NCBI RefSeq assembly: GCF_000315625.1
Contig: NW_005434637.1
Coordinates: 505,985 to 569,984, forward strand
Source: Guillardia theta CCMP2712
Lineage: Eukaryota > Protista > Cryptophyta
DNA length: 64,000 bases
Direction: 5' to 3'
Notes under the pieces: generated by a model
Seen by the model: only the letters and a program-made list of their open reading frames with translations
Told to the model about the DNA's origin: nothing
The model's database searches: none
Translations under genes and position numbers: made by a program
Part shown: positions 1 to 64,000 of the stretch, one piece after another
Layout of the letters: the number at the start of each line of letters is the position of its first letter
Position numbering within the stretch: position 1 is the first letter of the stretch

Positions 1-66
1 CGCAGCTCGAAAGCTTCAAAGTTTGGTTTGATGAGATATCTCGGGATTGATGTCTGCAGTCGCCAA

Positions 67-1056
67 TCAACCTCCCGGCAACCAGACAGAACATTCATGT
101 GCAGAAAAAGTACTTACGTTTATCATCCGCCTGAAGCCAAATTTCTGAAAGAAAGCTTTTGCCCCTACGTTCTCTGCGTGTACTCTGCACAGAGCGCTCT
201 TGTAGTTCTTCTTGGCGTAAGTGACGAAGAGAGAGAAGAGCAGGACAGAGCCTAATCTTTCTCTCCGACAGTCCTGTCGCACCCACAAGTCACAGATCTC
301 CAAGGAATGTGTTTCCTGGTATTTCACTGATTGCGCCCGAATCAATCCGTTGAGCGGGATCTTGCGGAGCTTCTCAACGTTCTTGATAAGAACGAGAAGC
401 ATGCCTACGTCGGCGTTGGACTGCACATCCTGCATCCAAGACAGGGATGGGATCCGGTAGGGCGGGTGCTTCCCGTCCACTTCTGTCTCCCATGCCACGT
501 AGCTCTTCTCCAGCCGCGCGGCATGGTTGGAGCTCATCTTCATGCTTGGAACCCTCACTACGCAGTTGAAGGCGGCCGAGATCTTGTCGAGGAGGAGATG
601 AGAAGAGTTCACGTTGGTTTGTGTATTCATCGCCCTCTTCAGCAGCTGCCAACACGTGCCGTCCTTGGCGAGATCGATCGGCCTTTGCTTCAGCGCATCT
701 TTTGTGTGAGGGTCTGCTCCGTGCTTCAGCAGCAAGCTAACAACGTCGGCATTCCTTGAAATCGCAGCAAAGTGCAGACAAGTTCTCAAGGAGGAACGTT
801 CTTGCAGTGGATGCACTGTCTTTGTAACATCACACTTGTTCTTGATCAGAAATTCGCAGGATGAAACTTTCCCAGCCGCTGCAGCATGGTGGATGGGGAG
901 GTACCCGTCCCCATCATACTCGTTGACTATATTTCTGCTCAGGTTCTTGAAGAACGATACGATCTTTTCGGCACTTGCCACATCGCCTCTGATCAAGTCC
1001 AAGTGAAACTTCTCTTTGTTCTTCCTTGCGTTTCGTTCAGCAAAAAGAAAGTCCAT
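67..1056 (-). CDS. Ankyrin-repeat protein with C-terminal GNAT acetyltransferase domain (single exon)
   Basis: Ankyrin repeats (GYLPIHHAAAAGKVSSCEFLIKNKCDV; RTCLHFAAISRNADVVSLLLKHGADPHTKD). GNAT motif A (ICDLWVRQDCRRERLGSVLL) and motif B (VHAENVGAKAFFQKFGF). Confidence 0.85.
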   Translation of the reverse strand: MDFLFAERNARKNKEKFHLDLIRGDVASAEKIVSFFKNLSRNIVNEYDGDGYLPIHHAAAAGKVSSCEFLIKNKCDVTKTVHPLQERSSLRTCLHFAAISRNADVVSLLLKHGADPHTKDALKQRPIDLAKDGTCWQLLKRAMNTQTNVNSSHLLLDKISAAFNCVVRVPSMKMSSNHAARLEKSYVAWETEVDGKHPPYRIPSLSWMQDVQSNADVGMLLVLIKNVEKLRKIPLNGLIRAQSVKYQETHSLEICDLWVRQDCRRERLGSVLLFSLFVTYAKKNYKSALCRVHAENVGAKAFFQKFGFRRMINVSTFSAHECSVWLPGG

Positions 1057-1619
1057 GCTTTGAGATCTTCTGATCTACTGCTGCTCATCACATGACCGAA
1101 CTACAATCGATACTTCAAGCGCTTCACTACAACGCTGCTTTCCTTGCCCGCGATCTTACAAGTTATCCCTATAGCAGACTCGACTTGTACTACCGTAAGT
1201 TAGTCGCGAGCATGGAACGTGCGTCCATCGGAGCTGGCGATTCTTTCACGCCATGGCGATCATGGCAGTCGGTTCCTTGGCAAACCCAGTGGCCCAAACC
1301 GCCTCCGAGGCTCGGGCCTACTGGCCGGCCCGGTGGCCCGGGCCTGGGCCCCGGTGGAATCTGAGTAAAAGCTTTGAGATGGTAGGATCTGTGGGATCCA
1401 CGAACTTGCGAGGGTTCTAGCTGAGAGAGGGAGAGGGAGGAGCAGGAGGCTGAGGTAGACCTTGAGGCGAGGCGAGGCGAGTAGGGGAGGAGAGGATCTC
1501 AAGGGGAGTCAGTCGTTGTGATCCTCACTCGACACACAACTTGTCCCTCCTCGCGCAAAGCTGCACAGAACAAAGAAAGTGCAACAGAATCGTGACTTTG
1601 TTTGCCCGCAGTGCCGAAA

Positions 1620-4613
1620 ATGGACAGCGACGAAGATGAAAATTTCGATACCAACTTCTCCGACCATGAGGACGAGGACACGGGGGAGGTGCAGAGAGAA
1701 TGAGGGGTACCTTGACTGGGTCCAAGTAATCTTTCGCCTCAGATCCAAAGCAAAGAGATGAACATAATCTTCTTGTTGGATTGCAGTGAGAAGATGCACA
1801 AGGAGATGAAATTCAGAGTGAGACGACAAACTTTCTCAGCTCTCACGTGACGAGCACGGCAGGACACCAAGACAGGAAAAGAAGTCTCCGATACGTATTT
1901 CAACCGGAGCTTGAGGGCAATATTCGACCTCTACCGAGACAGAGTGATGCTCCATGGCTTCTGCGCATTAGATTTAAACGCTCCTTGTTCTTTTTGCAGA
2001 TTAGATTCACCGATAGAGACATGTTCGGCATTATCCTGTTCAACACAAACTCAAATGAGAACAGGTGATACTCATTTGGGTCAACCCATCTCTAAAGGCT
2101 CTTGCAGTTTGCAAGGTGTGAAAGTTCTGTCGAAGCTGGATAAGTTGAATGTTGAAAGGATCAAGGAACTGAAGGAATTGCTTGGTTGATGACTGCTATC
2201 TCCCACCTCAATGTATGATGTGTTGCTTCCGACAGAGCAACCACAAACAGACCGAAAGAAGTGCTCTAGCTCCACCAGTGGGACAAACCACTTGCGATTT
2301 GGCCTGTGGTGTTGCATGGAGGAGTTCCAGGTGAAGAAGATCTCGATCTAGTCCCGTGTCAGATTCACTGAGACGTGAGGTAAGGGCTCCAAAAAGGATG
2401 CTTCAAAAGAAATCTATCTCCTCACATGCGATTCAAATCCCTTCCCGGGCTCCTCCAAGATGGAGAAGTAACCAAATTGTTCTGCAACCCGTTGGATCTC
2501 ACAGTTGTTGCAGTGACTGCATACAGAAAGCAAAGGATTGCTTGGACAATATGACTGTATGTCCTTTTATCACGTGGTGTATTCTTCCCACCTTAACACA
2601 TCTGAGGCAGAAGATCGATGTTTTCCCCCTGAGGGACGCCCTGAACGGTGAGGGCGGGAGTGACAACGAATCGGGCTTCAAGGGTGTCAACTTCTACAGA
2701 AAGCTGTCGGTAACAATTGCTGTCGTGCTGCGATCTGAAACGGATGACAGGCTGGAGCTCTTCTTCGACTCCTCCCCAGAGGTTGCGGAGGAAATTGACT
2801 ATCGGCTTTCCGAAAGGTCCCCAGACCCGAGCTCTGCAGTGGGACCTGAATGTAGTCGACAGGACGTTGTGTGAGTTGCAGAGTGAAATCGAGAAAGGAA
2901 TATCTATGAGAAGCTTTTCTACCGTCAATTGGTTCATCACTTCCTCGTTCGATGGGGATGGAAATCTTCAACGTAAGCCAAAGAACGATCTAGCCGTGCC
3001 AGTCAAGGTGATTCATTTGTGCATTGCAAGCAAGGTATTAGCGTAGATCCATCCCTACCACAAGGAACTGATCCTCGGCATTTCATAGAATTACAAGAAG
3101 TCCAAGGAAAAATCTTCTCGAGACAACAAAGACATTGTGGTATGTTGAATACACAGTGGTGCTCCAATTTTGTGACTTGCTCGAAGAAAACAAGCAGAAT
3201 TCTTTCGAAAGAAACTGGAGAAATCTTGATGGGATCTGTAAGCTGCACTGCATGTTGCATTTCTTACAATGACGAACTTTGAAAGGACATTGTTCGATCG
3301 ATCGATGTCGGCCCTGATCGGGTGATCTTCACCAATGAAGAAGTGCAGAGGATCAGGACGATGGGGCTACCCAAAGAGATCCGATCTTTAGGTTACTGTA
3401 TGTATTTTATTCCAGCGCAGCTGACCGAAATCATCTTTCAGGTTTCATGTCGAAAAGTTTGGTTGAGCAACGTTACAACTATAAGGGCTCCTACTTTCTC
3501 ATCCCCAACGAGAAAGCTGGTAATGGTACGACCGCAGTGTTCCACAGCTTCATCGAGGTGAGTGCTTGTCTTCTTTTCTTTGCATCCTCTTCATGCTCAA
3601 ACTCGTCTCGGAAGGTTATGATCAAGGAGGATGTCGCCTCACTCTGCTACATCAAGTTGAGGGAGAACGCAGAGCCAAAGCTTGCTGCGTTGCTCCCCCA
3701 GCGAGCGAGTGACGTGGATGACGTCCCGGCCGGCTTCCACGTCGTCTTCCTCCCCTTCAAGGGCAACATCCGTGAGACCTCCTCTCATCTCTCGTACTCC
3801 CTTGCTCGCTCATGTCAGCGTGCAGGCAAGATCCCGCCGCATCCACAAGTTTGGTATCCTCCGTCCTCTCACGGGGCCTGAGCCGTCGCTGACGTCACCT
3901 CTCCGCAGCCCAGACAAGGTTGACGAGGGGCTACAGAATGCTGCCTCCGAGGTGAGTCGTCCTCCTCGGCTCTGTGCGGCATGACAAAGTTCCGACCGGC
4001 AGCTCGTCAAGTCCCTCAACTACGAGTCCTTTCCGACGTCCTTCGAGAATCCGCACATCGTCAAATGGATGACTCACTTGGAGGCCCACGCGCTCGGGGT
4101 CCCTTCCTTGCGCCTTGTCGGGCTCGTGGGTTGATCTGCCATGCAGACTGAAGCGAACGAAAAGGAAGTGGAGGAGGCGCTGGCGAAGATCAGACCCGAC
4201 GAAGCCGCCATGGGGTCAAAGAAGGTGCTTTGCTTCCAGGGGCTGCCTTCTCCGCTCATGTGCGGCAGATCGTGAGCATTGTGGAGCGAATTAAGAGTTC
4301 TGCCGGCGAGACCTTCGTGGAGGGCGAACAGGGGCCTGCGAAACGCGTGAAGAAGGTCGAGCGACTTGGATAGTCGCACGAAAGAATGACGAGTGAGGCA
4401 GGAGACGACAACATTCAAGGTGGAGGGCGAAGACGAGGTGAGTTGCCTCCTTATTCTTCCTCATGTTGGCAGCTGAGGCACAAGTAGATCGTTTTGGATA
4501 ATCTGAAAGTCGACCAGCTCAAGGAAATGTGTAAAGGTTTCGGCATTCGAGTCACTGGGAAGCGAAAGGATGAACTGATCCAAGCCCTCAAAGACCATCA
4601 GGCAGCTGCTTGA
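1620..4613 (+). CDS. KU70: Ku70 DNA end-binding protein (NHEJ), multi-exon
   Basis: Spliced reading gives an acidic N-terminus (MDSDEDENF), vWA strands (EHIIFLLDCSEKM, DMFGIILFNT), the beta-barrel (KGSYFLIPNE..GTTAVFHSFIE, EPKLAALLPQ..PAGFHVVFLPF), FENPHIVKWMTHLEAHALG and a C-terminal SAP domain (LKVDQLKEMCKGFGIRVTGKRKDELIQAL). The SAP domain distinguishes Ku70 from Ku80. Confidence 0.92.
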
Positions 4614-4786
4614 TCTCAGGCTGTGAAGACTTTGAAGCGAATCGGAGGAATGACACGGATTGTGTTGATCATGACGCCGCGACTCAATGGGAATGTGCGA
4701 TTGTGGCATGAGACGAATGAGTGCGAATTTGTTTGTATTTCAATGTAGCTGGTATTGTTGATGCCAATCAGTATCTTTCTCCCCAC

Positions 4787-4913
4787 CCCTCCTCCCTCCT
4801 CCCTCCTCCCTCCTCCCTCCTCCCTCCTCCCTCCTCCCTCCTCCCTCCTCCCTCCTCCCTCCTCCCTCCTCCCTCCTCCCTCCTCCCTCCTCCCTCCTCC
4901 CTCCTCCCTCCTC
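4787..4913. repeat. (CCTCCCT)n heptamer tandem repeat, about 18 copies
   Basis: Directly visible perfect 7-bp periodicity downstream of KU70. Confidence 0.95.
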
Positions 4914-5521
4914 CTCTGAACGAAGGTTTGGAACTTCTACTCGAACGCAGTTAGGAGCCGCTTGTACCCCCACCCACAGAAGATACACCTACCTCTACCC
5001 CTGACCCGTTGTAGGAAGAAACTACCCCATAAATTTCATGGAAAATCTCATAGTATTACCCCACCCCTACTAGACCTTCCCAACTCACACCCACCCACCA
5101 CCCCCGACTTGCTAAAGTGCGTTGAGTGAAAATTGGTGGCCTCCGTTTTAGCACGAGGTATGGTAGCGGCCAGGAGAGGATGGAGGCGGTTGAGGACGGG
5201 AAGAAGCAGCAAGAGGAGGGAGGAGACGAGATGATCTTATTCATTAGAAGCATACGAGTAGTTCTTGTCAGTTTGATTACGTCAATGTGAGGATGATATG
5301 AGTAATCTCTTGCCTTTCTGCACGATTTTTCAAAATCAATCAGCCGGCTCACCCTTAAGCTCGCCTGGAATTAGCAGCAATGCCGTGAATGAGAAGCATC
5401 CTTATCTCTAAAGAAGTTCAGAAGCTGAAGCTTGTTACATCTTTCGGTCCTGAAGAAACAATGCATTGAAGCGCTGAGAGGAGAAAGAAGATACCACATC
5501 CCCAGTGTACATCCACCCCCA

Positions 5522-6865
5522 ATGCCTTTGTCTTCCGATGGCTCTCAGGGAGACGCTTCTGTACTTGTAGCTCTTCTCGTCTCTCTCGTCTACTCTTCAA
5601 CTGTTTTTGCCAATCCAATCAGTACATGCACGCAACCCAGGACACTGCCTCGCTCCGTTGCAATGGGACAAGGCGCAATGCAGTCGAAGAGGCAAAGAAC
5701 AAGTTCACCAGACTGGAGTGAGCAAGTGAGAAGCTCGTTTGAGACATCGCAGGGCGGGCAAGTCGATGCTTTTCATGCTCAGTGGGAATCAGCCGGACTG
5801 GACTCCTCGTCCGGTTTACCTTCCCCCAGCTTCGTTTCGAGTGTGGAGGGTCATACTCACAACGACGTGGAGCTTGAGAACAGCTTCTTCAGCGCCGAAA
5901 TCTTCCCTGAGTTTTCTCTTGACTCCGACTCTCGTCACAGCAACAAGCCGAAGCGGCGGCACGGATGGAGGACATGCACGTACATCGAGGGATGCTGCAA
6001 GGCTGCAAACTTTGGGGACCCGGTCGACGGGAAGCCGATCTTCTGTTTGCAGGTTGGGGGTGAGCTCGCCTGGTCTTGTGGTTTGTGACTTTGACTTTTC
6101 AGCACAAACTTCCGATGCACAAGAACGTGGTGAGCCGCAAGTGCCAGCACGTCGGCTGCAGCAAACGGCCTGTCTTCGGGGAGCCCTTCAGCAAGGTAGA
6201 CAGAGATGGACGGAGGTTGTGGGTTGTGACATGTTGCTTGAAAGAAACCCGGGTACTGCAGAGAGCACAAGTCAGCGCATCATGTGGACGTTGCGAACAA
6301 GAGATGTCAGTTCCCAAACTGTCGTCGACACCCTGTGTTCGGCGACGCTCGCGTCTACCTGGAACAAGCTGAGGTCTGTCTTGCCTGCTCACATGTCCGA
6401 TTCTAAATCACGGGGTCACAGCAAGTGGAGGCAAAGTTTTGTGCGAAGCACAAGCTGACTCATCATGTGGATGTTCGACATCGGAGGTGTGAGTTCCAGA
6501 ACTGCACGAAGCTTCCCTCCTTTGGCTGGCACAACGACATGATCCCCCGGTGCTGCTCTACACACAAGAAGGACGGGCAGGTGGCGCAAGCTGACCGCAG
6601 CAGAAGCTTGTCTGACCTCCTTCTCACAGGTCTACGTGGCGTCTCGTCTGTGCCAAGAGAAGGAGTGCAAGAAACGAGCTTCATGCCTTGTGCCCGATGG
6701 AGTAGGAAACAAGTTTTTCTGGTACCCTTCTCTTGCTCTTCTCTCCTCTACATGCCCCTGACTAGCATCTGCAGCTCCTCTCATCGACCCCACGGCGAAT
6801 TTTATCGCCTGCAGCCTGTCAAAGGTGAAGTTGACCGAAACCGCTGTATCAAATTTGACGTCTAA
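5522..6865 (+). CDS. EsV-1-7 cysteine-rich repeat protein, multi-exon
   Basis: After splicing, 4-5 repeats of C-x4/5-C-x3-P/A-x-FG-x6-7-(F/Y)C-x2-HK, e.g. CQHVGCSKRPVFGEPFSK..YCREHK, CQFPNCRRHPVFG..FCAKHK, CEFQNCTKLPSFGWHNDMIPRCCSTHK. These follow a low-complexity Ser-rich N-terminus. Confidence 0.85.
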
Positions 6866-7109
6866 CGCTCGCTCAGCTATCCCGTGCAGTGACCTCAGGA
6901 AGCCCATGCTACTCAAGAATGCCGTTAACTTGCCTTTGCTCTTGTGAATTCCTCTGGCAACAGCTCCTTGTTTTCCCCCTTTCCCAAAGTGAATGTGAAC
7001 GCCAATTTTTCCCGTGAATATTGTAGAATAAACAGTCAGACCTCATTTAATAGGCAACGATTTAAGCAATCTTTTGTCATCAATTCATTTGTATGTGTAA
7101 TCTTGGTCG

Positions 7110-9022
7110 TCATTGCGAATTTTCCAGTGTCCTCATCCGACTCTCCACCAAAGAGATCCGTTTGTCCATCACCAACACCGTGTCGTTGAGGATTTCAAGC
7201 TGTCGCAACACCTTGTGCTACGAAAAGGTGTTAAAAAATTAATAGCATACGCAAACACCTACCATCACGTCTTCCACACTGAGCGCCTGTGCAAGCGCAG
7301 GGGCAGGGGCTTGTTCTGCCTTCTCCTCCTGCACTTCCTGTTCGTAAGTTTGGCTCGAAGCAGGGTCGTTGACGTCAGCGGCATGAGGTTGAGCTTGATG
7401 CATCGCTTGTTCCCCCTTGTTTTTTTTTCGACTTCCTCCATCCACAGCGCGAGCAGCAGCATCTTTTGACATCGGAATGAGATCCTGTTGAAACTTCTTT
7501 TGAATATCTCGATTCTGTACATCTTGATATCAGGTATCAGAGTGGAGCAATGTTTCCTCAATACCTCAGCATTGTCATCCGCATTCGGCGCCCTCTCTTG
7601 GAGCTTCTTCGCTTGTTTTTGCCTATGACATACAAGAATCATGCACGTCTCACAATCTTTGACATAATCTCACAAGCTGACTTTTGCATCTTGCGCAGCG
7701 CTGGTGTTCGAAGACAAGTTTGTTTTGAAGACGAGCAGATTCTCGTCGTTGGATGCTGTCGCCAGATAATCTCCCTGAAGAAATAATCAACAGAGCAACT
7801 CGCAATCGTCCTGCTCTCACCGTCGGCGAGAAAGCAACTGATCGGACAGCTCCTTCATGCCCGTGCAACGTGTAACAGAGATGTCCCTCACGCAGGTCCC
7901 AGATCTGGCAAGACAGTGATCAGAGGCAGCTGAACGAAGCTCACTACCAACCTTTGTTGTCATGTCCGACGACCCCGACAGCATGTAGTCGCCGGACGGG
8001 TGGATACTGATGCTGTTCACGCTGTCCTTGTGCCCAGCGTAATGCTGCAGCAACCTGCCGAAGGACAGCAACCCAATGTCACGATGGGCTCGACGTAGGA
8101 GCAAGGAGAAAAGGACTCTCAGGACAAGTCCACGCACTGATTCATCCGGATGTCCCAGATGTTGATCGTATGATCGGCACTGCAGGCAACGACGCACAAG
8201 CCGTCTGGATGGAACGCGACGTCGTTCACCGCACTTCGATCAATCGTGAGGAGTGAAGTCAGAGAGAGGAAGTCGATACCCAGTGTGATCGTAGAACGTC
8301 TGGACACAGTTCCGCTGCGACACATCCCAGAGTCGGACGGTTTTGTCATCGCCTGTACCCGGGTGACGACAAGACAAACTTGATGCTTTCCCTTACCTCC
8401 TGAGACAACCAAGTTCCCTTGCGGGTTGAACTTCACAGACCTCACCCAGTTGCTATGGCCGCTCAGCGTCAGCTTGAACTTCTGTCCTGCCAGTGTCCAC
8501 ATCTAGCTCGAGTTCAGTTGCCGTTGCCAACTTGCATCGAAATCCACCTTGAGAGTTTTGTCATCAGACGCACTCATGAGAGAAGAGGAGTCGGGAGAGA
8601 AGGAGACACATCGGACGCCCCCATTGTGTGCTTTGATCACGGACGAACGGCCTTTGCTTCTGCGAGGACGGATTCAGCTCTTGTTTTCATGTCGAGCAAA
8701 CCTATTACATGTTGGGCGCCCACAGTCTGATCGTTCTGTCTTTGGAGCCCGATGCGATGATCCCGCCTGTCGGCGATATCGCAACGGAGTAAACAGGCTC
8801 CTGTTCATCGGGAGTCATTCAGACGATGCGCTGCAAATGCTGGATCACCGTATGCTCTGCGAAACGAAATGCACGTAGCTGTGGCTTGAAGTTCCAGATC
8901 ATGAGGCAGCTGTCTTGAGACCCTGATATCAACTGTTTCATGTTAGGGTTGAAGACGACGCTGTTGATGGCATCCTTGTGTCCACGGAAGGATCGCTCCA
9001 GAGTCGGATCCTCGCTGAACAT
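7110..9022 (-). CDS. POC1: POC1 centriolar WD40-repeat protein, multi-exon
   Basis: N-terminus [51 protein letters not shown] is the POC1 signature. Further WD repeats follow ([36 protein letters not shown]), then a C-terminal Poc1 coiled coil ([21 protein letters not shown]). Confidence 0.93.
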
Positions 9023-10273
9023 CCTCTTGGACTCTGACGAGGCAACGCCTGCATCACCGAAGTCACATCGGGCCCTCGCAAATCATGTTATGGGAGGCAG
9101 CTAACTCCCTGCCTACAAACACGAGTCTCCAGCTCTTCCTTTCTGTCCTTGGCTATCAACAAACTTTGCCTTTCTCCTCTCCCATGTGGTCGTTTCCGTT
9201 GCATCCCGCCAGTGCAGTTCTCATTTCCTCACGATATGAAGTTCGTACACCCATGCCCCTCGAGCACACTCTCGCCTCTCCTATCCCTCCCCCGCCTCCC
9301 GATCTCGCTTCTCTCTGAATGTACTACGCCTCCTCTTCTATCTCCTCCCCTCTCCTCCTTCCCACTCCCCTCGCTTGCTCCAGCTCCCTACGCTTCGCGC
9401 CATTTGCCCGTCACCCTGCTATTGCCCTCATCCCCGATCGGAAAATCATCTCCCTCATATGCACCGAGGTACTTTTCTTGCAGGTGTAACCGTTTTGTAA
9501 CCACTGCCTCTTCAATGCTGTTCGTGGCGGTGCCTATAGCGCTCGGCGGAGGCCCAGACATGTTCAACTGTGCTGAATGTAAGAGGAGGATGGAAGAGGG
9601 ACACAAGATAGCTAGCGATCCTTGGACATGCAGCAAGCACAGAACTTGTAGTCTCTGTGGCTTCGGGGGAAAGGAAAGGAGCCGACGTAGCGATGGGAGG
9701 AGGGCGGTTTTGAGCAGAAGTATGGTGGGTAGGGGAAGGGGATGAAACGGTTGATAGCTATGTGAACGTGAAGTTGCACAGTGCCTGAACGCTTCTGTGC
9801 ACGATTGAGTGCTGGAGGGCGATCGGCTTGCATTGAACATTCGTTTTAGGCATCGAGAACCAGGTCGGGCATCACAATGGATATAGCTGCCCACCTGGCA
9901 AGAGCATGAATGGTAAGATAATTCCTCTGCTCTTCACCTACCCATCTGTCTGGAATGTTCATGCTCTTCCGCTGTCCTTGGATCTGAAAGCTCCCTGCTC
10001 TTCACATGTTTTCGGATGTTCACGGTTGGGACACAGGGATCCCATACTGCCAGGACACCCTCACATGGGACAAGAAGGCCCCCGTCGTCGCTTTCTTGTA
10101 GTGATTCCTTATGTATGTGCCAAGTACACATGTGTCATGTGTCATGTGTTACATGTCTGTAAGTACCGCTATCTCATCTAACCCAACCCCTTATCCTCTT
10201 CCACCATCACTCCACGGAATTTGCCAGGTGTAAGCTCGCCGGTGCTCGCCCTCGTTATGATTTCTTCTCTCGG

Positions 10274-13200
10274 CTACGTGTCGAGCAAAGGTGAGAAGAG
10301 AAGGTTGGAGGGTCCATATCGACTCTCTGCCATGAAGTTTGAAGGATGAAAGCAAGCAAGGGATCCACATATACCGATAGAGTATCCCATCTCTGTCAAG
10401 AACGATGAGACCGGTCCATCGCCGTCGGCCTCTCTCGCCATGTCGACCTGAGCTCGAATGTTAACGGCTGCCCTTGACAGCCGGCGCTCCTGACCTCGAC
10501 GAAGATCTCGGGACGATCGCGGAGGAGGAGGTTCCTTGCCCCTTGTCTGCCGCACGCCGGTCAACCAGGGCAACAAGAGGCTGAGGGAGGGGATCACAGG
10601 ATCTCCATCTCCGACCCCTCGGAGTCGATCTTGATCAGTCTGACGTTGGTGATGCTATCGCGCTCGACTATGTCATCGAGCTTCATCAGCTGTACAGGCT
10701 GCGATTCTCTCAGGCTCTGCAGATGGGCCTTGTTACAGTGTTCTCTACCTGCAGTCGATGGCACAAAAGCCCTTCATGGGAATCTGAAGGAGAAGGTCAA
10801 GAGCAGCGCGAGAAGAGGGAAGGAGCAGATCAACCGTGGTCGAGGGAGATCCTTGACATGCCCGACAGGCCTGTTGAGACGTCACGCGTCTTTGAGGCAT
10901 GCGATGTGATGGAAGTGTACACCTGTCTCCGTCATGTCGCACATCTCAGCTGTCTTGGACTCGTTCCAGAGTCTGAAGTAGATTCTCAACGTGTCAGGAG
11001 GATGATAAAAATAACACAACAGACGAGATGTCAGGAGTATGAAAGATCGTTGCGAACAACAAAGCATGGGATTCTAAATGAATGGGATTCTAGCATCATT
11101 CCAAACTAGGCAGCGGGTCAACTCACCCGAAGTTGTAAGCTCTAATCTGATTCTGGACTCCATTCACCGCGATGTTTCCCAGCAGCACGCGATAGTTGTT
11201 AGGGATGGGCTCGAATGCCGCGACCTGAGAATGGGGAGTGAGATGGAGAGCGCAGAGGGTCATTCACCATGATCTCTGGCGAGCCAAGAGCTAGCATGGA
11301 GAAGCAGCCAGTGTTGGCTCCGATATCGACGAAAGTGATTTTTTCCTCTTGGTCTCCTGTCAAACTTGGTCACTTGCCTGCCAACCGCAAGCCCGCAAGG
11401 AGGGAGATCGAGCGACAACCGGTCGGCAGCATGTAGAGAATCCTCCTCAGCAACAACTCCACCTGGTCGTACAGCCGTCAGAGCTGAGACACGCCTGTCG
11501 AGGGCCCTGACGCCTCACCTCGTCAGGGTCCGCCACGTTGACGTTCCCGTTGAGCAGGTCCGAACCAAAACAACCGCCTGCGAGCTACTTCAGCTCCGAC
11601 TCGCTTCCGATGAGCCCGACCCATCACGATAGACTCTGGTACCACTCGCATCCCCTGCGTGTGCTGGGGTGCCGCCACCACCGCCATGCTGAAGTCCTTC
11701 AGCCAGCTGGGAGATGTCAGAGCGGCGCTGGACAGCCGGAGACGGGAACCTGAGTGAAGTCATCCTGCTGAGGAATTGCTGGACAGCAGCCTCCTTGATG
11801 GCAACTTTCTTCCCTTGCTGCTCTAACGCTCAGCTCTAGAGCATGCTCCATCCTTCGCCCTCACCTGTGCCTGCCGAAGACCCGCTATGGCAGAGAAGAG
11901 CGGGGGGATCACTTGGATGTTGTGCTGAGGAGAATTTGTCCTGAAGGATTCCAGCAGGTTGATCGCTTCCTCCACATCCTCTCGCATCAGGAACAACTGC
12001 GTCAACACGGAAACTTCAACTTGAGAGGAAAGGGAGGCAACCATTGCAATCGAGACCGGGATAGAGAAGAGCGTCGCCTCATGAAGGTCTGGGGCAAGAC
12101 GCTTCGCTGTCAGCAGCGCTCTGCGGGGTCGATCAGACCCTCTAGGTGTGACTGAGCAAGGAGGAGGGGAAGGGCACGACACCTGAAGGACAGCAGGAGG
12201 ATATTGCTATCAGCGAGGTACGCAAACTGCTGTAAGAAATATCCCAGCTACGAGGCAGTGAATCACGAGACTTGTCTAACGTCATGCGCTGACCGTTAGG
12301 AAGTATGAAGGATCCTGGTGGAGATGAGGAGAGTCCCAATGTAACTCCATTGTCCTGAGCATGTACCTCCTTGCCCACTTCTCCTTGGAATCATCGAGCA
12401 CCAGATTCATGGACAGGAAATACCTGAGCCCGTCATAAGATCGCGAGACGAGGAAGACTGGAGTGACCTCTGCGGTATCGAGAGCTGATTCAAGAGGAAG
12501 GGCGTGTATGCTACCTCTCTGATCGGGCGAGAATGACGAGTTTCTGATGATCTGCGATTCAAAATTCGTGAGGAGAAAGCTTAATCGAGGGAGGGAGGGA
12601 GGGAGGGAGGGAGAGTTAAAGGAAGGGAGGAAGAGGCCCGGAGGGAGGGAGGGTGGGAGTGAACAGGGAAGAAGGAAAAAGAAGAGAGTAGTAAGGAGGA
12701 AGACAAGGATTTTTCACTTGTGCGTGCAGTATCTTGAAGCAAGGAAAGGCTGCAGTTGTGATCTGCAAAGAACTTGTTGTCATGGAGGGTGAAGCAACGG
12801 AGCTGTCGAGGACTCACTGACACAGGCTTGACCAGTACTCGAACAGAAACCCCTGGAACGCACAACCGGAGCACACGTAGAGATCTACCTGCTTCACTCC
12901 AACACGTCATCATCGAGACAGGTTACGGAGAGCGTTGGGTCAACCTGGACGTCGGATTGTTTCAGGTTGAACGAGGCCTCCGACGAGTAGAATATGTGAG
13001 GCCAAGGCCACTGACCCGCAAACAGCAGCGCGATCATCCTAGATCTCCCTTCCATCCTCACGTCCAAGAGCTCGACGTTGCCCGAGCTCTCGCTGCTCGC
13101 ACTCGCACACCCTGCTTCTTCTTGCCGCCATATCAACTCTACGAGGGCTTGCTCGGAAGGCCCCGATGCTGATGCAGCACGAGGTTGGTGCTTGGCAACA

Positions 13201-13538
13201 GCTCTGAATGTGAAGTGACCAAATTTATCACGAGGATGGGGGGGTGAGGAAGTGAGTCCGCAGAGCTGCGACGCGAGTGCATCCGCTGTCATGTTGCTCA
13301 TGAAGGCAAAGGATCCCCTTCGTACCCAGACATCAGGCGCAGGCCTTCCCTGGGCGGCCACGTTGGACAGGAAAGAAATGTGGATGACCGCGAGGAAGAG
13401 CGTAACGACTCTCCCGCACGAGACATGCTTGAACCTCGCGCCTCCGTGCAACCTCAAAACTTTTTTCGTGGTGGGGAACGAAAGCACTTCTTCGGACTCG
13501 CCATGCACCACGGAAGTTCGAGCGGGAAGTTCTCCCAT
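10274..13538 (-). CDS. Large secretory-pathway protein with C-terminal FkbM-family (Methyltransf_21) SAM methyltransferase domain, multi-exon
   Basis: Minus-strand exons give ITFVDIGANTGCFSML (about 11295-11345), VAAFEPIPNNYRVLLGNIAVNG, and KLDDIVERDSITNVRLIKIDSEGSEMEIL. A hydrophobic signal/anchor (VVTLFLAVIHISFLSNVAAQG) lies near the 5' end. Joining the N-terminal exons to the MTase exons is inferred. Confidence 0.72.
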
Positions 13539-13948
13539 GAGAGAGGAGGAGCAAGCAGTGAGCTTCCTCCTTCTGTTCTACTCCACCATCGTCATGCGCT
13601 CGATTCAGCATCGTCACCTTGTGTGGGCCTCCCACTCTGCCGTCATGTTCACAGGATCCCTTTCCCACTTCCCCCCTCATCCCCATCATACTCGGGGGTC
13701 AACCCGCGGTCAACCGCCGGCCTGCTGCCTGCAGTGCCGCCTGCTGTTCTGTCACAGTGCCTGCTGTTGGCCTGCTGCCGCAACCAGGGCGACGCCGCGA
13801 CTCGGCCCGGCCGGGCTGCCGGTAACTGATAGTAACCGTTGCAGGTCAACCCTGGGGCCCGAATCGGCCGCGGCAGCTCACGGCTCAGTGCGTTTTGAGC
13901 TGCAACGGTCACGGTCATATGGGAAGGCTACGATTTAATAACTGAGAG

Positions 13949-16900
13949 TCAGTGAAGGAGCTTCGAAGACTCGATGATGTTGCGAGAGATGCCGTCGGCC
14001 TCGGCCAGCGAGAAATCATGCAAAGGGACCTGCGAGGTCAGACGGTCAGACGAGAATCAAGCAGAGAGAAGGGCGAGCCTTGCGGATCTCTTGCCACAAG
14101 TTGGAGGAACTTGACAAGGGAAGGGACCGGGGAGCCTCCTCCTTGTGTACGATCTCCTTCTTCCGGGGCTGAGACTGAGTGGAGCGCGAGCTCTCCATGA
14201 CCTTTCGAGCATAGAGCTCAGACACAGTGCTGGGGGAGAAAATATGGTGGAGGGAGTGTACCTGGGAGGACGCAGGTTCTAGAGATCTGAGGGGATCAAC
14301 ATCAACATCGAGGATCATGTCGCCGACACTTCCTGCTCTCATTGCTATCAGTCTCGGGCAGCTGGGGAGGAGGAGGAGGAGGAGGAGGAGGAGGAGGAGG
14401 AGGAGGAGGAGGAGGAGGAGGAGGACCTCCAGTCTCTATCAAGGAGAGGTCTTCTTGCAGCTTCAACGCTCCACTCAAGGTTTGCGCCTGCTCGTTTCGA
14501 AGCCCCTCCCCTCCTTCGACCTTCTTGCTGTACTTGAGAATGCTCGCCAGCTCCCCTCGCCGCTCAGCAGCTCCGCTCCTGCACATGGTGAGCTTGAGCT
14601 TCGTTGGGTGGTAAGAAGGGAGGGATGACGATGACGAGGAGCAGCAGCAGGCGCAGAGGAAGTATGAGGAGGAAGAGGCGGTAAGTGGGGAGGGAATGGG
14701 TGTCGGAGAGGCTGGCAGGTACTGAAAGTGTAGGGCAAGGAGTTGGGTAGGAGAAACCTTGAAGGATCGTTTTCGATCACGTTGTGACTCGTCCTTTCCT
14801 TCGTGCTCTCTAACGGAAGGTAATGAGGAAAAACCACAACAAAATCCCTTTGACCTTTCGCTGCGTCTTGAAGATGCTTCCTCGACTGACAGCGGATCAA
14901 TCAGACAGGTCTTGTCAAATCACTTTCTCACCGCGAAGTTCAGGAGCGGAGAAGACGCAGGGGGGGATTTGGGACTTCGAAGCTCCAACGGCCTGAACGT
15001 GTCCGATGACATTCTAGTATCTTTTGAAGACGAAGGGCTGCAGACATCAAATCACATACGTGCGCCCCGGGTCAAACTTCCAAGAACCTGGTCGAGCTTG
15101 ACTCGCTGGTTTGGATCCCCCTCTCCAGCACCTGCCCGAGCTCAAGTCATCGGCAGCTTCTCCTCATGCTACCGGCGCCGGTCACCACGTCCTGCAGGAC
15201 TCTCTTGACTCCGTGCGCGACCGTGAGCTTGACCTTCGACCCTTCACTGCCCAGCAGGCATTCTGAAGACACAAGTCAGCTTCCTCCTCCGCCTCCTCTC
15301 CCGACCACACCAGCCGCCTCGTCTGCCCTCATCCGGTCCGTGGGCCTCCCATCGATTGCAACCTGAGCGATGGAAATATCAACGATAGAATTGTTGGGCA
15401 CAAGCGCATTCCAACCAGGCGATCGCCGATCTCGATGATCCCGCTCCTTCACATTCGTCACAGGTCGTTTGCAACCCAAAGTCTCAGCTCACTTCTGTGC
15501 AGGGCCGTTGGGGGTGAGGAAATCGAAGACCAGCTCTCCCTTCTTGTTCACTCTGAAATGAACCCCGACTCCTGCATCGTAAGATTAAGGACGTGACATC
15601 CACGAGGGGGTAACCTATGTTGTGCTTCCGAGGCCTGCCGTCGAAGAGAACCACCTCATCCTGACGCATCCCGTCTACATCTCACGATCACAAGCCTCCC
15701 TCGTCGCAACCTTTCGAACCTTGTGATTCACACCTGCTGAAGTGGAGCGAAGAATAAGTCGATGCTGGACATGTTGTAGACAAGCAATCTACCTGACCAC
15801 AGGGCTAGACTTCTTGCTTCCTTTGCTCTTCGATTCCATCAGATTGCGGCAGGTGCATTGCAGGACATACCTCGATCGATCGACGACTTGATACGTCAGG
15901 ATTGACCGATCCGACAAAACGTCGATTTGTCGGACTCTGCGGCGGAGTCGCGCTCTTTGAAACTCTCCTTCGCTCTGAGCTTTCTTGGCTTTCACCGGTC
16001 GCTCTCTTCTTCACTTGTAGAAGAATTTCATTCTTGTTGGGATGTCTTGAGAAGAAACCGAAGATGGTGTCCAAACCAAGGACTTCGTAATTGCTGTACA
16101 GTACCTGGCGATCTGCCTCCATGTAGGCAAAGTTTCTTGTTCCCGAGACAACAACGTTCGATTTTGTGCAAGATATTGTCAGCGTCGTGTTATAGTCACA
16201 ACCAATACAATCCTTGGCTTGGTTATTAAGCTCCAACGATGCTCTAGGAACGTAGAGTTTCGTGACATGCTCCCCGTTCACGTAGGAGCTCTTGAGCAAA
16301 TAATCCTTCTCATTGTGCTTCAGGATGCACAATTTTTCTGTGAATGGAAACGATGCTTTTGTTTCAATCCTCAATTTCGATTCACGTGAGACGAAATGCA
16401 GCTCGTAGGGTTGACTGGGACTCAGAGAGTTTTGACCGGGTTGGTGAATCTTTTCTGGAATTTGGCAAACGAGTTTAGGGGGGCTGCTTGTCGATCGTTC
16501 TTGACTGAGGTCTTCATTGCCAACTGATGTGTCACTTGCACCAGCTACTTGCACCTGGAAAGACTTTGAATTCCAGGTTGGGAGGCGCTATTCATTCTAC
16601 CTGCTCGCTTGTGTGGAACTGGATCGGTTTTCCTTGGATGTTTTGCTCTCCGCCTTCTCGAGCAGAGGAAGGTGCTTTTTCCTCCTCCCTCGTAGCCTCT
16701 AGCTTCTTCAGATCTGCGTCCTTCTCTTGGAATGCGTTGAGGAGAACGAGGAAGTCGTTCTGAAGGCGATCTATGGCCTGCGTCAACTCATCGTTGAGTG
16801 CCTGAAGGCTGTGTGAGCGCTCTTGGAGTTCAACATGCTGCAGACGATCAACTCTAAGATTCTCGATGAGCCTCGAACTGATCTCTGCTTTCTCTTCCAC

Positions 16901-17083
16901 CCGCATGAAAAGTTGCTGAAGCTGGCAATTATCAAGGTCCCTGGATAATGTTAGGAGATTAATATCTTGTCCTTTCGCTAGTATGTCCTTCATGCTGTAG
17001 GCTGGAGGAAGCTTTGGCCAGAGGATCTGCCTCAAGCTCCTCAGGGATAAGAAGAGCGCTTCCTCCTCGGCGCGCGTCGTCAT
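13949..17083 (-). CDS. Hypothetical multi-exon protein with an N-terminal coiled coil
   Basis: Long ORFs 16592-17083 (heptad-like LQALNDELTQAIDRLQNDF) and 15805-16554, plus further exons flanked by GT-AG. No family recognised. The 3' end is uncertain. Confidence 0.5.
14366..14424. repeat. (GGA/CCT)n trinucleotide microsatellite, about 19 units
   Basis: Directly visible. Confidence 0.95.
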
Positions 17084-17612
17084 TCGGTTTTAACCCTGCG
17101 AAAATGACAAGTTATCAGGCAGTCACGACAGCTTCTGAGGAGAAGTTTTCGAGGGTCTGTGGCTGAGCAAAGACAATTGTGATGATCAATGGTGGTGGTG
17201 GTGAGGATGATGATGATGGGAGGTGATGGTGAGGAGGAGAAGGAAGGAGAGAAGAGGTCGCGGCGGATCTCGAGGTAAAGCCATGAGCCCTCTATGTCCG
17301 CACAGCATCGTCGGGGATCGGCTTTGATTTGCAGCCAAGTCACCCCACCCACCCCACCCTTATTGTAAAAAGCCATGACTACCCCACCTAGATTTAGGTG
17401 TGAAGGGGGTGGATGGGTCGGAATCCCTTCATGGGGGTGGGATGCTTCATGGGGGTGTGGAGGGGTGGGTAGCGGCATGGACGTCAAGTAGGGGTTACAA
17501 TCCCAGACGGAGAATAGTGACGAGGGGGTAGGTGGGCGTATTTGACTTAGATAGTAACTGTTATGTAACGGTTCCAACAAATCGGCGCGGCGGCCTGCAC
17601 TGCTGTTTGACT

Positions 17613-19204
17613 CTAGTCAGACAGGCTGACTGATGGTTTCTTCCTGATCAAACAGAACAAGAAACATTCCAGCGACTCCGCAGCCTCGCAACCCTCGCAC
17701 TCCTAGTCAGTGAGTGAGTGAGTAAGGGAGGGAGGGAGGGAGGCAGGGAGGGAAGCCAATCACAATGACTCACAGAGAGCGATTTGCTCATGTCAATGAG
17801 CTCGAAGAACTTTGGGGCCAGTTTGAGCAAAGTCTGAAGTGCAGGCGTGTCATTGCCTACAGCCAACGAAGTGAAGCAGGCCACTCACCTTGTGAGCTTC
17901 CGGGCATCTTTCTTGCATGCACAGCCAGATCGTGGACTTGTCGTGAGAAACCCGGTAAAGAAGTCGAAGCAACGGCTCAACCTGGAGTGAGAGTGAGAGC
18001 TATCAGAATCGGGCCGATCAGCCCGGGGCCCGCGAGCACGACGGGGAGGGAAGAAACTCACGAGCTTCACATTGAAGATGACATCGGTCCCCACAATCAC
18101 GTCAAAAGGAGCATGTGAGGCTGGAAGATAGTCAGAGCACACTGTGGATTCATGACCAGGACCTCACTGGTCTCAAGAGTCTTGATGTCATCCTCATCGC
18201 TCCAGTTCACCTACAACGTTGGTAGCAGAGAGGAGATGTAAGATGAGATTGCCATCATGCAGGAGATCAGACCCGCAGGGCTGTGGGTGGAAAATCCTTG
18301 TTCACCTTCACAAAGTCATTCCCTCGTGCGAGGGCCATGCGATTGGGCCATGCGAGTACAAGGCTACAAGCGTACCTTGCTGTTCCTTTCCACGTTCCTT
18401 CTGAGGTTCTTCATCGCTTCTTCCGCCTCGGTCAGCACCACCTGAATCATCCTCAATGCTCCACTACTCCTTCCACTCCAGAGGCCTGCCTGTGCTCCCA
18501 AATTCGCGAGTATCAGCCCCAGTAGGCCGCACCCTGCTCCGACTTCCAACACCTTCGGAATTCATTACAAGGGATTATCGTGCAGCTCTCATTATTTTCA
18601 CCGTTGTCGGTCTGTTTTTGGATTTCGCAGAAGAGCTCTTGAGTTTCCTCTTTTTGTTCGGAACTGGTTCTGTTCCCGTTGATCAAGACCAGTTGGGCAG
18701 CTGTGAATCATTCACCTTCTGGCCCTTCAGCGTTGCCCCTTTTCCTCGCCCCTTCATTTCCTTGAACAGTTGTCTCTAGGGATTCATCTGCCTTATCCCA
18801 TCCTAAACGATCAAGTCCTCTTCGCTTTGCACATCGTTCAGGCCATTTCGGACTGGAAAATTCTCTTTCCTTCTCCTACCTCGAGGAAACATCCCAGGAA
18901 GAAAGCAGTTTCCCATATAATGCCACCTGTACCTTTTGGAAGTCACAATCAATACTTGTTGACATGCATTCAAACTCGATGATTACAGTTTTTAATGTCT
19001 CTCTCTTGTTCAATATCTATCTTACGCCCGCTCGCACATTTATACTGCACACTCCTGCAAACGAAGCAAGATTATCATTGCAGGAACGACATGGCAGGCA
19101 CTTGTCCTCAATCATGTGTGACAAGTTACTCGCCTGGAGTTTGCAAGCTCGAAGAACACATCCGATGCTTCTGCTCCCGCCGCTACCGGCTCATACAGCA
19201 CCAT
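17613..19204 (-). CDS. Methyltransf_16 (METTL21/EEF2KMT-like) protein-lysine methyltransferase, multi-exon
   Basis: GTGGIIWETAFFLGCFL, motif I (VLEVGAGCGLLGLILANLGA), VVLTEAEEAMKNLRRNV, VNWSDEDD, and FDVIVGTDVIFN (the DxxY/F motif). Confidence 0.88.
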
Positions 19205-19364
19205 TAGATGCGCATCCGCCCGCCTAGTCCGCCTCAGGACCCGCTACCTACTGAGGGTGGTGGGATGTCCAGGGGTGGGGTGCCTGTCAGGTAGCCATTG
19301 GGTAGCACCAGGGGTTGGCCCGCCCCACGCAAACCCTGCAGACCCGGGCATCAGTCGCACAGGC

Positions 19365-21462
19365 ATGCCAGCAGGTGCTATGCGGCAGGAAGCGCATGCC
19401 GCGGCAGCCTGGGCGATCACTGTCGCACTGATGATGGTGCCATCGAACGCTGAAGCTCTCCTCGCCCATTCGTCTGCCTATCGCACTTCTACCCCCTCCC
19501 TGCTCGGAAACACCCGTCTTTCGCTTCGCAAATCCCCCCTCGTTGCAATTCATCTTCGCGGCGGGAACGGAGAGGATTTGCAGAAGGAAGATGTTGGAAC
19601 GCTGACACAGAATGGAGGCGAGAATGCTACATCAAACAAGACTTGTCCCCATGGAGTCGCCTTGTCTTCTGATGAACGTTGCTCGAATTGTGAAGTACTT
19701 GGTGCGTATCCACAGCATGCTGCTACTTTGTGATGAGGTGTTGCAGCTTTCATTCGTAGATGCGCCTTCGTCTTACAGAGACTAGGGGGCAAAGCAAACA
19801 CTACTGAGTTTGCCAACACATGGTCATCTCTATTCTCATCGCTGAAGCCCATGACTGCTGAGTCCGCACGAGAGAATGTGGCCCCCGCGATGAACGCAAC
19901 AGGATACTTCATCATTGAGGATATCGAGGGGAGCGAGGATAAAATGTTGGCTTGCAATGCTTTACGATGCAAATTTTGATTTTTTTTCCAAGGATGTCCT
20001 TCAGCGAGAAGGCACAGCGAACATGTCCCCACGGCGTTCCGCTGGATTCGCCAGAGCGTTGTATGGCATGCGAAGAAATATCATTCCTTCGTAGATGGTG
20101 ATATGGAAGGCATCCAAGTCAAGTCTGACTTCGTGTAATCAAGTGAGAAAATCATCACGGAAGCCGGTGGCTCGATTGACACCATATCCTTTGCCGACAA
20201 GTGGAACGAGGTGATTGACAGCAATTGCCTCATGAAAGCTGAAAGTTGATACAAGGAGTTCAATGCTACTGGGTCTGCAGACGCAATGACTTCTGAAGCA
20301 GCTGCAACGAAGGTGCTTCTTTTTCTAGAAGTCTGAGGTCATGACTGTCTTCCAGGTGTCCAAAATTCTCGCATCGAGTGGATTGTTCTTGGTGATAGGT
20401 AAACGTCAAAGTAATTTGCATACATTTATCAGATCACAATGCCCAATAGATACAGAAGATCCTGGAATCAAGACATTCACAATTAGACCTCAACCTGAGG
20501 AGGTCTGTCAAGGATATATCAAAATTTCGCTTACATTGTTATCTCAGTGTCCTCACGGTGTCAGTTTTGCTTCTCAAGATGCATGCGACTTCTGCTCTCA
20601 ACTTCAATTTGTGCAGGTTTGATTCTGCATGAGATCCTCTTTTTGCAACTCTCACGGATGATACAGGCTTGTGCTTATGTTTTGCAAAAGTCCGACGGAC
20701 AGCTGACTGCAAAGGAATTCTGGTTCTAATGAGTTGTTCTTCGCATGTTCATCAAATTTGATTCTTCTTATAGCAATAAGTGGCGCCAAACTTTTCCAAA
20801 TCAACCAGAGATACCAGAAGATCAGGTATCAGTGCGGAGTCAAGTGGATCTCAGATGTTTGAATCTTCATTTAGGCCAAGACAACCATCGCCCAAGTGCT
20901 CAACGCTACAGGAGTGTTCAAGTCAGCTCATGTTACAACCAGCCTTCGAACTTCTAAACAACATGCAGGACAACTGAAACGGAGGAGAATGACATCCTGT
21001 TTGAATTCACTGAGAATACCCAGGAGGCCTTTCAAGATTATCAGGTACTGCAGTTTTTCTCAACAGAAGTAACGGTTCAATTTCTGCTCAGCGTGCTCTG
21101 ATTCAAGAGGCGATGTATGCACATGCAGAGAAAGAAAAGGAAGAGAAGAAAGAGGTTGGCTTTGTATTCAGTGATATTCTTTGAGATCTCGTCTGCTTTC
21201 AGGAAATCCAACAACAATTGGCTGGAGATGACATCGCTTACGAAATCCCCAAGTCTGATTCTGTACGAGAATTCATGTTACATGCCGGAACTGAGGCTTA
21301 AACAGGAAAAGTCAAAGAAAGTTGGTTTGGGTGCACTATTGGACTAACCAAGCCATCCAGAAGTCGGAGCCTGCCCACGGGTCGTACATTGAATGCTACT
21401 TCGGCAACAAAACAGCACAGCGGCAGGATTGTCTCGTATACGTACTATCAATGATACGCTGA
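19365..21462 (+). CDS. Signal/transit-peptide protein with duplicated CPHG-x8-C-x2-C plus helical (winged-helix-like) modules, multi-exon
   Basis: Hydrophobic leader (AAAAWAITVALMMVPSNAEA), Ser/Arg-rich spacer ending HLRGG. Two related modules: CPHGVALSSDERCSNCE..FIRRCAFVLQRLGGKANTTEFANTWSSLF and CPHGVSFASQDACDFCSQLQFVQACAYVLQKSDGQLTAKEF..KWRQTF. The 3' end is approximate. Confidence 0.6.
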
Positions 21463-22141
21463 GTAATGTAAACTCGCTCTGACGCTGCGTCGGACTCCGT
21501 CGGTCCGCGAGGCCATCAAGTGGGCTTCAAGTCACAGAGTCACAGTGTCGGACTTCGAGTCAAGTAGTGGCAATGATTTACGAGCCTCGGAGTCACGAGG
21601 CGAGTCACCGCCCGTCCGGGCCGCGGGCGGTGGGCCCGCCCGGGACCCTACCATATGGTCGGATTAGTGGGGGGGGGGGGGGGGGGGGGCATGAAGACTT
21701 GCCAGGTACATGGTGGGGTGGTAAAAGTAGATACATGCTGTATCAGACCTGGTGGGGTGGGTCAGCCCTCATTGGATAGGGTAGGGTGCTTGGAGCTTTG
21801 GAGCATCCGCATGTGCAATGCGCAGGGAGCAGTGATCCGAGGAGGACGAGGACGATGACAAGAGCAGCGAAGAAAGAGAGACTGCAAGAAAGGAAGTAGT
21901 TAGTAAGCAAGAGAGCAAATCAATGGTTTTGATGCGTAGAGGTAGACTTTTTGAGTTGAAACAGCTTGCAATCATATAGCACGATTGCATGTATAGAAAG
22001 GGGCTAGCTGGAAATGAATGCAGGAAAAAGAAAGATGTAGTATGGAGGATTGCAAACAATGGTAGATGAAGAGTTGAGTTGAGTGGTTTGACTGAAGCAA
22101 TGATGATGTTGCTTGCCAGCAATTGTTCACCACTATTCAGA

Positions 22142-22688
22142 ATGAGCGACGAAAGGTGTGCGGCCAACATTGCTTTGTCCTCCCTGACTGACGACACCCA
22201 GTGAGAATGAAGTTGACATGGGAGAGGAAGAAAATGACATGGAGGACGACAAGGAAGAACCCCAGGAATACCAGAAGCACGTTGACTCCACAGTGCACGA
22301 CGAAGACGACCCAGGTCTCTCATGATTTTTCGCATTTCTGATCGCCTTGTCTGACATGTTTGCAGAGCTCCAGGAGAACCATGTTGAGTTGACGCCGATC
22401 AAGGATCGACTGACAACACCCTACATGACCAAGTATGAGCGAGCCCGCGTGCTGGGCACCCGTGCGCTGCAGATCAGCATGAACGCTCCAGTCCTGACGA
22501 GCGTCCCCGGGAGTGAGTCTGACCCGCTGAGGATCGCGATGAAGGAGCTCAAGGATGGCAAGATTCCGTTTGTGATACGGAGGTACGGAGAAGTCATTGA
22601 CCAGGAAATCTTCTCACATTGTTTCTCAAGGTACTTGCCAGATGGCAGCTTCGAGGATTGGCCGATTGCTGATCTGATCTATGACTAA
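22142..22688 (+). CDS. RPB6: DNA-directed RNA polymerases I/II/III subunit RPABC2 (Rpb6), multi-exon
   Basis: [60 protein letters not shown], preceded by acidic N-terminal exons. Confidence 0.97.
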
Positions 22689-22879
22689 GTTATCCCATTG
22701 ATGATTTCAAATTTCATCTTGTAAATATCGTTGAAGCTTCCGTTGACTTCACTTCAATCAAGAATTTATGAGGGCAGCCAAAGTCCTTTAACATCAAACA
22801 TATTATTTTCAAGGCTTCGTCGTTTCATGCCGTTGCATTCTACTAACATGGTCATTCCAAATCGAAGATTCACACGATC

Positions 22880-25455
22880 TCAACTTACAAGTCTGTGTAT
22901 CAGTTGAATTTGCTTTCCTTTCTTCTCAAGCTTGTCGATCACCTGATTGTTTGACTTACAAGATGAAAAAAGCCAACACATCACGCATACACTCTTGAGA
23001 GCGACATTGAGTTGCTGGGCATCAAACTGACTTTCCTCGGTTCCTTGCACCTGTAGATGTTCATTCAACCTCCCTAGTCCAAGAAAGGAGGACAGAAGGG
23101 CGAGGAAGATAAGAAGGAGCCTTCTGGGCGATCGAGATAGGCAAATTTACTATACCTGCGCACAGATGTCCTTGTATTGGCGTCTGAGATGAAGTATCTC
23201 TTCTAAGATCTCTTCCTCCAAGATCTTCACTTCGTCCTGTTCTCGAAAGTCATCAACACCCATCGGCGTCACCTCTGAAGCCACCTTGGGGATCTGAGTC
23301 TGCATGAAATCTGTTTTGACACAAACTTCTGTGAGCACAATCTCCCGATGGATATCACACAAGTGGACATCACCAGATATCTTAGACACCTGGCCTCCCT
23401 TCTGCCGCTCTGTTGGGCTCCTCTTCGCTTGCATGTTGGCTACCCGCATGATCAGCAAGGAGCCAGGAGCCAGCACGGCAGGAGGAACTACCTGTCTTGG
23501 GACGATACTTGACATCTTCCTCCAGGCTCTGCCTCACGCGGGAGCTCGCTGAAATCGTATCGTCAACTGTGCCTTGGCAGTCGAACGCGGCAACCTGTGG
23601 CAACTGCAGAGGCTGGACTCTTCTTCCGACGAACGCGCTTCGGGGCAGCAAGAGATGAGCCTTGGCTAGCGGGAATCCTTGTCGAGTTGCCGCCGCTCAT
23701 TTCTTCCTGCAAAATCGACTTGTGCTGAGCCGAGAAGTCGCCGAGCGAAGCCTCGCACACCTGGAACGTTTTGGTTACACTCAATTCACGCGCGCGCGAT
23801 AAGTTGTAGACAACTTTTGAGAGAAGTTGTTCGTTGATGAGTAGAACATTCTGCAAAGAAGATTCAAGCTGCCGTTTCTCAGACAGAATTGCTGTCTTGT
23901 CTGCTGCAATGGACGAGATTTCATCATCCTGCTACAATATTAGCCCTTGTCAATGAGCAATTTCATCAGGACCTGTACAGTGATGCGGCTTTGAGCAGTC
24001 TTGACCTGAACAGACTCAGTCGGCATTGATTGTAGCGTTGCAAACTGTTTCGATTACTTGATCTCGGAGTGTGAGGTTTTCGGTTCGTATTCCCTTGACA
24101 AGCTTGTCATTCATAACTTTTGCCCGCCGATCCACTCACCTCGTAGTCAGTCTCCAACCTTTCAAACTGAGCAAGCAGTGAGTTGACTCGCTCCTCTGAC
24201 TGCTTCTTTGACGTCTGCCCTCAGCAAAGGATCATTCTCAAGTGCCTGAGGTCGAAACTGTTGCGCACCTTCAACATGGAACATTCCTGCTCCAACCGCA
24301 ACAATTTCTCCGTGAGCTGCGTTGTGATGTCTTCGTCATCCTTGAGCTGTTAACGAGAATTGAGAACATAAGTTGGCAAGGCTTTCTTGCAAGTCACTTT
24401 GCGCTCGAGCTTCTCATTCACTTTGCGCAGTGCGACATCTGTATAACTGTCACTCACAACCTTCAGCATGGAAACCCAGCAGACCAGCAGCTTCAAGATC
24501 AGCCAGTGAGTGCTTCAGTCTCTGCAACTCATCATCTTTATGCCCGAGGTCCTTTCACAACGTCAGTTTCGATCAGGGGACGAGAAAAGATTTACACCTG
24601 TCTCACGGCCTGCAACTTAGACTGCAAGTGATAGTTTTCATCTTTAACCTCCGACAACCTTGTCTGTCGCAGAGACGCTTCAATATAGGGCATAGAGCAA
24701 CCAAGAGTACTCCTCACATTCATATTCTGCACAGAGTCTTGGAGTTCTTGTACAATCTGCTTGTTGTGTCTACCCAGGGTCAGCTCTCAGAATGACAGGC
24801 AGCTCTTAGATCACTTCTTGATTGAGTCAACTTCGGTCTCATGTCGAATGTTGAGCGTCTTGACAGATTCCTATCACAGCAGCCACTCAGCTCCATCAAC
24901 GGTCTACATGCATTGGACCAAACCTGAAGTTGAAGTTGCAGCTGTCGCTCAAGCAAGCGGTGCTGTTGATCCTCCTTCATGCCCACTCAGATCGCTTCAG
25001 CAAGCCTCTCTCTCATCCTACTCTCTCTCGAGCTTCCTCCGACTCCTTCAAACGCGTCTGTCCTACTTTCAGACAGGAGACAAAGTTGGTGGCAAATTCA
25101 AATCACCTGCAGCTGCTGCCTGTCATCCTCGAGCATCTTGATCTTGTCCTGATATTCTATTTCAGTCGTCATGGGTTTGTCCTGATTTCCTGAGACCTGC
25201 AACGTGCGCAAAGCTGAGAGAACAGCCTTGCTCGGCGGCCCGCCCGATCCATTCAGCGCCTGCAAACCATGTAGCATTTCAGCATGGGCCTCAAACATTA
25301 GTCAAGAACACCTGTAGGGGATGAGAGGAAGTCGAAAATCCTTCATAGTCATGATTCTCAAAGTCATGACTGCACAGGGGTCAGGCTGTGCAGGGAGGAA
25401 GACCAGAGGAATCAAGGCATGCTCACCGAATGTTCGCTTCCTTCAGCAGTGCCAT
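22880..25455 (-). CDS. CEP57/translokin-like centrosomal coiled-coil protein, multi-exon
   Basis: N-terminal SKAVLSALRTLQ/DKIKMLEDDRQQLQ resembles the Cep57 centrosome-localisation domain. C-terminal LEEEILHLRRQYKDI...LNVALKSVIDKLEKKGKQIQLI resembles the Cep57 microtubule-binding domain. The start is uncertain (25300-25640). Confidence 0.65.
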
Positions 25456-25973
25456 TCCGGTAGATGCAAAGGCAGGTGATTCGAAGAGAAGAATGTCAGG
25501 AGCAGAGGTGTTGTAAGCTCAGTTGAAGACTTGTGTCTAGCGGATCAGTTGCTGTCGGATGAGACCGTAGCCGCTGCCGTCGCCGTCGCCGTCGCCATCA
25601 TCGTCTATGGAAACATGAGCCGCCTTTTACCCGCCATTCGTGAAAAAATTCAAATCGGATACTCACGGATACTCACGGATACTTTTCACCATCGCAGAGG
25701 CCAGTGGGACGGTACCGCCGGGGGTGGCGCCCGGCCCGGCCGCGGCCCGGTCCGCCGGCCAGGCTCACGCTGCCGGTCCACTGAGGCGCCGGGCCCAGTG
25801 GGGTGCCAGACGCTTCTAGAAGAATTACTAATTATACTTATGATGATAGTATTTGTATCATATTCAATTATAACAACCTTAAAACCTTAGTGACATTACT
25901 TGAACTCCGACTCCGACTTCCCCACCATCCTCCTCATCCTCCTCCTCCCGACTCAACTTAGTCATCCCCACCA

Positions 25974-26023
25974 TCCTCCTCCTCCTCCTCCTCCTCCTCC
26001 TCCTCCTCCTCCTCCTCCTCCTC
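25974..26023. repeat. (CCT)n microsatellite
   Basis: Directly visible. Confidence 0.9.
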
Positions 26024-26048
26024 CGAATCTCTGGCCTGGCAGTGGCCA

Positions 26049-29000
26049 TCAGTCTCTCAAAGTGCTAGGGCAAGAAGTAGCAAACCTGAAGGACGGGAGA
26101 AGAAGGAGTTTTGCGCCAGCTGAGAAGCATGTCAGTGGCAAGCAGCCTGGAGAGCAGAAGGGAGGAGGGAAATCCCGATCACCTGCTGCCGTACATGGAA
26201 CTTGTTCTCGAGGTGGACCTGGTTGGAGACGAGGCGGTTCTGTATGCTCATCTCCTTCTGGAAGATCGTCTCCCTGCCATGGCCGTCACTCCTGTAGCCC
26301 CTTCCTCGCAGCAGCGGACCTCTCCATCCTCAGCGGCCTCTCCTGCGGCTGCCGCACCACCAGCTTCTGCCTGGGAAGCTTGTAGAGGACCTCGAGTGGT
26401 GGATCGGAGCTGGGAAGGGGACGGGCCCGCCGCTGCCGCTCGATGAAGGCTCTGGAGCCCGCCTGCATCCTTCTCTGCACGTTGCTGCCGTCGGAAGGGA
26501 ATGGCAGAGGCTCCTGCTAGGCGTCAGCTCGGCAAAGACCTTCCAGGAGGCAGCACCTGCTCCGGCGAGACGCTTGAATATGACGAAGGAATGTGAGGAA
26601 GGCGGACCCCTTCCTTTGCCACTGGTGGGCGGGGTCTCCGCTGCTCTACGCGCTTGTTCGGGGAGATGCTGGGGAGGATGAGGTCGGAGGAGACGTCCCC
26701 CTCCGGCGCGCGGCTCCTCCTCTTCTGGTGCTCGATGGCTGCAAGAGGAGGTCAGGGCGANNNNNNNNNNNNNNNNNNNNNNNNNNNNNNNNNNNNNNNN
26801 NNNNNNNNNNNNNNNNNNNNNNNNNNNNNNNNNNNNNNNNNNNNNNNNNNNNNNNNNNNNATGAGAATCTGCTGCTTAACTGCATGAGCTTCTCCACTCT
26901 CTCATTGGCTTGCTGGATTGTGTCGACATCGACGTTCTGAGGAGAATGTGATGAGCGATGGAGAGGAAGCGGGAGAAGGGAGCAGGGGGGAATGAGCATG
27001 GGGGGGTGAAGGGGGGAGGGAGTGGGAAGGAGGAGGGAGGAGGAGAATCACCTGAGTTATGTCGAGTGAGTCCAAAAGGAGGCGTTGGTTGCTGTCTATC
27101 CGCTCCTCCACCTTCAATCCCATGGGCGTCACTGGAGCAGGCGACAAAGACTCTGCTCACCGACGCAAGCTTCTCCTTCAAGCCTCGCAGCAGAGCATCA
27201 TCGCCCGCCTCCACTCGAGATGGTGAGTGGTCGGCTCTAAACATTTTCTTGCTTCCGCTTGAGAAGGATTCTGGGTGAATGTGAGGAAGACAGGAGGAGG
27301 AGGAGGAGGAGGTGGTGGTGGTGGTGGAGGAGGAGGAGGAGGAGGTTCATGCTTCACCGTTGCTCTCCCCTCCCGAACGAGGCGAATCAAGTTCCAGTCG
27401 CTGAGGCTTTGCGCCATCAGCAGGAGGAGAATAGCGGAAGAGGTGGGGTCTCGGGCTACCTGAGGGACAGAGACCGGTCATGCTAGCCCTCCTCCCCTTG
27501 GTCCTCTACCTAAGGGCACAGGACCCTTCAGCTGTGAGAGGGGTATGTCTTCCTCCTCGTCGCCAGGGTTTGCTTCTGAAGAGAACCCGTCCTCGCTCGG
27601 CTGGCTACCTGATACTTCCTCCCTCGCTGGGATCTCCTCATACACGTCCGCAGAGGCGAATCGAGCGTGCCTTCCCTCCTCTAGGTGCAAACTTGGTTCC
27701 TTCAGTCTCCTTGGGGGAGTAGTGGGAGAGAGTTTCACTGCTCTGCGCTGTGGAGCAGGGTGAGCGTCCTGCTTGGCAAAGCCGACACCCCGAGCTCCCC
27801 TTTCTTGTCCCTCATCGTCCCCAGCAAACTTTGCAACTTTCTTCTTCCGAGGGTGAGCTACCCCGACTCCTGGAGAGAAAATCAGCAAAACTGCTTCCCA
27901 CGTGTTCCTCACCCGAACCTCCTTCAGGAGAGGAAGAGAGCTGAGCGCTTGGAACTTGAGCTCTCCTCCCGTCATGCTCCTCGGCTGGAGACTTCTCTTC
28001 TTCCGACCCTCTTCTCATCCCTGACACTTCTCGCCCATAAGACTTAGAATCTTTTGCTCGACGACGAGCATGCATCCCCCTTGCTCGAGCCTGGATCTTC
28101 GTCGCTGCCTTGTGCTCGTGACACTCCCCGTCCTCTCCTCCCTCTACCTCCTCTCCTCCTTCCTCCACGTCTGCTCCTCCGTCTCCCTCCTGCTCGTCTG
28201 CCACCGGCTCGGCGTCTCCTGCCGGGTCTTGGCCTGCTCCTTGCTCCCCCGCAGCAGACTGCCGCCTCCTGCTGACTTCCCGCCGAGCATGCATCCCCCT
28301 TGCTCGAGCCTGGATCTTCGTCGCTGCCTTGTGCTCGTGACCCTCCCCGTCCTCTCCTCCCTCTGTTCCCTCTCCTCCTTCCTCCACGCCTGCTCCTCCG
28401 TCTACATCTCCCTCCTGCTCGTCTGCCACCGGCTCGGCATCTCCTGCCGGGTCTTGGCCTGCTCCTTGCTCCCCCGCAGCAGACTGCCGCCTCCTGCTGA
28501 CTTCCCGCCGAGCATGCATCCCCCTCGCTCGAGCCTGGATCTTCGTCGCTGCCTTGTGCTCGTGACCCTCCCCGTCCTCTCCTCCCTCTGTTCCCTCTCC
28601 TCCTTCCTCCACGCCTGCTCCTCCGTCTCCCTCCTGCTCGTCTGCCACCGGCTCGGCGTCTCCTGCCGGGTCTTGGCCTGCTCCTTGCTCCCCCGCAGCA
28701 GACTGCCGCCTCCTGCTGACTTCCCGCCGAGCATGCATCCCCCTTGCTCGAGCCTGGATCTTCGTCGCTGCCTTGTGCTCGTGACCCTCCCCGTCCTCTC
28801 CTCCCTCTGTTCCCTCTCCTCCTTCCTCCACGCCTGCTCCTCCGTCTACATCTCCCTCCTGCTCGTCTGCCACCGGCTCGGCGTCTCCTGCCGGGTCTTG
28901 GCCTGCTCCTTGCTCCCCCGCAGCAGACTGCCGCCTCCTGCTGACTTCCCGCCGAGCATGCATCCCCCTTGCTCGAGCCTGGATCTTCGTCGCAGCTTGT

Positions 29001-29424
29001 TGTTGGTTTTGAAGTTCTAGCTCGCTATCAGCTAGATCCGGCTTTGCGGTATCTTGCTCATCATTCTCACTTCTGATTTCTTTTGTATCTGGATCGGTTT
29101 GATCTATCTCGCTGTTTGTCACGGGAGGTGCCTCACCCTCTTCCACCTCTTGCGGAAGATGTCCGGGTTGCTCTATTTCCACTGTGGACGCTTCTTTCTT
29201 TTCTTGCTCATCTCGACTCTCTTCTTCGGCTGGAGCCGCTTCTTGCATGGAGATTGGAGCATCGGCCCCTCCTGGGCCATTGCTACTTTGGTCTGCCATA
29301 TTTGCCCTGCTCGGTTCTTCACCGCTCAAGTTGCTCACGGTTTCACTTCTGATAGCTTCCGCAGATGGTCTTCATATCAAGGAGACTTCAAGGCCACAAG
29401 AGCGTTCAAGACTCGCCTAGACAT
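26049..29424 (-). CDS. IQ calmodulin-binding motif repeat protein (5 IQ motifs), acidic, multi-exon, spanning the assembly gap
   Basis: Five copies of AATKIQARARGMHARR in ORF 27812-29338 separated by acidic Gly/Glu linkers. Downstream coiled-coil exons (DTIQQANERVEKLMQL). Both ends are approximate. Confidence 0.75.
26761..26860. other. Assembly gap (100 N)
   Basis: Run of N characters. Confidence 1.
28066..28993. repeat. Coding tandem repeat, four units alternating 219/225 bp, each encoding an IQ motif
   Basis: The anchor GAGCATGCATCCCC recurs at 28066, 28285, 28510, 28729 and 28954. Confidence 0.95.
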
Positions 29425-29819
29425 GTCCGGTATATTGTAATCGTTCTCCCCCTCGTCTCATCCTACATGAGCTTCACACCGCTGCTTCGCAGTCCTGGTT
29501 GCCATGCCATCAACGGCCAATGAAGTTTGGGGAGCGGAGGCGACCTCATTTTCGTAGGGTGGGTATACTACCCTACGGTCAAATTATGGAGATGTATGGT
29601 ATTTAAAGTAGGGGTAGCAGTGCAGCCAGGCCTGTCCCGGAGGGTGGCCATCGGGGGTAGACAGTGGACGGTTTTTGGTAGAAGTACCCATTTCACCACC
29701 GGTAATAAATGAGTCTACAGAGGGGTGAAGGTGTTCAACCGTTGGTCCGTTACGAGAGAATTTCCTGTAACTGCCTTGTGTTTGCAACCGTCAATGAGTT
29801 CTGTAACGTTTCAGAACGG

Positions 29820-30993
29820 ATGGGATCTACGAGCTGCTTTGGGAGGCTGCCTGCTCCCGCCAGGACGACGAAGCTCTTGTCCCCCAGCCCTCCGCAAGCT
29901 CGAAGCCTCTTGCTGCTCGTCACCACTCTGCTCCTCTCAACTCTTGCCCGTCATCCAGTGCAGGCGCTCAAAATACCGCTTCACAATCTAAGGCTCTTTG
30001 CCAGCAGACCTCTCTTTGGACAACGGTGCAGGACTCGCTTTGCGATCTCAAGGACTCTTTCAAGCCAGATGAGTGGTGAACAGAATTCATTCCAAGCACC
30101 CAAACCAAGTGAGGTCATTGAGCTCCTTAAAGTTTGCGGAAAGCTCAAGGTGAATTGGAGAAGGCGAGACCGCTCGGGCATTCATGGTTATTTTCGCAGA
30201 GAACTGCAAGGACAGGATGGGTCCGAAAAGGTGTTCAGAATTATGAGAGTGTAGCTGAGCACTCGTGGCGCATCACCTTGCTGCCGATGTTTCTTTCCAA
30301 TAGGAATGATGTCGACCATGTACTCTTCTTTGATGTTTCGTTCCCTTCTGACCTGTACACTCAGGTGCGATGCATGAAAATCGGGCTGGTTCATGATCTT
30401 GCAGAAGCACTGGTCGGCGATATCACTCCACATTGTGGTGTTTCAGATCAGGAAAAGTTCAAGTTAGAATCTGAAGCCATGTCCAAGATCAAATCTCTTG
30501 TACTTGAGGCTTCGGGATTCATGTTTTGACATCTTGACCAAGGCTTTTAGGTTCCTGGTAGTCGGATCGGAGAGGAAATCGTAGAATTGTGGAATGAGTA
30601 TGAAGCTGGCGAAACCAAGGAAGCTAAGGTGATGCACATTTTGATTCTCCCTCACATGCTGTAATGTGGACGAAAAACATGGCAGGTGGTGAAGGATTTC
30701 GACAAGTTTGAAATGATCTTGCAAGCTGAAGTGAGTTCTAGATGGCACTCATTGTGTTCTCACTGAGTAATCTTCTCATGGATTTGGCAGGAGTATGAGG
30801 CAGAGCAAGGCGTGGACTTGTCTGAGTTCTTTGAGAGCACAAAAGGAAAGATCAGGTTTAATACATCACTTACTGCCTTGTTTGTTGTAAGACCAGTTGG
30901 AATGACTTGCTTTGAAGGCATGGTGAAATCAAGACCTGGGAAGAAGAACTGAGGAAATCCAGAGACATTCGACGGGGCGAGACTGAGAAGTGA
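29820..30993 (+). CDS. HDDC2: HD-domain 5'-deoxynucleotidase (HDDC2/YGK1 family) with N-terminal bipartite-like presequence, multi-exon
   Basis: LK/[70 protein letters not shown]/EYE. The leader LLLLVTTLLLSTLA is followed by an Arg/Ser-rich stretch. Confidence 0.92.
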
Positions 30994-32657
30994 ACGCCGG
31001 TCCCTCCGGTCTTGCTTCAGGGCCTTCAGCAATATGGGGCTTGCTTAGTTGTACCTCTCAATGAAATGAATTTCGTTATATTTTTCATTTTCAAAGACAT
31101 GCACCACCATAATGCAGTTGAACATTTTATTGATTTGCTAGTGAAACAGAGGCTAATGTTACAAGTTGTACAGAAGGGGAATGCCATTAGGCATCTTCGG
31201 TGTCACTTTCAGAGCTTGTGGTACCGCTTGCCCTTGGTCGAAGTGTCGGTGAGATTGAAGCTTTGCTTCGAGCTTTCATCAAATTTTGTAGGCAGGACAT
31301 GCCATCACTCTTCACCGAGGGCTGCTTCTTGTCTTTGGCTTCAAAACTTGTTGACGAGATCACTCGGTGTTGTTCGAGTTCGACGATCTCAATTGTGCGG
31401 GTTGGTCGGATCGCAGGCTGGGTGAGTTGAATGGAGTTCTTGTTGTGCGACATTTGTTGCCTGGAGTGTGTGGCGGGGAATAGATACAAGGCTTGTGGGA
31501 TTCAGAGCACAAGAGGGAGGAGGAAGAGTTGGGAAGGCGGGAGGAGGACGCTTGAGCAAGAGAGGAGAGGAAGACTGTTGGGAAATTTTTGGCCAGGAAA
31601 ATGTTTCTTGTAGTGTTTGATGCTGTAATTTACTACAGCCTGACTCTTTACCATAGGGGATCGGTTGGGATGTCAGTCCTTGCTGACGATTCTTGTATAC
31701 GGAAGTAACAACGATTGAGAATTTAGTAGTAAACTAGGGATGAAGAGGTTGGTACCCTTTCTGATCCCCTCCCTGCCCCTCAAGGTCTTCAATTGATCAA
31801 TTGACTCACTATGATCTAGTTGACCTGGGGAAAGCAGACCGAACCAAATGTACTTTGACGAGCAGACGCAGAGTACTGAATACCAAACGATTCAATTTCG
31901 AAATGTTTCATACTTTAGTCAGCAGTACAAAAGAGTCGGAACGCACTTTGTAGTCAGCAGATGATGACGGACCGGGAGCTGAAAAGATGTTAGATTTGGG
32001 CTTTGTAGCTAAAAGCAGTTTTAGCAGGACTTAGGCCATGACCCTGATGACAGAGTATGCCGTTGCCTTCTTGTCGGTCATGGCTGCAGGGTCAGCCCGT
32101 AGACCGGAAGTTTGAGTTACCCGGGCCCGGGGTCCCGGTAGATACCCCCGGACGGGTCCGCCTCATTTCTTCGACTCCATGGACTCGGTTGGCACAGGCT
32201 GGGGGTACATGAGAAGGGGTAGTTTTCAAGGTAAATGCAGGGGTGAATCATGTCGAAGAGAGGGTGGTTCGAGCTTGCACCGCTTCAATTGCATCATCAG
32301 TCGCACGACGAAGATGTCGGAGGAAAAGGAAGGTGCCGCGATGAGAGGTGAAGAAGAGAGGAGAGAGATGAAGCAGGAGGGGTAGAGTGTGAGGAGAGAA
32401 GAGACCGACGAGTGTTTGACAAGTTGTGGAGTTGGGGTTTCATCTGGATCCAAGTGGGGGGGATTTACAAACATTGGAATGGAACAAGGTCGTTCAGAGG
32501 ATCGCAACATACTTTCGTATGACTAATTTGGTGTGAATCTTCTTGGATTTCGATATATCAGGTGTAGCGAACTATATACTTCACCATGGAGGAATTCCCC
32601 TTTCGAGCAATCTGAAGCCACCAGCAACAGTGCCGCACCCAAACAGATTCCGACTAG

Positions 32658-33359
32658 ATGAGAAGAATGTTGAAACTTTACGAGCCAAGGCTGAAAAAAC
32701 GTGTTGCAACTAAGATGATCAGAGCTGCTGCTAGCTGTTTCCTGTGCATCATCATTCTCACGATCCTCTTCTTCGAGGGTTGTTGCGCTTTTGCATCGGT
32801 CAAGGGCAACGAGAGTAGGGAGCCGTACAAAATCCTTGCCGTGTGCACAGGAAACACTTGCAGAAGTCCAATGATGATGGTGCTTCTGAGAAGAGAGATC
32901 AAGAAGATGAACTTGTCCTCTGTGCACGTCGAGAGTGCAGGGATAGGAGAGAAGGCTGGGTGGAAACGCCATGCCAGCCCCAACGCCCTCGCGCTTTTCC
33001 CATCGGAACTTTCAGAGCACAGGAGCGCTCATGTGTCTTCAAAGCTGGTGACGAGTTTTCAGCGGGTCTTGTGCATGGAGAACAAGCACGCGTCCTACGT
33101 CAGAGAGCAATGTCTGCGGGAGACCAACAATGGCACGAGAGACGACATCCAACACCTGTCTCTGGACTCACAGGGCAAGCAGGACGTCAAGTCAGACCCG
33201 TGCATGCGAAGAGTACGTGTGTTTCCGGGAGAGCTGGAGGATCCTTTCGGAAAGAGCCTCGAGGAATATCAGAATTGTTCTCACAAGCTCCAGCAGTGGG
33301 CAAGAGAGATCATGCGGGAGGTCTCACAGGAGATGGAGGTTGAGCAAAACACAGGATAG
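32658..33359 (+). CDS. Low-molecular-weight phosphatase fold protein (LMW-PTP/YwlE/ArsC family) with N-terminal hydrophobic signal/anchor, single exon
   Basis: P-loop [34 protein letters not shown], and general-acid loop [15 protein letters not shown]. Confidence 0.9.
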
Positions 33360-33446
33360 TGAATCATTAAAAGTTTATTGACATGAAACCATGACGACAT
33401 GACTAGTCTTTCTCTCCAATCCACTTGACTAGTTGTCTCGTGTTCC

Positions 33447-36400
33447 TTAGGCAAGCGAGTTGTCACGGTCGTGCCCTTCCGCACCCAGGTCTTCGAAGGA
33501 AGCGAACTGCAGGAAGTGAACAGGGCGATGGCTCTGCGGCAAATAGTAAGCAATCGGCTCAAAGACATCGAAATCATTCTGGTTAAACTCACCTCATGGT
33601 AGAACTCCTTGGGGTTGTCGAGCTTGAGGCCATACTTCATGCTCTGCTGATGCTTTACGCCCATGAAGTTATAGTTCCAAGATCCTGTGTCCGGCACCAT
33701 GTAGAAGCCGAGGAAGCGATCGGAAAGGAGCATCTGGACCTTCTCGTAGTGTGTCGGAGCATATCCTTGAGGGTTGGAGCTCTGATCCTTGTTCTTCCTT
33801 CCCCACTCAAAGCCAGTCGTAGTCAACTTGTAGGCAGTGAGAGAGCAAGAGCCTGGGGTGAAGGAGCACGTGATGAGAATGGCCTTCTCGATATCCCACA
33901 CTTTGTTGTTCTCAAGGATGCACGCATGTTGTGTGACATCTTGCGGTGCGAGCTGAGGAAGCTCGTTGGGTTGAGTATGCAGCCAGCCAAGGGGCTCCAG
34001 GTCCTTGAGGTACTCGTGCTCAGGAAGCTGGTGGGGGAGAGTAACTCCCTGGTGGTTCCCTAGCTGTGGAGGCATCACGATACAACGGATCTCCTTCACT
34101 GAAGGATTGTCCGGCGGGCTGATGCCGTAGAGATAACCAGCAATCTGAGTCCTGAGGTCTGCAATGCAGATGAATTTCTTCAACACGTTCTTGGGCAGCA
34201 CGTAGGTGAAGCCAGTGTCGCGCGCATCCTCCGACGAGACGTAGATGTGGTTGCATCTCAAGTGCAAGTTGGTGGCAGAAATCGCCCTCACGCGCCAATC
34301 AGTCTTCGATCCAAAGACCTGCTGCTCGTACGATGAGGTCGTAGTGATGATCACTTCGTCACCATGCACATTCGTGGTGCGAGTGGTCACCGCAGTCAAC
34401 TGGCTGGCCTCCTTCGCCTGAGCTTCGATCTCTGCAATCTGCTGCCTCTGCATAGAAGGAGGAGCAATTTCAGCTCCAAGAATGATATCACGAATTTCAC
34501 TCTGAGTCAAAGATGCAACGTTGACGTTGTTCTTCTTGCCGTAGTCGGCAAGGATCAGATCCTTCAAGGCGACTTCGACGCTGCACCAATTCTCATCCGA
34601 AAGTGTAGGCCAAACATGATGCGGCTCAGTAACAGTTGTCTTGTCTGGTTTCAGAATGACTTTGGCCCGTTCGTTATTTACATGCAATGCTCTCAGAATC
34701 AAAATCAATCGTGAAAACGCCGTGTAGCTGGAAATTGTACGGAGCCAGTCATCGTACAAGTTGAACAACAACATCTGAGGCTCTGTTGCCTTGAGAATGA
34801 TGTCTCCAAATTTCTCAATCTTCAAACTGGCTTGGAAGGGCAACTGCAAGTCACTTCCCTTGATGACAATGTTGGGGAAGTCCAACAAGTGAACCTCCAA
34901 CGGATCAAGCATACCCTTGCGAGTAACGATGATTTGCTTAGGCTGCTCTTCGATGGGCAATGAACGAATCAAAGCCGCAACCTCCTCCGCAGTCTTCCAC
35001 TTCGCAAGCTGTCCAAGACGCTTTTGTCCAGCCCAGACACTCGTGTGGATGATCTTGAGGAACAGCTGACCGGACCTTGGATTGAAGATGAAAATGGCAC
35101 CATTGATAGGCTTGGTTGTCAAGTTACCCTCGAAAGTTTTGTGGATGGTGACTCGATAAACGTTGGTATCGTCAACAAACCAAATGATTTGATTGGAGAA
35201 CAGCTCACCATAATTCTGTGAGGACAAATATGGCTCCGTCGGCTCTGACGAATACAGCTGTAGACCTTTGCGAATCCTCTCTCTCAACACATACAATGCA
35301 GGATTAGCCTTGAAAATCTTTTGCATTGCCTGATGGAGTAGCGGCTTCACTCCAGGAAACCAGTTGCCAAAGGCAGAGAACAAATTGTAAGCCAAGTCGA
35401 TGGAGATCAGACTGCCGGTAGGAGAAGGATAAATGGACATGTTGTCCGTGGTGTAGTCTAGAAACTTGGCTCTGGCGTATCTCTCGATATCATGGGAGTC
35501 AAAGTCACCCCAGCGCAACTGAACGTCAATCCAGTACTTGTTTGTGGTGCCTTGGTCAAACTGATCGTTAGAATCAGTGAGCAACGAAGGCTTTGAGATG
35601 TGCCACTTGTAGGCAGCAAACAGCAAAATGTCAGCACAACTGCTGTTCATCTTGTAGCTCTTGCGGGGGTGGATTGTCTCTTTCTGCACGGTTTCAATCT
35701 CCAAAGCATCCAACTCCTGGTCCAAAACTTGACACAAGTCCATGACAACGCTCTCATGTATCTTCTGCCAAAGATGTGCACGAAAAATCTGAATGAGAGA
35801 GATCTTGAGAGTGGGGATCTTTCCATGCATGAAGATTCCAGTCAAATCCAATTGCACTTGGAAGCCGACGTATACATTCGCACGGTTGATTGTTGGGGAC
35901 CACCAAAGAGTGAAGCGCCTGTTTGGAATCTGATTCAAACCAGAGCGCTGGGCATTAGTGAGTTTCTTATATTTCATAGATTCCTCAAAGCCGCTTGCTT
36001 TCTCCCAGAACAGACCTTCCCATGTGGGGAAATATGTTCCCTTGAACAAAGTATGCTCCAGAATGCCCTCAACTCCTCCAAGCGCTTGGATGACATCGGT
36101 TCTGTAATTGTTCAGATTCCACAACTTGCCATCGTGTCTCTGGTGAGTCCACCAGAAGGGATTCGCTTTCAACAGCTGATATTGCTTCCAATCAGTTCTG
36201 ATTCTCCAACCCTTGTCGTAAGCCAAGGTGTGACGATCTTTTTGAAACAAAGTGTTGATTCTGGGAATGCCTCTGTCCCAAGAATCCTCAAGATCTTCCA
36301 AAGTAAGACGTCGGTTCTGTGCGTTTGCCTCTTGCCTCTTCAGTGCATATTCAGCCCATACTCTCTGTGAATCAAGAAACTCACTTTCCCAAGGCTGGAC

Positions 36401-39400
36401 ATACCTGTAGAGATTGGGGATCATTTGATCTTCATCGTGAGTGAGACCAGACCGAAAATGAGTGATGCCACCATCAGTCTGCTTGGAGAACCTCAGGTCG
36501 CTCTGTGGTATGAGGACATGTCCCATGGAAAGCATACCAAGGCCACCCAACTCTTTGGGTGTGTAGAACACCACTGGCGGGAACCTTGAAGGCATCTTGC
36601 TGTTCAAGCCGATCTTGATACGAGTCTGAATCTTGTTCTCGCACTTCACCAACAAGTCCAGCAACTCTGTTGTATGGATGACAGCTTCGCGAAAGTATGT
36701 CATCAAACCAATGACAGCGGTATTCCACTTATTTGCAATTTTCGTGAAAGTGGTGGAGCCAGACGACATCAAAATTTGCCTGATGCGATTTTCGAATTTC
36801 TTCTGCGATTCTTCATCCACTCGCAAGTATGCTTGTGCGGTCCTCTCTTTCGTCGTTTCATTTTGAAGATTCCACACGCCATCTCTGTGGCTGAAGTCTT
36901 CTTGCAGCATTCTGCACTTGGGAAGGATTCTCACTTCGAAACCACACATGTTGAACAACAAGTTAGGATTGTCCTTGCTATAAACTGAGACGAAGCTGTT
37001 TTCCCATTCCACTGTAGTAACCGAACGAGGAAGCTGATTCTTGATGTGCCAGAACACAGCCCTACCAAGATTCACATCATGTTTCATCAACCTCATTCTC
37101 GCATCGCGCGGCCAGCATTTCTTGTTGTTGTAACCAATCACGTTCTCATTGTTAGGATCGGGATGTTCACTCAAGAAGCGCTGAATCAGATCCTTTTGCT
37201 CCTCGTGTGTGAAACGGAAGACAATGTATACCCTTTCAATGTAGCGACAGTACAGGCGGATAGGATGTTTTACCTGTACCACCAATCAGTTCACACACAA
37301 GCAAAAGCAAGATCATCACCTCCGTTGCAATAGAATCGTAGCATAAGAAATCGTTCGGTTTCATCGGAGTTCCAGCAATTTCACTTGCCCTCGTGAGTCC
37401 CAGCACCAGAAGATCCAGCACCAAGCCATAATACTGGAAGATGAAAGAGGCAAACTGAAGTCCACGGATGAGACCATAAGAATTAAGATGGTTCATATCC
37501 TTGTAGTTCAACAAAACGTTGTTCTTAGCTGTCATGTACTCTGCAATGTTGTGATCGACAATAAGGCGCAGCAAACGATTGAGCAACGTAAGATCAATCT
37601 TCTCATACACTTTTTCGAATTGAGTCTCAATCATGACATTTGCCTCTCCATTGCTGTAGTCCCAAACATCCTCAAGATTGTTGACTCCCTGGCACCACTT
37701 GTACACAAGAAGCGGAGGAGGTTCAGTGTCTGCAGGCTTCACCCAGTTGGGGAACAGACGACTCTTATCAGCCTGGTACCAAATGTATTGATCGAGGTAT
37801 GCATCAGTGATCTTCTCCAAAGGCTCCACATCGTAGACAGGAATCATGTGAGAATAGAGATCCATGAATTCAATTCCGACTTCCTTGAAGGTCCTTTGCT
37901 GGAGCAAATGACGTTTGATCCTGCTCAAAGCCTCATGTGGATTATCGTAAGCTTGCTCAATCAGTCCGAGCTCTTCACGCTGAGATTGATTCAAGCGGCT
38001 CATCACACTATATGATTCCTTCAAGCGCTCCAGCGCAAGAATGAGAAGCTTCGTGTCATGCTTGTAATTCAACGGAGGGAAAATGATTGGAGTAATCTTA
38101 CGGCTTTCCAACCAATGAACCGTTGTTGTGTAGATTGCAACTGCCTCTTCTGCACTCAGATAAGGACCGTCCTTCAAGTAGTTGTGCTGACGCTCCTGTT
38201 CTGCCTTGAGCCACAAACGAGTGAGACGGCCAAGATTCTTCTTGCAGACAGTTTTGTCAACAGTGGCACCTCGTCGAATACGCTCTCGGTTGTAGTGAGC
38301 AACATTCGTCCACCAATCAGCCTTGGCTTTCACGTACCTCAGAATCATGTTCTCAATCGGAATCGGCATTCCTGGAACTTTCCATGGAATGTTGGCTTTC
38401 CAGCATCGCCATGCCTCGCTCAAATGCTGGAGAATGGTTTTGCTCTTGTTCTGCTTGACACCCTCGGGCATCATGTCAAGAATATCATGCATGACAGCAG
38501 CACGTAGTTCAAGGTCATAGTGGGATTCGACACGCTGCTTCGTGACCGTTTTAGCAATACCCTTGCTGTGTCTGCCCTCGAATTGTCGAGCAAGGAGATT
38601 GCCAAGCCACCTCTCCAACAAGGGTACCACACCTCGGAGAAAGAACAGCCACACACGCCATCCCGGAGCCCAAAATCCACATCCAGGGCCTTTGCCGACC
38701 GGTCCTGTGTTGAATCGATAATAAATGAGGTGCTTCAAATCTTTACACATCCTGATCTGCCTCATCAATCGATACTTGTAGCGATACATGCCAGTGAGCT
38801 GACCAACATGTGCAAAAGTGTACTGCAATCCATCAGCAAGCTGAAAAGCGTCCACATTCCCCAATCGAAACTGGACGTTGCTATCCACAATAATTTTCGT
38901 CAAGCGGAGAATTTCTCTGCAAAGATGGAACGCATTTCCAAAACGGGATTTTTTGCGCTCTTTGGTGGTAAGGGTCTTGATAGGCTTCAAGTTGAAGTTG
39001 TAATCAAGATGTAAGTAGTTCAAATTTTTCCTGTGGATGAGCAGATTGAGCATGTTGTATCCTTGACGGCAAACCTGAAGTCCAGCTTCTACCCAGTCAA
39101 TCTGAGTAGTTTGGAAAAACTTGGTAGACCTAAGAATTTTAAACAAATATCGTTTGTTTAGGGCCTTCGGATGCCTATGATGTAATCTGTTCAAAACGTA
39201 GCACTTGAGCAGCTTCTGATAGCTGACTCGAACCTTCACAGGATGATTTGGTGGACAGTGCTCTTGATACCATTCCTTAACCAAAGGAACGTCAACGCAT
39301 CGGCGCGTCACACCAGACCTCTTATCAAAAGGATGAGGAGCCCAGTACAGCGCGATGCCGTTGGCGGTATTGTCCGTGTACAGCGGAGTGTTGGTCAAGA

Positions 39401-40816
39401 ATGGTTGCACTTCTTCTGGAAGCTGAAAGTCTTCATCCAAGTCCTCCAACTCCACCTCGGATCGCACCGTAGACTTGTAATTTGCGATAGGATTGATCAA
39501 TGGGTCGAAGTAAAAGCAAGGCAGGTCTGGGTCTTCAGCCTTGATGTAAGTGCATGTCGGGTAATGGTAGACGCCCATGTGCACTTTCCTTGGTCGCGAA
39601 TTGTACAGATATGGGAATGCAACCCTGTATTCCGTTCGAATCTGCTGGCGAACAATAATCTTGTTGATGTCATTGAATTCATTCCAGTCCTCCTCATCAA
39701 CGTTGTCATCGCGATACAAAGGTTCGAATTTCGGACCTCCAGGAATCGCGACATTGAGAGCCTTGGCAGTATAAAAAGATGGCAGATCGAAAAGATAGAA
39801 GTAGTTCCTATCTGTAAGATCCGACAGCAATTGAGAAGCCAAACGGTAGAGGGTTCCCATGATAGGGACATTCAAACGCCATGATCGATAGGACGGTCCG
39901 TTGACGAACTTGGTGTATCGCAAGGGATAGCTACCATCATACAACCAATCGATAACTGGTGCATCTTCATCCTCATCGAGCTCCATCTACAAAATTTGTA
40001 AGGACGAATCAAAAAGCAAGATATGGATTACCTGGATGGCTTCAAGCGGTTCGACATCTAGGATATTGTCTCCAAAGTCCAGAGGAGGTTCCTCATCGTC
40101 AAAAGGTGGAAAGCGCATCCTTCTGAAGTGTCTTCGATCACGCTTCTCACGTCGCATCATAATCCACATTGTTCCCCATTGTGCGATAAATACGGGTTCA
40201 ATCACTTTGGGAATTTCGTTGACGAAGGTGATAGCACCAGTAAGATGGTATAGAACATTGACGTTACGAACCTGTTATGAAGATATCAGGTTTCTGGTGC
40301 TAGATCAGTCAAGGCATACCTGCTCCCATGGCATAGGCATATTCTCGAGCAATTTGAGAACTGCGTGAGGAACGTACTTCAACGCACCGAGGTATACACG
40401 CTTGTCGTGCCTGAACTTTTTGCTAGTCATATCACCATGATCCTTGATGATTTTACGCAAATGTTCTGCGGGAAGATCCTCTTTTTGAGCCTCAACGTAA
40501 CCAAATTTCCTTTTGTCGCCATAGCGCTTTGACTGCAACGATTGCCACTTGCGAGCCTTCTCTTCCAAAATTCTTTCCTGGTCCATGGCGAGGTCTGGCT
40601 GCGAATGGGATTGTTGGGGCGGCATAGGAGCGTTCTATGAAAATGCTCAGAGGTATCGTATAGGGTTTGGTTAGTCTTTACCGGTTGAAATCCAGGTGGT
40701 GGTGGTGGTGCACCGTGTGGCATTCCTCGCATCGGAGGAAAGCCCGGTGGCATTCCTGGCTTGAATCCTGGAGGGAATCCCTGCGGAGGCGGCGGAGGTG
40801 GAGGTTGCCCGGACAT
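33447..40816 (-). CDS. PRP8: Pre-mRNA splicing factor Prp8 (U5 snRNP), 6 exons
   Basis: Unmistakable Prp8 sequence throughout ([58 protein letters not shown]) with a Pro-rich N-terminus. Short introns lie near 40630-40680, 40273-40319, 39987-40031, 37275-37319 and 33540-33590. Confidence 0.99.
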
Positions 40817-41689
40817 TTCCAGATCACTAGAACCATGGTTGTCAAAACATGCTAGCAACATCAAAGAAACTGCTAAATCTATCACAGCATTCGTGTGTGG
40901 GGCTGAATGAATGATTCTTCATGTAAATAAACACTGCCCAGGATGAAAGATATCTACACCATTCAAATGGATAACAAACCGAACAACCTTGATACAGTTT
41001 CAATCCCAATTCTCACGAGTGTACGGTCATACATCTTTCACCAGTCACAGCACAGAGTTGCAGAGGATTCAACAAAAAAGTGCGACGGATTTCACGAATA
41101 ACAAGAAACGAGAAGAAAAAACAGTTGCAATCTCCAATCCCAGCCCGCCATTGCTGACAGACCAAGCGCCTGCAGCTATCATGTGCATTACCTCTCCGCT
41201 TCCTCTCCCGCCGCTGCGCTGTCCTAGCAGGGTCTTAGGATGATAGGTTCTATCTCGTATCAACTAGAGATTCCTAAGACCCCATCAGTGCTCTAGTACC
41301 CTGCATCATACAATGATATAAAATTGTATTGATCAGATACCAAAGATTAGAAGATCTTTACTATGGTTATTGAATTATATAGATTTCTGGAGAAGTGACT
41401 GTTTATTAGTAATGAATGTAAACCAATATTCTGTTATTAAAGTATATGTACGTGATATTCTGAAACTAAATCAATAGAATTTTGTTAGTGGTAGCAATTA
41501 CTTGTACAACTTCCAGTACCATGAACCAATCCCAGAATCGGCTAGTTCCAAAAAAGATGTTTTAAAAAAGTTTTAGAGAGAACAATCTCGTGCACGGGTG
41601 AAGCGGCACATCAATCCCCCTAGGTCAAGGTCTCACATTTTCTAGCTGTGGAAATAGTAAATTCAGACAGGGTAACAAAAGAGGTAACA

Positions 41690-43100
41690 GACCTTGCATT
41701 GAGCCCGTCTGTCCGGCCCGGGCAGACCCTGACCGGGGCCAAACCACTTTCACTCAATCGGCGCCCTGAGAGTCTCAAACCGTGACTACTGAGGCTCGGA
41801 GCTTTGAACCCCGGCCGGCCCACCGTTGCTAAGTTCACGGTTTACGGTAGTACAACGGGTGGCGCGCGGCCCGGGCCCGGGGGAGCCCAAGTCCTCTTCA
41901 CTCCTATCATACCTGCGGCCGGAGACTGAGTCCACTGACCGGCGGCCGGGCGTGAACACGGCAGTCACGGTGACGGAATACAAGTTTGTTAGACTTGTAC
42001 TAGTCCAAAGTCACGCAGATTTCACATCGACCTTAGTTGTAACAAGACAGTTTTTGCTCAAGACCGAGTTTAATGACACACAAAACCAGAATTCTCGGAG
42101 TAGCACATGAGAGATAGAGGCTGTATGCTAGGATGTGAAACCCAAGCATCCAGACATGAGAGGACCTTAGCAACTTGGCAAGACGGCTAGGAAAGCCCCC
42201 CTCTTCGTCCCACACGCTACATCGTCCGCCTTGCCACGTAAGTCGTCTTGGTTTACAGGAGAGTTTTTGTTAACTCGGCGCTATCTGACTGGCACGGCTG
42301 GCATACGTTCCATCAAACACTGAACACTGACGACGGTTGAGAGGCTCACTCCCGAGGGCGAGTCCCGGCGGGCCGGGGGGACGGTCACCGGCCCGGGGCC
42401 CGGACCGTGGTGACCTGACCGTGACTCAGTGAGATCGTCTCAGAGTCTCACCGCCCGGCCGTACAGCTAAACACTTTCGGGCCAACTGAACTTTCTCAAC
42501 ACTCAGGGCACCACTAGGCCCCGGTTCGGAGTTCAACTTCCGGGCTTCATCGTCCCTTCAAGTTGCCGCTCTCAGTTCGGTCTACCGAGGCAAGTTTCCG
42601 AATGCCGCACGAAAGACCTCCGAAGGCCTCGCCGGATGGGGTTCGTACTGATTTTTGACTTACTTTGAGCACTTAACCCCCGGCCCAGCCGGGCTGAACT
42701 TCTCCGACGCCGTCACCATGAACTTGCCAAGTTGTCCGCCCGGGTCACCGTGGCTGACCGTACAGCGGCCCGCACGGCCGGCGGGCTAGTAACCCGGTTC
42801 ATCATCATGACATGCCACTTACTTAAAGTTAAGTTAAAGAGGCTTGACCCGTTGAACGACTTGACTTGAAAGACAGCTGCGGTTGATCGGACTCGGACTC
42901 GCGGGCCGGGCCCATTCTAAGTTGAATCTGACGAGTGCAACCATCTCTAACCGCCGCCGCGGCTTGGCCGCAAGACGTTGAATGATCATGTCACAAGTGG
43001 CGCAACGGCGGCGGAAAGTAGCCAGCGGCCGCTCCTCCGACAGCGTCACGATCAGCCTTGCTAGGATTCGATGATCACGTGACCGTGACCGGCCGTCCAG
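41690..43100. other. Non-coding GC-rich region dense in short palindromes (GGCC, CCGG, CCCGGG, GTCAC/GTGAC, GAGTC/GACTC)
   Basis: No credible ORF or splice pattern. Examples are GGCGCGCGGCCCGGGCCCGG, GTCACGGTGAC and CCGGCCCGGGGCCCGG. Confidence 0.6.
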
Positions 43101-43228
43101 AGGCCTCTAAAACTACATAAAGCTGCTCCTGCCTCCCCAGCCTCAACCGTAAGTTAAATCAAACTTTCATGCAACTTCGCCAGAGTTTACATGCGAACTG
43201 CAAGTCCATACAAAGCCTTTGAAGGCTC

Positions 43229-43862
43229 TTAGTTAAATGCTCTTGGCCTGTATTTGCCAGCAGCGAGCTCTTCTTCCATCTGCTTCTGAATCATTGCGAT
43301 GTACTCACGCTCCAACTTGGTCATCTTCACTGAATGCTCGTTCTGCACATCCTCCCAATTCGGCATACCGAGGAAAGCATGCACGTCCCTGATGCTGCAA
43401 GCTAGGATTATGCTCACGAAGAAGGTAATGAGGACCAGGACGAGCAGAAATGAGAGTCTGCTGCCCTGAGATGAAAGCGGGGGCCTCAAGTCCTTGTACT
43501 GGTCACAAATAGCAGCATGTCAGAGCTTTCCTTTTCATTCCCGCATCCAACGTGTCTTACCTTTTCAGCGTACGCCCTCCTCTTTCTGACCTTGATGTCT
43601 CTTTCCGACAAAGTGCTCGAGTTAGAAATGACTGAGGACGTTGTGCTTGCTGAGTCCCTCCCTCGCGCAATCCGCCGCAGCTCACTGGCAGTACTGAAAC
43701 CATATTTCTGCACAAGAAACGTGTCAACAGATGTCAAAAATGGATCAAATATTTACATTCCCCGTTAATTCGGTGTGGTCCTCTTGATCAGACATGTGAG
43801 TGGGCGGCAAAGTCCTGTCAAACTCTACCAAAGAACGATTAAATTGCAAAGTTTCCGCCATC
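43229..43862 (-). CDS. Small hypothetical membrane protein, multi-exon
   Basis: Exons flanked by about 49-nt GT-AG introns. One TM segment (SFLLVLVLITFFVSIILACSI) and a C-terminal coiled coil. The start is uncertain. Confidence 0.5.
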
Positions 43863-44134
43863 AAAGACAGGTGTGGAACCTAGTTGGAACTGACGTTGTG
43901 AAGAACATGAATACCTTAATTTTGAATCTTTGATTTCTTCACACTTGGCATAAGAGAGGAAATTCAAAATTCCATGACTCTCAAAAAGCTCTTTTGTACC
44001 AAACATGGGAAAAATGAATGGATCAATACCAATGGCTCCCTCCCACTCTCTCACGCTCCCCGTGCTCCCGCCCCCCCCCCCCCAAACTCCCGTGCTCCCC
44101 TCCCCCTCCCTCCCTCTCCCCCATCCCCCTCTTT

Positions 44135-44200
44135 CTCCCTCTCCCCCTCCTTCTCCCTCTCCCTCTCCCTCTCCCTCTCCCTCTCCCTCTCCCTCTCCCT
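44135..44200. repeat. (CTCTCC)n hexamer microsatellite within a C-rich tract
   Basis: Directly visible. Confidence 0.9.
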
Positions 44201-44205
44201 CACAC

Positions 44206-44332
44206 ATCTTCTCATACACTTTTTCGAATTGAGTCTCAATCATGACATTTGCCTCTCTATTGCTCTAGTCCCAAACACCCTCAAGATGGTTGACTCCCTG
44301 GCACCACTTGTACACAAGAAGCGGAGGAGGTT
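44206..44332 (-). pseudogene. PRP8: 127-bp duplicated PRP8 exon fragment with premature stop
   Basis: Matches 37597-37723 with 4 substitutions. One converts the Tyr codon TAC of VWDYSN to TAG. Confidence 0.92.
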
Positions 44333-44536
44333 GACTCCCTGTCATCTCTCTTCTACCACCTGCCTTCTTCATCGAAAAAGCAACTCGTACATCGAATGAT
44401 TTGTTTTTTTCACTAGTCAAAGGACCCCACTGTGAGAGGCACACTACCCCCTCTCTATCTATTACTGTTTTGAAAGAAGGGTATCGAACCCGAAAAATTA
44501 ATCAGTTAGGGGGTGGGGTCCCTGGCGACTGATGAG

Positions 44537-47500
44537 ATGCAAGGGGCGGCGTTCGCACTTGTAGCAGCATGGGCAGCAGGAATGGCAGGAGGGAGCGAGG
44601 GATATGGAATGTCGTGCCAGTATGATAATGACTGCGGCTACAGCAGCTGCAGAATCTCTGGCTACAGCTCTGCATGCTACAAAGGCGATGACAACCTGGA
44701 ACCACGCCTTCGTCCCCAGAGGTTCAACTGCGTGTGGACCAGTGGTTGTGCCTGTTACTACTTCAAAGCGGCTGTAGTTGTTGCATCGTGTAATTGCACC
44801 AATCAGCCGTGTAACAGCGTCTCTCCAGAGAACCCCCTCTGCCCTGCCGGGGTGATAGAGGTCTGTCCTACCCCTAATTGCGATGCCAAGGATGATTTGG
44901 CGCACTGGACCGGATCAGGCTGCGATTGGCAGTGCAACACAGGCTACTGGAGGGATAGTGCGAATAAGTGCCAGCCATGCACGCAATGTCAGATAGGGCA
45001 ATACGCGTCGACAGTGTGCAGCCCAACAACCAATGCAGTATGTTCCAATTGCCCCGAGAAATCAGTATCTGTGTACAACAATGTGCCGATATCAGGTTGC
45101 AAATGTGGTGCTGGATACTCTGGAACCATCGCATTCAGTTGGAGTACATGTCAAGCTTGCAGCAAGGGCAAATACAAGGACATCATAGGCACATCAAACT
45201 GTGTAGCATGTCCTGCTGGCAAATATTCGGAGATTGACGCGGCGCCTTCGTTAGGCAATTGCCTGCAGTGCCCAAACAACTCCTATTCTCCCGAGGGGAG
45301 TCCGCAGAGAACCAGCTGCACTTGCAATGCTGGTTATTGGGGTCCGCACGGCGGCAACTGTACAGCATGCCGAGGCGGTAAATTTTCCAATATCTCTGGG
45401 TCTTTGACTGTCGACACGTGCAAGAGCTGTCTGCCTGGCCAATACTCCTATGATGGCTCTACCGTGTGTCTAAAATGTCCAGCAAATACTTACAGCGAGG
45501 TGCCTGTATCAAACGTCAGCCTTTGCACTCCATGCACGCGATATGCGGTTTCAAACCCAGGTAGTATTTCGAGTGCATCGTGCAAATGCAACTACGGGTA
45601 CTACAGCTCCGATCCCTCCACCTGCTCTGCTTGCAAGGAAGGCACTTACACCGCAGAGCTTGGGCTCACTCAGTGCTCCTATTGTCCCAGAAATAATTAC
45701 TCTGCAGCTGCGTCCTCCACATGTTATGATTGCCCTGTGAATACCTATTCAACATACGGAATTTGTTTGTGCGTGGCTGGTTACATCAAATCGGCGCAGG
45801 GAGTTTGTGTTCCATGTGGAGCAGGAAAATTTCGAGCAGTGGCTGATCAAGTCTGCAATGAATGCCCTGCTGGAAAATTTTCATCCCTTGCCGTGGCTAC
45901 GTCGTCTACCCAGTGCATGGACTGTCCAACGAATTCAATGTCGAAAGCTGGAAGTACCTCTAAATCTGCCTGTGTCTGTTATGCAGGATACTTTGGACCT
46001 GACTGTATACAGTGCCCTGCAGGAACCTACAGATCTGACATAACTGCAAGCGCATGCACGCCCTGTGCGGCTGGAAATTTTTCTACGGTAGTGGGCGCCA
46101 CCAGCCCCACGGTGTGTGTCCAATGTGCTGATGGTACTGTCGCTCCGCTCCCAGGAGCTTCTACTTGCATGCAATGCTCTACATGTCGGTTTCCAACCTT
46201 CAAGACTAAATCCTGCAATCGCACAGTTGACACGGTATGCACACCATGTTCAAACTGCACAAAGACGCAATACATTTCGTCAGAATGCTCTCCGCTTTCA
46301 GACAGGATCTGTGCAGATTGCCAACAATGTCCAACCGGGAAATACATCTACTCAGAATGCAAGGCTGTTAATGATTGCCGTGACTGTACAGTATGCGGGC
46401 AGGGAGAATATAACCTTGTGAACTGCTCGTTCCAGAATAACGCAGTATGCACCCTATGCGCGAAGGGAAAGTACAAGGTCTTCGTGGGATCACAGCCTTG
46501 CATTGATTGTGAGCCGGGAAAATACAACACCAATGCTGGACTATCCTTCTGTATGTCTTGCGCTGCAGGAACTTACGCATTAGCCAATAACGCGGATCCA
46601 CCTTGTGCAGTGTGCGCTGCAGGGAAATACTCTGCTGCATCAGGAAGCTCGACCTGCACGAGTTGTCCTTCGGATCAGTACAGTGATATGAGTGGCAGTA
46701 CCGCCTGCAAGACTTGCCAGATCTGTAAAATTTCAGAGTACCAATGGAGTCCTTGCAGTAGAACTTCGGATGCAAGATGCTCTTCTTGCCCACTGGGCAA
46801 GTACAGGTTCGATCCGAATTCACAAACCTGCACAGGTTGCTATGCTGGAAAGTACTTTTTCAAGGACAGCCCTGCTGCTATTGCATGCTTCGATTGCGAG
46901 GAAGGGAAATACTCGCTGGGAGATTCAACTCCATGCATCCAATGTGAAATCGGCAAGTTCAACCCCACCAAAGGAGCCTCAACTTGCTCCATCTGCCCTC
47001 CCTCAACCATCTCCCCGGTGGGCGCGACTACCTCTTTTGCGTGTCAGATTTATGTCAGCCTGTCAATGCAGTTGACAGTCGCCAACAGCTTCGATGCTTC
47101 GCAGCAGACTACCTTTTCCAGTGTCATCGCCCAGTACCTTCAGGTTGATTTGAACTCAGTTTTGATAACCCAGTCTTCGTCGGCGAGGCGAGCCAGCATC
47201 CTGGTCAAGGTCAGCGTGGCAATTCTGTGCAACTCGGAGCAGGAGGCTGTGGGTGTAGAGAAGCTACTCGCGTCAGGTGTCCTCCAGCAGCGCCTTGCTA
47301 CTGCTGGCTTCTCAGACATCTCGAAATTTGAGTACAAGCGTGGAGCTAGTCTTGCAAGTAGCTCGCTCAGCGCAGGCTTCATAGTTCTCTACGTGCTAAT
47401 CGCCTTTGCTGGGGTCCTGCTGATCGGTGCAGGCGTCTACACCTACGCGCGCAGAAAGTTGCTGTACGTGGAGACGATGGGAGACGAGCTGGTGCCTTCC

Positions 47501-47854
47501 AAGGAGCCGCCGATCGACGTCGAAGAGCCGGACCACTCGCTACAGCTTGTCTTCAGCCACAGCAGCAGGACAGAACTGCCCCCGGAGAAATGCGTGTGGA
47601 TGGGAGCAACGTTGCAAGAAAGCATGCAGAAGGACATGGAGGCTTTCTTTGTCAACCTGAGCTCGCGGGCTTACGACGACATCATTGCCAGGGAGGGAAG
47701 GATGCTGGAGATCGCGGACAACCTCCGCACAAGCGACCCGATGATCGCCACCAGCATCTTTGAGGGGCTCGAGGCTGTGCATAACAGCAGGGGAGAGCGC
47801 ATGCGAGCGGAAGAAATGCGGAACAAGAAGGAGAGACTGCTGCAGGTCACTTGA
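44537..47854 (+). CDS. Type I membrane protein with many GCC2/GCC3 (ephrin-receptor-like) and TNFR-like Cys-rich repeats, SEA-like juxtamembrane domain and cytoplasmic tail, intronless
   Basis: Signal peptide MQGAAFALVAAWAAGMAGG. Repeated C-x2-C-P-x-G-x-Y/F units. TM segment FIVLYVLIAFAGVLLIGAGVYTY followed by ARRK. Confidence 0.88.
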   Translation: MQGAAFALVAAWAAGMAGGSEGYGMSCQYDNDCGYSSCRISGYSSACYKGDDNLEPRLRPQRFNCVWTSGCACYYFKAAVVVASCNCTNQPCNSVSPENPLCPAGVIEVCPTPNCDAKDDLAHWTGSGCDWQCNTGYWRDSANKCQPCTQCQIGQYASTVCSPTTNAVCSNCPEKSVSVYNNVPISGCKCGAGYSGTIAFSWSTCQACSKGKYKDIIGTSNCVACPAGKYSEIDAAPSLGNCLQCPNNSYSPEGSPQRTSCTCNAGYWGPHGGNCTACRGGKFSNISGSLTVDTCKSCLPGQYSYDGSTVCLKCPANTYSEVPVSNVSLCTPCTRYAVSNPGSISSASCKCNYGYYSSDPSTCSACKEGTYTAELGLTQCSYCPRNNYSAAASSTCYDCPVNTYSTYGICLCVAGYIKSAQGVCVPCGAGKFRAVADQVCNECPAGKFSSLAVATSSTQCMDCPTNSMSKAGSTSKSACVCYAGYFGPDCIQCPAGTYRSDITASACTPCAAGNFSTVVGATSPTVCVQCADGTVAPLPGASTCMQCSTCRFPTFKTKSCNRTVDTVCTPCSNCTKTQYISSECSPLSDRICADCQQCPTGKYIYSECKAVNDCRDCTVCGQGEYNLVNCSFQNNAVCTLCAKGKYKVFVGSQPCIDCEPGKYNTNAGLSFCMSCAAGTYALANNADPPCAVCAAGKYSAASGSSTCTSCPSDQYSDMSGSTACKTCQICKISEYQWSPCSRTSDARCSSCPLGKYRFDPNSQTCTGCYAGKYFFKDSPAAIACFDCEEGKYSLGDSTPCIQCEIGKFNPTKGASTCSICPPSTISPVGATTSFACQIYVSLSMQLTVANSFDASQQTTFSSVIAQYLQVDLNSVLITQSSSARRASILVKVSVAILCNSEQEAVGVEKLLASGVLQQRLATAGFSDISKFEYKRGASLASSSLSAGFIVLYVLIAFAGVLLIGAGVYTYARRKLLYVETMGDELVPSKEPPIDVEEPDHSLQLVFSHSSRTELPPEKCVWMGATLQESMQKDMEAFFVNLSSRAYDDIIAREGRMLEIADNLRTSDPMIATSIFEGLEAVHNSRGERMRAEEMRNKKERLLQVT

Positions 47855-47880
47855 TGGCTCGGGCTTATATGTACAGTAAT

Positions 47881-50800
47881 CTAACGACCTGCTCCATCAC
47901 GTCGAGGGAGGAGTGCTATCGCAAGTCCAGAGGGGACCGATGCCACAAGGTCCCTTGGGGTTCTGCTACCCTTGTTACCAAAGGAAGGCAAGGGAGTAAA
48001 GAGGAATGAAGAGAAGGGGGTGAGCGGGAGGGAGCGAGAAGAGGCAGGAGGGAGGAAGGCAGTGAAGTACTGATGACCTCGCAAGCGCAGTCTTGGCAGA
48101 CAGGATTGGAGTCCGTCCCTCCATTTTTGAAAGTGCCCTGATCGCATGTCAACGGGCACTGACCGCAGTTGCAATTAGCCGTGGAGGAAGAGCATTTCAA
48201 ACAGTTGTCCCAGGAGGGATTCGGGTCCAGGTAGCTGATAAAGACAAGAATTCAGTTGCCTGTAAGAAATGAGAATGTGAAGCACCTCCCTCTCCCTTGC
48301 ATGTTCGAGCACTTGACGCATCTGCGCATTCACATAAGACCCGCGGCTTCATTGCGGTCGATCGTCACCCGTCCCGCGAGTAGGTGGTGCAGTTGTAGAA
48401 TTCTCCGCTGCCGCAGCTGAGGGAACATGTCAGGAGAAGGAGCCTTCCAACCACAAGGCCGCACGGGTTTGTGCTTGGGACAGGCGAGCAAGGCAGGCAG
48501 GTGTTGGGCCGGAGCGAGTTCGAGTAGTTGGATCGTTTTAGCTCCTCGTTGTAGACGTTGGGCAGGTGGCTCAAGAGATAGAACTGGCCGGGAAGGCATT
48601 CCCAGAGGCAGGGCTTGTCATGGATGGTTGGACTCACTGACAAGAGGCAACAAGATCAGCAACAGAGGCTGCGAACAGCAGGCAGACCATAGGAAGCGTT
48701 CCTGGGTAGGAACCAAGGTTTACACGCGGAACATCTGCCATCGGACAATCAGCCTAGTCAGAACTTGATGTTGCCACGTCACCCGACGTTGTCGATGACC
48801 ATCTTGTACCGTCCTGCAGCACAGAGAACACACTCCAAAGCGGATGCCTGAAGATTCTGCACGCCGCTCAACACGTCGGCTCGTTACCACAAGTCTTACC
48901 GTGGGCTCATACCCCGCATTGCACTTGCACACTGTGGATGCAGTCTGTAGTGCGCTGGAATGAGCCGGACAGGCGGTGCAATCTATGTTTGCAGTTTGAT
49001 CCTTGTACTTCTGCTCATACGGCAATGATGAGCAGCAGCAACATTCACAAGTTTGTGCGTACTCCTGGAACACAAGCGACGCAAATAGTCTCGTTCACAA
49101 CTCCATAGCCAGCACTGAATGGACGAAGCGTCACAAACTTTGACTCATCACACCGCTTCAATCTCACTTGCACTTGCAGTCTGAGATGATTGTGCTTGCC
49201 TCTTTCGAGAAGCTATGATCCGGACAACTGAGACATGCCTGCACGTTGGTGGCAGCGAGGGAGTCTGAGTACCTGCAACGAACATGAGAGACAGAAGGTC
49301 ATCAACATTCAGTCTTCACTTGGAAACAGGGCAAGAGTTGCATGGAGCCGAGCCAGAATTTGACTTGTACTTGCCCATGGGACATGCGGAGCAGTTCAGA
49401 CCGTTCTCACCATAGTATCCCTTGTCGCAGACACAGCTCAGCCTCGAATCGGCTCCTGACTGCGAGATCATGTTGTTGGGACAAGAAGTACAGTTGTATG
49501 GGCCAAACACGTCCTTGTACTTTCCTGCTTCGCTGCGAGACATTCAGATTGCAGGAGAGTTCATAGAGAGCACAGTACGCGTACCATGCGACGCAATAGG
49601 GAAGCTGGGACGGGTTCAATCCTTCGCCTGGATTGCAACCACATTGTTGTAGCAGCAGTTGGAAGGAGCTCTCCGACAAGTCGAATTGAGGATAGAGACT
49701 GACATGTGCCGATGCGATGGGGAACCACTTCCAATAGTAAAGTGTCGGGCAAGATTTGCACATTTCTACAGAGCTTGCTCCTTTCACATCCGAAAATGTC
49801 GACGGCGGGCAAGTGATGCACGAGGTGGCGCTCACGTTCCTGTATTTCCCTTCAGGACAGGCTGAGCACGTAGTGCTGTTGACAAGCTCATGGACATAGC
49901 CTGGATTGCAGGTACAGTTCAAAACGCTCCACGATCCAGCTGGAGAGCTTGAGTTTGACGTACAGTGCGTACAAGTCTTCGTTGAGTTAGCGGTGTATGT
50001 GTTGGCCGGACATGGAGAGCAAGCATAGTTGCCCACACTATTCTTGACATACCCCCTGGGACACTCGCTGCAGACTAGCTCCTGCCCGCCTTCATACCCA
50101 TATCCTTCGATGCAAGTGCAGTTCCATTTGTCTTGCGATCTGTTCCCTGACACTGAATGTAGAGGGCATGTTTCACATGTAGTGCGCGAGACCGAGGAAT
50201 AGGTGTTGGCCGGACATGGAGAGCAAGCATAGTTGCCCACACTATTCTTGACATACCCCCTGGGACACTCGCTGCAGACTAGCTCCTGCCCGCCTTCATA
50301 CCCATATCCTTCGATGCAAGTGCAGTTCCATTTGTCTTGCGATCTGTTCCCTGACACTGAATGTAGAGGGCATGTTTCACATGTAGTGCGCGAGACCGAG
50401 GAATAGGTGTTGGCCGGACATGGAGAGCAAGCATAGTTGCCCACACTATTCTTGACATACCCCCTGGGACACTCGCTGCAGACTAGCTCCTGCCCGCCTT
50501 CATACCCATATCCTTCGATGCAAGTGCAGTTCCATTTGTCTTGCGATCTGTTCCCTGACACTGAATGTAGAGGGCATGTTTCACATGTAGTGCGCGAGAC
50601 CGAGGAATAGGTGTTGGCCGGACATGGAGAGCAAGCATAGTTGCCCACACTATTCTTGACATACCCCCTGGGACACTCGCTGCAGACTAGCTCCTGCCCG
50701 CCTTCATACCCATATCCTTCGATGCAAGTGCAGTTCCATTTGTCTTGCGATCTGTTCCCTGACACTGAATGTAGAGGGCATGTTTCACATGTAGTGCGCG

Positions 50801-52060
50801 AGACCGAGGAATAGGTGTTGGCCGGACATGGAGAACAGCTCTGATTTCCTGTGGCATTTTTGATGAACCCTGCATTGCAGGGTAGGCAACCATGAATGCC
50901 GATTTCCGTACCAGCTGGACAGATGCATGTGTTGTATGTCCACACGCCTTCAATAAAGGTGTTGGAGAGTTTTCCTCCGTTAACAAAGAGAGTAGCCTGG
51001 TTGATCACTGCCATGCTTATCCCGTCGGCAAGCAAAGAGCTCGATGGCGAATCTTGCATGAGTTCCCACTCATGATCTTTATATGCCCAAACATCATCCA
51101 TCGTGCTTTCAGCCGTCCTACCCGCGAAAAGGAACAAGAAGGAAAAGATCGGGGCCATGAAGTGGTTGTATCTAGCACTTGGTCGGACGACTGGAGTCAA
51201 CAACATCCACAAGGACTGATCCACACTGTACAACCAGAAGTCATCCAGAACGGAGACTCCACCTTCGATTCCACCAAATAGAGCCACTTTTCCTTCCGAG
51301 ATGGACATGCTGTGAAAACTCCTCGCCGGGGGCCACGAAGCCATGTTGTATTCCACTTTCGTCCAGTTCGTATCGATAGTAAAAATCCATAAATCGTTCA
51401 AGTCCGACCCGTTCGAATCTGCGGAGAACGGTCAGTGATAGTTGACCCTGGGAGAGTGAGGACCCCTTCCGCCGAAGATTAGAACTCGATCCGCCAGCAC
51501 GACGGACGCATGACCATATCTCGCACTCGGCCGCTCAGAAGACACGTTGAGCACGTCCCATGTCCAAGAAGCCGCTTTCAGTCTCCAGAGATCATCCAGG
51601 GATCGGTTTTGTCCATCTGGGATATGAGCACTCAGAGTGGAGGAGCGAGGGAGTAGCGTGAGTACCTAGACCGCCGAAGAGGTAAATGGTGTCAGACGCC
51701 GAGTCAAGTTGATTGGAAGCGAACGAATGGTGGATCCTTCCTGCTGGCCACGATGAAGTGGCATTAATATGGGACCAGGTTTTAGACGATGCCGAGTAGA
51801 GCCACAGAGTTTGCTGCAACTCGTCGCTCTCGTCTACACAAGATCAGCCAAGTACAGATGGCCACGCATGGCTACTCACCGAATCCCCCGAAAAGCGCAA
51901 CGTTGCCATTGATCGATGTAGACTTGTGATAGTAGACTTTCGGCGCCACCCCTGACGCTGTCTGGTTCTCCCACTTGCCGCATCCCTCGATCGATGCAGC
52001 AACTCTGCAACCCAGCAGACTCAAACACACCACCAAGAGCCTGGTCCAGGACCCTCCCAT
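47881..52060 (-). CDS. Secreted/surface protein with N-terminal Kelch beta-propeller and GCC2/GCC3 Cys-rich repeats, multi-exon
   Basis: Signal MGGSWTRLLVVCLSLLGCRVAA. Kelch blades (PPARSFHSM..VALFGG..LDDFW, PSARYNHFM..LFLFAGR..DDVW), then CPAG/CNAG Cys repeats. The C-terminal end is uncertain. Confidence 0.82.
49999..50834. repeat. Coding tandem repeat, four apparently identical 204-bp units (68 aa Cys-rich module)
   Basis: The unit start GTGTTGGCCGGACATGGAGA occurs at 49999, 50203, 50407, 50611 and 50815. Confidence 0.95.
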
Positions 52061-52425
52061 CCCCTGTCTGTACATGAAGTTCACCGACTACCAAACATGG
52101 ACAGGGGACCGCAGTGAAATGAGTGCTGCTCCTCAGTCTGCATCTGCCATGTGCCACAAGGTCGAAAAATCTTTCTGCGCAAGCACATTCAGAGCATTTC
52201 ACACCTCGGAATTTCGATCCATACTTCTTTTGTCCTTTCCCCTATCGATCCACCTCCCCTCTCCCCTCCCTTCTCCCCCCCCCCTCCCTCCGTCTCCCCT
52301 CCCCTTCCTGCTACCGTTCGCTCCCCATGTCATGCCAAATATCATCATGATTTGTCACTTCACATCAAAGCAGCAACCACCCCACTGGATTCCACCCCTT
52401 TCGAATGAGTAGAGACTAGGGGTAG

Positions 52426-53439
<1,014 letters not shown>

Positions 53440-53524
53440 ACCCCCCGCATGGGAAACACTTGACGAAAAAGAATGTTGCTTGAAAAGCGAAGAGCAGAAA
53501 ATTGAATTATGTGCTAGAGGCCTT

Positions 53525-54749
53525 TCAAAGCTCGATGTCCTCGACATGACGGCAAAGTTTCAACTGGGTTCCAGCCCATTAGGATGTAGGAACAGGGAGA
53601 CATGCAACCAACCTTGGACTTGCGGAGCTTATGCACTGCCCACCTGATGATACCGATCAGAACGAGGGAACTCGGTTTTCGTCAATCTACGTGTAGATTC
53701 CGTTGTTCATTCCCTCAGGGGGGAAGTGCATGTGCCAGATGCTCTTGAACGGAGTGACGGGGGTTATGCCCTGCTCGATGTGAGCCGACAGAGCTGTCTT
53801 GCTGACTGCATGTGTCTCACCTTCGACTGGATAGCAGGTTGCGCTGAGTCGCCAACTTCGCCATGAACAAAGGCACACTCGTCCCCTTTCGGACATTTTC
53901 CATCCCTTGCCCAATGTCTGCACTTCTAATCAGTACAGGAAGATGATTCAGATGTTAGACAACCTGCAGGTCACGTTCGTGTTGTCCTTCCTTCCCCCGT
54001 GATGTGCATGGTATACGTAAGGTTTGGGCTGACTCACGAGTTACATGTACAATTACTCGAGATGTGACTCACTGGTATCATGTAAAAAGGATGCTGCCCT
54101 TCAATGATGGCGGAATAATAACTCTTTCGATGCACTGATACACAAAGTTACAGAAAACAAGGACAAGAGTTGCTCGCATCTTTTGCGACTTTACCATATT
54201 GAGGCATGAGCAATATCCATGGCTTTTTGCACTCAGATGCGAACACCAGGATCTTTTCTATGTGGTTGCGGCTGTAAGGTGGACTTGTGAGAAGTACATC
54301 GTAAGGGGGGAACTGTTCGGGTTTGAGAGAATAGAAATCCTCGTTGTTGTTATGTACGTTGTGAAAGCCAAGCTTCCTGAGATGGTCTTTGACCTTCCCT
54401 GCGCAATAGTATGGGTCCCAAATGCAGAGGTCTTTTTTCGGTTTGCCAACCCGTTGGGCAAGCTTGATGAGGAAAGGTGCGATGTCACAATACGCCTAAG
54501 TAGCACAAAGAGTGAGAATCGTCGCCGTCAAAGGCTACATGACACCTGGAAGCACGTTTCACAGTCATCTGCGGGGTCATGTTCGAAGGGGTGCAAGTTG
54601 CCCTCGAGCCCTTGAGCTTGAGGGTTCGGTGAGGGTTCAGCTGGTCTCGCTGCCTGCTTCTTGTGTTTCTTCCCTGGTGTCGCTGTTCCCTCTTGCTCGC
54701 CCTCTGCCTCCTTCGACTCGCTCCCTTTGCTTGGCTTCCGCTTCCCCAT
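53525..54749 (-). CDS. Nuclear amino-(N6-adenine/N4-cytosine)-methyltransferase-like protein with inserted CCCH zinc finger, multi-exon
   Basis: Basic NLS-like N-terminus. LCIWDPYYCAGKV (motif I-like), NEDFY, YDVLLTSPPYS (motif IV), KPWILLMPQY, CRHWARDGKCPKGDECAFVH (C-x8-C-x5-C-x3-H) and terminal strand TPFKSIWHMHF. Confidence 0.75.
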
Positions 54750-54844
54750 TTCGGCGGCCGTCAGTTACAAATCGTTGGATTCGTTCGAAACGGTCCGTTA
54801 ACTGCCTCCTCTCACAACTTCGCACCAGGAGGAGGGAGTAGGAG

Positions 54845-56319
54845 ATGCGAGCGAGTTGCATGCGTACCGCATGCGTTCTGCTATGGCTGATCGACCTGGG
54901 CATATCACACCAGAAGATGGCGGACGTCGGAGCTATCTCTCTATCCCAGCAGATCCTTCAGCTGAGGGAGGGTTGTGGCGGGATCGAGCAAGGACAGAGC
55001 TTGAGGATAAGAGGAGGAGGTTCAGCTACGGGAAAGAAGAGGGCGGCAGCAGGATGTGATGCCGAGCGGAGTAAGAGAAGGAGATTCGGCGGGGCCATTG
55101 ATGGCAACTGCGATTCATATCTTGGATCACCGGATGATGCGACTTTTTCGCAACCCATCTTGAGCGAGAGTTCAGCGACGGAGTTGCGATGCTCGCCACG
55201 CAAAAAGTTACGTAGGAGAGGCACGTGGTCGGAAGCTGCAGATCGTGTAGAACACTCTTCTGTTGGGAGGTCTGACTACAGAGATGACAACGTGCGGGAA
55301 AATACATGCACGGCGCTAGAGAGTTCGTTGCCCGATGGACTTGCCGGTGTTGAATTCATCAAGTCTGGCAAAGTGAAGATCGTCCGAGTTGTCCTACCTG
55401 ATGGGAATCAGTATACTGTGCATGTTCCCGAGATCCTTGTGAACAAACGCAAGAATGTTGCTCTCCATGCGTCTAGTGCGAGCTGTGGGACCGTGTGCCA
55501 TGGCGATGAAAGCGAGCTTATGGGGTCTGGTTTCACCATTCAATCTAAGGTGATGATATCAACCGAAAACATTGTTTGCTTCATATCGCTGACTTTCCTT
55601 GTAACTTGCCTATCTTCCCTTTCTAAACGTGAAGCCCTTCCTGCTCGATGACAGAGGTAGTTGTTTTCCTACCAGTTGTCGTTTGTAACCAGTCTCTACC
55701 AAGACTCGACAGCTGTAGGCAGGGCGAAGAACCGTGCCGTCGGGAGCAATGGAGTGCTGCTGACTGAAAGAGCTCATGTGGATCAAAGGATACCTCCTGT
55801 AAAGCGGCTTTGTCGAATGGTTGCTCCCCTTAGCATGACACTGACCTGTAGACTGACTGTCTACAGGCCAAATTTCCCGGGGAGATTCTGAAACCAAGAG
55901 AAGAAAATTTAGTGCAGGAAAGCAAGCTAGAATGGAAGGTGAGAGCCCATGTTAATGCAACAATATTCACTGATGAGTCTTCAGCCGCGAAAATGCTCTA
56001 CGTGTCAGACAAAGGCAACACCAAGGTGGATATTCTAAAGTTTTGACTGTCATGCCCATGCTTGAGAGACATCCCTGGGATTTCAATAATGAGCTCAAGT
56101 TGTTGTATATTAAAGATCAGATATCTTCCTTCAACTTGTCGCGCCCACTGGAATGCATTCAACAGTGCACAGCTCTGCCACAGACTACACTCAAGGGTCG
56201 CGGAGGTCTCGGGGGTACCACGGGCTCCCAGGGACTTGAAACATGGAGCTACTGCTCGATTGTCCACCTGCCAGAACAAGTTTCAAGAAATTCACTCACA
56301 GGACAGAGGTGTCACCTGA
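54845..56319 (+). CDS. Hypothetical protein with signal-like leader, LRIRGG motif and NLS-like basic clusters, multi-exon
   Basis: ORF 54845-55651 and downstream GT-AG-flanked exons, including a CSTC motif. The 3' end is uncertain. Confidence 0.5.
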
Positions 56320-58512
56320 GAATAAGACAGCACCGCCTGGATCGACACTGTTGAAGTGCCCACCTGCCCCAGAGAAGCTACTGCTGCCCCACTGGCTCTG
56401 GGACGATTGCTGAGGTGGGCCCCTGGTAAACGAGTGGTTCCAGCTACTTGGCCCAACGCCTCCTTCAACAGACAGATTAGAAAAGAATAAGCTGATGAGA
56501 GGGAGGCGCTACCTCCAGGCTGATTCGAGACAGCATGCGAAGTAAAACCAGACCACTCTCCAAAGCGCGGTATGCTTGATCCTCCCTGCATGTTCCATCC
56601 CATATCTACATGTGGCAAACCATGTGCAGCCGCAGCTAACTGCTGCATGCTGTTTCGATTGTTGAGACTTGAAGCCCCAGAAACCATTTGACTTGATTGC
56701 ATGCTCCTTTCCCTTGCCCGCATGCTCATTTCTTGTTGAGATCTCGGTCGAGAAGACTCAGAATCTGGTGGCATCCTTGCCACCATCTTTCTCGGCCTCC
56801 CTCGAGACGGAACACGTCTCTGACTTCTGTCTACTTCAGAACTGAGGGTTGGAATACATACGGTCAAGACAAGCTTTTCAGTTCAAGCACAAAATCTTAC
56901 CCCATGCCCATGGGGTCCACCGATAAGGTTTCATGCAATCCAGGATCACCGTCTGTCACTACAGTCGCCGTCATAAGAACAAATATGAGCGGAAAGCTTA
57001 CTTTGGTCAAGACCATCTTTGTTCTTACGTGGCCTGGTCTGCCTCTTGTCGTATGCCTTATCCTATTCGAATTTCACAAACATAATCCTCGCTCGTCACA
57101 CTTGCCTCGCCAAATTTTCGCAACTCCCACAACACCCTGGAGACAGTCCTGAGGGAAACATTGCAACATTTGGCAACCTTATGCACAGGTTAGAAAAGCT
57201 GCCTTTCAATCCAGTGCGAGATACCTCATCGTGTGCCATTCCTCGCTTACACATGTTCACAATTGCTCGTCTCAGATCTGGCGCAAACCTCCTTCCTCGA
57301 GTCTGTGATTTGCCTAATAGCAGTTTTCATCAACTTCTCAACTATTCAATCAATTTCTTTTACCTGTATTTTGAACACTTCCTGCTTCAAATCCAGCCGA
57401 AACATGTCCGTGACCTTCTGTTTTCTCTCATCAGTTTCCAAACCAAAGATTCGAAGCAGCAAACCTGGCATGGCATTACGGGACAGTAGAGCAGCATTCT
57501 GGTCCTGAAGGTGGTGCATGGATTCATGAATCTGAACGGCTGCTTCTGGCATTCCCGGCTGGAAACTGTTCTGCTGGACCACTTGATTGTTGTCCAAGGG
57601 TAACTGTGGCCAAGAGCTGCCCACACCAGGTGGAAGTTGCATTTTATCGACAGAGTCGTTGCGCCTTTTCATGGTCTTGCTCCCTTTTGGTCGTCCGCGC
57701 TTTTTCCCAGGTATTGCTGCCTTTCTTCCCGGACGAGGCTGCAAGTCAGGAATATCTGGAGACTTTTGAAGCCACGAGAATCTAATCTCGCGAACGACCT
57801 TCAAAACCTCAAGCTCCGACGGCACACTTTGCATCAAATGACATTTTTCAAGAAAGTTTCTGAATTCAGACCTAAACCTTGATATATCATCGGGTCGATC
57901 CGGATCAATCCATCGTCGATACCCAAACATCCACGTTCCAGCTTCTTTGCCCAACTCTCCAGGCCTCCAATTCTTCCTTCGCTGTCGTTCGAAACCACCA
58001 CAGTGTTCCAGGGCCTTGTTGAAAAATTGAACAGTTACTTTATCTGTGCTGGATCTTGTCTTCTTATCCGCATCGGACATAACACAGAACTCTGGGAATA
58101 GCTTGCAGAAAGAACTGAAAAGAGAGTCGGATCCCAATCTTGCAACATATCTCCCAGGCTCAGCCTCGATCGTGACAGCTCTTCCGAACGATATGCACAA
58201 ATCAATCATTCTCTGCCTTGCAATCTCGTCCATGTTCCCTCCATTTCCATCGTCTACACTTGGTAGCCCAGGTCCAGCCTTGAGATTCGACACTTTGATC
58301 CAAAAATCAATTTTTCTGCTGTCCTCATCAGGTGGCCTTGCCCTCTTCTCCAGGACGGCCTTCTCCCCAAACTTCTTTATCTCCCACATGATCCTTGAGA
58401 CCGTTCTCACTGAGACTCCTGTACACTTTGCTACCTCGTCATGAGCCATTCCACGGTTCACCATCGTTGTGATAGCTTTGCGCAGGTCCGCGTTCCACCG
58501 CTTTCCCCTCAT
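56296..58512 (-). CDS. Putative DNA-binding protein with two Tc1/IS630-like HTH domains, two AT-hooks and a central winged-helix-like region, multi-exon
   Basis: HTH1 RGKRWNADLRKAITTMVNRGMAHDEVAKCTGVSVRTVSRIMWEIKKFGE. Spliced HTH2 RGRRFAPDLRRAIVNMCKRGMAHDE/VAKCCNVSLRTVSRVLWELRKFGE. AT-hooks KKRGRPKG and SRGRPRK. Confidence 0.75.
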
Positions 58513-59316
58513 TGCTGTCACACAATCTTTACAAATCCCCTGAAAAACAGAAAGAAGTCAGATTGTATGAGCCAATGAATGCAGAATAAAGTTAAAATGA
58601 CCAAAAAACCCATTTGCGAAGAATATGGTTTACCAAAACAATCACTCTTGAAATAAGTCTGCATTGCGAAAGAAAATCTGTGTCCCAGTTCAAATATTCG
58701 TCTACAGATTCTTGCTTTCAAAATTTGCACAATCAGTGTGTTTCCCTAAATCTATGACATGGTCCTCTAGCACAGATCACAAATCATCTCCATCTTCTCC
58801 ATCAACCCCAGTTTCACCTCCCTTCCATGCCCGCGAATCCTTTGCCTCCACTGTTGTCTCCCCAGCCATGTTTTTAACAGTTAAAAATATCTTGAGTTTT
58901 CAATTGTAAATTTTGTACGATATAAATTGATATTCTAGAACAAACTGGAAATTTGTAACTGAAGTTTGTATGAAATTTCAGCATCAACTTTGAAAATGGT
59001 TATAAATCCAACCATTTATTTGGTACAAAACTTATATATCATAATAGTTTTACTGACTTTTATATGTGGCTCGTGGGGCGGGCTGTGTACAGTCCAGGTC
59101 TTTTTACTCAAAGGTCACTACAGTGGTTAGCCGGGGGCCGACGTACCGGGTCCATCGGAAGTATCCTGAAGGATACATGTGACTTCCATGAGTTGACTAA
59201 AAATGCTGCTGGCGTGGAGAATATAGGAGCACGATTGACAGAAAGGAAAGGACAGGCTCTGACCTGCTCTCGCACAAAAGGAAGAGACACTCACATGTGT
59301 GTATGCACACGCAGAG

Positions 59317-59475
59317 AGGGAGGGAGGGAGGGAGGAAGGAAGGAAGGAAAGGGAGCGAGGGAGGGAGGGAGAAGGGAGCGAGGCAAGGCAGGTAGGCAGG
59401 CGGGCGGGCAGGCGGGCAGGCGGGCAGGCGGGCAGGCGGGCAGGCGGGCAGGCGGGCGGGCGGGCAGGCGGGCAG
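59317..59475. repeat. (GGGA)n and (GGGCAGGC)n microsatellites
   Basis: Directly visible upstream of the BLOC1S4-like gene. Confidence 0.9.
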
Positions 59476-59590
59476 AAGAAAAAGAGGAAAGCATAAGTAA
59501 TTCGATTCGAATTGAGATGTGTAATTCTCTAAGTCGAATCTATTACTGAGTTGATCGCTGTTAGAAGGTAAGTATCTCGATCGAGGAGGG

Positions 59591-60400
59591 ATGTCGACCC
59601 CAGCAGGTGACCTCCGATTATATGAGTAAAGCTTGGTTGCCAATACTCAAAGCAGATATTGAAGACAAGGATGCGGTCAAATTAGCTTCAGCAGCCTATG
59701 CCCAATCTCTACGGATCCCGCCGTCTTCCAAGTTGCAGGTAAAGGCACACCATCATCTTTGAGAACCTTGTCGTTGACAAGATGAATACAGCTGCAGGCA
59801 GCAGAATCTATGACAGAAAGTGCCATGCTGCGCTTGAAAGAAATCGAAGTCACCATCGATACGGTGAAAATTGCTTCAGGTTGCTTATTCTGAAACTTAA
59901 GATCGATCTAGTCGGGTTCCGAAGTTGACTCTATTGCGAACGAGCTTGTTCCTCAACTCCAGAAACACACAGAACAGGTCCATCGATTCGATTTCAATTT
60001 GAAGTTGATTGACCATTCTAATCTTTTATTGCAGTTGACGAATGTGTTTGCGCTGATAGACAAGATGGCAGAACATATAGAGAACGTCAAGACATCAGTG
60101 AATAAGATGGAGGTCAAATCATTTGCAAATGATTTTGTATTCAAGTTTCCTCTCAGGCTCGTTTGGAAGCTGCTGAAGCAGCAAATGCCGGGCAGGTTGC
60201 GATCATCGGCCATACATGTTTTGGGTACTAAATTCCATGGCAGTTTGCAAAGACATGGTCGTCATTGACTGGTTTGAATAAGAGCACAGCTGTCCCTGTA
60301 GTTGATCAATTCTTGCTACTTACAGAGTTGCTAACACGTCGTGCAGGAAAATGTTCAAATAGTATCTGTGGATGATTTTTTCGCATCTCTAAAAGTGTAA
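59591..60400 (+). CDS. BLOC-1 subunit 4 (cappuccino/CNL1)-like coiled-coil protein, multi-exon
   Basis: Spliced MLRLKEIEVTIDT..ELVPQLQKHTEQ/LTNVFALIDKMAEHIENVKTSVNKME/ARLEAAE and C-terminal IVSVDDFF match the cappuccino pattern as recalled. Not database-checked. Confidence 0.6.
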
Positions 60401-60611
60401 AAGGCTTGAGAAGTCAGATTACTTTGACCTTACTCAATGAGTACTTGAGAGCCAGAGGGTAAAGAAGAGATATCAGCATAAATGAATCCCAAGTATTTTA
60501 AGCGTCAGTAGGCTTTACTTCTGATTATTCTCGAACTGACAAGAAAGATGCGTCGTTAAACAGTACTATGTCCAAATAGGCCATCAGCACCCACAAGCCC
60601 GCAAGGACGAA

Positions 60612-62428
60612 TTATGCACTCTTCATAACCTGGTTTAAGTCAAAAACGTAGCATAACAAGCACATCCTACCGGGATATCCTTTCCATTCGGCTGTTGCGT
60701 TTGAGAAGCTTTTGGAGTGGGAGGCTTAGCTTGAGAATCCGTCGCAGTGCTCTGAATCAGAGCATCATTTTCGAACTCCCCTAAAAAGGGTTTGAGACCT
60801 GCTTCTTGTCGGTTGCCTGGGCAGCATCCTTAGCATTTGCTGCAGGCCCAGAGTTGGACATGAGCTTCTCATCATGCTGCTTCCCGAGTGAGTCCAATGA
60901 GCTCGAGATTCACTGGGCTCACCTTGACGACAGAACCCTCATTCCACTCATTCTTGTCCAAAATTTTGTCGTTATTCTTGTCCAGCTGCTGAAAGGTGCG
61001 CGAAGCCTGGTTGCGTGTACGTATGATCTTTCTAGTATCCCAACATCGTCATGTATAACCTTTTCTTGCAAAATCTCCTGAATTCTCTTCTGAATGTGCT
61101 CGATGCGTTGATCAAAAAACTTGAGAACAAACAATCAGCTTTCAGCGAATCATTCCTTCACAGTGAGATTACCTCATTGCGGTGAGAGTTCCTGTCCATC
61201 ACTCTCCTTCGATCATCTCTCTTCATCTGTTTTTTTTCAATCACAAAGGTTACACTCAGTATGAAGACCAAATGTGCCAAGAAAATTTCACATGTTCTGG
61301 GCGTTCCATGATTCGCTCTCTCCTCTCGTGATCTGCGCGGTCCATCATCCGGCGTCTTCTTTCCTCATGGCGTCTTGAGCCCATGGGACCCATAGGACCC
61401 ATGGGACCCATCATATCATGTGGATCATTCATAGACATCTCTGGAATTCTGGAGTAAGTTGCCTTCAACCTATCATTTGAGGAAAATTAGATTATTCATG
61501 AGGTTGGATGATCTTCATTGAAATTACTCCATCTCATCGATTTTTCCATCTTTGTTGAGGTCGATCTCTTCAAAGACCTGGACAAGCTGTCATTTTTATG
61601 AATCAAAAATTACAAGCAACGAAAGAACCTGTGTAGCATGGTCCTCCCTAACCTTCGGAGAATGCATTCCTCTGTTCGAAGTCTCAGACACACCATAAAA
61701 CAAGACAGGTAATCATGGACAACCTGGTTTGGTAAACAATTTCAAGAGGATTCTTCCACATATTCGGGTTTACGAAGCTATTAGTGGTACAGTTAGCAAA
61801 GCTCGTACTTGAAGAACTGAGGAAATGGAATACTGGGGCATGTAGTGAGGGATATGTGAGGTCCTGGCCCACTCCCGTTTGTTCAATGAGCCGTCTTTGT
61901 CCTTTGATAGATGCAATCAGAAGAAAACAAACATTATTGATTTCACAGTATGTACCAGATCATTGCGCTTGAACACGTGTTCAGGTCCATGTCCTTAATC
62001 GCATGAAAATGAAAACACAATCAGGAAGGAGGGAGAAGTCACTTACTCCTCATCTGGAAGTTATCCATCATGTCTTGGTTGCTCTTGACGAAAGCTTCAA
62101 ACTCATTCCTGTCAATGTGACCATTGGAGTCTTTGTCTGCCGCATCAAAGAGATTCTCCTGAAATAAAACATCAGCGTCGCAAAATCCCCCAAGCAATTA
62201 TGGAGCGCATACATGGTCTTGGGTTTGCCTGTGATGGTTCAAAGACATCATTTCCGTGAAAAGGTGGCGAAGTTCTTGGTCGATTTCCATTCCATTCGGA
62301 GCTGCTCCAGCCTTGGTTTCGGACTTCTCGTCTTCTTTCGCAGCATAGGAAACGCTGACCAAGGCGAGCGCCACCAAGAATATTAGGACTCCCTTGAGGG
62401 CTGTAGATCTCGTCTTCATCGCAGTCAT
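60612..62428 (-). CDS. Secreted/ER EF-hand calcium-binding protein, multi-exon
   Basis: Signal GVLIFLVALALVSVSYA. EF-hand loops DKDSNGHIDRNE, DKDGSLNKRE and DLNKDGKIDEME, followed by an Arg/Glu/Met-rich region. Confidence 0.75.
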
Positions 62429-62999
62429 CTGCAAGGAAGAGTTCATTTACAAGGGATTTCACAAAGCTCGGTCAAATGTACTAAAACCAACTTCCGCATG
62501 TACATAACCTCGCTCGCGGTCCCAGCTTTGTCATTATCAGGCATTGCTCACTCTTCAACAAACCTAGATTCTTCCACGATCGCCTACTAGCAAACTTTCT
62601 TGCACAACCAGTAAATAGCTTTGTTTCACTGAATACTCGGCTCAAACTCGTGTGTTGTTTCATGCTCCTCTCGGCACCCTCGTGACATGGTCCCGTCACC
62701 CCTTCACCTATCCCACCTGCAGCAGCGAACCGAGAAATTTGGTTGCAAGTTGACATATGGCTGAACACCTTTGTGAAATTTTGAAAAATGGATACAGAAA
62801 ATAAATTGTCAACTTGCGATTTTAACCTCTAGGCACAAATGTTATTTCAGAGATTTATGTAAATTTCTTGTACAAAATTGCATATTTTTGCTTTAAAATT
62901 TAGAAATACTTGATCATATTTCAAAACAAAGGTGACTTCTTGAAATCTTCTCCACAACGCCTGCCTTGAAGTTTCGCCGGACAAACTAAATCAAAAAGG

Positions 63000-64000
63000 C
63001 AGAAACAAGTCATTAATGAGGTGGATCGAAGATTTCCTTGCTGCCTTTCCTAGGGCGATATGCTGAGAAGGAGAGCAGAGATGCAGGAGGGACGAAAGTT
63101 GAGGGGAGTGACGAGGAGGGAGAGAGAGCGAGTGTTTCTAAAGATACAGCAGAGCAGAGAAGAGCAGAGAAGAAGGAAGAGGAGATGGTAGTTCGTTGTG
63201 AGTTCTTGACCATTTCGCATCGCTCCAGACCTCCCCGACGACTTCAACAAACGTTGTGTAGCTTTCCATGACGGCAAAGAATCATGAAGACACCAAGCCG
63301 GCAATAGTATCGCAGACGTCTGTATGTAAGATCTCAGAGTAATGACAAGCACTGCTGTGTATTGGGGGTCTTGATTGGTGCGCAGGAAAACTTTCATTGT
63401 GCTCCTCCGTTCTCGGACCGATTCCATTTGTTGTGAGGATGGCGAGTCTATATACCCATGTGAATTGGTATTATGTGACGGCCGAAAGGCGTGGAAAGGA
63501 GAGCATGGAAGTAAGATTGAATTTTTGTTTGTCGGTCTCAGCCTGATGCTTGTCACAGCTGAAGGCAACTCCAAGAAAGTTCGTGAACTGTACTTAGGTC
63601 TCGAGACGAGACTGCTATCCCGTGATTGCGACGGAAATTTAGGCTCGATATCCTTTGATGAAGAGAAAGGGATACTGCGTTTCGAAATGTCACCTGAAAG
63701 TGTCGGCAAGAAGAGGAAAAATGTGCGTTGAATTGGCCGATCTTGTAGTGCCTGAAGCATTTCAGGAGGAATTGGAAATATCGTTGACCAAGGTTGACAA
63801 AGTGAGAGATATTCAGGTCAATCTCGGGCATCGTGTTGTGCTGTCACCTCTCTCTCTCTCACTGATAGGCACCATCAGGACATCATAAAGGATTGCGCAA
63901 GGATTAGACTGCGAGAATTGAATCGCCTCGATCAAGATTGTGATGCCATGCGGTGTCCCACCAGACTTTTGAGGTATGGCATTTTGAATTTCCTTGCAGG
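63000..64000 (+). CDS. Partial hypothetical multi-exon gene running off the window
   Basis: ORF segments 63038-63271, 63375-63731 and 63655-63888 with GT-AG-like boundaries. No consistent model or family could be derived. Confidence 0.3.

What the first reader, a model, noticed from the sequence alone, without database searches (positions are those of the whole stretch)
53525..54749. SPPY-type amino-methyltransferase with a CCCH zinc finger embedded in the catalytic domain
Seen: the spliced product (mostly absent from the ORF track) has DPYYCAG, then TSPPYS, then a perfect C-x8-C-x5-C-x3-H finger at about 53863-53922. The finger lies before the last predicted MTase strand (TPFKSIWH), and the N-terminus is NLS-like. 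Established: [DNS]PP[YF] is the catalytic motif of exocyclic-amine nucleic-acid methyltransferases, SPPY is typical of N4-cytosine enzymes, and CCCH fingers usually bind single-stranded RNA. Inference: this is an uncharacterised eukaryotic RNA (or DNA) m6A/m4C writer that uses an inserted CCCH finger as its target-recognition element.
Basis: partly seen in the sequence, partly recalled or inferred. Interest (0 to 1): 0.75.

Follow-up and report, generated by a model that had tools for sequence, protein, structure and literature searches.

The report
Algal methyltransferase with built-in zinc finger
This is a real, spliced gene of the alga Guillardia theta for a small nucleic-acid-type methyltransferase that has a serine instead of the usual asparagine in its catalytic motif and an RNA-binding-type zinc finger in a loop of the catalytic domain. 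It is a conserved, untested variant of an enzyme family so far known only from computer predictions.

Summary
Observation confirmed. The finding's span (53525-54749, minus strand) is the coding region of Guillardia theta GUITHDRAFT_109156 (XP_005832092.1, 292 aa, named only "C3H1-type domain-containing protein"). That public protein maps exactly onto the window as 8 exons with 7 GT-AG introns of 44-60 nt.

It carries DPYYCAG (motif I), SPPY (motif IV) and a C-x8-C-x5-C-x3-H finger that passes Pfam's thresholds.

The AlphaFold model is a Rossmann-fold methyltransferase. Its nearest solved folds are all adenine-N6 DNA and rRNA enzymes (M.TaqI, HsdM, CamA, METTL5, KsgA/Dim1), at Z 10-11.6.

It belongs to a large family of microbial eukaryotes with no Pfam model: 2048 representatives, mostly NPPY, and at least 4 paralogs in this genome. 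The family fits the "Group-2 clade 3" that Iyer, Zhang and Aravind (2016) predicted to methylate RNA and to be often fused to CCCH.

What is particular here is a conserved subclade. An insert carrying the finger, about 35-38 residues longer than the family norm, sits between "YxY" and "PFxSxW", and Asn is replaced by Ser. Several other near-invariant residues also change, and the replacements are mostly kept within the subclade.

Activity, substrate (RNA or DNA) and base (A-N6 or C-N4) remain inference. It is a new variant of a known but uncharacterised kind, of moderate interest.

The parts
53525..54749 (-). Whole coding region of GUITHDRAFT_109156 (292 aa): 8 exons and 7 GT-AG introns of 44-60 nt
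   Evidence: Exact mapping of the public protein P0026 onto the window.
54546..54749 (-). Exon 1 (residues 1-68). It holds the Lys/Arg-rich NLS-like N-terminus (about 54749-54645) and the motif X-like block DDCETC (54569-54552). The family consensus for that block is DHCETP.
   Evidence: The model has low pLDDT for residues 1-50, and the helix 67-83 follows the block.
54195..54495 (-). Exon 2 (residues 69-168 plus 1 nt). It holds motif I DPYYCAG (54417-54397), the N-x-x-E-D-F-Y block, and motif IV SPPY (54285-54274) after strand 4.
   Evidence: Strand 135-138 precedes SPPY in the model.
54073..54134 (-). Exon 3 (residues 169-189). It holds the VHRK-x-YY signature of the CCCH-insert clade and the strand FYMI.
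53964..54028 (-). Exon 4 (residues 190-210 plus 2 nt). It holds the strand YVY, the start of the insert (GGRKDNTNVT) and the first Cys of the finger (53968-53966).
53821..53917 (-). Exon 5 (residues 211-243). It holds the rest of the CCCH finger (to His229 at 53865-53863) and a variable linker.
   Evidence: Pfam zf_CCCH_4 at 1.6e-8 and zf-CCCH at 1.1e-7. pLDDT is 79-91 over residues 201-230 when orthologs are in the alignment.
53691..53770 (-). Exon 6 (residues 244-270). It holds the family block TPFKSIWH (53755-53732; family consensus TSPFxSFWY), which is strand 253-258.
53525..53643 (-). Exons 7 (53643-53613) and 8 (53563-53525, TGA included), with intron 7 between them. Together they encode the C-terminal helix and short strand.

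Best explanation
The gene encodes a small nuclear or nucleolar SAM-dependent amino-methyltransferase. Its catalytic domain is of the TaqI/EcoKI (gamma-order) type and has no separate target-recognition domain.

It belongs to a large family of microbial eukaryotes that has no Pfam model. Within that family it is part of a conserved subclade with three distinguishing features:
- A CCCH finger with a flexible linker was inserted into the loop between the strand "YxY" and the conserved block "PFxSxW".
- The catalytic Asn of NPPY became Ser.
- Several other nearly invariant residues changed, and the replacements are mostly kept within the subclade.

Most likely mechanism:
1. The conserved motif I, N-x-x-E-D-F-Y and motif IV residues bind SAM.
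2. The CCCH finger, held beside the catalytic domain, grips single-stranded RNA and presents a base to the SPPY pocket.
3. The exocyclic amine of that base is methylated.

Shown here: gene structure, fold class, motif conservation, the insertion, and its conservation in orthologs. Inferred: SAM binding, RNA as substrate, and the finger's role in substrate capture. Adenine-N6 and cytosine-N4 are both open. The Ser argues for N4-cytosine or a relaxed specificity.
For: **Gene and splicing**
- The public protein maps exactly with canonical introns.
- Orthologs carry the same junction sequences and the finger.

**Fold**
- AlphaFold2 pLDDT is 81-85, and the core is above 90.
- Most of the 50 best rows of the unbiased structure search, and 49 of 50 in the re-aligned list, are adenine-N6 nucleic-acid methyltransferases. 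The best is lmo1582 (Z 11.6). METTL5 scores 11.0, and M.TaqI, MmeI, DrdV, HsdM, CamA and M.BseCI score 10.2-10.8. KsgA, Dim1 and Erm score about 10.
- M.TaqI aligns only through its catalytic domain (residues 21-245), so no separate recognition domain exists here.

**Family**
- 2048 representatives at E<=1e-3. In the top 150, motif IV is NPPY 136, NPPF 21 and SPPY 6.
- The positions D95, P96, G101, N117, D121, F122, Y123, D134, T138, P140, P141, S143 and H146 are invariant or nearly so in the family, and the window protein keeps all of them.

**Insert**
- The distance from motif IV to PFxSxW has a median of 79 residues in 143 proteins, against 111-117 in the finger-bearing proteins.
- The paralogs in this genome lack the insert.
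- Finger-bearing proteins cluster on a tree built without the insert, and a single clade is not rejected (AU p 0.505).

**Functional shift rather than decay**
- Ser139, Asp62, Trp94, Gln167 and the VHRK signature are mostly kept across orthologs of 54-71% identity.

**RNA rather than DNA**
- CCCH occurs independently at the N-terminus of other family branches, and one member carries a zf-met finger.
- The literature predicts RNA methylation for what is very probably this clade (PMC4738411).

**Ser is chemically competent**
- SPPY is the catalytic motif of the proven N4-cytosine enzyme N4CMT, and changing it to APPA abolishes activity (PMC8885841, PMC10406627).
Against: - No experiment exists for any member of the family.
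- A shared fold shows no function, and the Z values (10-11.6) are middling.
- The window protein departs from the family consensus at H62, P66, Y94, N139, D145, N167, R192 and T248. This could equally mean loss of catalysis.
- CCCH fingers also occur in DNA- and protein-binding contexts.
- I had no model coordinates, so the distance from the finger to the pocket was not measured.
- Inclusion of the finger exon in G. theta mRNA was not checked against RNA-seq.
Confidence: 0.55

Rival explanations
1. It is the RNA-binding, catalytically weak or dead subunit of a hetero-oligomer with one of the canonical NPPY paralogs of the same genome, as METTL14 is to METTL3. The finger brings the RNA, and the partner does the chemistry.
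For: - G. theta has at least four family members: three canonical NPPY proteins plus this one.
- Iyer et al. noted that the clade often occurs as paralog pairs and suggested a dimer.
- The window protein alone has changed several near-invariant, probably active-site residues: H62D, N139S, N167Q and R192P.
Against: - All predicted SAM-binding positions and the P-P-Y of motif IV are intact.
- Ser at this position is the active residue of real N4-cytosine enzymes.
- The replaced residues are themselves mostly conserved within the clade.
- No interaction evidence exists.
Confidence: 0.2
2. It is a DNA methyltransferase (6mA or 4mC) of the host nucleus. The finger would act as a single-stranded-DNA or chromatin adaptor.
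For: - The structural matches that cover most of the protein (residues 56-292) are DNA enzymes: M.TaqI, M.BseCI, CamA, PacII, HsdM and MmeI.
- SPPY is best known from DNA N4-cytosine enzymes.
- The N-terminus is NLS-like.
Against: - It has no target-recognition domain and no chromatin-reader domain.
- The fusions seen in the family are of RNA-binding type (CCCH, zf-met).
- rRNA enzymes score as well as the DNA enzymes.
Confidence: 0.15
3. It methylates a protein (HemK/PrmC-like glutamine, or a lysine) rather than a nucleic acid.
For: A canonical family member gives weak, far sub-threshold NCBIfam matches around motif IV to PrmC and HemK (18.9 bits against a 199 cut-off).
Against: - No HemK/PrmC chain appears among the 50 best structural matches in either list.
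- The N-terminal helix with the ET(P) block and the (D)P-x-x-C-x-G motif I are of the DNA/RNA gamma type.
- The family has recurrent CCCH fusions.
Confidence: 0.04

Closest known systems
Iyer, Zhang and Aravind 2016 (PMC4738411): Group-2 (M.EcoKI/M.TaqI-like) N6A-methylases, third eukaryotic clade, typified by Chlamydomonas CHLREDRAFT_205675
   Same: - TaqI/EcoKI-like core with an N-terminal helix bearing a conserved residue and coil-like segments around strand 3.
- Broad distribution in microbial eukaryotes.
- Several paralogs per genome.
- Recurrent CCCH fusions.
- Predicted RNA methylation.
   Different: - The paper speaks of fusions. Here the finger is an insertion inside the catalytic domain.
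- Motif IV is SPPY, not NPPY.
- I found no KH fusion in the 135 members scanned.
- The prototype could not be fetched, so identity of the clade is very probable but not proven.
M.TaqI and other gamma-class adenine-N6 DNA methyltransferases (HsdM, Eco57I family, CamA, M.BseCI)
   Same: - Order of motifs: X, I, then IV.
- (D/E)P...G motif I and (N/S)PPY after strand 4.
- Structural alignment over residues 56-292, at Z 10.2-10.8.
   Different: - No C-terminal target-recognition domain.
- No significant sequence match: Pfam Eco57I and N6_Mtase are only sub-threshold.
- Eukaryotic and intron-rich.
- Ser replaces Asn.
METTL3 (MT-A70) with its tandem CCCH fingers
   Same: A nucleic-acid amino-methyltransferase that depends on CCCH fingers to hold single-stranded RNA. 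It is a possible model for a paralog pair.
   Different: - METTL3 is of the beta-order MT-A70 family with DPPW.
- Its fingers lie N-terminal to the domain, not inside it.
- There is no MT-A70 Pfam match here.
ZCCHC4 and METTL5 (rRNA m6A writers)
   Same: Small Rossmann amino-methyltransferases acting on rRNA. ZCCHC4 combines the domain with zinc fingers. Fold matches are Z 9.2 (ZCCHC4) and Z 11.0 (METTL5).
   Different: - The motifs differ. From memory, ZCCHC4 has DPPF and METTL5 has NPPF.
- ZCCHC4's fingers are separate GRF, C2H2 and CCHC domains.
- There is no sequence-level relationship.
N4CMT of bdelloid rotifers (PMC8885841, PMC10406627)
   Same: A eukaryotic amino-methyltransferase with a catalytic SPPY motif.
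   Different: - N4CMT is beta-order (motif IV before motif I).
- It was recently acquired from bacteria and is fused to a chromodomain.
- It acts on double-stranded DNA and is unrelated in sequence.

Membership tests
Class I (Rossmann-fold) SAM-dependent methyltransferases | Seven-stranded alpha/beta fold with SAM-binding motif I after strand 1 | tested here: met
   AlphaFold2 models have pLDDT 81 and 85, with the core above 90. 60 solved chains score Z>=8, and nearly all of the rows listed are methyltransferases. The DPYYCAG loop follows strand 1 and precedes helix 102-109.
Exocyclic-amine (amino) methyltransferases | (D/N/S)PP(Y/F/W) directly after strand 4 | tested here: met
   SPPY is at residues 139-142, after strand 135-138. 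In the family alignment this column is N in 122 of 125 sequences and S in 3.
Gamma-order amino methyltransferases (M.TaqI, EcoKI HsdM, Eco57I) | Linear order X - I - IV, with no recognition domain between I and IV | tested here: met
   The DDCET block and helix 67-83 come first, then motif I at 95-101, then motif IV at 139-142.
Gamma-order amino methyltransferases (M.TaqI, EcoKI HsdM, Eco57I) | C-terminal target-recognition domain or a specificity subunit | tested here: not met
   M.TaqI aligns only through its residues 21-245, and the protein ends at residue 292. The Pfam models Eco57I, N6_Mtase and EcoRI_methylase match only below threshold.
Iyer et al. 2016 Group 2 (M.EcoKI/M.TaqI-like) | Helices around strand 3 degenerated to coil, plus an N-terminal helix with a conserved residue | tested here: met
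   Model residues 117-134 contain only two 3-residue turns and no assigned strand 3. The invariant D61/E64 and near-invariant H62/T65 precede helix 67-83.
Iyer et al. 2016 Group 2, third clade (CHLREDRAFT_205675-like) | Broad in microbial eukaryotes, with two or more paralogs per genome | tested here: met
   Members were found in Guillardia, Hanusia, Laminaria, Ectocarpus, Amorphochlora, Pterosperma, Pedinophyceae and Picozoa. There are four loci in G. theta.
Iyer et al. 2016 Group 2, third clade (CHLREDRAFT_205675-like) | Frequent fusion to CCCH and KH domains | tested here: inconclusive
   CCCH was found in 6 of 125 members, either N-terminal or as the insert. No KH domain was found among those 125 members or the 10 longest proteins. 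Only the best 150 of 2048 hits could be seen.
Iyer et al. 2016 Group 2, third clade (CHLREDRAFT_205675-like) | Sequence relationship to the named prototype and to bacterial cognates on conjugative elements | not testable with these tools
   The prototype cannot be fetched by accession, and the paper's supplement is not held. There were no tblastn matches in plasmids or phages. The only "bacterial" locus is a 3.2 kb contig of a metagenome bin.
N4-cytosine methyltransferases | Ser in motif IV (SPPY) | tested here: met
   SPPY is at 54285-54274. It is conserved in all close orthologs.
N4-cytosine methyltransferases | Demonstrated transfer to cytosine N4 | not testable with these tools
   This needs an enzyme assay. 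The nearest relatives by sequence are all NPPY or NPPF proteins.
zf-CCCH (C-x8-C-x5-C-x3-H) | Spacing of the ligands and a Pfam score above the gathering cut-off | tested here: met
   PF18345 scores 34.8 bits against a cut-off of 29, and PF00642 scores 32.1 against 20.5. pLDDT is 79-91 with a short helix at 211-216.
MT-A70 (METTL3/METTL14/METTL4) and PCIF1 | Match to the family's Pfam model | tested here: not met
   There is no such match at E<=1 for the whole protein, or at E<=10 for the single exons.
HemK/PrmC protein glutamine methyltransferases | Score above the NCBIfam cut-off | tested here: not met
   The window protein has no match. A canonical member reaches 18.9 bits against a cut-off of 199.

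The most novel reading that the evidence does not exclude
A TaqI-type eukaryotic methyltransferase lineage has switched from adenine-N6 to cytosine-N4 chemistry (Asn to Ser, with further changes at residues 62, 66, 167 and 192). At about the same time it acquired an internal CCCH reading head. That would make it a nuclear-encoded writer of N4-methylcytosine in cytosolic or nuclear RNA of cryptophyte and green algae. I know of no writer described for such a mark.
Probability: 0.15. Interest if true: 0.8.

Novelty: new variant of a known kind. Interest (0 to 1): 0.5.

Why it matters
No member of this large family of protist and algal methyltransferases has been tested. The family has at least 2048 sequence clusters and no Pfam model. 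Several protist lineages carry adenine or cytosine amino-methyl marks whose writers are unknown.

The SPPY/CCCH subclade is a convenient entry point. It is small (292 aa). It carries its own nucleic-acid-binding module, so it may work without partners. The single Asn-to-Ser difference from its paralogs offers a natural experiment on what sets A-N6 against C-N4 specificity in a gamma-type active site.

If it is instead an inactive RNA-binding partner, it would be a second, independent example of the METTL3/METTL14 arrangement.

Tried and rejected
**My first exon model.** My hand-made model missed two 3' exons and chose another in-frame splice at intron 4. The public protein and the orthologs corrected it.

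**Sequence searches that found no solved relative**
- Exon 2 against solved structures.
- The paralog core.
- The family profile. Its only hits were eL24 on the basic tail, which I take as compositional.

**Family libraries.** Pfam and NCBIfam give no family for the catalytic domain. They give only sub-threshold matches around motif IV: Eco57I, N6_Mtase, EcoRI_methylase, RsmD and PrmC.

**Bacterial, plasmid or phage cognates.** I found none:
- tblastn against plasmids and phages was blank.
- Of two genome scans, the first was blank. The second scan gave one 3.2 kb contig of a Parcubacteria bin, which I take for eukaryotic contamination.

**KH fusions.** None were seen.

**Long "fusion" proteins.** Those with Peptidase_M43 or Glyco_hydro_20 look like merged gene models.

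**Other dead ends**
- The ESM Atlas added only the name "C3H1-type domain-containing protein".
- The AU test on the 143-row tree did not finish in two runs, so I ran it on 45 rows.
I therefore could not check whether the ortholog contigs are intron-less cDNA.

**Joined sequence left out.** Exons were searched one by one by reference. The full-length work used the public protein P0026 that a search returned.
Full report
**What is there**

The finding's span is the coding region of a minus-strand gene. Six-frame reading shows coding pieces joined by very short introns.

A profile search of 1.84 billion representatives returned a 292-residue public protein, P0026. It is XP_005832092.1, GUITHDRAFT_109156 of Guillardia theta CCMP2712. 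UniProt names it only "C3H1-type domain-containing protein".

A script mapped P0026 onto the window without a mismatch. The gene has 8 exons:

| Exon | Coordinates |
|---|---|
| 1 | 54749-54546 |
| 2 | 54495-54195 |
| 3 | 54134-54073 |
| 4 | 54028-53964 |
| 5 | 53917-53821 |
| 6 | 53770-53691 |
| 7 | 53643-53613 |
| 8 | 53563-53525 (TGA included) |

All 7 introns are GT-AG and 44-60 nt long. The genome (87.1 Mb, 669 contigs) is G. theta: one paralog locus is 100% identical to GUITHDRAFT_46531. It is not human.

Exons were searched one by one by reference. The full-length steps used the database protein that a search had returned.

- DPYYCAG lies at 54417-54397 and SPPY at 54285-54274.
- The finger CRHWARDGKCPKGDECAFVH is residues 210-229, and TPFKSIWH lies at 53755-53732.
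- The finger pattern occurs once in all six frames of the window, against 0.03 expected in shuffles. It passes Pfam's gathering scores.
- [DNS]PP[YF] alone is at chance level (8 against 7), so it proves nothing by itself.
- One nuance: in the mapped model the first Cys is encoded at the end of exon 4.
- Orthologs read N-x-x-V-x-CRHW, which favours the mapped model.

**The family**

Exon 2 alone finds three further loci in the same genome. Two are canonical NPPY proteins, GUITHDRAFT_46531 and GUITHDRAFT_90353. A weaker fourth locus on contig 79 also encodes NPPY and the family's PW-LL-PNWVYTKDYY block.

A three-sequence profile finds 2048 representatives at E<=1e-3 and 516 at E<=1e-30. Named members come from cryptophytes, brown algae, chlorarachniophytes, prasinophytes, pedinophytes and Picozoa.

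Neither Pfam nor NCBIfam has a model for the domain. They give only sub-threshold matches around motif IV to Eco57I, N6_Mtase, EcoRI_methylase, RsmD and PrmC.

The conserved blocks of the family, in order, are:
- D-H-C-E-T-P-x-x-A-Y
- I-Y-D-P-Y-Y-C-x-G
- N-x-x-E-D-F-Y
- D-V-L-V-T-N-P-P-Y-S-x-D-H
- K-P-W-x-L-L-x-P-N-x-V-x-x-K-x-Y-Y
- P-x-x-R-Y-x-Y
- T-S-P-F-x-S-F-W-Y
- a basic tail

**Fold**

With 125 family members as the alignment, AlphaFold2 gives pLDDT 81 (core above 90, finger loop 47-64). With orthologs of the finger clade added, it gives pLDDT 85 and 79-91 over residues 201-230. So the finger is modelled as a folded unit, followed by a less certain linker.

An unbiased alignment to 48,161 solved chains gave these matches:

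| Match | Z |
|---|---|
| lmo1582 (2f8l) | 11.6 (rmsd 3.3, 160 residues aligned) |
| METTL5 | 11.0 |
| DrdV, MmeI, M.TaqI, HsdM, CamA, M.BseCI | 10.2-10.8 |
| Dim1, KsgA, Erm | about 10 |
| METTL16 | 9.4 |
| RlmJ, ZCCHC4 | 9.2 |

A re-alignment of Foldseek's best 1000 chains gives the same picture. Foldseek's own top hits were RlmJ, M.BseCI and M.TaqI.

The DNA enzymes align over residues 56-292. M.TaqI aligns only through its catalytic domain (21-245), so this protein has no separate recognition domain.

The order X, I, IV, the coil-like stretch 117-134 in place of the helices around strand 3, and the N-terminal helix behind a conserved block match the definition of "Group 2 (M.EcoKI/M.TaqI-like)" in Iyer, Zhang and Aravind 2016 (PMC4738411).

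Their third clade of that group is described as broad in microbial eukaryotes, often present as paralogs, often fused to CCCH and KH, and probably acting on RNA. That description fits this family in every respect I could test except KH, which I did not find. I could not obtain the prototype (CHLREDRAFT_205675) to prove identity.

**What is special about the window's gene**

- *Position of the finger.* The finger is not a terminal fusion. In 143 proteins the distance from motif IV to P-F-x-S-x-W has a median of 79 residues. In the finger-bearing proteins it is 111-117. The alignment shows the finger plus a variable linker inserted after a conserved G-R of the loop between "YxY" and "PFxSxW". 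The paralogs in the same genome lack it.
- *Conservation of the insert.* Orthologs of 54-71% identity keep the insert and its flanks (G-G-R-x-x-N-x-x-V-x-C-R-H-W...H-G). These are Hanusia phi and several environmental sequences. More distant proteins also keep it: P0074, Pterosperma P0053, and P0154/P0175.
- *Origin.* On a tree built from the core without the insert, these proteins fall in one 96%-supported group of 21 rows. Holding them as one clade is not rejected (AU p 0.505). A single origin is therefore the simplest reading. Four rows lack a recognisable finger in the database: P0077, P0194 and P0162 break off at or read out of frame through the insert, and P0186 has a garbled stretch just before it.
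- *Motif IV.* Ser replaces the Asn that 122 of 125 family members have. The window protein also departs from more than 70% consensus at H62D, P66C, Y94W, D145N, N167Q, R192P and T248V. The replacements at 62, 94, 139 and 167 are kept in all full-length close orthologs, position 66 is C or S, and 145 and 192 vary. Pterosperma P0053 (NPPY) and P0154 (NPPF) carry the finger but not the Ser, so the insertion seems older than the Asn-to-Ser change.
- *SAM-binding positions.* All positions expected to bind SAM are intact: D95, G101, N117, D121 and F122. I assign these by analogy with gamma-class enzymes from my own knowledge. It is not a test.

**How it most likely works**

Shown: it is a conserved, spliced gene for a TaqI-type catalytic domain with an intact cofactor site, a Ser-Pro-Pro-Tyr catalytic loop and a folded CCCH finger inserted in a loop of the domain.

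Inferred:
- The finger binds single-stranded RNA and feeds a base into the pocket. The family has no recognition domain and repeatedly recruits CCCH fingers (N-terminal in two other branches) and once a zf-met finger.
- From my recollection of M.TaqI, the Phe of motif VIII stacks on the flipped base. If P-F-x-S-x-W is that motif, the finger sits just before it, next to the active site. This is a lead, not a result.
- Ser at this position is catalytically competent and typical of N4-cytosine enzymes. In the rotifer enzyme N4CMT, changing SPPY to APPA abolishes activity (PMC8885841, PMC10406627). Cytosine-N4 is therefore a live possibility, but all near relatives are N-type.

My estimates:

| Reading | Probability |
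|---|---|
| Active RNA amino-methyltransferase | about 0.55 |
| RNA-binding partner of an NPPY paralog (METTL14-like) | about 0.2 |
| DNA enzyme | about 0.15 |
| Protein methyltransferase | under 0.05 |

**Novelty and verdict**

The gene is annotated but unnamed, and no paper mentions it. The family has very probably been described in silico, together with CCCH fusions and an RNA prediction.

New here are the internal position of the finger, the conserved SPPY subclade with its set of changes at otherwise near-invariant residues, and the finding that G. theta has one such member beside three canonical ones. I rate it a new variant of a known, uncharacterised kind, with moderate interest.

**Limits**
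- There is no RNA-seq evidence and there are no model coordinates.
- Only the best 150 of the 2048 hits were visible.
- The prototype of the published clade could not be compared.

Noticed in passing
window 53918-53974 (minus strand, intron 4): TGCAG is repeated at both ends of intron 4. Two in-frame GT-AG choices therefore exist: donor after 53964 with acceptor before 53917, or donor after 53974 with acceptor before 53925. Both give a complete CCCH finger (..NVTCRHW.. or ..TNKCRHW..). Orthologs favour the first.
   Followed up: partly
L004 (G000 contig 79, 389474-392572), minus strand: This is a fourth, intron-split family member of G. theta with LLTNPPYSGDH and PWFLLMPNWVYTKDYY blocks. The first search scored only one 33-residue exon of it.
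   Followed up: partly
P0186 (Hanusia phi transcriptome) and P0162 (environmental): Both read the equivalent of exon 4 in another frame (..YIMHIT..). In Hanusia the reading comes back into frame inside the finger. This suggests mis-spliced or alternative transcripts, or gene calls on unspliced DNA, in close relatives.
   Followed up: no
P0050 (Pedinophyceae sp. YPF-701, 815 aa): This gene model joins an SDE2 C-terminal domain, the family's methyltransferase core and a complete Fpg/Nei DNA glycosylase (Fapy_DNA_glyco, H2TH, Fpg-like_C). It is either a merged gene model or a DNA-repair-linked member of the family.
   Followed up: no
L003 628-1980 (GUITHDRAFT_90353 locus): Upstream of this paralog's core, the open frame encodes about 200 residues of Lys/Glu/Asp/Ser-rich low-complexity sequence. 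This is typical of nucleolar proteins. The annotated protein (235 aa) starts inside that stretch.
   Followed up: no
L005 (JACMMR010000009.1, 3.2 kb contig of a Candidatus Parcubacteria bin): This is the only "bacterial" locus with the family's DHCETP and IYDPY blocks (51% identity over 43 residues at the contig end). It is probably a eukaryotic contig binned by mistake.
   Followed up: no
window 54845-55651 (+): A divergently oriented open frame of 268 codons starts about 95 nt upstream of the methyltransferase's ATG. The two genes therefore share a very short intergenic region.
   Followed up: no
window 26761-26860: A run of 100 N, which is an assembly gap.
   Followed up: no
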